Assembly: GCA_009103225.1 (NCBI GenBank)
Contig: RHPI01003728.1
Span: 69,719 to 133,718 of the forward strand
Length of the DNA: 64,000 nucleotides
Direction: 5' to 3'
Origin: Chlorokybus atmophyticus
Lineage: Eukaryota; Plantae; Mesostigma and Chlorokybus algae
Shown: one piece after another, positions 1-64,000 of the stretch
Numbering within the stretch: position 1 is the stretch's first letter
How the letters are laid out: every line of letters starts with the position of its first letter
The notes under the pieces: generated by a model
Told to the model about the DNA's origin: nothing
Database searches by the model: none
The model's input: the letters and a program-made list of their open reading frames with translations, nothing else
Position numbers and translations under genes: made by a program

Positions 1-720
1 TGCTGTCGTCATTGGACGCAGCAATGTTGTTGGTATGCCCGCTGCGCTTCTTCTTCAGGTAATCTCTACTTGCTGTATCCTCCCAGCATGCACGTGCAGC
101 AAGCACTTGATGGACCATGTGCACCGTGCTCATCCTGGGCCATAGAGTACGGTTGTCGGTTAGTACTGCAGAGGGATCATAACACGCATACACGAATGCC
201 AGCACAACAGCCGCTGTCGAATATGTCCAGCGCGATGCATGTGTACATAATGATCACATGTCTTGTTTGCAGAGGAGAGATGCCACTGTCACCATAGTAC
301 ACTCGCGCACTCCAAACCCAGCAGACGTAGTCAGGAAAGCAGACATTGTCATTGCAGCAGTTGGTCGTGCTGAATTGGTGAGAGGCGACTGGCTCAAGCC
401 TGGCGCTGCGGTTATTGATGTTGGTATCAACGCTGTCGATGATCCCACAAAAAAGCGCGGCTACCGATTGGTTGGTGATGTGCACTTTGACGAAGCAAAG
501 GAGGTATGGCGTCTGGCAAGCAGCACGTTGTCTTTTACAGCGTAAAAAACGCTGTAAGTCTTTGAACACTTGTAAGTGACTGTTGGCGGCGCAGGTTGCT
601 GGTGCCATCACACCTGTTCCTGGAGGTGTTGGGCCCATGACGATCGCCATGCTGCTGTTGAACACGCTACAGTCGGCGCAGCGAGTTCATGGGCTGCCCA
701 TCACTGGGTCTGCAGCATAG
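1..720 (+). CDS. FOLD: Bifunctional methylenetetrahydrofolate dehydrogenase/cyclohydrolase, 3' part (5' end lies outside the window)
   Basis: Exons <1-58, 273-503 and 595-720 splice to [32 protein letters not shown]...[30 protein letters not shown]...RLVGDVHF...[21 protein letters not shown], the canonical FolD motifs. Stop TAG at 718-720. Confidence 0.95.
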
Positions 721-1497
721 GTAGACCGCAAGTTTTGAACGGATCGTTATCTTCAAAAGTGTACTGCAGTGGACGGTGTTACTGTGCATCTGCGGCTGTG
801 TCAGATGTCGTGTGCCCTTCACAGTGGTTTCCATAAGATGTTACTTGCAGATGATGAAGTCAAACAAGCATCTGGCATGTGAGTCACAAGTCGTCACCTA
901 TGCATTTATCTAACAAGCTGTGCCGCACATGCATAGGGTATACCCAGGGGCCAACACACTCACACTCAGTACTCAAAGTGCCAAGACTTGCACCATGCAT
1001 ACGCACACGAAGCAAGGCAGTAGTACAAGCCCAAGTGATCACAAACACTGCAAGTACAGCAAGAACGGCAAGTACTGCACAGTGCCAAGGGCTGGCCCAA
1101 GCCCCTAACAACTGAGTGTGCTGACACAACAAACGACCAACACAACCAACAACCAGCAGAAGACAGCAAAGGCAGGCTGTGGCAGCGGCGCAGACAACAA
1201 CCACAGCTTGCATGATCCCCCACCTATCACAGCAGCGCCACCAGTTAGCAGTTAGCAGCTGCCAGAAGAGGGCGGTGGCAACTGAGCCACGGGAGGATAC
1301 GAGTATGCGAATTAGGAATTGCCCGCCACTGCAGTTTTGAAACGATCCGTGCTGACTCACACGACGCAAACACCAACACCAGCATATGTGTTTTTCCTAA
1401 ACACTAATATTTCAACAGAGCACAAGACAATCAGTTCGTGTCCATGCCTACACTATTACACAACTGCACGCACGTGCATGCAGTGATACAACCACGG

Positions 1498-1850
1498 TCA
1501 ACCAACCAACTTCGCCGCTCCTGCCATTGCGGCATCCTCCTCCAGCGTCGGGGCCGACTTCTGCAGCGGGATCCATCCAGGTACGGCCGCCACCGCTGCA
1601 GCTCCTCGCTCCAGCAGGGCCATGCCCTGCGCGCGCTGCAGCGCGCAGGCAACGCGCTGCCTGAATATGGCCACGAAGCCGCTCAAACACGCTGCTGGCA
1701 AACCACGCGTGTACACCGCCTGCCTGGCGCACGTGGTGATGACGTGGGTAAACGCCATCCCAAGCGTGCCGTACGTCTCGGTCGCCAAGGGGAAGACGTC
1801 GTCCGGCGGCGGGTGGTCATGATACTTTCCTCCTCTTCACCATCTCTACC
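1498..1850 (-). mobile_element. Decayed 3' fragment of a non-LTR retrotransposon with restriction-like endonuclease (CRE/R2/NeSL-like C-terminus)
   Basis: Minus strand reads E-MVKRRK(frameshift)YHDHPPPDDVFPLATETYGTLG...FRQRVACALQRAQGMALL. This matches the RLE C-terminal pattern K..KY / F.PLA.ET.G / QR.S.ALQR. It has no introns, one frameshift near 1822 and stops upstream. Confidence 0.7.
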
Positions 1851-2439
1851 ATCTGCAGGTTTCCATGCTACCCTCTATTGTACACTGCATTGCTTGCCCG
1901 GGTTGCTCTCGTATTCAAAACAAAAATCTCTTTTAAGTGTATATACTGACGATATCGCCTCGAGTGTATGCCTTGAGGCATGTCGCTGAGGTGTTACACC
2001 ACAGCCTGTTTGATTACACTGCAGATGCAAAAGCTCGCATCAACGTGCACATACATACCTGGACATGTCAGGCAGACTTTTGTTAGATACTTTTTACTGC
2101 CTGTAATTCAGATCATTAGAGTGCTGAGAGAGACAGGCAGTGGATTCTGGGGGATGACACAATGTTGAGCAGTCTTGTTTGCGCTTTGACATAGCTGCAA
2201 CGAATTGGGGAGCAAGCAGACGAGTTGCTTTATTTGGCCAATAATACAATGCCACAAACTAAATTGTGCTGCTGTCAAGCTAGTTCCAGTGCCTCACAAA
2301 AGGCCAGCCACGACGATTTGGCGACCTGAAGCGACCGCCACAAGCGCAATATAAATAGGACCTGCTACAATACAATCTTCAACTCAGGAAGCCACTACAC
2401 AAAATCTTAACCAAAGGTGGTGTGCATTGATGACCATCA

Positions 2440-5400
2440 TCAGTGAGGAGGAAGAGGCGTCGGGAAGGAGTTCAGAGCGTAGTTGGGAACAACCCCCCAC
2501 ATCATGTAAATGTTGTCTGCGGTAGCAAGAGTTGTTAGAGACACGGCAGCAAGGGCAGTCACGGTAGCAATCAATGACATGCAGACATAGACTCACCATT
2601 GAAGTCAAAATTGCCGCCAGTATAGTCCATGTATGCATACACTGCCTGAGGCACGATCTGGCGCTGCCAATCCCTGACCGGGAAGTACCTAAAGAATTTG
2701 CCACAGTAGGGAATGGTGGTGCACCCTTGCCAATCCACTGCCCCAGTTGTGGAGTTCGTAAGGAGCTGGATCATCAGTGTCGCATTGGTGAATACCGTGT
2801 ACTTAGTCTGCAAGCATCTCAATGTCAGCAACCACCAGTTCATGAAACCAGGCATCCGACTAAGTGATTGCAGTGCGGCAAAGTGCCATGCTCCTACATG
2901 TACCTGCAGTCCAAAAGGGTCCGTGGGGTTAATCACATTATCAAGCGGGTACAAGGCACCGGTATTAACATTGTTGCCATACGGAAGCAGGCTCTGCGTC
3001 CTGTCAGGCTTCTGGAACCAGCTCACAGGGAAGTTACGAACCACTGTTGGCGGGCTTTTGGATGGCGCATACCCAGCAGGTGTCCAGCGCGTGAAGTCAT
3101 TGCCGGTGCAGCACTGTTGTACAAGACAAGTTAGTGGCTGCACAAGTGAGCTTACGACAACTGAACCAGGACCCCTGTCGCTGTACGAGTTTGTGTTCTT
3201 GTCTATATTTAAGATATACATCAAGCAGGCATAGGTGCTGGTACCGTGTGAAATGCTGCAATCTGTTTCACGCGAACGGAACCAGTAGTCGAATTGAAGT
3301 ACTCAACCAGGAATTCTTCTCCGGACGCAAAGTATCCACTGCAGCAGATTGTGCATCAGCCACTATCGTCCATATACGTTGCACGCGACACAGTGAACAA
3401 ACAGCCTTCAGACAAACGGTAGGCAGGACTTACGCATGGCCGTTCTCTGGCGTCCCGAATTTGCCAACAGGAACGTCATCTGTGTAGAACTTCGTCGTTA
3501 TGCCGAACACCCAGGCTATCTCAACGGAGGAAGGCTCGGAGTAGTAGAACCTGGAGCATACAATACAGACTTCTCAACAACTTTGTACTGGTGCAGCCAT
3601 TGGCACAGAAAGCAATGTGAGACATGTACCTGCTGGGGTACTGAGGCCTCACGCAATACTCTCCCGTTTGCTGCCACAGACCCCTCAACACGATGGTGCT
3701 GTAAGGACCGCCGTTGACCTAAGGATGAGGTGCACAGTGAGAAAGCATGGTATGCACCTGTCAACAGTGGCGGCGCAAGTTGGCTGGCCGCCTCACCCGG
3801 ATGCTGAGAGTTCCGTTCGACTGTCCAGTCAGCCGCACGCAGTTGATATCGGTCACACCATCAGTGTAACGGATAGTGACTGTAGCAACTCCACCAGCGG
3901 GAATGGTAAAATCTTCAGGAGTCAGGAGGTCCCACGGACCAGCAAGTTCGACATGGATGGTCACAGGATTGACTGTTGCATACAAAACCAAATGAGGATG
4001 TGCATGCATGCTTGCGAGAACTGCTGCTGTAATGCTGGCGGGTCTCAAGCACACCTGTGGGATTGCTGATGGTCACGTCGGACATGTTGTGTGTGTCATG
4101 GTTGTGGTAGTTGGCCTGGAAGTTATTCTGCAGGCGCGAGTGCGCAATCCAGCCATCATCCATGACCTTCTCCGTCGAGTTGATGGAGATCGCCACTGTG
4201 CAACCGGCAGCAGGTGCCGCACCAGCGGGCACACAGCAAGGACAAACCTGCAGAAGCAGTCACGTGTCAAGTCAAAGCAATAACACCCGTGAGTTTCAGC
4301 AGACGCGCGTTAAGCTGTCTTGTATACCTCGCGGATGGAGAATAGGGTAAAGGGCACGGACAGCGCAGCACCAGTGCCCTTCGAGGCAAAAATGCCAGCA
4401 AAGGTGACAACATTGCCCGGGGTGGAGCCCGCCCACCATGTTGCGCCAGTTGCATCCAGAGACCCCGCTGATGTGGCGGCAGACGGGGAGGTTGTCCAAA
4501 ACCTGTAAGGGGTGGGAAGTTGCGTCAATGTACTCATTAACACCTTCACACATGATGTCTCTCTGACATGACAGTGTCCATGTCGTGGTTACTAGCATCC
4601 AGTGATACCTGCCGGATACTCGCTGCAAATAGGGGTCCAGTGTCAGCTCCACATTAAAGCCATTCACGAGTCCGCCAGGCAGTGGGATATTGTTGGTCTT
4701 GCCCTCCGCGATGCTCCCAGCTGACTCAACCTGAAGACAAGTATTGGTTGTTACATCACTGCTGTACTGATGTATTGCAAGGTGCTCCACACAGTCTAGT
4801 GTGTAGATACTGTATAAATACTTACCACCAGCCGCAGGAACTGCGAAGTCGCAGTGTTCACAACAGACAGCTGCACATAGTTGTCTTGGTCGCTACCAAC
4901 CCACAGGCCCGCCTGCAAATGACGTACCATTAGCAGAGGGAAGAACACCATAATGCACGTGTTGTGTAGGCATGTAGGTCCCATACCTGTCCGCTAGGGC
5001 CATCCGGAAACGAGGCAACCGCAGCTCTCACCACCAAAGGAGCGAGGAACGGTGCAACACCGATACCCATCATATTGTCAGCGTCGTTGGACCTGGATCA
5101 GAAGACACCATCAGCGATCATACATGGGCAAGGGCAACAAGGTTTTGCCATTGCAGCTTTTTGCTTACCCCGCAGCATCGCCGGCAGTGGCGGCAACCGT
5201 CAATGTAGCTGCATTCCTGTTCATTGTCAATAGGCTCGGCTTGTAGCTGCCATCGCCAGCAACGCCTGGTGCGACGTGGGTGAAGCCGGTGCCCAATCCG
5301 TTCGTGTCCTCAACTGCAGTCGGCACGACACGTGAGCACAAGTCACTTTACTTGACGGGCAACCAGGGGGTGCAGCAACACCTACCAAGGAAGGACTCGT

Positions 5401-6954
5401 TGCGCGACCAGTCATATGCTGTGGGAATTGGCACAATCACTGGGAAGCCACAGGAGATTGGGGCATCAGCATTGGTAGGACGGCATGGGTTTAGAGCCGG
5501 AGGCGGGGGAGGCGGGGGAGGCTGTGGAAGATTCAATGTGGTCAGAAAACCTCCCATTGATGCCTCCAGACAACATTGGCTACACCTGCAAAACTTACCG
5601 CCAACGCCGCAGTTCCAGTGGCATAGAAGTTCTTGAATTTGTACATGACAGTGCCAGCTGGCGCTGGGTCACGAGACTGCGTTGCGTAAATGCCACCTGC
5701 AATTTCATGCAACAGATCAGGAGGAGCGACACACACCGTCAAACACCATCCTCACATGCCAGATGCATGTGAGCCAGTCCAAATGTAGCTGCAGGTGAAG
5801 TGAGATGTGAACTGGTAGAAAGCATCAGAATGTTTACGCACCATAAGCCCAAGTGGCTCCAGTCTGCGCACTGGGATCCCAGAGTCCTGCTGGGACGCCA
5901 ACAGGGGGGAAAGAATTGGAGCGCCCATCATCGGTGGACCAGCTGCCACTGATGGTGCTGGCGTCGGGATTGACAACCAGGTTCAGAGTGATTGTTGCGC
6001 TTGCCAATGAACCGCCTGTCACCGTCGTCACCGTTTGGGCCACCGTCACACCTCCAACCTCAGCCAGAATCTGAGAGAAGTGGTCAATGATATGAGTGCC
6101 GATTGTCTTCACGTTGGTGATGCACAGCACATGAAAGCCTTGATGACTTGCAGACACGATATCCTGAATGGATATCAGTACCTGTACTCGGTAGCCAATG
6201 GTTGGCCATGAGACAACAATCAGCTTGGCGAAGTTGTCTTCGTTGAGACCAAACCAAACACCGGCCTGATCGTACGCTTTGCCATACAGCCCCGGTTGCT
6301 CAACCGCTGTTGACAATGTCACTGGTCCAACCGGTCTTGCCAAAGCATAGCCCAATTTGTTGGTCTGCAGACATGCAAGACATAAGGTGTTCCATGTAGC
6401 ATGGGACAACCATTAGGTGCGCATCAGTTTGCGGTTCCGCATCAACAACTTTGCTTGTAAAGATGGCTACCTGGTTGTTCTTGGCAGCGTCGTCTATGCC
6501 ACTGGTGCAGGTGATGCTCAGCCTGCCATAGGCAACCTTCAGATTTGCGGGGACATAACCACCGCCAGGCTGGCTGGATGTCTGTACATAGGTGAAACCT
6601 AGTGTAAAATTGTTCCTGTCCACAGTCTGCACGAAGAAAGAACAGAACAACTGTATCAGAGAACTCATTCCCACAGACAGTTTGACAAAAAAATTGCCAC
6701 CCGTAAAAGAGACCTAATGAGACACTTTGGAGTGCACGTATGCACAAGTGGGCAAGATGCCCATGAAGACCCAAGGCTTGCACACTAACCTTTCCACCTC
6801 TCGGGCTGTACCAGTTGGGTACGCCAATGCTGTACGGCACCAGAACCGGTCCGCACGCGGGACTGGGGTTTGCCTCCGGTGGGCAGGGTGACTGCGCAGC
6901 CGCTAGCGCAATGCAGCACAGAGTCACAGCCAATATCACCACCCGCCCCACCAT
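2440..6954 (-). CDS. Large secreted modular protein: signal peptide, two lectin/ConA-like repeats separated by a Pro linker, Ig-like (choice-of-anchor-D-like) segment and a bacterial-type C-terminal domain
   Basis: ATG at 6954 starts MVGRVVILAVTLCCIALAAAQ (signal peptide). More than 10 exons with GT-AG sites. Repeat 1: LGFTYVQ...QAGVWFGLNEDNFAKL. Repeat 2: GTGFTHVAP...QAGLWVGSDQDNYVQL. Then FTIPAGGVATVTIRY, SVRVKQIAAFHT and RYFPVRDW...MDYTGGNFDFN-DNIYMM. Stop TGA at 2442-2440. Confidence 0.8.
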
Positions 6955-8084
6955 TGCTGCCAGCAAATCTTGATGCAGCCTACCAATATCACCGCATCAC
7001 AACCAGGATCACCCAACCTGCGCATGCACCATGTGACGAGTCTCAGCTTTCGTACATGCCTACAAGCACAGCTAGATCGAAAGCAAATGCAAGTCACAGA
7101 TGCTTGACTGGTATGCTACCGAAGACATGAATATGTGACACGCAACGTGCCTCTGTTTCCCTGACGTCACATCTATATTGAAGCGTCGCCAGCCAAGCCA
7201 CGGTGAAACCAACATGTGCGTGTCCTAACTGCCCACTCCTAGTATTGGACCAAGTTGTACTGGGGACTGAGAGCATGCTGTGGATTGCTAAATGTGACAT
7301 ATCATGCAGTTCCGTTCAGGAGTATGCGCGGGAAAAGCAGTGGCGACCTGACACACTGATGACGCCACCATGCAGTCAACCGGCAGAGAGCGACGGACAG
7401 CATTAGGCGTGTGTCACGCAATGCAAGTTGAGCTTACCGTGCTTGACACCCTGATGCGCTGGTCTGCGCTTGACCCCTCTCCTAACACCGCAAAGCAGGC
7501 GCCACGAACCAGTTGCAAGACCCCGACAAGGTTCAACACTCGCACACTAACGCAGTCGCACTCAAACTCACAGTTTCACAAACACACGCAGCCTGACTCT
7601 ACTAGCTTGGTATGCGCCCCTGCACTCAATATGCTCTCGGCCGCAGCGCTTATGCTCCTCCTCTGTCGCACCTCCGACGTTGGCGGAGACTGCGGCGGCA
7701 GCAGAGGCGGCTCTGTCACGATCGGCCGCCGCCGCCGCGTCCACTGCCACACCACTGCGCACGGATTGCTTTGTTGTGACGCTCAAGGCTGTATAATGAA
7801 GGCTTGTTGTTCGCGAAAGGATCCACGGTCACCCTTCAGTCAAGTGGTGGCTAGTGACTCTGGTCATCCGGCTGTAAAAGCTGACCGTGGTCAATGACCC
7901 TCGTGGATCGCCTGAGCTCGGCCGGTTAGGGTTTGTGCCTCCGGTTCTGGCGGGTAAGCGATGCGATGCGTTTGTAGTCAATCTCAGGCCGAAGACAGCT
8001 TTTCGCGCGGTCCGCGGCTTACTACACGTGGGCTGTGCTGGGGTTTCTCATGAGTGGCAAATCGTTCAGATCGTCAACTCGCAT

Positions 8085-8270
8085 GCATGCGCGACGTCTG
8101 GCTTCATGAAAGGCAGACGTGACCTTGCAGTTGACAGTGCAAAAGTCATGTTGTCAATGCAAAGGGCAAGAAGGGGCCATCTGGGGCTGCATGCGCGACG
8201 TCTTTTATTACGTCACTGCAGTTAACGTGCAAAAGTCATGTTGTCGAATGCAGAGGGCAAGAAGGGCTGC
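8085..8270. repeat. Imperfect direct tandem repeat, period about 104 bp
   Basis: Two copies of gcatgcgcgacgtct...tgcagtt(g/a)ac(a)gtgcaaaagtcatgttgtc(g)aatgca(a/g)agggcaagaaggg, starting at 8085 and 8189. Confidence 0.85.
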
Positions 8271-8899
8271 AATAAGTGCAGTTGCGTGTGTTGCATAACA
8301 CGTGGTCGAGTCGAGGACGCACGCGGAGCCTTGTCAATGCAGTCTGTCATGCAAGGTCAACCGCACGCGCCGTTGCTGGCACAAGCACGCGTCAGGTCAC
8401 GCCACGGGCTAGCAGTGCGAACTGCTAGGCCGTGGCGGCCACGGCGTGGCGTGACCTGCGACTTTGCACAGTTTCTCTGTTTAGTAAAAAGGCTGGCGGC
8501 TCAAAAGTCAAGCATTGAGCAAGCCCACAACAGCTGGAAAGCGAGCTGCGCAATCAATCAACGATGCAGATAGAGATGCTGCGCGTGCTTTTGCGCCAAA
8601 GAGTGTGAGCGTTCACCGTGCTGGCGTGTGTACCGATCTCGCAGGTACTGTTTCCAGCCTGTCTGCTGCGGATTGACATGTTGGAGCAGAACAGATGGAG
8701 CAGAGTGCTGTTGATACCATACATATAGTATGTACCATTGAGAGTCATGCAAGGCAAGCGAGGCAGCACAATTTAACAGCAGAACAATTGAACTTACAAC
8801 TTAACTCACAGCAAGAACAACCTAATTGTGTGGCTGGATTATTTCACGTACATGCAGTACGTTGCGGACAATGTCAAACTCGACCATGCGCTTAAGAGG

Positions 8900-11800
8900 C
8901 GCCTAGCCAATATCTAAGCAGAGCAGCGCATATGATGAATGACTTTAAATACGCAATTAAATAATTAATATTCATATGAGGTAAACATATATTGATGTTT
9001 ACCCGTGCATGGTGCACCCTGTAAAGTATCGTGCATATCGAAAGTGATTTGTAGTGATTGCATTGGGGGAGGGGGAGGGGGCATCTTAGCGGAAGAGGGG
9101 CATTGCATTAAGTCAAAAACACTTATATTAATGAAATGAAATACGTGTCGTAATCAAATAGATATGTGACAAAACTATAAATGAACCGTAAAACAAAACT
9201 TAATGACCATAATGTGATCAAACCGTAAATGAAGTATACGACTATGATTAACGACCGTAATTATATTCGTATAATCTATGATAATCGCACAGCAAGCGTC
9301 AAGGGGCATGGTATAAAAGGAGGGGGCATAATAAATTCTACAATATGCCCTTTGAAGTTATAAGGGGAAACTATGTTCTAATTGCATGCAGTGTATTACT
9401 ATCACATATGGTAGGGCGCACTCTGAAACAATAAAATCGTATGTATGCGGATATCTGTAAGTGTGCAGTTGGCGCTTAGCTACTAAGTCATAGCAGCAAT
9501 GTATGCGGATATCTGTAAGTGTGCAATTGGCGCTTAGCTACTAAGTCATAGCAGCAAAAATGGCTGCCATATGACGACCACATGCCAATAATACATGTTG
9601 AATAAGCATATACATGACTTTAAGCCTTTAGACCGTTTACAATTACAAGCCCCCATGTCAGTTGAGCGGTCATGTTATTGCATGAGTTATGTATATGCCA
9701 GTATACACACATAACAGGTGTGCATTACTATCTCACACCTGTAGCATAATATGCTGTTACCATTAACCTTTATAACAGTTAAATGTAAGGCTATCAACTG
9801 TAATAGCCCTTTTGAACGAGTGGTGTGAGAACCTCCATACCATAAAAGTGGAGGGCTTATACAAAAAGAGGGGGCTTAACTTATATTTGGGTATCGACCA
9901 ACAATGAATATGACAACCCTTTCATGTATCATATCAAATTTATAGCGGAAACAAAAGGTTTAAAACGGCCACTTGCAATTGCAAACGATGAAATTGTAAC
10001 GTCCATATGGGGCGTCGAGCATTAAACTGTGCACTTGTAAACATATGTTGAATATTGAGTGCATGCATTTGCTGTTGGTTTGCATACACGTGATGTGAAG
10101 GGAGAAAGCCAAACTCCCCCTAAAATCCTCTACCTCAACACCCAAGCTAACGCCCCTACCCACGCCGCCGCCGTAGCTGTCTTGGTCAAGAAGTCCCGTC
10201 CCCACCACTTACGACAAGCCATGGCTTTGACCAGTCTGGCTGATATGAACTAGACAGGGTAACTGTCGTCGATATCGCCTGTAGGGACTAATAACCAAAA
10301 AGAGACTCCTATAAGAGTCTTAATGAGCATAGAGCGAGGAACCAATTGAGCTTGGCATATGATTGACCTATTAAGGTCATATACAATGATGTTAAGGTGA
10401 AAACCTCAAATAAGGGACAAGCCCTTGACACATGATAAATGTACAAGGCATGATGAGAAAATTAAAAATTGACGATGTACATTTATCTCTAAACTTATCT
10501 CTACATCCCTAGTGCTAGTGTAAAATTACGCTGATGTTGGCGTCGTATAAATGTTTATGTTAATAAAGTCAACGTGGAAGCATGCATCATACATTAAACT
10601 TAATGTATTAGGCTGAGACATTTTTAATACGTATACCACATACATATGCAAGACTTACACCGCAGCATTTAAGATATGTTGATTGTACAAATGTAAGTAA
10701 GATGTCACATTGTATTAGCTAATTTATGTGGTGTTTAACCACGCCCCGCAATAAAGCCTTCAACATTAAGTATACATGTTGCTTATGTCACTTGCAACAT
10801 ATCATTATTTTACATTAACTTAAGTTTAATCATGATTGATATTAATGTCATCAATGGCATTTGATTTGTAGCATGATCAGCTATATTCGCCATAACAACG
10901 TGAGTACCAAACAGCACAAATCTCAGGGACTGCAACACATTAACCACATAGGTCGGTATCGCTCAGTCGGCAAGGCCCCATCTTACATGCGCTCATCAGG
11001 CTATGAGTGTGACAGCCGTAGCCCGCTTTGGGTTGGTGCAATGCAAGTGGCTCTTGCGGGGTGCAGAAGCTAGAAGGTGCGACCCGCAAAAGCTTGGGGG
11101 AGAGCAAACGAGTAGAACAGAGAACATATGTATGCAATGCAGCTTTTTATCGGCCACAAATTAATTTCTTGGCACGTGTGTCCGACATGCGTTAAATATA
11201 CAACTAGCATGCAAGTTTTTGAAAAATGAACGCATATCCATGTTGCCAAACGGTAAAACTTTTCCAATCCTTGCAATTTGCCGGTGCCAGAGACATTACC
11301 GTCATCATGCTTAATTTTTCGTAATGTACAAGCGTGTAGCGATATGTGGATGCGAAGGCAGGTAATGATATACATGTATATGTAACAATCCGCAACGATA
11401 ATTCTTGTTGCCTTAGGTCATGGTTAAAGTCTTCAGCTATTTGAAGCTATAAAGCAATGGTAAAAAAGGTTATGAATTGTGCGCATGTCTGTGCCCTTTG
11501 TTTGACATGTTGTGCTTTTTGTACCAAACTGGGCAGCAAGTCAACTGCTTTTGGCATATGCTGATGGTGATCGGATGTATATTGATCAGTATTAAGCATG
11601 GTTACATTTGTACATTACAATGTGGTTGTCAATTCAACATTGGTATCGCTAATTGTGGAATAAAATTATTATTCTCATTGCTAAAAATAACATTTGTTGA
11701 AACGAATTTCTATTCACAACCGATAGCACCCATCAACTTGAGTGCATGTGGTGCTGTTGCATCTATTTGCAAGCAGTATCCTTTTGAAAAACATGCATTG

Positions 11801-11900
11801 ATGCATATGCATGTGGCGCATCGCATGTCATCAATGTTAGCATTATGCTAATGCGGCTTATCATAATAGCAATTAGTGCCATATTTGTTAATGTGATAAC
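8900..11900. other. AT-rich, gene-free island; probably old transposon-derived DNA
   Basis: Composition shifts visibly to A/T runs compared with the flanks. No recognisable protein. Contains a tandem duplication and short hairpins. Confidence 0.55.
9441..9556. repeat. 58-bp tandem duplication (2 copies, 1 mismatch)
   Basis: atgtatgcggatatctgtaagtgtgca(g/a)ttggcgcttagctactaagtcatagcagca at 9441-9498 and 9499-9556. Confidence 0.95.
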
Positions 11901-12583
11901 ACATCATGTCAACGCACCGTGTATACATAGTCACAAATGTAAGTCATACCCTGCAATTCCTTGATTGGCAGCTCAGCCCTCCCAAGGTACAGCGCCAGTC
12001 ACATGGAAGCTCCAATAGGAACTCCCACGACTTTCGCATTGTGTTAGTACCAACGTACACCCTCTCCGAGAGAGATTGCCGCTGTTTGCGTGGCGTTCCC
12101 CGCGCGTTGGTCAGAACTCCAGGCTCAGCAGTGGCATCGTCCTTCAGGCGGGCGGCGGCTGCATGCGCGTTGTCGACGCGCGAGGAGCTGCGGACAGCTG
12201 GAGTTGCATAAGGAGGAGAGAGCATGCTGCAGAGGATAGCAAGGCATGGCAGATGCCGTGTTACAGTTGACATGCTACAAATCTCATCTGTTGAGGATTG
12301 GTTGTTTGCTGCCAGTCGGCAGAATGGCAGGGTTGGTTGTCATGCTGTTTGTTTCATATCCTTGCGTCAAGCATGCTCGCAGTGCTGTGTACTTGGGTTA
12401 TCAACAGGCCCTACGCTTAGAGTTTACGAGGCTTTGGTATGTGGGTTGTCCACTGGCTCGCTCGATGATTCCAAACAATCTGCTTGCGCCTCCGACAGCA
12501 TGCAAGGTTTCTGAATAACAAGTTGGGGTTTACCATGTGAACATAGTAAGACACTGTGTTGCATGCAGTTGAGATCGTGAGCC

Positions 12584-15500
12584 ATGCTGGCTCAAGCCCT
12601 GCTGCGCGTCGGCGGCCGCGCAGCAGCGGCCGCCTCCCGACGCCGCTGCTTTCACAGCGATTACATCCGCAATAACCACTTCCAGAGCGCTGGAGCAGGA
12701 ATCAAAAACTGCCAAGCAGCAGCCGCAAGCGTCTCGTCACAGTGAGCTTAACTTTGTCCCTTACACTGATGTCATGTGCATAGATTGGCGTGACACACAC
12801 ATTTATTGTGTAACTCACCAGTGCTTCTAAACACAGCAACGAGTACACCGGAAGCTATCATCTGCCCCTGGCGCTATGGCTCGCTGCAGCAGCTGCAGCG
12901 TGTGGTTCAAGTGGAGTTGCAAGAGCAGAGGTGCCAGCTGCTAAGGCGACAACAGTCATAGAAGAGCACCATCCTCCCCCTGGGTTCGTAGAGGAATTGA
13001 CGCAAGCACTTGGGGTACTGTCTCCTTTCTCCTCATCCTGTCTGCTTGCGCATGTGCTTACACTTCAATTGCACGCGTGTGTTCAAAGTGTGCTTAAGCG
13101 CGAATGGGTGTTCATCTGTGCATGGGTCTATCTGCAGTGCACCATTAATTTGAAATCGCTGCTACAGAATGAGAAGGTGGTCACAGACCCGAGCGAATTG
13201 GAACTGCACGGCAAGCCATGGAACAGTTATCACAAAGTGCTGAGCATGCCAGATGCTGTTGTGTACCCAACGTACGCACATGCATGTCACTTGGTTGCAA
13301 TGAGTGTACATATGGATGCACAAGCTCATCTGTGTTCTGCACGCAGTTGCACAGAAGATGTCGTGGCAGTGGTGAAGTTGTGCAACAAGTACAAAATGCC
13401 AATTGTCCCATATGGCGGTGCGACATCACTAGAGGGTCACACGCTCGCGCCATGCGGTGGCGTCACCATCGACTTCACCAACATGAAGGCCATCAAGGTC
13501 CTGAACGAGGAGGACCTGGACATCACCGTGCAAGCGGGCATGGGCTGGGTTGAGCTGAACGAAATACTGGCTGAGAAAGGGCTTTTCTTTCCCCTTGACC
13601 CAGGTCAGTGCAGGCTCCAATCCTGCATGCATACAATCAGCATGGGGTGACGCAAGCGCATGGCACAGACACACAGATGCATGCACGCACACGTCACATG
13701 CACACATAACAGGCTTTCTCTACTTCCAGGTCCAGGAGCGACAGTTGGCGGGATGGTTGCGTGTGGCTGTTCCGGTTCACTGGCAGTCAGGTGCGCACGT
13801 TGATAGCTGCCTTTGTAAGCTTGTTTTTTCGGCTGACTCACGCATCATTTGACACCGCGTGTGGAGCTGATGGTTGTTATTCAGGTACGGAACAATGAAG
13901 GACAACGTCCTGCGAATACAGGCAAGTATTGCAAAGCACTGTTACATATGCCTAACTGTAACTGGCCATTGTTACAGTGGTTACCTGGTCTACGCTTCTT
14001 CTGGTTCCACTCCAGTCAGCTCATGTGAGTACATGTTGCAAATGCGCAGGGTGTGCTTCCTTCTGGGGAGGTGATGTCAACAGGTGGCCGTCCACGCAAG
14101 TCCGCTGCGGGGTATGACTTGGTCCGCATCATCACGGGCTCAGAGGGGACGCTGTGTGTGGTTACGGAGGTGACACTGAAGCTGCAGCGCATCCCACCGT
14201 ACACCGCCGTCGCCAGCGCTACCTTCAACGGCATCCATGATGCGGCGAAGACTGCAAGCGATACATTGCATGCAGGCGTGCCCGTAAGTGCAAACATTGT
14301 TCATCTTGTGCATGTGGGCTCAAAAGCTTGAGCTGATGTGTTGGGTTTCGTGGCACGATAGCTTGGCCGGTGCGAAATGATGGATGAGGTGATGATGCGC
14401 GCCGTTAACGAGGCTAACAGCCGCAACATGCCGGAGAAAGTGACTCTGCTTTACGAGTTTGTCGGCACACCCGCCTCCGTCGAGGAACAAGTAAGACATG
14501 GCCTGCCTTGTCGTATCCGTCTAGTTTTCTGTTGTCTCACCCTGTTATGTTGTACCCCCCATGTACTAGGTTAGGTTAGCTGAGGAGATTGCCAAGCAGA
14601 ATGGATCTGGTGACTTTGTGTTTACCTCTGACGAAGAGGAGAAGCACAAGCTGTGGCAGGTGCGTGTGTGTTTGGCGCTGCATTGCACACTACAAGGGCC
14701 TTTGTTGCAAGCCAATGAGGGTGGGTTGGCTCTCTGTGTCAGGCACGCAAAGAGGCTCTGTGGTCAGCAGCGGTGTTGAATCCGGATGCTGAGGTCATGA
14801 TTACGGTGAGTTCGTATGCAATGCGTGTAGGTATTAGTATCGCTTATAGCAGTACAAGGGAATCCGCAATGGTCACCATTCTGTATATACCCTGCAGGAC
14901 GTCTGTGTGCCGCTTTCGAAGTTGGCAGATCTCATCACAGAGACAAAGGTGAGAATATGGCCGTCTTGGGGCTGTGTGTGTGGACTTTGTCACAATGTTG
15001 CGCCATGTGTTGTGATCCTAACCAGGCATTGTCTGGACTTTGCAGGAAGAGTTGAAGAAGTCATGGCTGGTTGCGCCCATTGTTGCTCATGCTGGCGACG
15101 GCAACTTCCATGTTTTCATCATGTTTGATCCCGACAACCCTAAAGATATCCAAGAAGCGCTGAGGCTCAACAAGAATATGGTGACTATAAGCGCATGGGC
15201 GAATGGCATTGCATTCTCCTTACACACAAGTACAATCGACTAGTGGACCACGGTGGTGATTGTGTGCTAATTGTCAATTAGGTGAAAAGGGCAATCTCAA
15301 TGGAGGGTACGTGCACGGGCGAGCACGGGGTGGGCGTGGGCAAAATCGCCTATCTGAACGATGAGATTGGGCCTGGAGGGTTGAAGATGATGGAGTTGAT
15401 AAAGCGAGGCATTGACCCGGACAATATTATGAACCCGGTACGCTTTGGTTGGGTTTGGCAAAAATGCACACTATGCATGCGTAGAGCGATCAAGTCCTGT

Positions 15501-15669
15501 CCTACATTGTGGTCAGATACTGGCTTACTGGCTGCGTGGCAAGACTTGATGTTGCAAGTGCGTTCCCTTGGGGTCGTCAGTCTGCTGCTTGCATGCTTCA
15601 CTGCCGCTTACTGCTGGTTAATTTTGCCTGATGCAGGGCAAAGTTGTGCGGCTGGAAGGATGCAGATGA
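12584..15669 (+). CDS. DLD: Mitochondrial D-lactate dehydrogenase (cytochrome), FAD-linked oxidase type 4
   Basis: Transit-like MLAQALLRVGGRAAAAASRRR. Motifs: PDAVVYP, IVPYGGATSLEGH, FFPLDPG-PGATVGGM, YGTMKDNVL, GGRPRKSAAGYDL..GSEGTL, DVCVPLSKL, AHAGDGNFH, GTCTGEHGVGVGK, IDPDNIMNP-GKV. About 13 exons. Stop at 15667-15669. Confidence 0.95.
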
Positions 15670-16600
15670 GGACAACCCACGTCTAACACAAACACGCGTT
15701 GCGCAGTATCTTACTTTATGTGACATGACGAATACATACAGGATTGTGCTTAGCTTGTTGGGTTGTTTCTGTTCTTAGGGTGGGTGGCGTGCACAGGCAT
15801 GGGCTGCTGCAGCTTGGTTGGCAATCCCTACCCGACACCACTCGACTGTTGCCAATACGCTGAAGGCATCAGCCTGAGCTGGTGTGTACTGTGTATGAGA
15901 GGACGTGCTAGTTGATGCTGCTGGCCAGCGGCGGTTGTACAGTGGCTGGTGTGGTGGAGTTGTGATGGTCTTAGGATTGGTACGGACATTGTTGGGGGCT
16001 TGTGGATCACATTGTTGTTGATTAGATGTTGGTTGCATGTAAGCTATAGAGGTTCTGATGCAGGCCCCGTTGTCAAATCTTGAGCTTCAAGATATGCGCG
16101 GTGTACCCTAGCTGTAGCATGGTTACTGTCACAGAATTTTCAGGTGTGCACGCCCAAATGACTTCTTGTACACAAGCGCCCTAGTCCATCAGGCATGCTG
16201 TTATAGGCGACGCAAGTAAAGACATCGGAATAAGTTTTGCAAAAGGTGTATCCAGCACAGTTTATTGCCCAATTGGAGCAACACAGGACCAGCCCGTATC
16301 CCTTGCTTGTCGACAACTTTTTGAAGCACCCCAGGCTATAGCACCAAACCACATGAGCAATGCCTTGGGCATGAGTAGCTTCTCCTTGTGCCCTTTTGTA
16401 CAAAAGGGGTGTGCTACGATGTGTAAATGTGCATACTCACAAAGCGAGTCAATGAGTAGGTGCCTGCCGTGTCAAACTGCATGATTGTGCACGAATGATG
16501 CCGCACGTCAAGCATAGCGACTCAAGGCAGCCAGCAACACACACTTGTGCATGTGAGAACAAGCAAGACGGCAGGACACGCAAGCTCAACACAGCGAGCG

Positions 16601-19221
16601 CTATGACTTAGTTGTTGTCCTTTCAAGTGATTTCATACCCTCCTCTGCTTGCCGGGCAGCCTCCTCCTCTTGCTTCTCTTCTTGCTCATCTTCCACCTCA
16701 TCCTCTTGCTCGTACTCCCGTTCAGCCGCCATAGCCTTCACAAGAGGATCCCGAAGCTCCGAGATTAGCCCTCCTGCAAACAGCACAAACGCTGTCATTA
16801 ATAAAGGTGCACGTTGCTTGTTTGACGGTTAAGTTAAGTTGGTTCCATGAGCGTGTGACCATGACTTGTGTGTGACTTGTGCTATGTGCTGGGGCAATGC
16901 AATAATGGAGGAGCCAGCTGTCAGCAAACCCAACCCTGCAAACCGCAAAACAGTGTGACATTCTTTCTAACTCGCCTGCTCGTTCGTACTCGGCCTGGCT
17001 TCCCTCAAGGTATATTCTGTTGTCCTTGCCATGGCCAGCAGGAACATCCACGGCGAGCAGCTTGAAGATGTACCGGCCTTTCCGCTTCTTGGCCTCCACG
17101 CTGACCAGTCCCCTGTGTTCTGAGCCCTTGATGGGGAAGATTAGATGCGCCCGCCGTCGCAAGAGGCGCGGCCACAGATGCCTCAGCCTCAATCCGCCGC
17201 CAGACATCACATATGCGCGCACGTCCGTGCCCGTTATAGGGGGCCCCAAAACCTCCAGTGTCTGTGACAGTGGACAAGCATGAGGCTGTGATGGTATGCC
17301 ACACGCATCAGAAGTGTTGCGGTTGAGAGGTTTGAGAAAGGCTTGCCTCTGGTGAGGTATTTAACCGTCGCATGGCCTTGCGATACAACACGTCGGGGTC
17401 AACGGTGTGCAGACGCTTGAGAATGAGTGCAGCAACCAGAACGAACGAGCCGGCCAATGCCATGAAGCCCAGTTGGGGCAGAATCTCTGCAACGTTGACA
17501 AACAGTCCCGCACCATATATAAACACCTGATGGCAGCACCAGCGCTTTGTTACCAGGATGGCATTATACAAGCTGAAAGAGAGATGCAACTGTGTTAACA
17601 CCAACCTGCCATAGGAGAAAAGAGAACACAATGCCGGAAGTCAAGACAATCAGGCGAAAATGCCGCTGCCAGAATGCTGACACCTGTTTATAGATTTTGC
17701 CAGTCAGTCGACACTGTGAGCATGTTACGGGCGGTGCACAGTAGGTCACAGGCACTGCTTTGACTAGCATATGTCAATGGCATAACTACGCAGCGCATTT
17801 GCGCATGGGTGTACATACCAACATGCCATGAGCAAAAGGGCTCAAGTGGTTGGAATGTAGATTGCCACAACCGCAGTAAGAGTAACAACTAGTCATTTGT
17901 GTGTAGCATTGGTTCAAGAGCTTGCATGCGCAACTTCATTTCACCTGGAGTGAAACAGCCTTAGCAATGGACTGCCAGCCGCTTTTGATCTGGTGCACAA
18001 GGGAGGCAAAAACCCTTTTCATGGGTTGAGTCATCGCCTGCCAGGCCGCCACAGCCATGCGGCCAAATGTGGTGTCTTTGAGGCTGGTAACGGCTTTCGG
18101 CAGCTTGATGCGCGCTGTGACGGACGCGAGGGCTTTCTTGACGCTGTCCAATGGGCGCAGACTGCGCACTTGCAGCTGCACTCTCCTCCATAAGCTTGCG
18201 CGCGCTGCAGCAGTGTCCCCAACACCAACTGGTAGCGTGCGGCCCTGTCAGCATTGCTCACTAGTCTGTACAGGCTCTGTGTGTTGGTACAAGGCATACA
18301 GCAATCTTGGGATGCAATGCTGCACGACTGTGACAAGCACGACTGTGACAAGCACTGCCAATGTGCTTTCGCCGGTCTTGCATGTTGTGTGGACAACGTG
18401 CACGAGGACAAGACGCCTGTGGTTGTCAATCTCGACATTGCACACTCAGCATAGCAACCCAAATCTCAAGCAATGTTGCTGCTTGCTCTGCTTCTAAACG
18501 GTATCACTCGACGTTGATTCCCCAACAACAAAAAACAGTTAGCAATAAGTGAAGCGCATTTGTACTGTCACCATTGTTGCTGCAAGGACAACGTTGCATT
18601 GCACGGTTGTCCTGATATCCCAACATGCCTTCATTCATGCAAGTAATCACATTTTTCATGGAAGGCGTCATTGCCTAAGAGCACCAACCAATGCACGGCG
18701 CTTGACCTCTGTTTTTCTGCATAACGCTAACTGACCTGCAACCTTGATGACTGCAAGCTTTCTCCATTCCCCCTTGGCCTGAGGTTGACTGCCTGCTGCT
18801 CAGCAGTCGTGCGGACTCCTCGTCTAAGCGCAGCCAGCTGGGGCGCAGTGCCCCGACAAGAGGCGGTAGCTGCTGCGGCAGCAGCAGAAGGCGGCAGCAG
18901 CAGCGCCTTGCCCGCCTTCAAGCCTGCTGATGATGACAACGCCGTGCTGAAGGAAAAGCAGGAAGAGGAGGAGGTTTGTCCTGCTGCCCAGTTGCCCCAT
19001 GCTGCTCGCTGCTGCTGAGCTATACGGCCAGCAGCATGCGGCCTAGCAGCAAAACCCTGCCACGATCGACCGGGCATATGCCTGGAAGCAGTGGAGGCGC
19101 TGCTAGAGGCGGTACCGCCATTGCTGTTGGCAGCAGCCAGATCCCCAACCAACCCCCTCCATGCTGCGCCGGCGGACGCCGCCGCCCGCCCCGCCGCCCT
19201 CATGGCGCCATTTGCGTCCAT
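16601..19221 (-). CDS. Plant-type TIM21-like mitochondrial inner-membrane protein (At2g40800-like family)
   Basis: Exons encode VDPDVLYRKAMRRLNTSPE-VLGAPITGTDVRAYVMSGGG...LIFPIKGSEHRGLVSVEAKKRKGRYIFKLLAVD...GGLISELRDPLVKAMAA and an acidic tail, matching the remembered plant family. The start codon is uncertain because the frame stays open further upstream. Confidence 0.85.
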
Positions 19222-19347
19222 GCTGAAGGAAGGTCTGTGCTTGTGTGCATGGGCGGCGACGGCGACGGCGGCAGGCTGCTGTTTGAAGGCGCAAGTCGGC
19301 TGGCTTTGTCGTGCTGCCCTCCTCTCCTCCCCTCCCTTCCCCCGCAG

Positions 19348-22343
19348 ATGGCAGCGCCGCTGCCGGATGGGCTGGCAAGGCGGGTCAGAAGCCAGGCGGT
19401 AAGGGGGTTCTTTGCGATTGCTTCGTAGCATGACATGGTGATTGAACAACGGCCAACCTTCTGCTTGATCTCTGCATTCATAGCAGCATTGAGCTGTGCG
19501 GTTTGCTGCTTGCCAATGAGCCTCTCCAGCTCGTGCAGTCCTGTTGCGGTGCATGTCACTTACAGGTGTTTTGTCAGCACTGTGCATGCAACACTTTTGG
19601 CGTTCATGGTTGTTGATTGAGCTCTGCAACTACACCTTGTTTGTCAATGATCTCAGGCTGCAGTGGTGGCGCGCACGCTCGCAGCGGACGCAACCGGCAA
19701 GGGAGGCGCCGGTTTGAAGCGCATGGTGCTTGGCGCAGAGGGCGTGCAGGCAAAGAAAGCAACTTACAAGCTATGCTGCGAAACTCTGCGCTGTACGTGT
19801 GTTGCAATGTAACATGCTATCAATCACTGTACATGCGGCCATGTACATTGGACACGCAGTTGAGGCTCAACAGCACTTGTTCCGTCCTTGCTCATCATTA
19901 GAGCTGATGCTGAGCTTGACCAGTTGTTGCGCCTTAACACGCAGCTGCATGACAGGCTGCAGTTGCACATACAGCACAGATGGCATGTTGCTGTATACGT
20001 GTTGACTTTCAGTTGCCTTGCAGTCCATCCGTTGCTGCAGCAGTTGCTTGAGCTAACAGGCGTTATCAAGTACAAACGCAAGGTAATGTGAAGAAGAGTT
20101 GTTTTCAGTGCTAGATTAGTTAATCCGTTTCCATTTGGAACAGCTGGTCTGCATGATTGAGTTGTGCAATGGTTGGAGGAAAGTGCCCTTTGTTGGCATG
20201 CGCAATAAGCCCTTGTCGTGCTGTGCAGATGAAGCCAGGCCTACTTGAAGTGTTGGCGTATGAGCTGCTGTTGGGTCAGGCAAGTGGAGCAGCCTCTTTA
20301 GGCGTGTTACGGGTGATCACTTTAACACAACATAACTAGACCCTGGCTTGCATGCGCAGGGCATCGCGAACCCTTCCGGGCCGGCTGAGTCCCTCATCGC
20401 CAAGCATGCGAGTGCGTTGAAGTCTGCGCTGGCAAGAGCGAAGGTGAAAGCGAGGGTGTCAGATGCTTCGCTTTTGTTGCCTGAAACCGCTGCCCAGCAT
20501 TCGGGTCTGTGCGAATCCACATCGCTACTTCTGTCGCTGCGTGTATATGTAGTCGTGCCACCTGCATACCCAGTAAAGCAAGTTTGAAAGTCTTACTGCC
20601 ATTGCAAGTGCTGTTCGTGGGCCAAGTCTTGACAAAGCAATCAGAACGTTTTTCCTATTCGCAGAGCATCCGCGCTATGTGCGTGTCAACACTCTGCGCG
20701 TGACGTTAGACGAAGCAAGGCGTGCGCTGGAGTCGGTGCGTTGTATGCTGTCGTATTGGCCTAAGCATCCTCAACGCTGACCTGTTGCATAGTTCAGACG
20801 ATGTGCATGCTGTTTCTAGGAAGGGTTGGTTGTCACAATGGATCCGCATATCCAAAACTTGCTTGTGCTGCCTGCCGGCACGGACCTGCACAACCATGCG
20901 CTGGTTCAGAATGGCTCCATTATACTGCAGGCAAGTCCTACAAACATGTACAGACAGAAGCTGTCGGCATTGGGGTGCAAAAGTATGCAAGCCAGCGATG
21001 CTTCATGTGGTTTGCACTGCAGGGCAAGTCAAGTTGCATGCCAGCGCAAGTGTTGGACCCACAGCCTGGCTGGAAGGTATGGACACTGCGTGAGATGGTG
21101 GATGAGAGCTTGTATGTGTGATTGCTAGACAGTCAACTGCATCTCACCGCATGTCTTTCAAGGTGCTGGATGCATGCGCGGCGCCAGGCAACAAAACCAC
21201 CCACCTTGCGGCGCTGATGGGTGGCAAGGGCAGCATCACTGCAGTTGATGCAGACGCGAAACGGTTAGAGCTGTTGAAAGCTACGGTTAAGCTTGCTGGC
21301 GCTAACATAGTTAAGGTCGTGCACGGCGACTTCCTAAAGTTGGATCCGAACTCAAAGGACTTGTGCGAGGCAAGATTCCGTGTTGTTCTATTGGCGACAC
21401 ATTGCTAACACTGCTAACTGCCAACTGAAGCGAGCTTGGCAGGTTCAAGCCATCCTTCTGGATCCAAGCTGCAGTGGATCAGGAACAGTGGCTCGTAGAC
21501 TGGACAGGTTGCTCCCGTCAAGCCAACCGACTGCAACTGCAGGTACGTTTCCAATCCTTGGGTTTCAGATGGGAGAGACTGAACCCACATGTATGTAGCT
21601 CAACGGGTGTAGTGCGTGCGTGCGTGCGTGCGTGCGTCCGTCCAGATTCTGGGTTGTAGTGAGTGTGTTCTTGCAGTGGCGCCTAGTCTGAGCACCTGCC
21701 AATGCTTTGCAGATACAGAGCGCGATGCACGGGATGCGAAACGGGTGGAGCAGCTGGCAAAATTTCAGGAGGCGGCATTGCGGCATGCTCTCAGTTGTGA
21801 GACTTGTTGTAGATCACCCTTCCCATTGCGTGCGTGTCTCAAACTGCCAACATCTTCGTATGTACTGCAGTTCCAGGCGTCACACGCGTGGTGTACTCAA
21901 CCTGCTCCATACATGAAAGAGAGAATGAAGGCGTTGTAGCCGCAGTCCTGCTGTATGCTGCCGAGCAAGGGTTTCAACCTGAGAAGACCCTGCCAGAATG
22001 GCCGCGTCGCGGCCTTCCCGGCACACCCCACGGTAGCATCCACAGACCTAGACTAAATTTTGCTCAACACATCTGTGCCATGTGCAGGCTGGCTTTTTCT
22101 GTCAAGTTGCTGTGCTGAGATGTGGTGACAGGTGACTGCTTTGTGCGCGTGGATGCGGAGGAACATCAAACAGATGGTTTCTTTGTAGCATTGTTTGTGC
22201 GCCAAGGGCATGGCGATGATGGTATTCAGTTGGAAGGAACGCCGGACCACGAGGCACTGTCCTCGGCGCAGGCCTCTCGCTTGCGGCGGCGCAAACTCAA
22301 ACGCATGCGCAAGCGCCAAGTGCAGGTGGAGGGCTCTTGCTGA
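19348..22343 (+). CDS. NSUN5: 25S/28S rRNA cytosine-C5 methyltransferase (NSUN5/Rcm1)
   Basis: KATYKLCCETLRY, HPRYVRVNTL, DPHIQNLLVL, GKSSCMPA, VLDACAAPGNKTTHLA, ILLDPSCSGSG, LAKFQEAALRHAL, RVVYSTCSIHERENE, TDGFFVALF. Stop at 22341-22343. Confidence 0.93.
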
Positions 22344-22974
22344 CCGTGCTCTCTGTGGCTTTGCGAGAACTCGGTGCTAATGTTGATGCATGCGCCAGTG
22401 TAGCCGACTTAGTGCTTTTCGACACTGCAAATACGCAACGTCAAACAGCAACGCTGTTCCACAGTTGTGTGCATTGCAAAAGGTGCAGCTGACAAAAGTA
22501 TCTTGCAAATCCGTGATCAATGTTTGCCTGCACATACACTCTGCACTTATGGAAGTGCTGGATTATTGTACGCCAAAACGAAATTCACCAGAGACACATA
22601 GCCACTGCATATGATTAGTCTTGGACTGTGTGCATTGTTACACTGCTTACCTCTGCCGAAAACAGCTACACTGTGGAAACGCATCGAACTATGTACAAGC
22701 ATATATGCTGCCTCACTGCCTGCCTTGCATGCACATAGGTCCAGCCCCATAGCTAGCTAGTTGTATGTGCCTTATGGTGGTCTATATTGCTTTGGTTGTT
22801 GTGTGTCTGCTTGTTTGCTTGTGGCCCCTCTGTTATACCCTATGTTGCTGCGGCTAATGAACGTAGTAAAATCTGTTGTAGCGCGTGCGAAAACAAGCAC
22901 GCTGCATCTCGTCAGGCCGGTGATGCCGCCGTTCTATGTTGCGCAGGGTTTGGTGTAGTTCATGATATTAACGA

Positions 22975-23727
22975 TTATCCATGAGCTCCCTCCGCCGCAT
23001 TGAGCGCACTTGCTTGCGCCGGCATTCCATCGTGTGCATTGCCACCGTTAGCGTTGACTTGGTGGCGATTGTGGTCACCAATTACATCCGCAATCTACCA
23101 CAGACAATATACCAACTGATGATGACAACAACAACAACAGCAGCACCACCACCACCAACAATAAGAGCAGCAACGGTAACAGCAACAGCAGCAGTGGTGA
23201 GAACCACCCCAGTGAGCACCTTTTTCATTGTAATAAAAGCGACAGCCGCAGCAGCAGCGAAGTCTACAACATCCTCGCTATCACTGCTGTCCATTTCGTT
23301 GTCGTTGTCAACGTCCTCGTTTACTTACTGCATGATCATCTGCAATGGTTGAGAGGGATGGGCATAGAGAAGATTCGTTGCAGACTGGCATGTGTGCATT
23401 TATCTAACAAGCATGCCACATGCGCTCAAGTCCAGTGATGTCTGTCATGCTGTACGCAGTGCGTCGGTGTGTGTTTGGCGTGCTTACTGTGCATTGATGA
23501 CTGCATGCGCTTCTTCTCTCAGACAGACCACAGACCATCTTCACATGCGTGATGGACAGACTCCATACCTCTCTCCATACCTCAACGGCAGCAGCAGTCG
23601 CGGCGGCACGGTCCCCGCCTCCTTCTCCTCCCGCATCCCCATCATCGCCGACTATTCCAGCATATTCTCCCCTACTCACCACCTCCGCCACCACCCCCGT
23701 CGTCGCCGCCGCCGCCGCCGCCGCCAT
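22975..23727 (-). CDS. Possible small low-complexity hypothetical protein
   Basis: CG-rich first exon 23727-23581 (MAAAAAATTGVV...AVE, donor gtatgg) and further exon-like blocks (EDVDNDNEMDSSDSEDVVDF; IADVIGDHNRH...AHG*). The splicing phase could not be resolved with certainty. Confidence 0.3.
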
Positions 23728-24053
23728 CACTCGCGGCAGCACTGGACTATCACAAACCGCAGTCGTTTGAACTCGAAACGGCTCCAGAACAAAACGCGGG
23801 AAAACGCCGCACATCCTGTTTTAATCAATGACTGCTCTTGTGTCAGCAGCGGGTGTGAAACTGCTGACATGGCAAAAAGCAAGCAAGAAAACTGCAACAG
23901 ACAGAGTGAGATGAGGATGAGCGAGTGAGTGAGTGGGCAAGTGCAGTGTGGCAGGCTTTAAGGTTGAGGGTGGTACGGGCGGCGGTGCGAGAGGAAGCAG
24001 CAGAGGTTGTGTGGAGTTGAGCGTTGTGTGGAGTTGAGTGTGTGTGCGGTGGC

Positions 24054-25781
24054 ATGAGCTCAGCCAGCGTCGGGGTGGTGGTGGTGCTGCCGAGGCTCCT
24101 GCGCCCATCCAAGTCTGCTGCTGCTCCAGCTGCTGCGCTACCTCGCTCCGCCTCCGTCGCAGCGTTGCACGCCAGCAGGCCTGCCGCCGCTGGCAGTAGT
24201 AGCAGCAGGAGCTTTGTAGCCCGGCCGGCCAGAGGCCAGCAAAGCAGCCCGGAGCAGCCGCAGCAGCAGAGCAACAGCGGCCGGTCCACCACTACTACCA
24301 ACACGCCTTCCGCCGGGGTATGTTGTGTTTGCCATCATCAGCATGCATGCACTGCCTTCCATGCATGTGGTTTCTCTTGGCTTTCGACTGCGGAGTTGTC
24401 CAGCTGGACATGCATGTCCGTTGCCGTAGTTGACGATTGATCGATTGCGTTGTGCTTGCTATCATTCTTGCATAGCAGGTGTAGCGTGCAGCATGCAAAG
24501 TGTTTTGCACCAGGTTGTTCAGGTGCGTGCGCGGAGCTCGTCTGTAGGGTTGGGCCGGCGCTTTGCTGCGGCCGCTGGGATCTGCACCTCTCTGCTGCTC
24601 GCTTTCCCGCTAACAATGGCGTGGTTCAGCAGTGGCACATCAAACGATGACCTCATCGATCGCCTCAAGCGTGAGAAGCTGGTTACAGCCCCGACACAAG
24701 CATGCATGCTGCTGTTAGGGTTGTCAGGGTTTGCATGTGCATGCCATCTTAAGCGTTGGTTTTGCCTGATCAGTTGTAATGCATGCTCTGCTCACTTGCT
24801 ATGTGCATGCCGTCATGTTGACAACGTTGCAGGTTACAAATTGATGGCATTTGATATTGTCTTCTTGTCTCAGAGCATGGGATTCTCAAGTCAGAGCGCG
24901 TTATCAAGTACATGCGGCAGATTGATCGCGGGCTGTTTGTGCCCGGCGGCGGGAGGCAGGCGTATTTTGACCAGCCGCAGCCCATCGGGCACAACGCCAC
25001 GATCTCCGCGCCGCACATGCACGCATACTGCCTTGAACTGCTCAATGAAAAGCTTTACCCTGGCGCACGTGCCCTCGATGTGGGCTCCGGCTCCGGTTAC
25101 CTCACTGCCATCATGGCGCTTATGGTGAGTGCACTTCATATTGAGTGCAATGGTTTGCATGTTGGTTGCCAGGGTGCTCAACTGTTGTCACAGGTGGGAG
25201 AGCAAGGTGTAGCAGTAGGCATTGAGCACATCCCTGAACTGGTTCAGTCTGCTATCCAAGCTGTAAAGAAGACTCCCGCTGCGTCATTGCTCGAATCCGG
25301 AGCATTGAAGTTTCTCGGTAACTAAATTCAGTGGTTATCCAATCTAGGCACAGTGGCATCGTTCACTATGTCTTTTTTTTTAATACGAGCAACTAATCTG
25401 TCTCTTGCACTAGTGGGTGATGGTCGCCAAGGGTATCCTGATTGCGCCCCGTACGATGCTATTCATGTTGGTGCGGGTGCAGCTGAGCTGCCGCAAGCTC
25501 TGATAGATCAGCTCAAGCCGGGAGGCCGACTGGTTGTGCCTGTTGGGCCTGTGTGGCAGGTATGCTTACTTGGTGTAATGGTTTGGAGTCAGCACGTGCC
25601 CAAAGGTTGCATTCTGTTGCATGTGAGTGGCTCGTGAGTGACGGGAGGTTTCTCTTGCAAGGGACAGGAGTTGTTGCAAATTGATAAGCTTGAAGACGGT
25701 ACTGTTGTGACCAAGAGCACTATGGACGTGCGGTATGTACCTTTGACAAGCCGAGAGTCACAAGAAAGCACGTTGTGGTAA
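24054..25781 (+). CDS. PIMT: Protein-L-isoaspartate O-methyltransferase with N-terminal extension
   Basis: [70 protein letters not shown]; [10 protein letters not shown]; [36 protein letters not shown]; VRYVPLTS. Stop TAA at 25779-25781. Confidence 0.95.
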
Positions 25782-26653
25782 GCGTTGAAAGTCTGTGTGC
25801 CTGCGTTGAGGCGCAGTATCCTTGTCCATTGCACTTTCTGTTTTCGTTTCCGGGTTCATGAAGTAGTGTTCATAACCCATGCAACTTGTTGGATGCAACC
25901 CATCAAACCATTTGTATGTGTCATAAACACTGTTGCTGCTGAGGCCACTCACAAGCCTGCCCATGCATTGCCTGTAATGCTCTAGCAGTTAGTGAGTATA
26001 GCTGACCGGCACTGCAATCTGCAGATCCGTGCGTTGCAGGCGAGGGACTTGTGGTGGGTTTTTGTCAGCCATGCTTGTCGTGTTTGTATATTGTTTGCAC
26101 TCTTGAGGCCTCCACTCGATCGCTAAGTGAGGTTGGCAACCCAACTTGCGGCAGGCTCCAACAGCTTGGCTTGCATCCTTGAATGCATTTGCCGCAGCAT
26201 TCCAAGCTCATGGCCTTGCTATCTTTGCATACAACGTTTCTGGTTGGAATGCTGTCTGCGGCTGTAGTTGGTGATGAGGCGCATGCTTGTTACTGTGGGC
26301 TTTCACTGGGGCTTCTGCATTAGTAATTTGGCATGCGCTGTGCACCTACCTGTGTATATGTGTAGTGCACGTGGAGTAATAGATTGATGATGTTCACTTT
26401 GCCCCTTCGCGCACTGGGGCCCAAGCGCACTCCAAAGGCTAGAACTATGTGACAATGAGCCATGTTTCGCTATACACAGGGCAGGAAGACATATTGCTGG
26501 TTACGAATGCACAGTAGTGGAGTCGCAGGCAGGAAGAGGAGGGCTAGAGTGTACCAAAATGCAATGCGTCAAAGTGTACATGTTATGTGACACGCAGTTG
26601 TGCACGCGCATCACCATGCCTACTTTCAAGAGTACTATACACGTCATAGTTGT

Positions 26654-27040
26654 CACCACCGGGCTAACATTTACTACACTACTATTCTACAACTACTAGC
26701 CCGCCCCGCTAGACATGCATGCACATGCAGACGATATAGTTACCGGCACCACGGGTGTGCTCGGGGGATGCTCGGGCGTCCGCCGGTAGGCTACTGCACA
26801 GGATATGCTGCCAGTGGTTGTAGACATGCATGACATCATCCACAGCATGCCAAACAGCATGCAAACACATTGTGACACAACCATGGGCTATACGCATGGT
26901 TTGTTCCAACTTCACCACAAGCACGCCCCGCATTGTTTGTACATACATCACGTGCATATTTTGTGCCCTACACTAGTCTAGACCTCTCCGTTAGGCATGC
27001 ATACATTCGTAATAGCAGTGCATTACCTGCCCACATGGGC
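26654..27040. repeat. Dispersed repeat family copy A (non-autonomous element remnant)
   Basis: 26795-26874 matches 58195-58274 (80 bp, 5 mismatches). 26654-26715 and 26988-27040 match parts of 62241-62340 (ccaccgggcta..tagcccgccccg(c/t)tagacat; tacctgc(c/t)cacatggg). Confidence 0.85.
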
Positions 27041-27853
27041 TCTGTTAGTTGGCGTCGACAATGGCAGCAACAACAGCAGCAAGGATGACGACTCCCTCCC
27101 GCCTGCTCTCCCTTCCCGCCACCAGCTCAGCTCTATGCAGCAGCTGCTGCTGCGTCGTCTCTTGTTACCCTAACCCTCGCAGTGCAGTGCCAACGTCAGC
27201 ACTGCACCGCGCAGGGCCGCTACATGGCAGGTAGGCAGGTGGTCGGTGGGGTGGGGGTTGTATTTACTTGGCGAAGAAACTTCCATACAAAGTGAACGCG
27301 GCACATGGCTGGGCTGAGGTGCTCCACGTATAGCTCATGTGGAGCACTCTATCTGACCTGGATGCAGGTGATGCAATTAAGCTTCTTGTCAGCAGTTGCC
27401 ATGACTAGAGCTTGGTGCACAAACGTTGTTGTCACTGCTAGATTGCTGCCACAGCTTATTGGCACTATGCCACTGATGGCACCATCGTCTGTGCAATTCA
27501 TTGTTGCAGTGTAATGAATACAAGTATGCAAGAGCATCACACTGCTATGATGTACGCGTGCTTGCCCACTCCTGTTCCTGTTCCTGCTGTTGCGGCTGCT
27601 TGCGCACAGCTGCATGGTCCTACTTGAGGTCGTGTGGCGGTGGGTGAGCGCTGGTAAGAAAGATGCCAGGTGCGGCTTGCTGTTGCTGATGCACGTGTGG
27701 CTCTTGTGCTCCTTAAAATGCACTTACTTGATGTTCCCAGCGCCACTCACCTGTAGCACATCATGCACATGTACCGCAGCCACTCATCGCACCACCCACA
27801 ACCGCACACACGCACATTCGCCACCGAACAGCGCAAGAGCCCCCTCCCCCCCN

Positions 27854-28355
27854 TTAGTTGTTTTTATACAAAATGAAGTTTTAAACTCAGTTATGTAAAA
27901 GAAGAAGCCCGTGACATTTGTAACGGTGAAAATTTCCTGGTATTTACGCGGCATATTTTACTCCAATGTTATTGCCTAACTTTTTACTTTATTTTATATC
28001 TCACCATCATCAATCTTAAGTAACAACTTGGGCTCGACATAAGAGCCTTCATCCATGTTAAATGGTGAGAACAAAACACATTTAATAAAAATATAAATAA
28101 CTCACTTGAGAATAAAAAGGCTTCGGTCTTTAAAAAATCGTTTGGTGTGGTTTGACGCTGAAGAGATACAACTAGAATTGAAAGGGGAGGTAGTCAGCTT
28201 AAGCAACAGGTTGAGCAAGAGTACCAAATATTAACTGGGCAAATAGGAACCTTAAAAGATATTCTAGAAGATAAGAATCTTCTAACTAATAAGGTAAATC
28301 TTTCAGCGGTTTGGGGAACAGGCGTAGAGTTCGAAGGCCTTAGTCTCGGGGGGAA
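27854..28355. other. Low-GC segment between an N join (27853) and a (CT)n microsatellite
   Basis: Abrupt AT-rich composition. Contains an open frame from 28162 (KQQVEQEYQILTGQIGTLKDILEDKNLL...) that runs into the CT repeat. Confidence 0.5.
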
Positions 28356-28382
28356 TTTCCCTCTCTCCCTCTCTCCCTCTCC

Positions 28383-28415
<33 letters not shown>

Positions 28416-28669
28416 CCTCTCTCTCTCTCCCCGCATGCGTGTTCGCGCTTGCAGCAAAGACGAGTACACCGTAGGTGTCCATATCACACCCACACAACAT
28501 CAACGCTGACAAGTACCGCAACTGGCTTCCTAACGTGGTCGGAGTACAGCATTGTAGCGTAGCGTACAGTATGCAGTACTCCATGAACTGCATACAGTAG
28601 CAGCGCTTGCAGAGAACAACACCATGCAGACACCTGAGATGAGGTGTCTGCATGGTATTGTTCTGCAAG

Positions 28670-28760
28670 CGCACCTCAGCTCACCTCACCTCACGTCAGT
28701 AAGGTGACGTGACCTGAGGTGAGGTCAGACCTCACCTCAGGTGCCATGTCATGTCATGTC
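28670..28760. promoter_or_regulatory. Pentamer-repeat/palindrome cluster upstream of the proline-rich gene
   Basis: Perfect hairpin acctgaggtgaggtc-a-gacctcacctcaggt (28712-28742), (CTCAC)n repeats, inverted TGACGT motifs and (CATGT)n, about 200 bp before ATG 28947. The regulatory role is inferred. Confidence 0.45.
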
Positions 28761-28946
28761 ATCACGAATCTTAACGACGGTGCTTGAAAAGTAATTGTCA
28801 AGCACAGACAGGGCATGCACACCGTTTTCGCTTGCACGTGCCACACAGGATTGGAGAGGGAGGAGATGCATATAAGGAGGCGGCGCCGCATGCCTGTCTC
28901 AATAGCAACATCGGTGATACGCTGGAAGCCGCCGCCGTCACACAAG

Positions 28947-31250
28947 ATGGCGCCGGCACGCTGCTTTGCCGCCGCCTGCCTCCTCCTCCTCGCCAGCGTC
29001 GTCGTCGTCTCCGCCGACCGTCACCACCTGGCGGCCGCCGCTTACGACCAGGTGTGGCTGGCTAAGCAATGGACCTCACGCAAGTTGCTTGTGTGTGTGC
29101 ACGCATCCATGCATGCACACATGCACGCATCCATAGCAATGTATGTGCAAATCTGCATGCATGCATGCATGCATGCATGCGTGCATGCAATTGTTCTGGC
29201 GTGCAGAAGGTGCTGTCATGTCAATGTGTCAAATCTCTTACTGTTTCTTCCACTGTTCCTTCAACCGCAGAGCCACAACATCGCTGGCCGGCGCCTCCTG
29301 CAAGCCCAGACCGCTCCCGCCACAGCAGCAGGCTCTCCTCCTCCCCCTTCCCCGCCTTCAAACGCCCCGCAGATCATCTTCGTCGCCACAGCACAGCTCA
29401 CGGGGCTGCTGGGAGACAATACATGCCCCTCACGCCTGATCATAGTCACGCAGGTGAGGAGAAGGAGATTGTGCGTGTACGCGCGCGTGTGTGTTGTCGT
29501 GTTGATAACTTTTCCTTGTGTCTCAGGTTAATAACAGCACCCAGGCTCAGGGGCTTCTGGGCCTGCTTGGGCAGACCTCCGTAGTGGGGCTGGACGCCAA
29601 CGTCAACATTGCCAACGCGGTCGGGCGCAACCCTCTGCCCGACGGGACGATCGTGCAGTGCGTCGGCTCCTCCTTCATCATCATCATACAGGTACAGTTG
29701 GTCATGAGCCTCTCTCCCTGCGTGTCTGCACTGGTCTCAAACTCTATGCTGTGTAATCAGGCGGCAGCGGCAGCGGCACCCACAGCTCCTGGAGTGGCAC
29801 CTGTTCCGCCTCCTTTCCCTCCTCCTCCTCCACCACCCCCGCCGCCGACGGTGGTCCCAACAGCACCAGGCGTGGCACCAACTCCACCTCCACCTCCACC
29901 ACCACCACCTCCTCCTCCTCCTCCTCCTCCATCTCCATCTCCGGTTCCACCTCCACCTACGGTGGTAACAGCGCCAGGCGTGGCACCCGTGCCTCCCCCG
30001 CCACCACCACCACCACCACCACCACCACCACCACTACCACCACCACCGTCACCCTCTCCGTCTCCCTCTCCTTCTCCTTTGCCCGCGCCAACCGTGGTGT
30101 CCCCGCCGCCGCCGCTAGTGGTGCCCACACCCCCACCCTCACCCTCCCCATCACCTGTACCACCACCAACACCCGTGCCGCCACCCTCACCTGTACCCCC
30201 ATCCTCACCCTCACCTGTACCCCCACCCTCACCTTCAGCTGTTCCCCCACCCTCACCCTCACCCTCACCTGTACCCCCACCAACACCCGTACCCCCACCC
30301 CCACTCCCACCCTCACCTCCACCTGTAGTCGCACCCGTGCCCGCACCCACACCAGCTGCAGTGGGTATGTGTATGCGTATATGTGATGCTGACCAACCAT
30401 GGATGCCATACATGTGGCTGATGTTGCCTCTGTCCGTTGACGCAAGGGTGCCCGGCGGGTCTGTCCCCGACGGCCCTCTGCGCATTCGCAATCGATAGCA
30501 ACACGGCCACGATCCCGAGCTTCGCACTCGCGGGCAGCCTGGCAGGCCAGCAACAGACACTTGATGGCGCACTCGAACTGTAAGTACCACACTACTGGTC
30601 AAGTCATGATGGTGGTGGTTGTGTAACACACCGTCAGCAGGGTGAGTGGCGCCAACACTACAACTGTCGTGACCGCCAACGCCAACGGGGGCTTCTCGTT
30701 CATCTCCGGCACCGCCACCAGCCCCTCCACGTGAGCACATTGATGATCATCGTCGAGATTGATGTGTATGCTATACAAACACGCTGACCCTTTGCCATGA
30801 TTACCATGATTGTCCAGAATCCGTGGCGCTCCCTCAGACCAGTTCGCCATCGCCAATGGCAATGAGGTGGCAATCAGACCATTCCAGGTACACACTGTGT
30901 ATGTGGTACTCTACCACGCCCCACATTAGTAATCACCATGAGTAGCCATCGCAGTCGCACAGCATTCTGTGATCAATGCACGCACATGCTCTGATGCACC
31001 CCCGATGCACCCCTGCACACACTCCCGCATCCGCAGACACATACACAACTCCTTGAATCATTCACCCACCCACTCACTTCTTCTCTCTTGTCATCTCTAG
31101 TCCCAGACCAACGTTGCCTCTTTCCGTCCCTCCTGCATCCTCCTCAACCTGACGGAGGTTCAACTCCCCGGCGGTGTCAACCTCAACCCGGGGCTCGGGG
31201 AGGGGATCGTTCCCGACAGCCGCCGCTGCATCGTGTTCCAACTCCAGTAA
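28947..31250 (+). CDS. Secreted chimeric hydroxyproline-rich (extensin/pherophorin-like) wall glycoprotein
   Basis: Signal peptide MAPARCFAAACLLLLASVVVVSA, an RRLLQ site, a small N-terminal globular domain, a Pro-rich shaft (about 29760-30365) with TAPGVAP, P-runs, (SP)n and VPPPSPSP repeats, and a C-terminal Cys-containing domain over 4 exons ending SRRCIVFQLQ*. Stop at 31248-31250. Confidence 0.85.
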
Positions 31251-31572
31251 AGGCCTTGGAGCCCCTTGAGCTCCAGTGAAGCTCTCTCTCCCTGAGAAGA
31301 TTGTACAGCAAGTTCCGCTTATGTATGTGTGGTGGATGTGTAGGTAGAGTTAGGATGTACAGTTCAGTGTGTAGATGCAGAGGCTAGCAAGGACCTCTTG
31401 TTGTCTTCTTTGTAACAATCAACATGGTGGTTTTTCTTTGTACCTTGATGGTGGGTTGATGGTGGGTGTCGGTGGCCTGAGATGCTGTTTTCACGGTATT
31501 ACACAAGCCCACTGGTTGTTTACGTAGAGGATGCACAGAACAGATTCTCATTAACCAGCGCAACAAGCCCCC

Positions 31573-32221
31573 NNNNNNNNNNNNNNNNNNNNNNNNNNNN
31601 NNNNNNNNNNNNNNNNNNNNNNNNNNNNNNNNNNNNNNNNNNNNNNNNNNNNNNNNNNNNNNNNNNNNNNNNNNNNNNNNNNNNNNNNNNNNNNNNNNNN
31701 NNNNNNNNNNNNNNNNNNNNNNNNNNNNNNNNNNNNNNNNNNNNNNNNNNNNNNNNNNNNNNNNNNNNNNNNNNNNNNNNNNNNNNNNNNNNNNNNNNNN
31801 NNNNNNNNNNNNNNNNNNNNNNNNNNNNNNNNNNNNNNNNNNNNNNNNNNNNNNNNNNNNNNNNNNNNNNNNNNNNNNNNNNNNNNNNNNNNNNNNNNNN
31901 NNNNNNNNNNNNNNNNNNNNNNNNNNNNNNNNNNNNNNNNNNNNNNNNNNNNNNNNNNNNNNNNNNNNNNNNNNNNNNNNNNNNNNNNNNNNNNNNNNNN
32001 NNNNNNNNNNNNNNNNNNNNNNNNNNNNNNNNNNNNNNNNNNNNNNNNNNNNNNNNNNNNNNNNNNNNNNNNNNNNNNNNNNNNNNNNNNNNNNNNNNNN
32101 NNNNNNNNNNNNNNNNNNNNNNNNNNNNNNNNNNNNNNNNNNNNNNNNNNNNNNNNNNNNNNNNNNNNNNNNNNNNNNNNNNNNNNNNNNNNNNNNNNNN
32201 NNNNNNNNNNNNNNNNNNNNN
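31573..32221. other. Assembly gap (N run)
   Basis: Continuous N. Further Ns at 27853, 33033-33039 and 49247-49420. Confidence 1.
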
Positions 32222-32400
32222 CTCTCTCTCTCTCTCTCGCTCTCTCGCTCTCGCTCTCTCTCTCGCTCTCTCTCGCTCTCTCTCGCTCTCGCTCTCGCTC
32301 TCGCTCTCGCTCGCTCTCGCTCTCGCTCGCTCGCTCGCTCGCTCGCTCTCGCGCTGGCGCTGGCGCTGGCGCTGGCGCTGGCGCTCGCTCTCGCTCGCCC
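32222..32400. repeat. Compound microsatellite (CT)n/(CTCG)n/(GCGCTG)n
   Basis: Directly visible next to the gap. Confidence 0.95.
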
Positions 32401-33049
32401 CATCCCTCTCTCCCTCTCCGCTTGCAACGTCGTTCGTTGCCCTGCTCCTTACAAAATCATTATCGCGGCCGTGTTTGTCGCAGCCTCCAACCGGGACAGC
32501 CCATCGAGCTGTCCATCGCCCATCCCTGCCTAGGCTGCATGTGGTAAAGGACTCATCCACACCAAACAGATTGCGTCGTGCATATATGTGCCCGCACATG
32601 CGCGCTCGCACACGTTGCACGCAAACGCACATGTGCGCGTGCAATGTATGCGTGTGTGTGCGTGCCAGCATCAGGGGGCGCATCGGTACACATGATGTGT
32701 GGAGATAGATGCGTGTGTGTCACACATGCATGTGCTGTATCTGCACTCTTGAGGCGAGGGAATTGTTCGCACAACCAACTTACGGGTGGGTGGATGACTC
32801 CTCACTGAGTAAACGCCGGTGTCAGGCGAGCGCGAGCTTCGGGAGTCATGAATGAATACCTGTGTGTGTCTACCGGTAAACGTACTCGAGAAAACTAGGT
32901 ACCAAAAACACTACGAAGTCCCCTTACCTGCCGCGCAACAAGCAATATGATCAACTCATTGCACCATCAAGTCCGAACCTCTTTTTTTCCTACCACATAC
33001 CCACCTCCCCTCCGCAATGCGTCAAAGTGTACNNNNNNNACCCACACAG

Positions 33050-34386
33050 GTGATCCGCCAGCGCGGCCACGGGGTCCCTCCCCTGCCCCGTCCCTCGAGA
33101 GACCGGGTGGCCGGGTGGCCCCCCGCACGCACTCCAAAGTGCACGCTCACAAACACACATCTGTTGCAGAGGAACCCGCTGGCGAGGCCGACTTCCGAGA
33201 AGCTCCTACAGCATCCATTCATTGCTGACGCGACCGTGGAAGTGTCGGCCATCCAACAAGCCGTGTCAAGGTGCGACACTGAACGGATACAACTACAACT
33301 TGCGGTAACCCAACACTCGGTAACTACCCCTCAACTGATCTATTTGTTCTTTCATACAGTATGACGGACAGCATATCGTTACCAGGAATGGTGAAGTTCG
33401 AGCCACCGCGCGCGCTATCCCAAGGCAAGATAGATCAGGCGGAAGCCAACAACAAGAGGTGCTCTATCATGCCCTCATCACAGTTGGTTTATTCAGGATG
33501 TAACTTTAGGGGCATGCGTGATACGTTCTTGTGTTGTTGTCCCTTGCAGCCCGGTGTCCAATGCCACCAGTAATGACTCCCAGAGCTCGCAATCGCCGGG
33601 ACATCGCCGCTCAATCAGCAAAGAGCATCGGCCGGCAAGTTGGTTGTACACATCAAACCGAGCAGATAAACTAGACAAATGTGTGTGTATGCGCAAGACA
33701 CACACGCACGCACACGCAAAGAAACACGCATGCCCATGCGTACACAAACCAACTGCTCTCAGCCTATTTGTGTTCCCTGTACCCATACAGCGTGCCAATG
33801 GTGCGGTGGACAGTCCGGGTCCCCTCCCTTCCAACGGCGCAAAGTTGCGTGCTGCGACGGACACGGCCGCAATGATGATGATGATGCAGCAAGGGGGAGG
33901 AGGGCAGTCGGCGTCGCTGCACGCGAGCACAGCAGGGGGGCGGAAACGAGTGCGACGAGGAGGAGCTCGGGACACCGCAGAAGTTCAGGGTGACGGGGCT
34001 GCTGGGACTGCCACCACTGAAGGTGAGAGAGGCAGACAAAGCAGAGAGGCCAACTTTCTTGTGTTCGCATCCACCTATTGCATTAGAGACACACGCACAC
34101 ATGCATATCTGTGGAGACACCTGCGCACACGTGCGCGTACAGACACACTCGCATGCACACATACACGCGCTCACTCTCACACTCTCGTGTGCCTTGTGTT
34201 TCTATTCAACACAAGCATCCGGCGGGTTTAGGTCCTCGCTCGTTGCTGCGCGCGGCGCTGTCGCCTGCCGTCAGCTCGCCCAACACGAGACCCGAGATCG
34301 GCAGCGGCTCTCACTTGCAACCGGCGGTTCAAAGCCCTCTGTTTGCCAGTGATACACCATCCACGCCTTCAGGGTCTGTGACTTAG
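33050..34386 (+). CDS. C-terminal part of a Ser/Thr protein kinase (MAP3K/STE-like); N-terminal kinase exons not recoverable
   Basis: Exon RNPLARPTSEKLLQHPFIAD matches kinase subdomain XI (QRNP..RPT...LL.HPF). It is preceded by a PPLP exon and followed by Ser/Pro-rich tail exons ending TPSGSVT* at 34386. Gaps lie upstream. Confidence 0.55.
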
Positions 34387-34928
34387 AAGAGGTGAGTGTG
34401 TAGCGTGATAGCTTGGGTGTGGACTGGATTTATGGCCGGGCTTTGTTGAGAACACAGGAAAGCCACTGGCAGTTAAAGTATTAGTAATGAGAAACATGCA
34501 TGCACAAGTGTGGATGGGAAACGACATTACCAACAATGCAAGCACAGCCGCAATAAGCCTGAAATGCAAACATACACAGACACGTGCATAAAGCTGTGCA
34601 GACTGCAGCTTACGTAGACGCAGCTTGCAACGTTGATTCCCTGAAGTACACTCATAAACAAATCACCCAACATTACAATGGCATTACACTGTCACTGTGT
34701 GCTGAGAAGATGACATGGTCAACAGCAAGCAATAGCAGCAACCATAAGCTATGTATGTGTGACCATACACGAGCGCATGTCTGTTGTTCAAGCTGAAGGT
34801 TCCATGGTGATCAAATGAAACTGCCATGTTGGACCACTCAACAGCACATTGCAACCGTACTGTCACTTCAACCCCGCACATTGTCTCTACTTATTTGCGC
34901 AACTGTGCGCCCGCAAAATGAAAGTGCG

Positions 34929-35058
34929 CCGCACAAGAGAATGTACTAGGCTACTCAACAATGTCAGTGACCTGCTCTACCAACACGATTGAAGCGCACC
35001 GCACAAGAGAATGTACTAGGCAACACAACAACGTCAGTGACCTGCTCTACCAACACGA
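34929..35058. repeat. Tandem duplication, period 70 bp
   Basis: ccgcacaagagaatgtactaggc..caacaa(t/c)gtcagtgacctgctctaccaacacga at 34929 and 34999, between the convergent kinase and P450 3' ends. Confidence 0.9.
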
Positions 35059-35179
35059 GGGTTGTCCAACTGACTTGCATGGGTCTGCACACACTGCGGC
35101 TTGCAACGTCACCAACTGCACGATCACCTACTCAACCTGAGCAACATTGAATTAACGGAAACTGACAGTGAAGTTGTTG

Positions 35180-37743
35180 TCAACGACAGCATGAGGCGGG
35201 CTGCTCACAGCATACCTTGTCAACTCTTCTCCTTGTCAAAAGGGCCTTGAGACCATCACCAGGGTAGATCGTGCAGAAAACTTTGATCTTGTCGCTAACC
35301 GGTGTCCTGACTCGTTTAATGTCGCACTGTGAACCACAAGGCTTTGTTGAAGAAACCAACACACCGACCAATGACTCGTGTCAGTGAGAACATGCAGAAC
35401 AAAGGCGCTTTATATTTGAGGCAAGAAATTGTGCACCTGAGCGCAAAGCATTGCGGCGAAAAGAATCAGCTGGTTGATAGCGTATTGGTACCCCAGGCAT
35501 GCGTGCGGTCCCACTCCAAATGTCATCCAGTACTTGGCGCAGGTAGTGCCCTCGTCTCTCTCTGGGCCAAACCGATCGGGGTCGAACTTGTACGGGTCCT
35601 TGAAGCCACCCTCCTGTTTGCAAGTTGCAACCATGAGAACTGGTGGGCCCACATTAACAAACTATCCACACCACCTTGCTGTGACCTCACCTCAAAATGC
35701 GAGGGCCAAATGGACCCAATAATCAGGGTGTCCTTCGGGATGACGCTGCCGGGTTGAATTTCCCAGTCCTTGGCAGCCATATGTGGCACCATGGTGACCG
35801 GCGGCCTGAAGCGCAGTACCTCTTTGACAACCTGCACCCAACACACAGTGTGAGTAAACACACAAAGTAAATGAAACCTCCTGAACATGGATAACAAAAG
35901 ATGGGTGCTTCTGTGCATGCAGACTCGACAAGCAGCTAATTTGACCTGGCGCGTGTAGTTCATCTGCTCGACCAGGTCGTATGTAAAGGGTTCTCCATTG
36001 GGGCGAAGCCGCTGGTGCTCGGCCGCAATCTTCTCTTTAACTTCCGGATACTGTGAGAGCAGCGTCATGGTCCAGACCAATGAGCTTGTGCTCGCGTCCT
36101 GGCTCGCAAAGATGAACACCATAAGGAAGTTGCCCATCTCTTCATTGGTGAACCTGACCTCCTCCTTGTCCTTCTTGTCCTCTTTCTCCTCCTCCTGCTT
36201 GTTCTCGTCTTGGCTTGGGTCGTACAGCGGCCCGCCGGGACCCAGCACAACGCGATCCGCCATGCAGCGAGGCTGCGCGCCGGGCTGGCTCATAGCCTCG
36301 ATGGCCGACCCGATGCAACGTGTGAACACGCGCATGATGAGCTTACGGCCCTGCACGCCCTTCCACAACTTGGTCCCGGGTAGCGCCAAAGGGAAGTTCA
36401 CGAGCTGCAGCGCATCCGTCATGTTGTAATATGCCTGCGAGATCTGCTCCAACTCCCCTGGCTGAAGACAGATCACATATGTTACACATGATGATGTTGT
36501 GTAGTATTGGTTAGCGCGAGTGTTACATAGTTTGAGTGGTATACTCGCAACCAAACAACTCAATGCTTCCGTGTAATACACTTCAATCAGTGTTCAAGAG
36601 GCAAGTGCCTGCGTTTGCAGTGTCAAACACACTGCAGTCAAGGTCTCTGAATGAGTGATCAGCTTACTTACTTTCAGGTAAGGGCCGACAAACACGCCTA
36701 CAGAGGTGGCCATGTTCAAGGTGCGGCAGCGGTTCTGGAACTCGACGGGACCCTGCTCTTTGCACTCCGCCAGCCAGCTGTCAATGAAGCCCTGCATGAT
36801 CTCCTCCTGCTTGTCGAGGTAGCTCGCCAGGCCAGACTTGGAGAACAGCGGGTTGAGGCGATACCGCACTCGCTGATGCTTGAATCCGTACTGGAAAATG
36901 AAACTGCCAGGGGAATGCTATATCACTTGAGCTGAATAACAACACTGCATGCACACAGCATGCAGCCAGGGCTTGCTGCGATCGTTGGGTATTATCTCCC
37001 ACCTTTCTGGGGTCATGAGCTGCTTCATAGCAGGGATGGTTGTGAGCTTTGCATATCCAGGTGTAGAGAATATTTTGCGTGAAAGCGCGGTGTTGCCTGC
37101 GATGACTATGAACTTGCCGAGAACGCTGGTGCATGACAGCGGCCCCGCTGACCACATCTTCAGGTAACCGTCAAACTTGGGGTACATCGACTCCACCATG
37201 GTGCCAATGAACGGACATACCGAGGCCTGTATAGCAACCGTAAACATAGCTAGTTACAACTTGCGCCAGCGTATCTCCCAAATCACAGACGGAGCTGCTG
37301 GAACGACCCAAGTCTTGAGCGCCGGTCCAGTCAACGACGATATGATTGTGCTGGTGTGCTGTCATGCAATGAACTACATGGACTTGGAGAAGCCTTGTCT
37401 GTTGCTTGAATCAACATGCTACAACTGACACAATGGCCTGCAACGCGGTGCATGCAACTGAGCCTAGCTGAATGGGTGCCGCAGGAACTCAGCAGTTAAG
37501 CAGTGCCGGCATGCCAACCGTGTAGGTAGACAAGCATGCACAACACGAAGAATAGGCAAGCACATCGGCATCTAACAAAGCAAGCATAAACTCCAGCTGG
37601 CAGCAGCAGCAGTAGCAGCCCCTGTCCGCTACCTGCTCAGCGGCGCCGACCATGGCCCGGCGCTTGCGGTACAGCAGCTGGTCGGCCACGGCGAGCAGCG
37701 CCACGACGCCAGCCACCCACCACCACACCGACACGCCCGCCAT
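35180..37743 (-). CDS. ERG5: Cytochrome P450 sterol C22-desaturase (CYP61/ERG5-CYP710 clan, fungal-type signatures)
   Basis: Membrane anchor MAGVSVWWWVAGVVALLAVADQL; ESMYPKFDGYLKMWSAGPLSCTSVLGKFIVIA; LQLVNFPLALPGT; I-helix FIFASQDASTSS; K-helix VKEVLRFRPP; FDPDRF; heme motif FGVGPHACLG; SDKIKVFCTIYPGD. The last exon boundary is uncertain. Confidence 0.9.
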
Positions 37744-37779
37744 GACGTCCCACCCACACCGTCAACCCCCGTTGCCGAC

Positions 37780-37810
<31 letters not shown>

Positions 37811-38232
37811 AGGCGGGAGCTTACTACGTTGCCTGCCAGTAGCTCAAAACGGCCAGCTGGGCAGAGCGGGAGATCCAAACAAATGCAAATACCCAGTGCA
37901 ACGTACCACATCAAGTCCCCTGAACTGGAGAGTTAACGTCAACTCTTCACTCAAGAGCTTTGAAGCACTTGACTCACATGATGTAAGTCACATTCGGTTG
38001 ATCACAGAAGTGAGTCAACACTCGACTCTCTCTCAGGTTGTCGATGGGGTGAGGTTGAGGGAAGTTACAGGGAGGGGTGGAGTTAACTCAGCCTAGTACA
38101 CACATGTATAGCCTGTAACTCTGAACGATGGTTGTGACGATCAAAGGGCCCGTAGGATTTTTGCCGTTGTGTTGTGCGAGTCAATCTGATGTGTAGTGGC
38201 TGAAATTTCCAAGGGGCTAGCGCAGAATTGCC

Positions 38233-40519
38233 ATGGCGGCGGCGACGGCGGCGGCGGGGACATTGGTGTCGTCGGCGAGCGCACTGTCGCTTTCGCCGTC
38301 GCCGTCGCGTTTGCGGAGGGGGAGGGAGAGGGGGAGGGGGAGGCATCCGGGCTGCCTGACACGCTGTGTGGTCGTCGATGGGGGAACAGAGCGCTGGCAA
38401 GCTGGCGATGGAGGAGGAGGAGGAGGAGCGGGTGACCAAGCTGCTGGGCTTCCTGCTAATGTCGCATGCGTTAGGCTGAGGGACTGCCATGTGTACGTTG
38501 TCGGGTGAGCCATAAATAGATTTGTTTCTTTGAATTTCTCAATCTAGCGTTTCTTTGTGTGCGCAATTGCAAGCGAAGATGTTGCACATGTGCTGGATTG
38601 TCAACCCAGAGTCGTTGCTAGGATTTCCGTGTGATGGGACGAGCCCTCTCTGTATGCCATCTTACTGCCGTTGAATTGTATGCTGCGTCAATTGGCACAA
38701 GCATGCAATGGTCGTTAGAGTTCAATCAAATGCGAACACACAAATGTACAGTGTTACGGTCAAATCTGACACAGCCTGTGCAAAGCAGGTGTGTGCATGG
38801 AAGCCGCATGTCAGCTCTAGACACCGAGCGTGCGGTGCGTCACATCGCCACGGGGTCCCAACACGCGGCGCCGCTTTCCGCCATTATGCTGGAGCTATGC
38901 GCAGCGCGCTATTCGAACCTGCGTGAAGAGATGGAGAGGGACGCAAAGGTAACGCTGTTTCGCTGTCAGTGTGATTGCACTGTTTGATGTAGGCATCTGA
39001 AGATTGGTTTTGTCCATAGGGCATCACAGTCAAGAAGCCCAAGGCGAACACGTTTGCGGAGCTGCGCAAGGGTCTCGGGTTTGGTTCTGCAGTCGTTGCA
39101 AGGTCGTTACAGCTGGCTTACCGTGGCTTGCGGCGCTTCGGGCTAGAGCCAGGTATGTGCTGGTTCTCCTTACCTGTCAATCTGGCATGCATATGATGGA
39201 TGACGGCGTTCAACAGAGTGACAGCTCATGTTTGCATGCCAGGGTAAATAACTGCTGTAGGCTATCCTCATGCGCAGTGTTGTACGTGTACGTTTCTGTA
39301 AAATCTTGCATGATGATAGTCAAGCTCAGCTCAGATCAGGTTGTAGTGCCTCAGTGATGGAGTGATCTTGCAAACAGGTTTGGAGTTCAAAGTAGCTGCG
39401 CATGTAGCCCAAGAACAAGGCGTACAGATTTTGCTTGGGGATGAAGATGTGGAAACCGTAATATCGCGGTCAGTGGCCACAAGGGTTGCATGCCTTGCAT
39501 GGCTGGTTGTTTCCTAGTGTGAACATTGCTGGTGTTGAGTAGAAGCAAGCCCCTGCATATGCAGCACTGTACACTTACATTTCAGGTTGTGCAGTTCAGG
39601 CGTCTAGTTGGAGCTTTCAGCTTGCAAGAAGCTCTTCCGAATCTGGTCCAAGACTGGGCAACTGTCCGGGTGTGGACTTAATCTTCCATTTGAAAAACTA
39701 TCAAACCCGCTATTGCTACAACCACTGCTAACAGCAACACTGGCTGTTTTGTTTTGTTAATTTTGTTGGCATTGTCGCATGCCCTGATGTCGCAGCTGAT
39801 TGGCATAGCTCAAATCATGTTATGAGCTACTGTTAGTTGCTATCGTCGTGGGAAGAGATCAGCGGTTTTTGACATAACTGATTGCGAGAATAATTTGCAG
39901 AACATGTTCCTGCCAGCAGCGTCCGGTCGAGTGGATACGGCGCGGGTCATGCTAGATCAGAGGTTGCTGCGGGAGTTGCTACCACCTCTTGCTGTCGCCA
40001 CTGCGATCGTGTACGCCATCTTAGGCGGCCTGGCGGTCGGCGTGGCAGCCCTTGGAGGTATGCAACACCGTCAACCGCGCAACTGACTGCGAGCACATGT
40101 GTGACGCTGTCATTATCCTGGACATGCCACTCGGCACTTGCAGCCAAGATTTGTTGGCACGGTACTCTTAATCAATGCGCGTGCATGGGGCAGGTTTGGC
40201 CTACCTTCCAGCAGATGCGAGCACCGGCAGTGCCAGCATGGCGGCCACATGGCTCTTTGCCATTGATTCTACGCCATGGTGGTGGCTGGACGACCTCGTG
40301 GTGGCCGTTCCCGCGCTGGCGGTGTGGGCCTGTCTCCCGCACGTCGCGGCGGGGCTTGTGGGTGAGCGCAACCAAACCATGTTCGAGTGTTTGAGTAGTT
40401 ATGCCGAAGAAAGGAGCGTGGCTGGGCTGGGGGAATGCAGCGTTGTGGCGGTCGTCGGACTCCTGCACGTGAATGGCATCGCGAGGCTGTGCTTGGAGAG
40501 CGAGCGCGAGGGGAGGTAG
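38233..40519 (+). CDS. TraB-family protein with plastid-like transit peptide and internal hydrophobic segment
   Basis: HVYVVG-CVHGSRMSA..AIMLELCAARY; FGLEP-GLEFKVAAHVAQEQGVQILLGDEDVE; LVGERNQTM..VVAVVGLLHVNGI. These are the ordered TraB motifs. Stop at 40517-40519. Confidence 0.8.
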
Positions 40520-41446
40520 TTTAGCTGGCAATGAACTGTAGTCGATGATGGCGTCCACGCATGGCGTCGTGTACATAAGGGTAACAGTTGAATCGCATGG
40601 GTGGTTTGGCTCTCATGATCATGGATGGAGAAGTGGCTTTGCAATGCACTTTTTGGTCGCGGAACTTGCAGCATTGTGATGCTAAGCAAGATGGCAGTAG
40701 CTGTTCCCGGGCAGCCATGTTTCTGGACTGCATGGTGGCTTAACGTCACCATGTCCGCTGCATTTAACCGTCCGATTCATTGGAAGGTCAATACGCAGTG
40801 TGCATTGGCAACCAAGTGAATTGGTTTACAATCTGTGTCTTTACTCCAAGGGTGTGGCCAGTTAAAGTTGACAACGACACTGCTTGTTCAATTCGTTGTT
40901 AACTCTGGTAGTGTTTCTTGCTTTCTGCGCCGAGCTGCTAGCAGCGTTCTTACATGTGGAAGACTAACTAGCTGCACATGCGTGCAGGTAACAGCCGATT
41001 GGATTACCTTGCATGCATGTCTAACGGGGTAGGTAAAAGGTAGTGTCTTATTAGTAGCCAGCAGTAGGTTAGTATGTAGCCCGGTGGTGTTGTATGTGAG
41101 AATGTGGTGGTAATGGCGTACTGACTGCATGTATGTTGTGAGTGCGGTGTGCCTTGCTTGCATGAGACCCGCCTTGCATCTTTTGTACACTGCATGCAAC
41201 CAGTACCTACATCCAACATTTCTAGAGCACTGCAGCTGCAAACTTGTAACAGCACAGTCATATGTCACAGTCAATTGCCATTCATATCAACAAATGAAGA
41301 ACCTACTAGCGTTTATGTATGGGGATAACTTTAGTCTATCGGACGCAGTATGATAGTAATCTCTGTACAGTTAGGGCACGACCAGCTGGCTGCATGGTTG
41401 GTCACCATGCAGCGGTATTGATCACAATCAATGGGACGATAGCTGC

Positions 41447-43991
41447 TTACAGCAACGATAGCTTGGCCATGGTCAATGCAAGGACATGAACCCCTTGCAG
41501 TATGTGGTTGTCGCTTGCAAACTCATCAGGGCGGTGACTGATACCCTTATGACAGGGGATGAAGATCATACCTGTCGGTGCAATCCTGCATTTAACCACA
41601 CCACCATCAACAGCTGATGCAAATGTCAAGTTCCATCAACAACACCTTCACGTAACAGTCTAGCACCTGGCCATAAAGAGCGAGTCATGGTAAGCGCGCG
41701 ACACCATCTTCTTATAAGCGAGGCCAAGATCGATTGCGGCTTCCTCGGCGGCACGCACAACGGCCTCACCGCAGATGGCAGGAGGATCTTGGTTGACAAT
41801 CTGCATGGCAATGCATGACACGTGTGATGTTTGGGTAAGGTGATCACTGACACAGAGAAGTAACTTGCCTCAATCTTGTGCTGGACTTTGCGGCGTTCGG
41901 CGATGTCATGAGCGCTTGTAATAATGCTTTCTACAACGCTGTTGCGACGGTCACCATTGATGTCCCTCACATCTGCAAGTCGGTGTCACTCGGGCAATTC
42001 TCAAAGGAGTCGTGCATGCTTTTACACATGCAAAGGACTACACACCAATCTCCAGGTATGCATCGCGTGGTATGCTGTTAACAGCTCCTGGAAGAAGCTC
42101 CACCCGTCCTGCAATTCGAGACATGAATGCAGTGTACACATTGTGCATGCAAGGCTATTTACAGTGACCCCAGAGTGACTTCCCACAAGTGGTGTACAAT
42201 GTCCACATAGCAGCTCACCAGTTGTTCCTACTGTATCGTTCGATTGGGTGGCCAGCACGTGTGCTTCGACCGCCAGAGCCAGCTCAGCAGCCGCCAGACC
42301 AGCATCATTGCGATAGGGCATGAGCACCGCTCCAGCGTGGCCTCCAAAGCCATGGAACTCCACCTTCAAGCCAGCTGGCGCGGCAATGGCTGTGACAATC
42401 CCGATTGGCACATCTGCCACGGACACACATGTTTGATCATAACATATGAGCTGATGTGGGTTTCTATACTAGTGATTGTAGCCGAGACACATAAACACAA
42501 ACAATTGTCACGCATACGCGTGGACATACTTTACCACACCCTTGAACTGCTGTACGACAACTTGCATACTTCATGACCTTGGGTGTGGGTGTACCTTCCT
42601 GCTCAAGCAAGGGACCCTGTTCAATGTGTAGTTCCACAAAGGCGTCATATGCTCCGGATGGAACTTCAACGCTTCTGAGGGCCTCCTCATCATGTTGGGC
42701 GATGTGATACCCCGCATAGGTTGCCGCTTCAAAGAATGTCATGTTATCCTTGTCCAGCTTGTGCATCAAGTACTCACGAATGCTGTCCAACCCTGCCATC
42801 AAGCGGCTGCAGAGGTGCATGAAAAAGTCGGCTGAATTTACACTAACGCTTATCGGAGCAATGAGAGACAGCTTCCAAACAACAGCCAGCACCTGCCAGA
42901 ACAACCAACTCCAAAGCGCGTGGGCTCCTCTGATGTAAACATGACAACCTCCAACGACCTTCTAGGCTTGAACCCGGACCTGCAAGCACAACAAGAGCGA
43001 CGGCGAAAGTTATGAGCATGATAGGATTGTTGAACTGTTTGATATGCACATGCGCTTGCGTACAAAGACATACGCATATGCATGTGCATGTGCGCGTGCA
43101 TTTGTGGACGTGTCCGCTTGTTTGTACGTGCACGGAGGGCGTGTATATTTACCGTTTTAGAGCAGCAAGGGCTTCTATCCCTCCCAACACGCCAACAACG
43201 CCATCAAAGCGCCCAGCAAGGGGGATCGCATCTATGTGCGATCCAGTGCCTACGGCACCCAGCTCGGGCTGCTCGCCTTCCCTGCTGATTGCACAAGTAA
43301 GTATGCAACAAGCATGATAACGGACACACACGTTTTTTAGAGGAAGCTCTGTTGCTGCCACTTAGCAACGCACCAGCGTCCAAATATGTTGCCAACAGCA
43401 TCCTCCTGCACATTGAGTCCAGCTGCTTGCATGAGCTGCTTGATGTACCTGTCATGAAACGTTATGCCACAAAGTGGCAATGCTGTAACTATAAGCATGA
43501 CCATTTGCACAGTCATGCATGCACAGCGTATACAAGGAAAGGGGAGCTTACTTTCTTGCAGCAATGTCTTCGTCTGTGTAGAGCACGCGTGTTACGGACG
43601 GAGGAGGAGTTGAGGAATAGAGCGAAAGGTTCATGATCTGCGACTCAAAGCACGCTGGTTACAACAATACCCAAATAATTGTTCGTGCAACTATTAACAT
43701 AATCCAGAGTAGAGGACTGCTGCAGCACTGCATGCACTGTGAACCACAGCATGTTAGGCAATACAGCTTACTCTTTCAAAAAACATGCAAGCAATCGACG
43801 TTGCTCACCTGTTGGGCAAGGCTGCGGATGTCCACATTGACAGCTGTGGCTGTGACTTGGCTGCTACCGCCGCTCATGCCAGGGTAAGCAGCATAGCCGG
43901 GCTGCTGCTCCTTCTGCGCGTGCGCCGGCGCACAGCAGCCGAGCAGCACCAATGCAGGCAGCAAGAGCAGCAGCAAGCCCGCTTTGACCAT
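41447..43991 (-). CDS. UAH: Ureidoglycolate amidohydrolase (M20 family, purine catabolism) with signal peptide
   Basis: PSVTRVLYTDED, EDAVGNIFGRW, GSHIDAIP..FDGVVGVLG, FTSEEPTRFG, ELHIEQGPLLE, GGHAGAVLMPYRNDAGLAAAEL, IVNQDPP, SRAYHDSLFMA, MIFIPCHKGISHRPDE. Ends KLSLL*. Confidence 0.95.
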
Positions 43992-44273
43992 GCTTGCAAA
44001 CCCCACCCTCCCTCACCCACACCCACCTCGCCGCCCACTGGCTGCCTGAACAGGCGGAAGCGAGCATGTGACTGCACAGAAATAGCGTTTTGGTTTGTGT
44101 GCTGGTGCGGCGGCGAAGTGGGCGACAAGCTTGCGGGCGAAGGGAGGGAGGGGGCAGGCGTGTAATGTACATGTGACGGCGCAGCGGAGTTGCTGCTGAC
44201 TTGTACTCCGATGTAGCAAAGCCACATACACGCACATAAGCAAAGTAGTAGAAGGAGGAGTTTGGTTAGCAGC

Positions 44274-47200
44274 ATGGCTGCAGTAATGCTGCCCTACCGC
44301 CGTGTGGCTGTGCTGTTGAGCCTCTTCTGCTGCTGGTTCGTGCTGGTGGCAGCAATCAGTCATGGCGCAACAGCCGCAACCAAGCCGGTACAAGCGTTTG
44401 AACGCATGCTTGTATGCATGTGTGCTCGCTCGCTTCCTGTGTCTCTCGCATTGACTGTCACAGCGCACTAGCAAACATCAGCCGCGCTCAGTAAGACGTA
44501 CTTGGATCATGCAATAGCCACTGTGAAGCCAAGCTGCATTCTCAAAGTGCAGTAGAAATGTTGTCAGTCGCTTCTCATCCATGCACCAGCTAGGAGTGCC
44601 TACACTGCTGCCGCTGCCACGTTGCTTGATTGCTAAACAATGCCAGTGCAGTCCAACACTTGGGAACATAGCAATTCAGAAGAGAAGAGAAACATTCCTG
44701 ACTGTTCTTTCCGCAGATGGCGCGCGTGGTCCCGCTCGGCTTGGATAAAATACGCTTGACTCCAGGATCGCTATTGGAACGAGCACAGGACCTCAACCTC
44801 CAGTACGCAAACACGTTGATTGATATTCAGAAGCAGCAGCAGTCCCTACTCTCTCTTGTGTGTTGCATGGTTGCTGTCATGTTTAATGCAGAATTGTCCA
44901 ACCACTCAGCACTGACTTGCCACTCTGCTCAGGTATCTGCTCATGCTGGAACCAGACAGGTAAGATTACAAAGACAACGTACGTGGTGAAAGCCATGTCA
45001 GGTTGCCCTGTGTCAACATGTTATTTGCATCAAGCACAGGCTCGTGGCCAACTTCTATGCGATCGCAAGCTTGGAAACACCAGCGCTACCATATGGCGGA
45101 TGGGAGGCGCCAGAGTAAGCATATGGGCTTGTATGCGTGAGAGCATCACAATGATATCCTGAGCACACAAACAATAATACTCCTTTGGCATGCACACAGC
45201 TCTGAGCTGCGAGGCCATTTTGTCGGTCACTACCTCAGCGCCTCCGCCATGATGTGGCAAGCCACCGGCAATGCGACGCTGAAGAAGCAAATGGACGATG
45301 TGATACTGGAGCTTTCTTCTTTGCAATATCAGATTGATACAGGCTACCTTAGGTAGGTTTGTCAGATACTGGTACTGTGTTGCTTGTAGGCAAGCCCCAA
45401 CTCATAATCAATTGCAGTGCATTCCCGGAGGAGTTCCTGAAAAGGTTGGAGAGATTGGATAGAGTGTGGGCACCGTACTACACGTTGCACAAAATCATGG
45501 CTGGACTTGTGGACCAGTACACAGTAAGATGCTCTTGGCACAAGGTCATTGCAATGCACGCTGTGCTGTCGTGGTAAGCAGCCGTGTGTTGTGCAAGCTC
45601 AGTCATTGTTACACAGCGTGCAGGGAATGGTCAAGCCATGCGCATGGCGATGGATATGGCGCGCTATTTTTGGGTCCGAACGCAGCGCGTGATTGAAGGG
45701 TTCACCATAGCACACTGGCAAGTGTTGTGGCACAACTTGCAACTGTGCCTTATGCGTGTGTCAGCCACTGTGCCTTCATAAAATTGTTACACATTCAGGC
45801 ATCGCGTGTTGGATACAGAGTTTGGTGGCATCGCAGAAACGCTTTATGATCTGTACTCGCATTTCCCAAAGGATGAATACTTGAACCTCGCAAAGGTGTT
45901 TGCAAAGCCAAGCTTTCTTGGTCCTCTTGCCATCAAAGAAGACACGTTGACCGACATACACGCCAACACGCACCTTGCACAGGTATTCGGCTCTACAAGT
46001 ATGCAACGCGTGCAAACTACATCAAGTCCTCCTGAAGCTACTGAGCATCCACAGTTGCGCAGGTGATGAGCGCCATCAAAGCCTGTGAGGTGGTTGGCGA
46101 CCAGCAAGCGTGTGATGAGGCGCGGTTCTTCCTCAAACTGCTTACGCGCACGCGCACGTACTCCACTGGCGGCACCAACAGTGGGGAGTACTGGCATGCA
46201 CCGCACCGGTACTGACAGGCTTCCGACTGTTGTGAGCAACTCAATTGTTTTTCTATACGTGTATGCTGACACATGCTAGTCTCTGCGCTTGCAGGCTTGG
46301 AGACACTTTGACACTGGACAATCAGGTATAGCCCATGCGGTGCACATGGTGTTGTATGGCTATGTGTATCACCACTAGTTTTGCCAGGATGTAATTTGTA
46401 TGGACACTATCATGAACTATATCACAGGAGTTCTGCACGACTTATAACATGTTGAAGATTATTCGCCATCTATTTACATGGGAACCTAGTCCATGGCTGG
46501 CAGAGCTATACGAGCGGTCGTTTTGGAATGGTGTGCCAGGTAAATCACACTCGGCACTTGGCAGGAATTGGCAGCTGTTCACATGTTGGTTATGTGGACA
46601 CCCTGTTCTTTGTGTGCTCGCAGGGGACCAGAAAGAGGGCGACCCAGGAGTGATGTTGTATTATCTGCCGCTGGCAGCGGGAAGCTCAAAGGCGCATCAG
46701 CGCAATGGCGGATGGGGCACGCCTTTCGACACAATGACATGCTGTTATGGGGTAAGCATCATGCTTGTTGGTTCGTACAAGTATACGCAATCCAAAACTG
46801 AGTGCCTTTGTTTCTGATGGCTTAGACTGGAGTGGAAAGCTTCAGCAAACTGGGAGAGGCCATATACTTCCATGACACCAATGTGTCCAACATCTACGTC
46901 AACTTGTACATCGCCAGCACGGCCATACTGCCCAACAACATGAGCATCACCCTGGCAACCAATTTCCCGGAGACAGCCAACGCCACATTCACCATCAGCA
47001 CTTTGAAAACCACGCCGGTACTGCGGCCTTGCATACATGTGTGCACGTGTGTGCGTGCGTCTAACCATAAGACTTGTACCAACACATTGATGCAGGCTCG
47101 CTTGCACTTTCTGCACCCCTCATGGTCAAGGTCGTTCAAGCTGATGGTGAACGGCAAAGCGATGATGCTTGAGGATGGCGCAGAGAGAACCAACAAACAC

Positions 47201-47891
47201 AACCAGCCCGCTTATGCTAGCGTGCAGCGGGACTGGCGCGACGGCGATGTTGTTTCATTGAAACTGGAGTTTGCTTGGCGCTTTGAACAGGTTTGTGCCC
47301 ACCTTTTGAAGCACCTATGCATTGTTTTGTGGCTGTGTGCAGCAGTTGCATGTGGTACGATTGGTTGTTTTCAGGAACTGTGATTTTTGATTGTTGTGTT
47401 CGGCTACAGCATGCGCTCTCAACACCCGCGTATCTGTTGCAGATCAAAGATGACCGCGACACGTACAAAGGCTTGTGTTCCCTACTTTACGGACCCGTTG
47501 TCATGGTTGCATTAGCTGACAGAGAAGTAGACCTGGGTGCCCGGGATCAGTCAGCACGAACAAGTTGGATAACACCTGTGGAAGACAGGCCACTGAGGTA
47601 CTGTACACGTATTGTTTTTGTGTGCAGGCTTGTGTGTGACTGCGCGCGCATGCATACGTGCACACGCAAGCACATGCTGTTACCAACAAGGCAACATGTG
47701 CGCACTTGCCTCAGTCTGCCTCTGCATGTTGCAGGTTCAGTGCACTCGCAGCAAATGGCAAGAGATTCACTCTCATGCCGTTGTACCAAGTTCAAGACGA
47801 AACCTACACGGTGTACATGTGGCTGCAAGACAGCGGTGCAAGCAGCGTTGAAGCAGGCGGCAGGGACAGTGAGCAGCTTGAAGAGCTGTAG
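44274..47891 (+). CDS. Secreted GH127-type beta-L-arabinofuranosidase (DUF1680, plant type)
   Basis: Signal peptide; YGGWEAP, ELRGHFVGHYLSASA, VWAPYYTLHKIMAGL, HANTHLAQV, YSTGGTNSGEYW, EFCTTYNMLK, PGVMLYYLPL, TCCYG-TGVESFSKLG, LLYGPVVM, TLMPLYQVQDETYTVY. Stop at 47889-47891. Confidence 0.92.
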
Positions 47892-48349
47892 TCTCATGGC
47901 GGTGCAACAACTGGTCAGGTACAGAGAGGCCAGACGGGTCTTTTTGTCAATATTACCTGTAGGCCAGCATTTGAAAGAGTCATGGTGTTTTTGGTCACAC
48001 TGATGGTGCACGCTTCACCGCTTGATGGACCTGAGCTGTTAAGAGTGCCGCTGCAGACTCTTGCGCAGTTGAAGTGCTCTTTGTGCATGTAGAGTCGTTG
48101 CCTATTTATGATACCACGCGCATAATCATAAGCTCTGCTTGTATGACAAGGCACATCGTGCTGATGCCCAGCATGAGCCCATGGAGTGCACAGATGTGGC
48201 ACTCACTTCTTTTTGTCTTTGTCTCCACATTGTCCCCGATTGAACAGTTCATACGGAGATTGGCCTTCTCCATAAGATTGACGGTTATGTTGCACGTGCG
48301 TGATTCACATAACAGTGCACACACCTGCATCATAACTGTGTACACGCAC

Positions 48350-49224
48350 ATGTAAGCAACACGACTGCCTGAGACATAGCTGACAAGGCTGGCCCTAACC
48401 CCACGGCTTCAACCACATCTACCTGGCAGAAGCACCTCCAACGCACCACTACCCAACACCCCAGCTGACCCTCTCACACGCCCCACAGCCAGCTGTACTG
48501 TCAGTAGTGACCTCCTTTGCAACAGCCAGAATGCTTGACAGGTATTGAAAGGCAATGACGCCGTGTGTGGAAGGGGTAAGAACTTTGCAGCGCTGACCAA
48601 CACGTCAGTGGAAACCTTGCATGCATGCATGCCGTGTCTGCGCACTTGTGACTGTGGTATTCGTGCTCCAAAAGGTTTGGGGGCCCCAGCTGCTTCAGAC
48701 ATCATATTCAAGGCCTGAGATCCAACCTGATGCAACACGCTTGCATGTTGTCAAGAAGCTAGATTGTAACAGCATGAAGCAGCCAGCCTCGTGCTGCTAC
48801 CGCTCACACTCTGGCTCAAGTCTTTGCAGCAGATACCGCTGGAGCATGCGGACTGAACAACAACGCAGCAGCATGCGGACCAGTACTTCGAGGCATATCC
48901 AAATCCGGTGCACCCACCGAATCCAACATGTTATATGATCGTGTCACACAGCTGCATTGCCACCACGACCAGGTGTGAACAATAACCCCTATTTTTTGCC
49001 AGGTTTGCACATGCGAGCCAAGAGTGCTCATCGGTAGCACATCTGCCTGCGCTGGCGGCTGCCCGACCATGAGTCAAGTGTGCCAGGTTGTGGCTACCAA
49101 CAATCAGTTGTGCCCGGGCCTCAGACCGTTCAACCGGTTGCCAATGCGACTGGATCAATCCCTGGCGCAACACGCAGTCCACATGGCCCTGCGGGTACGC
49201 GGCATCTCCCCCTCCCCCGCTCAT
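48350..49224 (-). CDS. Hypothetical multi-exon gene, unresolved, next to a gap
   Basis: ATG at 49224 (MSGGGGDAAYPQGHVDCVLRQGLIQSHW...) and several minus-strand exon-like blocks with splice signals down to about 48350. No family recognised. Confidence 0.3.
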
Positions 49225-50319
49225 GCCCCCCTGACTTGTACTCCGANNNNNNNNNNNNNNNNNNNNNNNNNNNNNNNNNNNNNNNNNNNNNNNNNNNNNN
49301 NNNNNNNNNNNNNNNNNNNNNNNNNNNNNNNNNNNNNNNNNNNNNNNNNNNNNNNNNNNNNNNNNNNNNNNNNNNNNNNNNNNNNNNNNNNNNNNNNNNN
49401 NNNNNNNNNNNNNNNNNNNNCCACCTTTCTTCGCCCCCACCTCCTAACCTTGTTTCATAAATCCACTCATCCAACACTACATGCACATGTACAGGAACGC
49501 ACTCAGACTGAGACACTATCAGAAAAAGAACTGGAGGAAAGCTGTGGGTACTTGCTGTCTACCCTCACCATGTGTACATAACCTAAAGGACAAACAAAAC
49601 GTGGTGCATTGCGAGCGTATGCAACAATATCAGCCCCCGATGCAACCCAACTGCAACTGAAGGAGAGAAGGATGATGCCATGCAGTTGTGTCTTGCAGCC
49701 ATCGGCTATCTATTGCACAGCGACCAGCACATACTATGAGCAAGAGTCATAGGTATAATGTTCACTACAATAGTTGATGACTAGTGACACATCCATTGTC
49801 AAACTAATGTGCAAGTGCGTTGCTGCGCACTTTGGCTGCAGGCCTGCCAGATTGGACATCATAGCGCCATACTGGATAACCCTGCCTCTTGTGCTTGATT
49901 CATTGTATCAAACAGTGCCTGTCCAGTGGGCAGCACTTGCATACAGCGCAGCGTAGCTGCCGCCTACATCCGTGCAAAGCTCCCGCCTCAGGAGTGTCCT
50001 TTCGCAGCTCTCTGTTCTGGGGTGCACGGTCAAGGTCGAGTCTGGAGAAACTCCATTCAGCCTTTGAAATATATTGACGCCCACTGCAGTGAACGCGTGT
50101 GCGCAGCACGACCGCAGCCCAATCCAAGCAACAGGTGAACGGGCAATCGATAGCAGGGCTTCTAGTGAAGCTCGTCAGGTGAAGACTTGCCAACAGACGG
50201 CTCAACTCCATTAGAGCTGTTGCGGTGTGTCAAACGTATGGTCGATCTAGTGCGTGCTCTCAGGTCGAAGCAGCACCAACTCTCTGTGGGCATTGAACAT
50301 GATGCGAAGGCTGCATGGC

Positions 50320-52307
50320 CTAGTTTGACGTCATCACTTCTTTCAAAGCGTCCAGGAAGGACTGGACTGCTGCCATCCCTCGTTGCAAAGCTGTGTCTGG
50401 TTCTGGCTCGCCCAGCAGTACGCGCACACCATTTGGTGTCAACACGCGGACATGCTGGTCATTGAGAATCTCCATGATCTCTGGTTGGAAGTTGCCGCAA
50501 CCTGCGGACATGCCGACGTCCACACGAAACACCTGATCACGACACGGCATCATGTGATTGGCTGTGTCATAAGACTACAGTTTTCCCTGCCACCCGCAAT
50601 AATAACATGAGCAAACCCAACACTTGCCTGGCCATCACATGCTTCATTTACTCCACCTGGTTGCTGGATAGTGTGGCCCACCACCTGGGTCGCAAGGACA
50701 GTGAGAGCGTGCTCTACAGCAGTAACCAGTGTGCACCCATGAGTTGTGGTAGGGTGTGCGGCTCGAAACTGTGGGTGAAGTTACAGTCTTTCGTACCAGT
50801 CGCCTGGCATTGGGAACAGCTGCGAGCGACTCCTTCAGTGTGTCACACTTGCAGCGTTCTTTTCGACGCTCAGAGAAGTGTCTCGACCAGACCACTGCAC
50901 TTGAACCATGCAGGAAGCGCGGACCATAATGACCCTTTCCACCTAAAAGCCACTCGTGTGTCTCCTGCAGCAACCAAATGGTATGCACATTGGAACCGCT
51001 GCATTTGCAGCCAGCATATGTGCAGCATAGCATAAACCCTAAGCTGCAATGCCATGGCACCCAGTAATGGGGAAACACGAGCGGGACAACAACGACAGCG
51101 CAAGACAATACCTTATTGACTTTGTCAAGCCCGTAGGCCACATGGTCTGGCAGCACGCCGCCATGTGCGAAGAGTGTGCTGCCAACTTGCAACACGGTTG
51201 GTCGGTCTGCGAAGAACCGCCGCGAGAAGGGTCCACCCGCGCGCACTGCTCTGAAGCGAGCCTCCTGCTCAGGCTGGATGGATTTGGGCAACGCTCCGCT
51301 GGTGCTTGCTGTCGGTTGGTAGCCGGGACACCTGCGCTTCAAAGCTTCGCCATACGAATGCCATCTGAGCCACTGCTCAAACTCTTGACAGCCGCCTGCT
51401 GTAGCAAACCTGCACAGGTTGTATCATGTCAAGGCCAACAGTGTATTGGATGGTACTGCATTGCCTTTCAATGCCAGTGCCATGCGAGCAAGCACAAAGT
51501 GTGCGTACACATATGCAGAGCATGCTCCTGTGTTGAGTGCTGCAAAGCCAATCAGGGCAATTGCAGGTTCTGTACCTGAAGTCGCCCTCAACGTTCATAA
51601 TCTCATGGTTGCCATTCAGCACGTGGACGTCACCACCAGCGGTCCTTGCATCGGTGCGTAACCTGTCAAGCAGGTAGTTGATGGCAACTTCGTTGTCCCC
51701 TCTATCCAGTGTGTCGCCAACCTGCACACCACACTTAGAGGTTCTGGCAAAATTGATTGCTATTGTTGTCTTGCACAGTAACGAGCACAGTAACAAGTAG
51801 TATACCTGGACAAGCACAGCATCCCCGCCAGTCCATGCTGTGCTGTCCTTGCCTATCAACCCCGCTAGCCTAAGCGCTGCTTTGGTCTTCTCCAGGTCGC
51901 CATGCACATCCCCAAGAGCAACCAGTCGCTTCGCAGCTGGTAAAACTGTCAGTGGCGATTGCGGACTGTTCACACGCACAAACAGTTCAATAACGTTTCA
52001 CTCGGACGAAGAGCTACTCAATGTATGCATTTCTTATTCAATCTCATACTCGCTTAGTGCATTGACATGGTGGACTACTGCTGTATAGCTCTATGAAAGT
52101 GCTCTTGCTGTCTCAACTCAGGTACTCTTTTCCAAGGCCGATGCAATGCAGCAGCAACGGCACCGCTGTGCACAAGTGTTTCAACCTTGAAGTGGGCGAC
52201 TCCACAACAACGCCGGTTGCAGCAAAGCCAACAAACACATCCAGGAATGGCGACCAGCCGCTTGGCGTGCAGCCGGCGGCCTTCTCCTTCGCCGCTGCAG
52301 CACCCAT
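50320..52307 (-). CDS. SLP2: Shewanella-like protein phosphatase 2 (PPP metallophosphoesterase)
   Basis: SPFLDVFVGFAATGV (SLP2-type N-terminus), RLVALGDVHGD, VQ-VGDTLDRG, LNGNHEIMNVEGDFRY, FAHGGVLP, VVGHTIQ, RVDVGMSAGC. Stop at 50322-50320. Confidence 0.92.
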
Positions 52308-53265
52308 GGCTAAGCCCACCACTGCAAAGAATGCAGTTACGGCGGAGTCAATTGAGCTTGCAAACGTGCTTGAACAGAACATCACAAGCTTCTGGTGTAG
52401 CATGACATCAGAGTTGGCACATCAGCTTGACACGTCTGATGTGACTTGCGGGCAAAGAGACGACACCGAGAGACCAGTCAAGCTGCAAAGCGCGTTCAAC
52501 AACACAAGTACGACGCACTCGACTCAAGCATGCAGTGTAGGACAGAACGACAAGCAAGAGCAGTGTGTGCATTAGTAGTGCTCACCTGACTAGAGCTAGT
52601 TTTCACACGGCCGCCAATCCTTTTGCGCACCAACAAAATGATAGAGAGATATTGCCTGCTGAGACCCGGTGTTCAATCTACTGCCAGCAAGCCAAACAAC
52701 CCTCTGGATGTGTGCGCCTTCAAGTTTCAAGCTCCGCCGAACGATCTTCAGCAGCCTCTGCCTCTGGCGCCAACTGTGCCAGCTGGCATGTTTCTTTCCA
52801 GCGGTTACCTGACTGCGGTCGCACTGATCAAACGGTCAAGCACTAACCGATGAGCTGAATGAGCTAGATTTCAAAGAAGCGGGAGCAGAACAGCAGATAT
52901 CAGCACAAGTCGTGATATCGTTGGGTCTGTCATTGTCTGCTGCTGATGCTGGCATCAGCCGACGTGGCGCGTGGCAGGGCCAGCGTTGGGCTGGTCACCT
53001 ACGATCACGTAACGAAGATCGGCCATTGGGCAGGTTACACTTTGTTGCGTGTCTTATTTACGACTTTGCTGTGTTCCGGTTACAGCGTTGGTCGATCCAG
53101 CTGGTAGGCAACACTGTCGCCGCTGACGCTGACGCCGTCGACGACGACGACGACGACAGCATCAAGGAGTGACCTGCTGTTCGTGCACTAAACCTTTGGC
53201 ATGTTGTCGCAGAAATTGCGGCGAGCTGTGGGTTGGAGCAAGCCGGAAAGCCTGTTAGGCTGAAA

Positions 53266-53290
53266 GAGCTGAGCTGAGCTGAGCTGAGCT
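53266..53290 (+). repeat. (GAGCT)5 pentamer array upstream of the ABC1K start
   Basis: Five exact copies ending about 70 bp before ATG 53360. Confidence 0.9.
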
Positions 53291-53359
53291 GGTGGCAGTG
53301 GGTGTGGTGGAATACGCTGTTGTGGTGTTGCGCTTTCGTTTGAAGGGGTTTTTTTCATC

Positions 53360-56300
53360 ATGGAGTGTAGTGTCAGCAGATTTATGGTAGGGTTGCAGAC
53401 TGTTACAGCGGTAACAGGGTGCGCTGCACAGCGTCATGCAAGCGGTGGGCGCTCCCGTGCACATGGCTTCAGGGGATCAAGTGGCCTCCGACCAGCAGCA
53501 CCCAGGTTGCGCAATAGCAGAGACTGCAGCAGGCAAGTATACACTGCACCACGTTGAAAGACGATTACATTACATCAGCCGATTGCGTGCGTGTCAGTTA
53601 CTCATCAAGTTACCAATTGCATGCCAGTGTGGCGACATGCATGGTTAAGTAAGAGCATTAATATAGCGTATAAGCGCTTGTCTTGTTGTCTGCCAATTTT
53701 TAATGCTACTGTTTACCACCTGGTCGCGGGAAAGCTTGCTTAGACAATGCGAAAGCTACATTTTGTCAACACTTGTCGTATACACGTACTGCATTATATT
53801 ATAGCTTACGCATAGCATGTTGTGCAGGCATTGGCAAGCTGGTAGATCAGTGTTATCAACCCCTGTCAGCGCCTCCGCTGTCACAGACCTTCAACAGTTC
53901 GTAAGCTCCTTCGCATCAAGTAATCCTCTTGGCAGCAAACTGCGCTCACTTGTTGACGGCACCTCTCCGCAGGTAAGGCACCTGGCACGGTGTAATCGTG
54001 CATAGCGTCGTTGTGCACTTCATCTTGGTACAGGCGCCTGATGCTTGTTAATGTACACTGTGTGTTCTAAGTTGTGAACAGCTTCAGAACTTGCTCGTAC
54101 GTGCAGGCCAGTTGGAGGTCAGATATTGAGACACAATTGAACCAGCTGGAAAGCAATGCCGAAATTGTGAAGCTTCAAGAACAAGTCCAGCAAGCACAGC
54201 ATGCACTGGTAGACGCAGTGAACGGCATCGTGCAGGGCGTCACCCAGCAACAGGCAGCAACCCCCAGCAATGCCAACGGCTTGAATTTTGATGCGCAGAG
54301 TGCGTTTGAGTTGTTACAGAGCAGACTGCAAGCAGCTTCCAGTGCTGTGCAAGACTTGACAAGCCAGCTAGGTTCCAAACAGAATGCTTACGACTTGCTT
54401 CAGGATAGGTTGCAAGCAGCTTCAACCGCTGTGCAAGACCTGTCGACCAGGTTGGGTTCAGGCCAGGTTGAATGGGCGTCTGTTGCTGATGGCTTGCAGC
54501 GGGTGCTTAATGGCACAGTCAGGCAGACGCTGGACTATGTTGCCAACGCATCACGAGAGGAGGCTCTGGTTGCTTTGCAAACCAGTCTCGGCGTGGCAGC
54601 TGCCAATGCGCAAGACTGGGCACAGCATCTGGACAGCGCGCAAACAACCGCAGCGGTTGCTTTGCTCTTCACAATGACCACCACCAGCCTCTTACTGGCG
54701 ATGAACAATGCCCGCAGAGTCCCTGCGTTTGATGATCTGCCATTGCGCTACAACTCTGCGCAGATAGGTGCGTATTTCTCAAGACGACGCCCGCTGGTCT
54801 TTGCAAGGCTGGTTCAGGTTGCGTTCATGAGCTCAAAATTTGCCTTCTCGCTTGCACTGGACTATGCCCGTGGCAAGCTTCAACAGAATGAACTGGTCCG
54901 TGCTCGCCAGCTGCGCGAGCTCATCACCAGTCTTGGTGCTGCAGCCATCAAGGTTCGTTACAAAAGCACATAATGTTATTCCACAATGTAGCAAACGCGC
55001 AGTACTCAACAACTACTGCAGGTTGGTCAAGGTTTGAGCATCCGGCCAGACATCTTGTCGGTTGCATACTTGGCGGAACTGCAGCTGTTGCAAGATCGCG
55101 TCCCGGCATTTGACACCAAACAGGCATACCAGTTTTTGGAGCAGTCTTTGCAACGGCCTCCAAGCGTGGTATTCTCGTACATCTCGCCAGAGCCTGTGGC
55201 AGCCGCTTCCCTTGGGCAGGTATGTGCTCGTTGCGGTTGGCAGTGGTTCAGTGATGCAGTTTATAGCAATCATACGACGTGCAAGGGGCTTGTTATGCCT
55301 GAATGGGGAGAGCACCAAAGTATTGAACTTACTCCAAACAATCCAAACATCCTATTGCTGCAGCTGACTTGCCCACTGATTGTGTTGGCCAGGTGTACAA
55401 AGCCGTTCTCAGAGACACAGGCGAAACAGTGGCAGTAAAAGTGCAACGGCCCAACGTGCTTGAGAGCGTGGCTTTGGACTTGTATATTATTCGTATTCTA
55501 TTCAGCTGGATACAGGTGAGCTGCGCAACGCCTGTGAGCGGGCTCATATACCAACAACATTCTGCTTGCATCATAAGAGGCATCGACCATAGTCTCGCAT
55601 TTGATGCCATATCTCTCTCCTGCTTGCAGCGTATTCCCCGTGTGAAGAGCAACCTAGTTGACGTGATGGAGTCATGGGCTTTCCGGTTCTTTGATGAACT
55701 CGACTACGTGCAAGAGGCAGAGAACGCCATGCTGTTTGCCGAGCAGATGAAGATTCTTGAGAATATCACCGTTCCACGTGTGTTCCCTCAGTACACCACT
55801 CGCAAGGTATAATGTCAAGTCGTGTAGGCTGCGTAGCAGTACAAGCCAATCCTCTTTGAATGCGGACCTGTTTGAACAACACATGCAGTTTGTTCTCGTG
55901 GTGTTGTGCTCAATGTCATGTGCTCACTGTCAGGTGCTGACCACAGCTTGGGTAGATGGTGAAAAACTAAGTGAGAGCAATGCCAGCGATGTTGCTCCCT
56001 TGGTGACAACCATGCTCAACTGCTACCTTATACAGCTTCTGGAGACAGGGTATGTGTCTTTGCGCAGAGGCAGGCAATCTGAATGTTTCAAGCGCATCTT
56101 GACTAGTATGATGATATCGTTGCATTGGCAGGTTCTTACATGCGGATCCTCATCCTGGCAATCTTCTTCGCACGCAAGATGGCAAGCTCTGCGTGCTTGA
56201 TTTTGGCCTGATGACTGAGGTACTGCTCTTGCATTTGTACGTAGCTTGTGTTGTGCCGTGGTAGTCTGGTGCTCATTTCTATGCCATACCTACCTGCTCT

Positions 56301-57924
56301 GCTGACGGTCATTGTTACCAGGTTACGGAAGATCAGAGATACACCTTAGTGGAGTACATCGCGCATTTGCTGAACTCCGATTTTGACAAGGTCCCATACG
56401 ATTTGATGAAGCTTGGCTTTATACCCAACGACAAGATCAACCCAGAAGAAGCTGCGGAGGTATGCAGCTTGTTGCTTCACAGCTAGTGTTGGCGGTTTGC
56501 TACTTGAAGATGTTGACGTATGTTGGTTACAGGTGGCGCCCATACTTGGAGCAGTCATTGGGCAGTTTATGCGGGGTGGTGGAGCAGCCAGCATTGATGT
56601 TGATGCTATCACGCGAGACCTGTCGGCACTTAGCGACACATACACATTTATTATTCCGCCATGGTTTGCGCTCATTTTGCGAGCCTTTGGTACACTGGAA
56701 GGCTTGGGACTAAGAGCAGACCCAACATACAGCATTACCAAGGAATGCTACCCTTATCTGTCAAAGCGATTGCTAACAGACGACAATCCACGCATCAGGG
56801 CTGCACTTCGCTACTTTTTGTACAAAGGACAAGAGGTCCTGACGATTGCCTTATAGTTGTGGTTGCTTGTATGAGTGAGTCTTGCATGCATGTTCTTAAT
56901 CTATACTTGCTGCGCCTTTTCCCAGAGACTTGACGTCAACAGAGTCAAGGAGCTGGCATTTAACTTTCAGCGCTTTGCTGAAGCTTCCAAGACTCTCGCA
57001 CCAACAGACTCCAGTGTCAGAACAACAGGCCCCGTGATTGACCAGTGGTCGCAGCAAGCCTTGCAGCTGTTGTTTGCCAGGGAGGGAAGCTACCTGCAGG
57101 ACCTCCTGTTGCAAGAGGTATGTCTTGCTTTTCAAGTTGACGCTCGGCGAGCACAACCGTTCACCACTAGCTCGTGACCAGGAAGTAAGCATTAGTCTCA
57201 CGGACACACAATTCTGGCAGGCTGTGCGTGCGACAGACGCATTGTCGAGAGGTGCCCTTGCGCAATCATGGCAGGTTTTTGGCACGCTGGCAGCACAGTC
57301 CCCGCTAGCAGTAGTCCAGTCGCTCGTGGCGCGGTCTCCGCCAGAGCCTGGCACTTGGCCCATATTTTTGCCCGGGATAGTTGCTGGCAAGGTGCCTTAT
57401 GCTCAGCTTACAGAGGAGGACCAAGAGGCCCTTCGCACCGTGCAAGGCCTCTGGGAAATCCTCCAGCCAGAACTCCAGAGACCCAGGCCCAACCCCACTT
57501 CAGGTGCGTGCAGGCAACATGCATGCTGCGCGTGCGCACCAGTGTATGCGCATGTGCACGCACGCACATATCTACATGCATACTCGTGTAGTGCAGCGAA
57601 CATGTGGCTAGTTTCGCTGTGTAGAATGATGACTGTGCAATTCGGTGAATGTGATCAGCGCCCACAAACTGCTTTCCTTTCATGCTGTGCTGCTGCTGAC
57701 TGCTGACTATGTTCACAGGTTGGGATGCGCGCACTCTTTCGCAGCAACTCTTCCCGCTGGTGGCTGGGTTAGTGCCCGGTGCGGGGCTCCTTGGCCTGCG
57801 GTTCTTGCGGCTGCTTGTTGAGCGCCAGGCGCTGCGGCTGGCAGACGACCTCGACCGGGGCCTGCAAACCCAGGAGCTGCCTGATACGACGTCTCCGGCA
57901 TTCCGCCGTCGGGTCACTTATTAG
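53360..57924 (+). CDS. ABC1K6: Plastid ABC1 atypical kinase, ABC1K6-like, with extended helical N-terminus
   Basis: IKVGQGLSIRPD, LQDRVPAF, PVAAASLGQ-VYKA, AVKVQRP, ELDYVQE, VLTTAWVDGEKLS, FLHADPHPGNL, VLDFGL, IPPWFALILRAFGTLEG, YPYLSKRLLTDDNPRIRAALRY. Stop at 57922-57924. The subfamily number comes from remembered consensus. Confidence 0.85.
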
Positions 57925-58194
57925 TGAGGGTGCTCATGCCAGGCATTAGGCACCGGCAGTACATTTTTCATGATTGACGCAGCGCAGCTGCGTGCTGCAT
58001 TTGTTTTGTTGCATGTGCATGTGTAGCAGCTGTACAGATCTATTGTTATGACTCTTTTGTGGGTTGAGTTGTGAAGTGAAATGAGTGGCTCTCTAGGCAG
58101 CAGTGCTGCTTTCTGGGAGCCAAGCTGCTTAACGGGATATGTTCTGGTTATGTTATTAGGTGCACCTGCTTACAGCTATCAGCTGGGCGCGGCG

Positions 58195-58274
58195 TGTACA
58201 GGATATGCTGCCAGTAGTTGTAGACATGCATGACATCACTCACAGCATGCCAAACAGCATGCAAGCACATTGTG
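58195..58274. repeat. Dispersed repeat family copy B
   Basis: Matches 26795-26874 in the same orientation. Confidence 0.9.
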
Positions 58275-59107
58275 CTAAATACTTGCAGGCGCTCGCGGAG
58301 ATGCTAATACCCCTATGTCACTCACAAGCTTGCGTTGCTTGCTGTCCACTTGCAAGCGTCCTCCGCAAGACCTTGCAGACCAGTGACACAGTTGGCATTG
58401 TCACCGACAACACTACCAATGGGGAATCTTTGTTGCCAGTGTGGGGTAGCTTGCATGCTATATAATGCGCACTTTGCGCAAAGTAGTTCTGGTCAAAAGT
58501 CCGTCATTTTTCAAACAGGTCTTCTCAAGCCAACATCATGGCATGCTAGAGACCAGCGACACGTGGTGACGATGCATATCATGCTCTCAAGTTTGCTTGT
58601 TGAGACAAACCCGTTCAACGGGAGTACGTGATAAAACCATCAAGTGTGCCAGATTGCAGGGCACAGTGCGTCCAAGAACTTCCTGTTCGACAAAAGCAGC
58701 ACAAAAGCATGCTCACACTCCTCGCAGTGCCAATGTATGTACAACTTGCAGGTGCAGCCGGGTTGGCGTGGGATCGCCCTTGATAGTGTTATGACGCTTC
58801 TTGCACAAACGCCTGCCAATTCAACAACAGGGTCAGCAACTACTGGCTGATGGTAGAGCAAAGCAGTGTAGACTTGGTGTAGATAGAGTGTAGTAGTGAG
58901 TAAAGGCCTTGCTGAGTGATGATGATGGCGTTTCTTGCTAAAAAGTTGCAAACCATCTATGCAGATTACATCACATCTGAGAAGTGTTTGCAGCTCTCAG
59001 CAACAGATACTGCCCATATCAATAGACTTATACTGACAGTTTTCATGCTCCTGTCATAGTGACAGCTCATCACCAGCCACATGCACAAAGGTGGGAGTAA
59101 ACCATAC

Positions 59108-60997
59108 CTGCTGTGCTTTTCTCGCGCAAGCAGAGAACGCTTTCACTGCCGCACCGCATCGCAACGGGTCCTAGCCACACATTAAACAAATCAACGCAAT
59201 GCGCAATATCTACGCTAAAAGAACACAGCAATTGAGTGTGACACAATGGTCAGGTGCTCAACTGCTGGACATTCCTATTGCTTCCATTGCAACATCTCAC
59301 CATTGCATGCAAGTGTCAACATTGTTTGTGCCACCAAGGCACTCAGCAACGTCCTGAGTTTGCAGCTGCAAATTGTAACAACGGATGCTAACTGACTGAC
59401 CTCAGGATGCTCCTTGTAGCACTTGACACATGTTTCACGCTCTGCCTCGCAGGGTGTGGGCCGCATCGGTGCCCTGCATGATACGACAACATGTGAGGCT
59501 GATGCTGTCCAACTGTAATTTACCAAGTTTCAACAGTGAAATTTCGCATGCTTAGACGCGCACGTTATATCAGAGGCAGGCATGCTCACTCACACGTATT
59601 CTTTCTCATGAAGCTCTTTCGCAAAAGTATCAACCTTGGCCAACTCTTCCTCCTCCCTCTTCAGCAAGAGATCACCCACTCGCGCCTGTGGCAACATGAA
59701 GTCTACATATCAACAACCAAGTCTCTTCCAGCTAGCTTCATGACTACAAACAGCTGATTGAAGGGATGTGAAGAGCGCAGCAGCGTGAGATAGATGCTCA
59801 TGTGACAGTGCTTACACTGTGGGCGAGAGCCTGTTGCACCTCAGGCTTCACGGCCGGTTGTGATGGTCTGAGCCGGGGGGGAGCGAACAGCCCACCATGC
59901 AACTGGAAGAACAAACAGCATCAAGGAGTGAACAACACAATAAATGCAGTTCAACACGTATGCACACACGCGTACACACATGTACATATGCCTATGAAAA
60001 GAGTTAAGCACGCACACGTGCATGGGTCACGCACGATCACATGCATATACACGCACGCACTCATGCATGCACACAAGCGCACACACATGTGCATGCATAC
60101 ACACGCGTGACGTATGCACAATACCTCTGGCAGGAAAGCGGCGGGAAACTGCGCATGCCCCTGCGCAGGCGGGTATCCTTCCCGCACGGCCCCGTCCCCA
60201 ACACGCGCTTCACCATCACGCTGCTGATGAGGTGATGATGCATCCTGATGGTTGACTCTGTCCACCACACCCCTCTGCTGCTGCTCATGATGATGCTGTT
60301 GGCTCCTGCGAGCCGTGTTGCCATTCAGCCTGTCCAGCAGCCTTGATGATATCTGCGTTTGATACACACATACGGAGAAGAGCAGTTTGGTTTGGTGTTG
60401 AGCAACTTGCATGGAGCTGTTGTGTGGGCTGAAGGACTGGACTCGCGTACAGCTAGTACAAACCAAAGTGATGGAAAAACACACAGGTGGTTCCTGGCGT
60501 TGTCATATGTTATTATGCACATGCCCACTCATGCTCATCAACCAACCGCATGCATGGCCTCAAAATAAACTGGTATCTGCGTCGGTTTTGTGTGTCGCTT
60601 TGTTTGTTGGGTACCATGTTTACTGATGCATAAGAGGTCTCCATGTATTGCCATGATATATGAGATGAGCGATAGAGATGGTCACGCGGCATGCTTGCAT
60701 GTGGTTGCAAACCCTGACCATGTGCAAGCATGTGCTTCTGACACCGATGCTTGTTGAGATCACCAGTCATGTGGCATGCATGGAAGCTGAGTAATCACTC
60801 CTACTCTGAATGGTTGAATCGATCAGTTGTACAAGCTAGAAAACTTAGCAGAACGTTGTGGAATGGACGTTATTAGCACACGTGCAATGTGCAACCGAGC
60901 AGGCAGCAGAATGGATAGTCAAAGCAAGTGACAACAGTTTAGACGCAGATATAGCACTGACCCGTACGCCGAAGGCGGACCCGCCGCCCTCAGCCAT
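59108..60997 (-). CDS. MICOS Mic19/CHCHD3-like twin-CX9C (CHCH) protein; last exon unresolved
   Basis: Spliced protein: MAEGGGSAFGVR-ISSRLLDRLNG...-ARVGDLLLKREEEELAKVDTFAKELHEKEY-RAPMRPTPCEAERETCVKCYKEHPE-DPLRCGAAVKAFSACARKAQQ, i.e. CX9C-X10-CX9C after a coiled coil. Confidence 0.7.
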
Positions 60998-61089
60998 GGC
61001 GGCAGCCACACCGCCGCCCCTGCCTTGGCTGAAGGGATGTTAGGAGATTCAATGTTGGAATGAGGTGGAGATGAGTTCTCGAAACAAAG

Positions 61090-62700
61090 CCCTATGAGGT
61101 TCAATCTCATAGGGGCACTAAGGTAAAGCTTGCTTCAGCTAGCTTCATAAGCTAAAAGGCTGAAATGACCACTCATAGTCCATGAGTGGTCATTTCATGA
61201 GTCATGGAGCGTCACTTACAAGATGTGATGAGTGTTGCAAGTTGCAACTTGCATGACGCGACTGCAATATTCCCGCCTACAGTAAAAGATGTGCAATCGC
61301 TCAGCTATTCAATGTGTAATAATGTGTGTGATTTTTCAAAGATTAGTTGTTCATAACACTTGGCTGAAACAATCATTATCAATCTAAATTTAAAATTAGC
61401 ATTGGTACAAATGTTATGCATTATTAAAAACGTATAATGTACAATAAGGCTGAAACCAATCACACCTTTAATTGCTAAAAATATCATCGTCTTGAGCTTA
61501 AAACCGGTTGATGCTTCAACAACAATAAATGTAGCATCAACATTTAACATCGCGACAAACGATCTACCAAATGATAAAAGCGCATCTTGTAATTAAGTAT
61601 CATAAAAGTTTTGTTAACACTTTGTTATAATTATGCATCAATTGGATTATCAAAACGCGTGTACTGAAATATTGAGGTTGTAATAACACTCTATCATACT
61701 TACACATATCCATACGATGTCGAAGTGAATGCTTACACATCAGCAAAGCATGCATGTTTTATGCATAAAACATGTAAACCAATCGCTTAATCTTAAAATG
61801 TTACACAAGGTAAAGCTTATTGAATGACATACATGAAAAAAACCACAAATGTTTTGAACAATGACTCATCACAAGCAAATATGCTGTAAGTATATAAGAT
61901 GATGTTGGTAATTATAATAACTGTAACAATAACAGTATCAACCAAATTGTGCATTTATATTGTTAAGGTCAATTATCGCAAATCGAGACCGGAGTTGTTG
62001 TTACAAATCGGGCACTTGCTATCTGTTATTCCCTGCTTCTTTGCCCAACTGCATGCACATAGCTAGTGCCTTTGGTTAGGCCATGCCTCTGCCCGTGCCT
62101 TGTGTAAGTGTAATGTTATGTTGTCCGTGGTCGTGCTTGTGTATATAAGGGGTATGGTACGGTGGCAGCATGCATGGTGTGGACAATGCGAATGGCATGC
62201 ATCAGCACAAGCATACACACGCTTTACACATCAAATTTAACCACCGGGCTAGTTTTATGGCTGCTTGCTACACTATACCAATGCTAGCCCGCCCCGTTAG
62301 ACATAAAAGCATGCATTCAGTTAGTACCTGCTCACATGGGCGCTGTGTGTTCTTGCATGTTTTGCATATGTATCATGGGACCCATGATTCATTGGAATGC
62401 CGATATATGTGACCTATATACATATTATATAATGGTATTCTATGCATATGTTACTATATTGTAATAATAAGATTATGAGCATGTTTGCAAATATTTGATG
62501 ATTTCAAAACCTTACAGTTGTTGTAGAATGCAATCATCCATAGGTGCACGTTGCAAGTACTGTGCAACATGACGGGATGGCATAATTGTGTTCATAGCAC
62601 GGTATGAACATGGCACAGTATTGGCCACAGAAACCATGCCAAACCTTGGGTGTGTTTCCTTGTTGTCTGCGGTCTGTTTCCTTGTAGTCTAGTGAACAAT
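61090..62700. other. Second AT-rich island with clustered perfect hairpins and repeat copy C
   Basis: Hairpins or palindromes at 61090-61114, 61161-61197, about 61236-61253 and 61753-61774. 62241-62340 is shared with copy A. Confidence 0.6.
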
Positions 62701-62998
62701 GTGTGAAGGCCATGAGCTAGCAACTATCCTGCCATGTGCTGCATTATTGGCAGAGCAAGCACGTCATAAACCAGGCGATTTTTCCAATTTGTTGACCATT
62801 GCTTCGCAACCCCGTGCAGTAGGAGCCAATTGCGTTACATGCACGAAGCCATGCACAAAATATGCGATATGACACATGCGACCGTTTGAGAGAAACACCG
62901 CTTCTGCTTAATGCAATATTGCACAGCTGTATAATTACAAGAGCAAACGCCCTAAGCTAACGCCGCGAATTTGAACTCAGCAACATGACCGACACTGC

Positions 62999-64000
62999 CT
63001 ACACTCGGCCCGTGTCGGCAATCACCTTGGCACCTGCTTGCAGCTGATTGAGCTGGCTGATGTTTTGACCGTTTTCATCCTTGAGAGCCCGTACACTTTT
63101 GCCATCTTGCGCGATCTTCAGCTCTGTCTGGACGAGGTCGATGACCTGCAGGCAGATTACAATGCTTACAACATGCATAGTCTGCTTGCATTGTGAACAG
63201 CAGCAACAGAAGAACAGATTTCGCGCAACGATATCAACCACATACCTGTTCAATGGTGGTGAAGTTGCGAGGTATAACAATGCTCTTAACCCGCTGCACC
63301 TTTCCCGGATATATAGCCGTGATTTTCCGCTGCTGCGCCGCCATGAATGCTGGCAGGTTCCTGTCACCGTCCGGCTGCGTCAAGCGAGGCGACTCTTTGG
63401 GAACCACACCAGAACCTGAGGATTGCAATTGATTACGTAAGTGACACTGCAAGACTGTGGTTGACAACACATTGCTACATGTGCCCTGCGATGTGAGCAG
63501 ACCTCTTGGTAGCTGTAGCTTTACCTGTTTGAGGATTGAACCGCTCTCCACAAGTGACAACAAGCTTCATGCCATCTTGGACCTGCAAGACACCAGATGC
63601 GCAGTTATAAACGTAACAACAAGACTTAACAGCACGGGCGTCTGTGGTGCTTCTGTAGTGGTATATGAAACCATGCGTGACAGGAATGGGCAAGTGCATC
63701 CATGTCATGAACAGCTCCGTTAGCCTGCTCTGCTCTCATCCTGATCAGTCTGCAACCAGCGATATGAGCGAGGTAATTGACCAGTACCTGACTTAGGTGT
63801 GTGACAGGTTGACCAGTCCGCCTGTCAAAGAACTCTGTAGCGGCTTTTGTCTGTTCCTTCAACTTCAGGGTTTCATCAGCGAGTTCGATCAACTGCACAT
63901 TGCCAGTGTCAAGCTGCGATGTCCTGTGCTTCTCAAAGCCATGCATGCAGCAAACAGCCGTACCTGTTTGATGTCGAAGAACTTGTGAGGCACAACGACA
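62999..64000 (-). CDS. Tandem doublecortin (DCX)-like domain protein, 3' part (5' end lies outside the window)
   Basis: Spliced: VVVPHKFFDIKQ-LIELADETLKL..FFDRRTGQPVTHLSQ-VQDGMKLVVTCGERF, a linker, then RKITAIYPG..SIVIPRNFTTIEQ-VIDLVQTELKI..SVRALKDENGQNISQLNQLQAGAKVIA. Stop at 63001-62999. Confidence 0.7.

What the first reader, a model, noticed from the sequence alone, without database searches (positions are those of the whole stretch)
2440..6954. Intron-rich secreted protein with a bacterial surface-protein architecture (candidate domesticated HGT)
Seen: a signal peptide; two homologous modules, each with a C..PV.VP segment, GFT.V and QAG.W.G...DN...L, joined by a poly-Pro linker; an Ig-like segment; and a C-terminal block VRVKQIAAFH...QSLLP...RYFPVRD...MDY..GNFDFNDNIY. 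From memory, this motif set and order occur in large bacterial extracellular malectin/PKD/choice-of-anchor-D proteins and not in land-plant proteins. Inference: an old bacteria-to-alga transfer that gained more than 10 introns and now acts as a wall or mucilage lectin or adhesin. The C-terminal domain has no established function.
Basis: partly seen in the sequence, partly recalled or inferred. Interest (0 to 1): 0.75.

Follow-up and report, generated by a model that had tools for sequence, protein, structure and literature searches.

The report
Algal secreted lectin gene of bacterial origin
The alga Chlorokybus has an intact 19-exon gene for a secreted protein made of domains otherwise found here only in bacteria, and its unnamed end domain looks like the calcium-dependent sugar-binding lectin LecB, so a gene captured from bacteria is the likeliest origin.

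Summary
On the minus strand, 6954..2443, lies a 19-exon, 18-intron (all GT-AG) gene. Its 922-aa product is identical to the public Chlorokybus atmophyticus model Chrsp119S01758.

Layout:
- a signal peptide;
- two homologous ConA-like modules of the GH43_C2/DUF1349 kind, not malectin, joined by eight prolines;
- an ASH/HYDIN-type Ig domain;
- a roughly 230-aa C-terminal domain with no Pfam model.

Residues 297-908 align colinearly with the C-terminal 600 aa of Trueperaceae proteins. HMMs built only from bacterial sequences hit every part (94-145 bits). About 200 relatives were found. All named ones are bacterial, from at least eight phyla.

A high-confidence model of the unnamed domain (pLDDT 93) matches only PA-IIL/LecB-type two-calcium lectins (Z 6.0-7.5, next family 5.0 or less). 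The family's near-invariant N-x-D-x-N-D falls on LecB calcium ligands 99, 101, 103 and 104, and the alga keeps it.

The best reading is an old bacterium-to-alga transfer that now gives a secreted multivalent glycan binder. The donor is unresolved because the algal branch is very long. Absence from other eukaryotes was tested only weakly. The scan already noted a probable paralogue elsewhere in this genome (s1-079061).

The parts
2440..6954 (-). Whole gene. The 19 exons are 6954..6790, 6626..6471, 6364..6182, 6070..5842, 5696..5599, 5521..5386, 5313..5169, 5092..4987, 4912..4826, 4730..4609, 4502..4328, 4247..4055, 3972..3797, 3718..3630, 3550..3434, 3338..3245, 3113..2904, 2807..2597 and 2516..2443. 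The stop codon is 2442..2440.
   Evidence: Splice junctions were found by frame continuity and GT-AG. The 2766-nt CDS gives 922 aa with no internal stop. It is identical to public protein P0001 of Chlorokybus atmophyticus.
6892..6954 (-). Signal peptide, aa 1-21.
   Evidence: Read directly from the translation: a basic n-region, a hydrophobic core and a small-residue AAA|Q site. No signal-peptide predictor was available.
5599..6885 (-). ConA-like module 1, aa about 24-277, exons 1-5.
   Evidence: A bacteria-only module HMM hits aa 50-269 at 145.4 bits. The Pfam match to DUF1349 is below threshold. BLASTP shows 31% identity to the N-terminal module of bacterial P0003.
5498..5521 (-). Linker of eight prolines, aa 278-285.
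   Evidence: Translation.
4328..5497 (-). ConA-like module 2, aa about 286-534, exons 6-11.
   Evidence: It is homologous to module 1. The bacteria-only module HMM hits aa 305-532 at 94.3 bits. The Pfam match to GH43_C2 is below threshold.
3665..4247 (-). Cys-rich linker plus ASH/HYDIN/PapD-type Ig-like domain, aa 535 to about 675, exons 12-14.
   Evidence: The bacteria-only Ig+lectin HMM aligns from aa 586. The equivalent bacterial domain models as a beta-sandwich that matches CEP192 ASH and HYDIN PapD-like domains (Z 8.6-6.8). It hits Pfam PF22544 in bacterial relatives.
2479..3664 (-). C-terminal PA-IIL/LecB-like domain, aa about 676-910, exons 14-19. It is followed by a 12-aa tail.
   Evidence: The bacteria-only domain HMM hits aa 691-908 at 93.1 bits. 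The AlphaFold model of the bacterial homologue has pLDDT 92.6. The top 15 structural matches are all PA-IIL family lectins, Z 6.0-7.5.
2512..2627 (-). Putative calcium and sugar loop, D888-Y889...N893-x-D895-x-N897-D898-N899. It is coded in 2627..2597 and 2516..2512. The codon of D898 is split by the last intron.
   Evidence: These columns are invariant or nearly so in alignments A2, A4 and A6. They are in register with LecB ligands D99, D101, N103 and D104.

Best explanation
This is a real nuclear gene of Chlorokybus atmophyticus for a secreted protein of 922 aa. All four folded parts belong to bacterial extracellular-protein domain families: two ConA-like beta-sandwich modules, an ASH/HYDIN-type Ig domain, and a C-terminal domain that is a distant, unnamed branch of the PA-IIL (LecB)/DUF4114 calcium-dependent lectins.

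The cassette module-Ig-lectin most likely entered the Chlorokybus lineage from a bacterium long ago. It then gained a signal peptide and 18 spliceosomal introns, duplicated the module, and diverged strongly.

Inferred mechanism: after secretion, the C-terminal domain holds calcium in its N-x-D-x-N-D loop and binds sugar hydroxyls through the metal, as LecB does. The two ConA-like modules add further glycan-binding sites. The protein would then act as a multivalent binder or cross-linker of polysaccharides in the alga's mucilage or wall, or of microbial surface glycans.

Shown here: the gene model, the domain homologies, the bacterial distribution, the fold match and the conserved loop. Inferred: the direction of transfer, calcium binding, sugar binding and the biological role.
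For: Gene:
- 19 exons and 18 GT-AG introns. The product is identical to the public model.
- A neighbouring gene at 12.9-15.7 kb also has introns and encodes an FAD-linked oxidase. GC content is even across the window.

Homology to bacteria:
- tblastn aligns aa 297-908 colinearly with Trueperaceae ORF L001:2153-5806 (E 1.6e-32; alignment).
- Bacteria-only HMMs give 145.4 and 94.3 bits for the modules, 124.5 bits for Ig+lectin and 93.1 bits for the lectin domain alone.

Distribution:
- 121 confirmed module loci in GTDB species genomes of Deinococcota, Chloroflexota, Thermomicrobiota, Actinomycetota, Pseudomonadota, Myxococcota, Planctomycetota and Bacteroidota.
- 95 metagenome loci, all as uninterrupted ORFs.
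- 180 database proteins. Every named one is bacterial, including Deinococcus, Solirubrobacteraceae, Nostoc, Tepidisphaeraceae and Verrucomicrobiota.
- The nearest Atlas clusters are 100% Bacteria.
- No other eukaryotic protein appeared.

Module fold: 28 of 58 bacterial modules hit GH43_C2.

Lectin domain:
- AlphaFold pLDDT is 94.0 and 92.6.
- VIA-wide puts PA-IIL at Z 7.2 (108 of 114 residues aligned) and thrombocorticin at 6.4. The next family scores 5.0 or less.
- The second look gives 15 of 15 top rows to the PA-IIL family. The Foldseek top hits are the same family.
- The offset of the structural alignment puts near-invariant N179, D181, N183 and D184 on LecB D99, D101, N103 and D104, which are calcium ligands (PMC8752737).
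- One bacterial subfamily has the exact LecB spacing E-D-x-x-N-x-D-x-Q-D. Exactly those members give weak DUF4114 hits on that stretch.
- DUF4114 is tied to PA-IIL-type lectins (PMC9109919). It is the experimentally shown mannose-binding domain of an Acanthamoeba protein (PMC11934332).
Against: - Structural Z scores of 6-7.5 lie in the range the tool warns may reflect only a common arrangement. Foldseek E-values are about 0.01, and TM-scores normalised to the target are about 0.45-0.5.
- No significant sequence match exists to Pfam PA-IIL (PF07472) or to any PDB chain. The DUF4114 hits are below threshold at 13-15 bits.
- LecB residues E95 and D96 are not in register in the main family or in the alga.
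- The model is of a bacterial homologue, not of the algal domain, which carries insertions.
- On the trees the algal sequences sit on very long branches (2.35 changes per site against a median of 0.44) with no supported bacterial sister. A lone eukaryote can always be read as an outgroup.
- The searches that saw no other eukaryote also missed the bacterial relatives until profiles were used. Absence from eukaryotes is therefore weakly tested.
- Expression was not checked here.
Confidence: 0.6

Rival explanations
1. The C-terminal domain shares only a generic beta-sandwich with LecB. It is not a sugar binder but, for example, a calcium-dependent lipid-binding or protein-binding domain of the C2 kind, or a purely structural domain. 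The protein would then be a scaffold whose ligands come only from the ConA-like modules, or it would have another role altogether.
For: - Z scores are middling, and C2 domains come next in the list at Z 4-5.
- No significant sequence link exists to PA-IIL.
- LecB E95 and D96 are out of register.
Against: - All 15 top rows belong to one family and cover 94-97% of each lectin chain, with a gap before the next family.
- Four calcium-ligand positions coincide with the family's most conserved columns.
- In bacteria the domain sits between other carbohydrate-binding domains: malectin, NPCBM and ConA-like.
Confidence: 0.22
2. The gene is an old eukaryotic gene inherited vertically and lost or unrecognisably diverged in nearly all other eukaryotes. 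The bacterial families are then either distant cousins or the recipients.
For: - The algal sequence is at most 33-38% identical to any bacterial one and sits on a very long branch with no supported sister.
- Eukaryotes were searched only with single-sequence or word-based methods.
- The genome is reported to hold at least one more gene with such modules (s1-079061).
Against: - About 200 relatives span at least eight bacterial phyla. Among eukaryotes only Chlorokybus has been seen so far.
- Bacterial sequences from different phyla are far closer to one another (45-70% identity) than to the alga.
- The three-domain order and the C-terminal end are shared with one bacterial architecture.
Confidence: 0.1
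3. Bacterial contamination or a misassembled bacterial fragment in the algal assembly.
For: All of the domains are of bacterial type.
Against: - Eighteen spliceosomal GT-AG introns interrupt the reading frame. There is a eukaryotic signal peptide and a poly-proline linker.
- The gene lies in a 64-kb stretch of even composition beside intron-bearing eukaryotic genes.
- No bacterial sequence is closer than 38% identity.
Confidence: 0.01

Closest known systems
PA-IIL / LecB family of two-calcium fucose/mannose lectins (Pseudomonas LecB, Chromobacterium CV-IIL, Ralstonia RS-IIL, Burkholderia BclA and BC2L-C, sponge thrombocorticin), with the related Pfam DUF4114
   Same: - The beta-sandwich superposes on 107-111 of 113-116 lectin residues (Z 7.2-7.5).
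- An acidic/amide loop just before the last strand has the same spacing as LecB calcium ligands 99, 101, 103 and 104.
- Both occur in extracellular proteins.
   Different: - The domain is about 195-230 aa, against 114, with an extra N-terminal helix and strands.
- No significant sequence match exists to PF07472.
- LecB E95 and D96 are shifted by one residue.
- The domain is usually internal in giant proteins, so the neighbour's C-terminal carboxylate that completes the LecB site cannot be a general feature.
- Binding is untested.
Bacterial 'choice-of-anchor D' / 'malectin domain-containing carbohydrate-binding' proteins of Deinococcus, Trueperaceae, Solirubrobacteraceae and others
   Same: - They share the HYDIN-type Ig followed by the unnamed domain.
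- In Trueperaceae a ConA-like module comes directly before, and the protein ends at the same point as the algal one.
   Different: - The bacterial proteins have no introns, are often 1000 to more than 3600 aa long, and add malectin, NPCBM, Big_5, fn3, GSDH or Kelch domains.
- The alga has two modules, a poly-proline linker and a Cys-rich linker, and no malectin.
GH43_C2 / DUF1349 Concanavalin A-like domains
   Same: Bacterial homologues of the two algal modules pass the GH43_C2 threshold. The algal modules score just below it.
   Different: The modules are not attached to a GH43 catalytic domain. They form a distinct subfamily with a Cys-bearing N-terminal strand and the Q-A-G-x-W-F-G...D-N motif.
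Other intron-bearing genes of bacterial origin in Chlorokybus noted by this scan (s1-079061, s1-079186, s1-190638)
   Same: All show the same pattern of bacterial-type domains in an intron-rich secreted algal protein. From its description, s1-079061 looks like a paralogue, with four modules plus an unnamed C-terminal domain.
   Different: The locus and the module number differ.

Membership tests
PA-IIL (LecB) lectin family / DUF4114 superfamily | Nine-stranded antiparallel beta-sandwich of the PA-IIL type | tested here: met
   In models of the bacterial homologue (pLDDT 92.6-94), the top 15 VIA rows are all PA-IIL family, with Z 6.0-7.5, rmsd 3.1-4.5 and 102-112 residues aligned. The next family scores 5.0 or less. 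The Foldseek top hits are the same family at E about 0.01. The scores are moderate.
PA-IIL (LecB) lectin family / DUF4114 superfamily | Calcium-binding loop E95-D96-x-x-D99-x-D101-x-N103-D104 before the last strand | tested here: inconclusive
   Positions 99, 101, 103 and 104 are matched by near-invariant N, D, N and D (P0001 N893, D895, N897, D898). E95 and D96 are out of register by one residue in the main family and in the alga. They are in register only in the L036/L076/L058/L069/L073 subfamily.
PA-IIL (LecB) lectin family / DUF4114 superfamily | Significant match to Pfam PF07472 or PF13448 | tested here: not met
   No PF07472 hit appears at E <= 1 for any of the 79 members or for P0001. 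DUF4114 is hit only at 13.5-15.5 bits (cut-off 27) in five members. The domain is therefore not filed as a member of these Pfam families, only as a probable distant relative.
PA-IIL (LecB) lectin family / DUF4114 superfamily | Calcium-dependent binding of fucose or mannose | not testable with these tools
   This needs recombinant protein and a glycan array or ITC, with and without EDTA.
Malectin (PF11721) | Match to the malectin profile in the algal protein | tested here: not met
   P0001 and its exons give no malectin hit. Malectin is a separate domain downstream of the unnamed domain in bacterial relatives such as L086, L089 and L132.
Concanavalin A-like GH43_C2 / DUF1349 | Profile match above the Pfam threshold | tested here: inconclusive
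   P0001 scores 19.1 bits on GH43_C2 (cut-off 22.7) and 19.4 bits on DUF1349 (cut-off 32.4). The bacterial homologue L001 scores 32.7 bits on GH43_C2, and 28 of 58 homologues match at E <= 0.01. The homologue HMM hits P0001 at 145.4 and 94.3 bits. Membership therefore holds by transitive homology.
HYDIN/VesB/CFA65-like Ig (PF22544; 'choice-of-anchor D' relatives) | ASH/PapD-like Ig fold directly before the unnamed domain | tested here: met
   Bacterial relatives hit PF22544. The model scores Z 8.6 against the CEP192 ASH domain and 6.8-6.9 against HYDIN. P0001 aa 586 onward aligns to this part of the bacteria-only HMM. P0001 on its own gives no Pfam hit there.
Horizontally acquired gene (bacterium to eukaryote) | The gene is truly part of the eukaryotic genome | tested here: met
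   There are 18 spliceosomal introns. The neighbouring gene has introns and the composition is even.
Horizontally acquired gene (bacterium to eukaryote) | Wide bacterial distribution and absence from other eukaryotes | tested here: inconclusive
   The bacterial breadth is shown. No other eukaryote was seen, but those searches lacked profile sensitivity. The origin of the 141-aa fragment P0002 is unknown.
Horizontally acquired gene (bacterium to eukaryote) | Supported phylogenetic nesting inside a bacterial clade | tested here: inconclusive
   The algal end branch is 2.35 changes per site, and no branch with high support encloses it. The two modules pair with each other at 81% support, with a long-branch warning.

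The most novel reading that the evidence does not exclude
The unnamed domain defines a large, so far unrecognised branch of the PA-IIL/LecB two-calcium lectins. It has hundreds of members in at least eight bacterial phyla, no Pfam model, and typically sits between a HYDIN-type Ig and a malectin domain. A streptophyte alga captured it, which would make this the first LecB-type lectin in the green plant lineage. It may shape the mucilage that holds Chlorokybus cell packets together, or it may recognise microbes.
Probability: 0.4. Interest if true: 0.6.

Novelty: new variant of a known kind. Interest (0 to 1): 0.5.

Why it matters
Genes taken from bacteria are thought to have helped streptophyte algae adapt to life on surfaces and on land. 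This is a clean, whole-cassette example with a traceable bacterial architecture.

The work also gives a testable function, calcium-dependent sugar binding, to a widespread bacterial surface-protein domain that has no name or family model. LecB-type lectins are studied as biofilm and adhesion factors. An algal version in an organism that lives in mucilage-bound cell packets suggests a comparable role in matrix cross-linking or in recognising microbes.

Tried and rejected
- **Single-exon and two-exon searches.** Pfam scans of single exons gave only two weak hints. Two-exon stop-free references gave nothing in Pfam or PDB.
- **Exhaustive phmmer search.** The search with the C-terminal block found only the protein itself and one 141-aa fragment. 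This first looked like 'no bacterial relatives' and turned out to be a sensitivity limit.
- **Word searches.** Those on P0001 found only two bacterial module proteins, and nothing for residues 655-922.
- **Other blanks.** The Atlas gave nothing for the C-terminal part. PDB sequence searches with P0001, with profiles A5, A6 and A7, and with a 60-aa motif piece found no lectin. NCBIfam gave nothing for P0001.
- **Missing DNA.** The contigs of P0002 and P0003 could not be fetched.
- **Literature.** No paper names this gene.
- **Handling of the spliced model.** Database searches used exon references or the public id P0001. The joined model was built only inside scripts from window.fa, for local comparisons.
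- **Readings rejected.** Malectin identity of the modules was rejected because there was no hit. Contamination was rejected because of the introns.
Full report
**1. The observation**

The finding's span runs from a start codon at 6954 to a stop codon at 2442..2440 on the minus strand. A three-frame translation shows about 19 open coding pieces that switch frame.
- Requiring frame continuity and GT-AG gave one consistent chain of 19 exons and 18 introns of 72-163 nt. The CDS is 2766 nt, giving 922 aa with no internal stop.
- The two N-terminal modules align end to end. The Smith-Waterman score is 196, against 40 +/- 7 for shuffles.
- The window holds no second copy.

**2. Identity of the gene and genome**

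An exhaustive phmmer search used the stop-free reference covering exons 17-18. It returned a 922-aa protein, P0001.
- P0001 is identical to my spliced model.
- It is EukProt EP00898, Chlorokybus atmophyticus, jgi/Chlat1/1346/Chrsp119S01758. This agrees with earlier notes on the genome.
- From then on P0001 was used by id.
The joined model existed only inside scripts.

**3. First searches looked empty**

- Exon-wise Pfam scans gave only weak DUF1349 and Big_12 hints.
- The exhaustive search found, besides P0001, only a 141-aa metagenome fragment, P0002.
- Word searches found two bacterial-looking proteins that share the N-terminal module (P0003 and P0004). They found nothing for residues 655-922.
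- P0001 itself scores just below threshold on DUF1349 and GH43_C2. It has no malectin hit.

**4. Bacterial relatives of the whole cassette**

A pattern scan of GTDB species genomes used the P0001+P0003 alignment. It gave 121 confirmed loci in many phyla.
- A local tblastn then showed that P0001 residues 297-908 align in one colinear HSP with a Trueperaceae ORF, L001:2153-5806 (1217 aa, E 1.6e-32). Similar matches occur in four more Trueperaceae genomes, one Chloroflexota genome and one Bacteroidia genome.
The invariant residues include Q797, P801, R867, P880, D888, Y889, N893, D895, N897, D898 and N899.
- A metagenome scan with a C-terminal alignment added 95 relatives. All are uninterrupted ORFs, mostly inside giant proteins of 500 to more than 3600 aa.
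- HMMs built without the algal sequence hit P0001 strongly. The modules score 145.4 and 94.3 bits. Ig+lectin scores 124.5 bits, and the lectin domain alone 93.1 bits.
- The blank was therefore a sensitivity limit, not absence.

**5. What the bacterial proteins are**

- Pfam on ten complete ORFs shows a HYDIN/VesB/CFA65-type Ig directly before the unnamed domain. Malectin directly follows it in several. Big_5, fn3, NPCBM and DUF1573 occur elsewhere in these proteins.
- A word search with one of these proteins listed 180 proteins. All named ones are bacterial: Deinococcus, Solirubrobacteraceae, Nostoc, Tepidisphaeraceae, Verrucomicrobiota, Frankiales and Salinibacter. NCBI calls them 'choice-of-anchor D domain-containing' or 'malectin domain-containing carbohydrate-binding' proteins.
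- The N-terminal module is ConA-like. 28 of 58 bacterial copies hit GH43_C2 and 9 hit DUF1349. The Atlas neighbours are bacterial clusters of the same kind.

**6. The unnamed C-terminal domain**

It has no Pfam, NCBIfam or PDB sequence match.

AlphaFold models of the Trueperaceae homologue, built with 79-80 aligned sequences, are confident:
- Ig+domain: pLDDT 94.0, pTM 0.88.
- Domain alone: pLDDT 92.6, pTM 0.90.

The Ig part matches ASH/PapD-like domains of CEP192 and HYDIN (Z 8.6-6.8).

For the domain alone:
- An all-against-representatives structural search ranks Pseudomonas lectin II (PA-IIL/LecB) first, with Z 7.2, rmsd 3.3 and 108 of 114 residues aligned. Thrombocorticin is second at Z 6.4. 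C2 domains follow at 5.0 or less.
- The second look gives all 15 top rows to the PA-IIL family: CV-IIL 7.5, PA-IIL 7.4, BC2L-C 7.3, BclA 6.8 and RS-IIL 6.6. There is then a drop to 4.8.
- The Foldseek top hits are the same family at E about 0.01.
- The alignment ends at model residue 192 and lectin residue 112. This offset of 80 places the family's near-invariant N179, D181, N183 and D184 on LecB D99, D101, N103 and D104. Together with E95 these are the side-chain calcium ligands of LecB (PMC8752737).
- In the alga these are N893, D895, N897 and D898.
- One bacterial subfamily even has the full LecB spacing, E-D-x-x-N-x-D-x-Q-D. I predicted that the five weak DUF4114 hits seen among the members would be these sequences. 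They were, and the hits fall on the last 55 residues.
- DUF4114 has been linked to PA-IIL-type lectins and to a calcium pocket (PMC9109919). It is the experimentally shown mannose-binding domain of an Acanthamoeba adhesin (PMC11934332).

Limits:
- The Z scores are moderate.
- The sequence link is below threshold.
- LecB E95 and D96 are out of register in the alga.
- The model is of a bacterial homologue.

**7. Origin**

- The gene is certainly algal. It has 18 introns, a eukaryotic signal peptide and poly-proline linker, and an intron-bearing FAD-linked oxidase gene nearby. Composition is even across the window.
- Trees of the Ig+lectin region and of the modules place the algal sequences on very long branches (2.35, 1.88 and 2.45 changes per site, against medians of about 0.4). 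They have no supported bacterial sister.
- The two algal modules pair with each other at 81% support, under a long-branch warning. This fits a duplication after acquisition.
- P0002 pairs with the alga at 94% support. Its organism is unknown.
- A single eukaryote can always be read as an outgroup on an unrooted tree. The case for bacterium-to-alga transfer therefore rests on two things. One is distribution: about 200 relatives in at least eight bacterial phyla against one eukaryote. The other is the shared three-domain order and C-terminal end with one bacterial architecture.
- Eukaryotes were not searched with profiles. This is the main gap.

**8. Function**

The best-supported reading is a secreted, multivalent glycan-binding protein. 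It would have two ConA-like modules and one calcium-dependent LecB-like domain held apart by proline-rich and Cys-rich linkers and an Ig spacer. It would bind or cross-link polysaccharides of the mucilage or wall, or microbial glycans. Retention of all family-invariant residues argues that the domain still works. Binding, ligand and location are inferred, not shown.

**9. Prior notes**

The scan had already described, elsewhere in this genome, a secreted protein of four bacterial-type lectin-fold modules plus an unnamed bacterial-type C-terminal domain (s1-079061). It had also described ConA/DUF1349 modules fused to C-type lectins (s1-079186). These are probable relatives. I could not compare sequences. 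No paper naming this gene was found.

**10. Verdict**

The new element is the assignment of the 'function-less' domain to the PA-IIL/LecB lectin fold with a conserved metal loop. It is a solid but not surprising example of gene capture, so interest is moderate.

Noticed in passing
window 12931-15683 (+): A neighbouring intron-bearing gene for an FAD-linked oxidase. The FAD_binding_4 and FAD-oxidase_C domains lie on separate exons, as in D-lactate dehydrogenase or glycolate oxidase types.
   Followed up: partly
window 8001-12000: An AT-richer stretch (GC 0.40-0.44, against about 0.52 elsewhere) lies upstream of the gene. It includes a perfect-looking 58-bp tandem duplication at 9441-9557.
   Followed up: no
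L001:5856-9020 and L045:6367-9951: In Trueperaceae the gene directly downstream of the colinear homologue encodes a Big_5 plus GSDH-like (sugar dehydrogenase propeller) protein. The pairing is conserved in two genomes. GSDH and Kelch propellers are also fused to the ConA-like module in P0003.
   Followed up: partly
L065 (whole locus, + strand): A Chloroflexota ORF of more than 3661 aa runs off both ends of the locus. It carries the LecB-like domain internally and at least three ConA-like modules downstream.
   Followed up: partly
L036, L076, L058, L069, L073, L046, L044 (about 7.0-9.4 kb in each locus): A Bacteroidota/Actinomycetota subfamily of the unnamed domain has the loop E-D-A-x-N-G-D-Y-Q-D, which is the exact spacing of the LecB calcium ligands. 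It is the bridge to DUF4114.
   Followed up: yes
P0002 (141 aa, 929-bp metagenome contig, JGI sample 3300059473): This is the closest relative of the algal C-terminal domain and shares its K-F-F-R-Y-F-P and G-N-F-D-F-N-D-N variants. It is uninterrupted where the alga has two introns. Its organism is unknown.
   Followed up: partly

Follow-up and report, generated by a model that had tools for sequence, protein, structure and literature searches.

Structure and expression of the gene

A P450 gene of eight exons lies on the minus strand in the middle of the window (the whole 64-kb stretch of Chlorokybus atmophyticus DNA that was analysed). Its start codon ATG is located at 37743, as originally predicted, and its coding sequence ends at 35128 (window coordinates). 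The exons were joined by a script for an identity check, and their translation is exactly the 506-residue protein P0001, the eukprot model jgi/Chlat1/1350 of Chlorokybus atmophyticus; the homology searches used exon sequences or P0001. All strings quoted in the original prediction, namely VESMYPKFDGYLKMWSAGPLSCTSVLGKFIVIAGNTALSRKIF, ALQLVNFPLALPGTK, SDKIKVFCTIYPGDG, VFVGPYL and QDENKQEEEKEDKKDKEE (residues 273-290), were found in the minus-strand translation. The gene end given there, 35180, is indeed the stop of the unspliced reading, but transcript contigs contain a further intron (35213..35135) that shifts the end of the CDS.

Exon 1 (37633..37752) covers residues 1-37, with the N-terminal membrane-anchor helix among them, and matches P0001; a transcript contig begins at or before 37752, and contigs of four runs join this exon to 37226. 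Exon 2 (37003..37226; residues 38-111 plus 2 nt) carries the CYP61-type block ESMYPKFDGYLKMWSAGPLSC...LSRKIF--STP, and exon 3 (36672..36903; residues 112-189) contains the SRS1-like block FIFQYGFKHQRVRYRLNPLFSKSGLASY together with VFVGPYL. The element ALQLVNFP (36390-36413), a charged loop QDENKQEEEKEDKKDKEE (36159-36212) and the I-helix signature FIFASQDASTSS (36081-36116) are all located in exon 4 (35946..36461; residues 190-361), which also has a Pfam p450 match. Exon 5 (35691..35831; residues 362-408) encodes the K-helix EVLR plus the beta-sheet region, with ...IWPSHFE as its last residues, while exon 6 (35437..35613; residues 409-467) encodes EGGFKDPYKFDPDRF and the haem-binding motif FGVGPHACLG (35491-35520, with Cys447). 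Exon 7 (35214..35326; residues 468-504 plus 2 nt) contains SDKIKVFCTIYPGDG, and exon 8 (35000..35134) supplies the last two codons, the stop and a 3' UTR extending past 35000. Exons 2 to 5 and exon 7 are delimited by splice joints, and the joint between exons 7 and 8, which skips 79 nt (35135-35213), is present in three runs. A 51-nt mini-exon at 37358-37308 ('...LTGPALKTW'), considered as a source of the missing PGP hinge, is unused, as the contigs pass straight from 37633 to 37226.

All seven introns are of the GT-AG type. Spliced transcript contigs matching the model come from four runs of two studies, and one of them, 1833 nt long, has 0 mismatches to it. The locus is also transcribed in diverged sister strains, with differences of 3-7%, mostly synonymous; by our own count, 29 of the 32 listed coding differences fall on third codon positions. 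The gene is under purifying selection among strains. This P450 gene of Chlorokybus is nuclear, intact and expressed. The presence of contaminating fungal or amoebal DNA in the assembly can be regarded as a negligible possibility. Two public bacterial MAGs carry contaminating eukaryotic C22-desaturase genes, so such assembly errors do occur; however, the Chlorokybus gene is situated in mid-window, within 64 kb of uniform G+C (about 0.51-0.55), and its introns and its transcription in two studies, including diverged sister strains, speak against a foreign source of the DNA. The long ORFs surrounding the gene gave no Pfam matches.

Membership of the sterol C22-desaturase family

The Pfam p450 domain (PF00067) was found with E-values of 1.7e-22 on the ORF of exons 4-5 and 9.6e-11 on exon 6. 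The hallmarks of P450 proteins, namely the Cys-pocket FxxGxxxCxG, the K-helix ExxR and the PERF-like motif, are present as FGVGPHACLG with Cys447, E365-R368 and DPDRF, which are invariant columns of alignment A1. Exon by exon, the invariant columns of this alignment include G118, H121, R125, F132 and Y140 of exon 3, E365 and R368 of exon 5, and F440, G441, G443, H445, C447 and G449 of exon 6. All 31 columns that are invariant across 22 family members are kept in P0001, those of the QDA core and the Cys pocket among them. The best named homologues revealed by the homology search are annotated as sterol C22-desaturases (E 1e-112 to 1e-77), and in the rooted tree P0001 falls within the family ingroup relative to bacterial and Oscarella P450s. 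On these sequence features, P0001 can be assigned to the CYP61/CYP710 family of sterol C22-desaturases.

The AlphaFold model of P0001 has the P450 fold (mean pLDDT 85.9, pTM 0.88), with the N-terminal membrane-anchor helix at residues 6-32. The charged stretch noticed in the original reading does precede helix I (residues 295-326) and is modelled as a low-confidence loop, with pLDDT <50 at residues 276-289. By analogy with the family, the N-terminal helix would anchor the enzyme in the ER membrane, Cys447 would be the haem ligand, NADPH-P450 reductase would supply electrons, and hydrogen would be removed at C22 and C23 of a 24-alkyl sterol side chain, giving a delta-22 sterol.

The substrate recognition regions are kept in part. 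The published SRS3 signature is F(D/T)F(L/I)FA(A/S)QDA(S/T)(T/S)S, where D and A are described as 'specific and absolutely conserved' (Chen et al. 2014, PMC4122930). The corresponding sequence of P0001, MVFIFASQDASTSS, keeps the QDA core and its flanks and is changed, to V, at the D/T position alone. The SRS1 signature N-x5-G-x2-H-x3-R-x6-F-T-x3-A-L-x-Y (PMC4122930) is represented by S-FIFQY-G-FK-H-QRV-R-YRLNPL-F-S-KSG-L-AS-Y, which agrees with it at G, H, R, F, L and Y but has S for N, S for T and G for A. In place of the usual PGP hinge the protein has GAA. The long branch of the protein in the tree and the altered residues of SRS1 and SRS3 mean that the substrate or even the reaction could differ, and the GAA hinge and the extra charged loop would fit such a change. 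Still, a family descendant with a changed reaction or substrate seems rather unlikely, since all the family-invariant residues are retained, among them the QDA core described as specific for CYP61/CYP710, selection among strains is purifying, and P0001 is the sole family member found for Chlorokybus in the searches run. The literature searched yielded no enzyme assay or sterol profile for Chlorokybus, and its sterols are flagged as worth profiling.

Phylogenetic position and mosaic characters

According to the literature, streptophytes are expected to carry CYP710A (PMC4122930, PMC11586672). The main ML tree was built under LG+C20+F+G4 PMSF and rooted on a bacterial P450 outgroup; the outgroups, an Aquabacterium P450 and an Oscarella P450, were taken from the tail of the exhaustive search. 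Two 'bacterial MAG' loci were rejected as outgroups, being intron-bearing eukaryotic C22-desaturase genes. The tree united Chlorokybus with CYP61-type sequences of fungi, Capsaspora, Hemimastix and Nematostelium (100/100), and the remaining 17 CYP61-type sequences grouped without Chlorokybus (100/95), leaving it as sister to all others. The same placement was obtained in quick and FastTree runs. The AU test on the full alignment rejected a clade with land-plant CYP710A (p=0.0065) and a clade with chlorophyte CYP710B (p=0.00018). The presence of an ERG5/CYP61-type enzyme in a green-lineage (streptophyte) genome, as originally proposed, is thus borne out by the tree, by the AU rejections and by derived indels and motifs in common, and nesting inside green-algal or plant CYP710 did not occur. 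The Chlorokybus protein is the first branch within the CYP61 (ERG5) type and not a CYP710A or CYP710B. All other sampled Archaeplastida (plants and green, red and glaucophyte algae) carry the CYP710 type. It is a known kind of enzyme, but the host lineage and the position in the tree are unexpected.

The position is a deep one. The closest relatives found by the exhaustive search are at most 43-44% identical; the closest full-length relative, P0002 from the Logan run SRR8832428, is 44% identical. The terminal branch of Chlorokybus is long (1.47 vs a median of 0.6), and the basal position of a long branch can be an artefact. When the first 111 residues were removed, the same placement remained the best of 126 branches (bpRELL 0.947, the next best being 19.6 lnL units lower), and plants (-49.9 lnL, p=0.0076) and chlorophytes (-54.2 lnL, p=0.0010) were again rejected. 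In a free tree search on the same shortened alignment, the clade received an SH-aLRT of only 39. This drop indicates that much of the clade signal sits in exon 2.

The original reading held that the protein follows ERG5 much better than CYP710, which is true of motifs and indels but not of overall identity, where the means are 35.0% for fungi, 35.3% for chlorophytes and 32.9% for land plants. The distribution of likeness along the protein is uneven. The strongest resemblance to CYP61 is in exon 2 (mean identity 40.2% to CYP61-type vs 24.7% to CYP710-type sequences), and exon 6 is the most CYP710-like exon (36.1% vs 49.2%). The best matches of exon 6 are scattered over protists, Coccomyxa, Amoebidium and a glaucophyte, and with such a spread over many lineages its CYP710-like states look ancestral. 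A chimera that received exon 6 and the flanking introns from a resident green CYP710 is rejected as the main reading, considering the scattered matches, the placement with the CYP61 type that persists without the N-terminus, and the 1-nt offset of a second, apparently 'shared' intron.

The derived characters of the CYP61 type are distributed over several exons. The two-residue insertion that gives A-L-x-L-V-N-F-P ahead of the PG(T) turn, present in Chlorokybus as DALQLVNFPLALPGTK (ALQLVNFP), is common to CYP61-type sequences only and is absent in CYP710-type sequences, the third clade and the outgroups. The N-terminal CYP61 block (D/E)S.xPKF(E/D)xY...W..G and the short 'SRKI(L/F)--xxP' occur in Chlorokybus as ESMYPKFDGYLKMWSAG and LSRKIF--STP, and in exon 7 the Pro of the CYP710 and outgroup 'PT(I/L)' is replaced (FCT), like in the CYP61-type 'FAT'. 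Chlorokybus lacks the +2 of plants, chlorophytes and red algae in 'SR..F..N' and the two-residue deletion of the CYP710 type at 'FQ--GF'. All four green CYP710 states are opposite in Chlorokybus, namely the +2 in 'SR..F(S/A)N..', the short 'G--F(L/M).FP', the 'FQ--GF' deletion and the C-terminal 'PT(I/L).P'.

A fast-evolving or convergent vertical orthologue of CYP710 that merely resembles CYP61 might find support in the long branch, in an identity to chlorophytes close to that to fungi, in the more CYP710-like exon 6, in an intron match with chlorophytes and in the weak clade support of the free search without the N-terminus. Such an orthologue is quite improbable, however: the AU rejections of the plant and chlorophyte clades hold both with and without the N-terminus, the exon 6 matches are not specifically green, and a reversal of the 'SR..F..N' +2 and of the 'FQ--GF' deletion would be needed in addition to an independent gain of ALQLVNFP. 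The intron in question follows E408 (phase 0), in the same column and phase as an intron of the Coccomyxa and Chlamydomonas eustigma CYP710B genes. It is the one exact match to chlorophyte CYP710B introns, with a chance probability of about 0.08. Among four fungal or amoebozoan genes, three of them fungal, no intron position in common was found.

At the same time, the states typical of all other sampled CYP61-type members (VFCGxY, HDPxxY.NPD.F, Y378, H472 and GKEYA) are lacking, and Chlorokybus has VFVGPYL, HFEEGGFKDPYKF, H378, R472 and GYQYA in their place. VFVGPYL is common to CYP710-type and third-clade sequences and does not occur in other CYP61-type sequences; its CYP710-like appearance had been recognised from the start, and the state is ancestral, the other CYP61-type proteins having lost it. 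The lack of the common states indicates that Chlorokybus is a stem or sister lineage rather than a member of the crown or a fungal CYP61. This bears on the idea of a direct transfer in which the Chlorokybus lineage took up a fungal ERG5 that diverged fast afterwards. The alga shares its soil and rock habitats with fungi, fast evolution after the transfer could give the branch a basal position in the clade, and the free AU test leaves a clade of Chlorokybus and fungi unrejected (delta lnL 17.5, p=0.21). Nevertheless, a fungal donor, as first suggested, is highly improbable: the gene lies outside fungi and is excluded by the other 17 CYP61-type sequences, it retains ancestral states instead of those common to fungi and their kin, no intron position is common with the three fungal genes examined, and on a fixed backbone the fungal-stem placement is worse by 45 lnL units (p=0.003).

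Origin of the gene and comparison with known systems

The gene probably has an origin other than vertical descent from a green-lineage CYP710, judging by the tree and the indels. There is a slight preference for an old acquisition from a non-green eukaryote bearing the CYP61 type, not from a crown fungus, which would have been followed by intron gain and fast divergence. With the gene branching as sister of every sampled CYP61-type protein, this transfer has no sampled donor lineage. The sorting of two ancient paralogues comes close to it in likelihood.

Retention of an old paralogue is a serious possibility. It implies that both types go back to an early eukaryote, or at any rate to the archaeplastid ancestor, that one of them was kept in each lineage, and that Chlorokybus is the sole sampled archaeplastid keeping CYP61. 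Both types occur in Holozoa (Capsaspora vs Salpingoeca, Amoebidium and Sycon), in Amoebozoa (Nematostelium vs Dictyostelium, Balamuthia and others) and in Holomycota (fungi vs Nk52), as expected for old paralogues. No sampled species was seen with both types, a pattern expected from sorting-out, and the sister position of Chlorokybus, its ancestral states and the intron position in common with two chlorophyte CYP710B genes and with none of the fungal and amoebozoan ones fit as well. Against this, independent losses would be needed in glaucophytes, red algae, chlorophytes and other streptophytes, and the intron match is within chance. Moreover, the CYP61-type clade is nested among amoebozoan and opisthokont CYP710-like sequences (96/90 and 95/96) instead of being sister to the whole CYP710 type, and the nearest Mesostigma relative among the cluster representatives is just 26% identical and belongs to a third clade. 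Taken as a whole, it is fairly probable that the locus encodes an expressed P450 of the C22-desaturase family which represents the earliest CYP61-type branch and is not a vertical green CYP710, with an old acquisition slightly preferred.

In reviews, CYP61 of fungi and CYP710 of plants and green algae are regarded as counterparts that represent a single ancestral C22-desaturase (PMC4122930, PMC11586672). The CYP61 type in an early streptophyte and the presence of both types in three other groups point to old paralogy with repeated sorting or to transfers between eukaryotes; a simple picture of CYP61 as the fungal and CYP710 as the plant version of the same gene does not hold. Tentatively, two old lineages may have coexisted early and been sorted in each lineage, with Chlorokybus, the only known archaeplastid with CYP61, as a 'living intermediate'. 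If so, the first CYP61 innovations (the N-terminal block and ALQLVNFP) would stand atop ancestral states of the haem domain, revealing the order of assembly of the ERG5-type enzyme, and Chlorokybus may make delta-22 sterols with an enzyme nearer to the ergosterol-pathway than to the stigmasterol-pathway type. The combination of derived CYP61 and ancestral CYP710-like features in one protein provides a test case for residues of substrate preference (ergosta-type vs stigmasta-type).

The closest solved structure, that of Synechocystis CYP120A1 (PDB 2ve3), has the same P450 fold and is alignable over residues 48-470 (E 1e-27), but it is a bacterial enzyme of another family and served solely for judging which indel states are ancestral. 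Neither the ALQLVNFP insertion nor the PKFxxY block occurs in the basal CYP710-like enzymes of Amoebozoa and Opisthokonta, which keep the C-terminal Pro. Dictyostelium P0035, the Filamoeba cluster P0243, Nk52 P0150 and Sycon 'CYP524A1' P0209 are the nearest outgroups of the CYP61-type clade, and Dictyostelium has in common with Chlorokybus ('HFEEGGF') the unusual length and sequence of its 'HFQEGGY'.

Plant and chlorophyte CYP710 proteins belong to the same wider family and presumably catalyse the same reaction. They are 33-36% identical to the Chlorokybus protein and have in common with it VFVGPYL, GF.DPYKFDPDRF, a TIYPGD-like C-terminus and the QDA core, but differ in length changes and in the Pro of 'PTI.P', neither of which is found in Chlorokybus. 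The fungal CYP61/ERG5 proteins and their kin, including Capsaspora 'sterol C-22 desaturase' P0011, Hemimastix P0010 and Nematostelium P0009, are the group of Chlorokybus in the tree, and their closest members are 41-44% identical to its protein. They share with Chlorokybus the PKF(E/D)xY...W..G block, the insertion in ALxLVNFP(L/F)ALPGT, the short 'SRKI(L/F)--(N/S)xP', a C-terminal 'FxT(I/L)(Y/F)P' that has lost its Pro, F(I/L)FASQDAS in the I-helix and the Cys pocket. In contrast to this kin, Chlorokybus has VFVGPYL instead of VFCGxY, HFEEGGFKDPYKFDPDRF instead of HDPxxYxNPDxF, H378 and R472, as well as V instead of T in 'xTF(L/I)FASQDA', no PGP hinge and an 18-residue charged loop before helix I. 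Its gene resides in a photosynthetic streptophyte and has seven introns, whereas the Capsaspora gene has none.

Structure and transcription of the Chlorokybus P450 gene

The ORF listing and direct reading revealed a split P450 gene on the minus strand (window 35128-37743), with Pfam p450 matches of 1.7e-22 on the exon 4-5 ORF and 9.6e-11 on exon 6. Logan contigs from four runs of two studies align to the locus in spliced pieces and set eight minus-strand exons: exon 1 (37752..37633), exon 2 (37226..37003), exon 3 (36903..36672), exon 4 (36461..35946), exon 5 (35831..35691), exon 6 (35613..35437), exon 7 (35326..35214) and exon 8 (from 35134 onward). One of the Logan contigs, 1833 nt long, shows zero mismatches to the locus. 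The joined exons translate exactly to P0001, the public 506 aa protein eukprot jgi/Chlat1/1350 of Chlorokybus atmophyticus, a streptophyte alga that diverged early, which a word-index search with exon 4 as a query had retrieved at 100% identity. The motif strings quoted in the original prediction were all found by the ORF listing and direct reading. Its upper gene boundary stands, but its lower one, 35180, marks where the minus-strand frame stops if left unspliced, and an extra 79-nt intron moves the end of the CDS to 35128. A mini-exon proposed as the source of a PGP hinge is unused in the spliced contigs.

Sister-strain contigs differ from the gene by a few percent, and 29 of the 32 listed coding differences are at third codon positions, which indicates that the gene is under purifying selection and is older than the split of the strains. 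Small indels in the 3′ UTR also distinguish these contigs. Immediately upstream of the position at which the transcript begins, 37771-37830 form a (GGC)n/(CGG)n run, which the read analysis skipped as a repeat. At the 3′ end of the gene (35000-35058), contigs of two transcript runs, X1 and X2, contain a joint that goes back 59, with 11 extra letters; a short repeat may have misled the assembly here.

Similarity to sterol C22-desaturases

The top named homologues of P0001 are sterol C22-desaturases of Capsaspora, many fungi (annotated as ERG5/CYP61), Dictyostelium, red algae and chlorophytes (E from 1e-112 to 1e-77, identity only 33-44%). CYP61 and CYP710 are regarded as equivalents (PMC4122930), CYP710A being the streptophyte and CYP710B the green-algal subfamily (PMC11586672). 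P0001 keeps 31/31 columns that are invariant over 22 diverse family members, including F305/F307/A308/Q310/D311/A312 and F440/G441/G443/H445/C447/G449. As for the CYP61/CYP710 signatures of Chen et al. 2014 (PMC4122930), that of SRS3 is found as MVFIFASQDASTSS, and that of SRS1 is partly changed (N->S, T->S, A->G).

The AlphaFold model, built on an alignment of 22 family members, demonstrated a confident P450 fold (pLDDT 85.9, pTM 0.88) comprising an N-terminal helix (residues 6-32) and helix I (295-326). The charged insertion predicted to precede helix I corresponds to a disordered stretch directly ahead of it (276-289). The nearest solved structure is CYP120A1. Judging by its family, P0001 would be an ordinary ER-anchored monooxygenase, probably reduced by P450 reductase and desaturating C22-C23 of the sterol side chain. 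The literature search found no enzyme assay or sterol profile of Chlorokybus and no paper tying it to CYP61 or CYP710 phylogeny. The observation is real: the kind of enzyme is known and the gene model is already annotated, and it is the lineage that is unexpected.

Phylogenetic position and origin

In the first tree (74 rows), the family splits into a CYP61 type (fungi, Capsaspora, Hemimastix, Nematostelium and three other sequences), on whose side Chlorokybus falls, and a CYP710 type (land plants, chlorophytes, red algae, a glaucophyte, most Amoebozoa, Salpingoeca, Amoebidium, Sycon, nucleariid Nk52 and rotifers, the last being the bdelloids Rotaria and Adineta). An exhaustive HMMER search of 1.84 billion representatives yielded only 130 proteins below 1e-30 and no relative closer than Hemimastix (43%); no fragmentary matches grouped with Chlorokybus. 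The tail of this search supplied the outgroups (Aquabacterium and Oscarella P450s) and a long-branched third clade of Mesostigma P0353, choanoflagellate Diaphanoeca P0320 and P0327, which keeps the F(L/F)FA(A/S)QDATTSA signature and has a degenerate PERF region. P0353 (Mesostigma viride Mesvir1/1174), the nearest Mesostigma relative among cluster representatives, is only 26% identical to the Chlorokybus gene; thus, in the homology searches no canonical CYP710 came up for Mesostigma (cluster representatives) or for Chlorokybus, the two streptophyte lineages that branch earliest.

The original prediction of a CYP61-type enzyme is supported by the trees, AU tests and indels. The careful ML tree of CYP61, CYP710 and protist homologues (65 rows, LG+C20+F+G4 with PMSF, rooted with the bacterial P450) placed Chlorokybus with the CYP61 type at 100/100, outside plant and chlorophyte CYP710. 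The remaining 17 CYP61-type rows group at 100/95, so Chlorokybus is their sister. AU tests rejected its grouping with land plants (delta lnL 63.6, p=0.0065) and chlorophytes (delta lnL 81.6, p=0.00018). The terminal branch of Chlorokybus is long (1.47), and a free search without the first 111 residues still placed it with the CYP61 type at an SH-aLRT of only 39. A placement test at all 126 attachment points of a fixed backbone (383 columns without these residues, LG+F+G4), not fully independent since the backbone was derived from the full alignment, favoured the sister position to the CYP61 type (bpRELL 0.947), 19.6 lnL units above the second-best. The land-plant stem (-49.9 lnL, p=0.0076), chlorophyte stem (-54.2 lnL, p=0.0010) and glaucophyte (-49.8 lnL) positions scored far lower; besides the best one, only two near-root positions, of the type expected from long-branch attraction, retained p>=0.05.

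The gene is no contaminant, given its genomic setting, its seven introns and its transcripts in diverged strains, and the AU and placement tests, together with the indels, speak against a vertically inherited CYP710. The suggested fungal donor found no support, and a crown-fungal one is disfavoured: grouping with fungi was not rejected by the free AU test (delta lnL 17.5, p=0.21), but Chlorokybus is sister to the whole CYP61-type set and the fungal stem scored -45.0 lnL (p=0.003) in the placement test. An ancient transfer, from a heterotroph bearing a CYP61-type gene that was either unsampled or early, has a slight edge, as the CYP61-type clade is nested amid the CYP710-like rows of Amorphea, both amoebozoan and opisthokont (96/90, 95/96), and all the other archaeplastids sampled carry CYP710-type genes. 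The alternative, in which two ancient paralogues, CYP61 and CYP710, were sorted out among lineages, is slightly less favoured; it agrees with the basal position of Chlorokybus and with the presence of both types in each of Holozoa, Amoebozoa and Holomycota. The phase 0 intron after E408, exactly matched by one in CYP710B of both Coccomyxa and C. eustigma, also speaks for sorting, weakly, because the estimated chance of coincidence is about 0.08. None of the four fungal or amoebozoan genes inspected has an intron position in common with Chlorokybus, and those of Capsaspora and Marchantia lack introns.

Several other sequences deserve mention. Green-lineage CYP710 is not monophyletic in the first, intermediate and careful trees: land-plant CYP710A groups with the Amoebozoa Balamuthia, Luapelamoeba and Gocevia, and chlorophyte CYP710B with red algae, Salpingoeca and Amoebidium. 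Two "bacterial" MAG contigs contain intron-bearing eukaryotic C22-desaturase genes, most likely eukaryotic contamination: a CYP710-type gene in JAIYDP010000233.1 (Verrucomicrobiaceae; L011:1447-2787) and an ascomycete ERG5-like gene (ALELVNIP, SEEIKVFATLFP) in NYXK01000182.1 (Deltaproteobacteria; L012:1644-3117). P0015, from the transcriptome of the amoebozoan Protostelium nocturnum, is placed with Endogone within Mucoromycota-like fungal CYP61, which suggests prey or contaminant RNA, or transfer. In the ENA metagenome contig k141_2514000 (L006, 18.7 kb), the CYP61-type gene of P0020 is intronless and lies among dense, mostly family-less genes, which points to the compact genome of some eukaryote or, possibly, a large virus.

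Comparison with CYP61 and CYP710 enzymes

State polarity was read from the family alignment including outgroups. Chlorokybus has derived CYP61-type states, namely the two-residue insertion (ALQLVNFP), the PKF(E/D)xY block and the C-terminal Pro loss. At 18 diagnostic columns, it agrees with CYP61 in 6, with CYP710 in 4 and with neither in 8. Exon 2 resembles CYP61 far more closely (40% identity to CYP61 versus 25% to CYP710), whereas exon 6 is more CYP710-like (36% versus 49%), a likeness that is ancestral rather than green, since its best matches scatter over many lineages. Unlike plant, chlorophyte and red-algal CYP710, the Chlorokybus protein has no +2 insertion, nor does it share the "FQ--GF" deletion seen in the CYP710 type. 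In contrast to all other CYP61-type rows, which lost them, it keeps the ancestral VFVGPYL, H378, R472 and GF.DPYKFDPDRF. A genuinely early offshoot of the CYP61 lineage would be expected to show such a mixture of CYP61 and CYP710 states.
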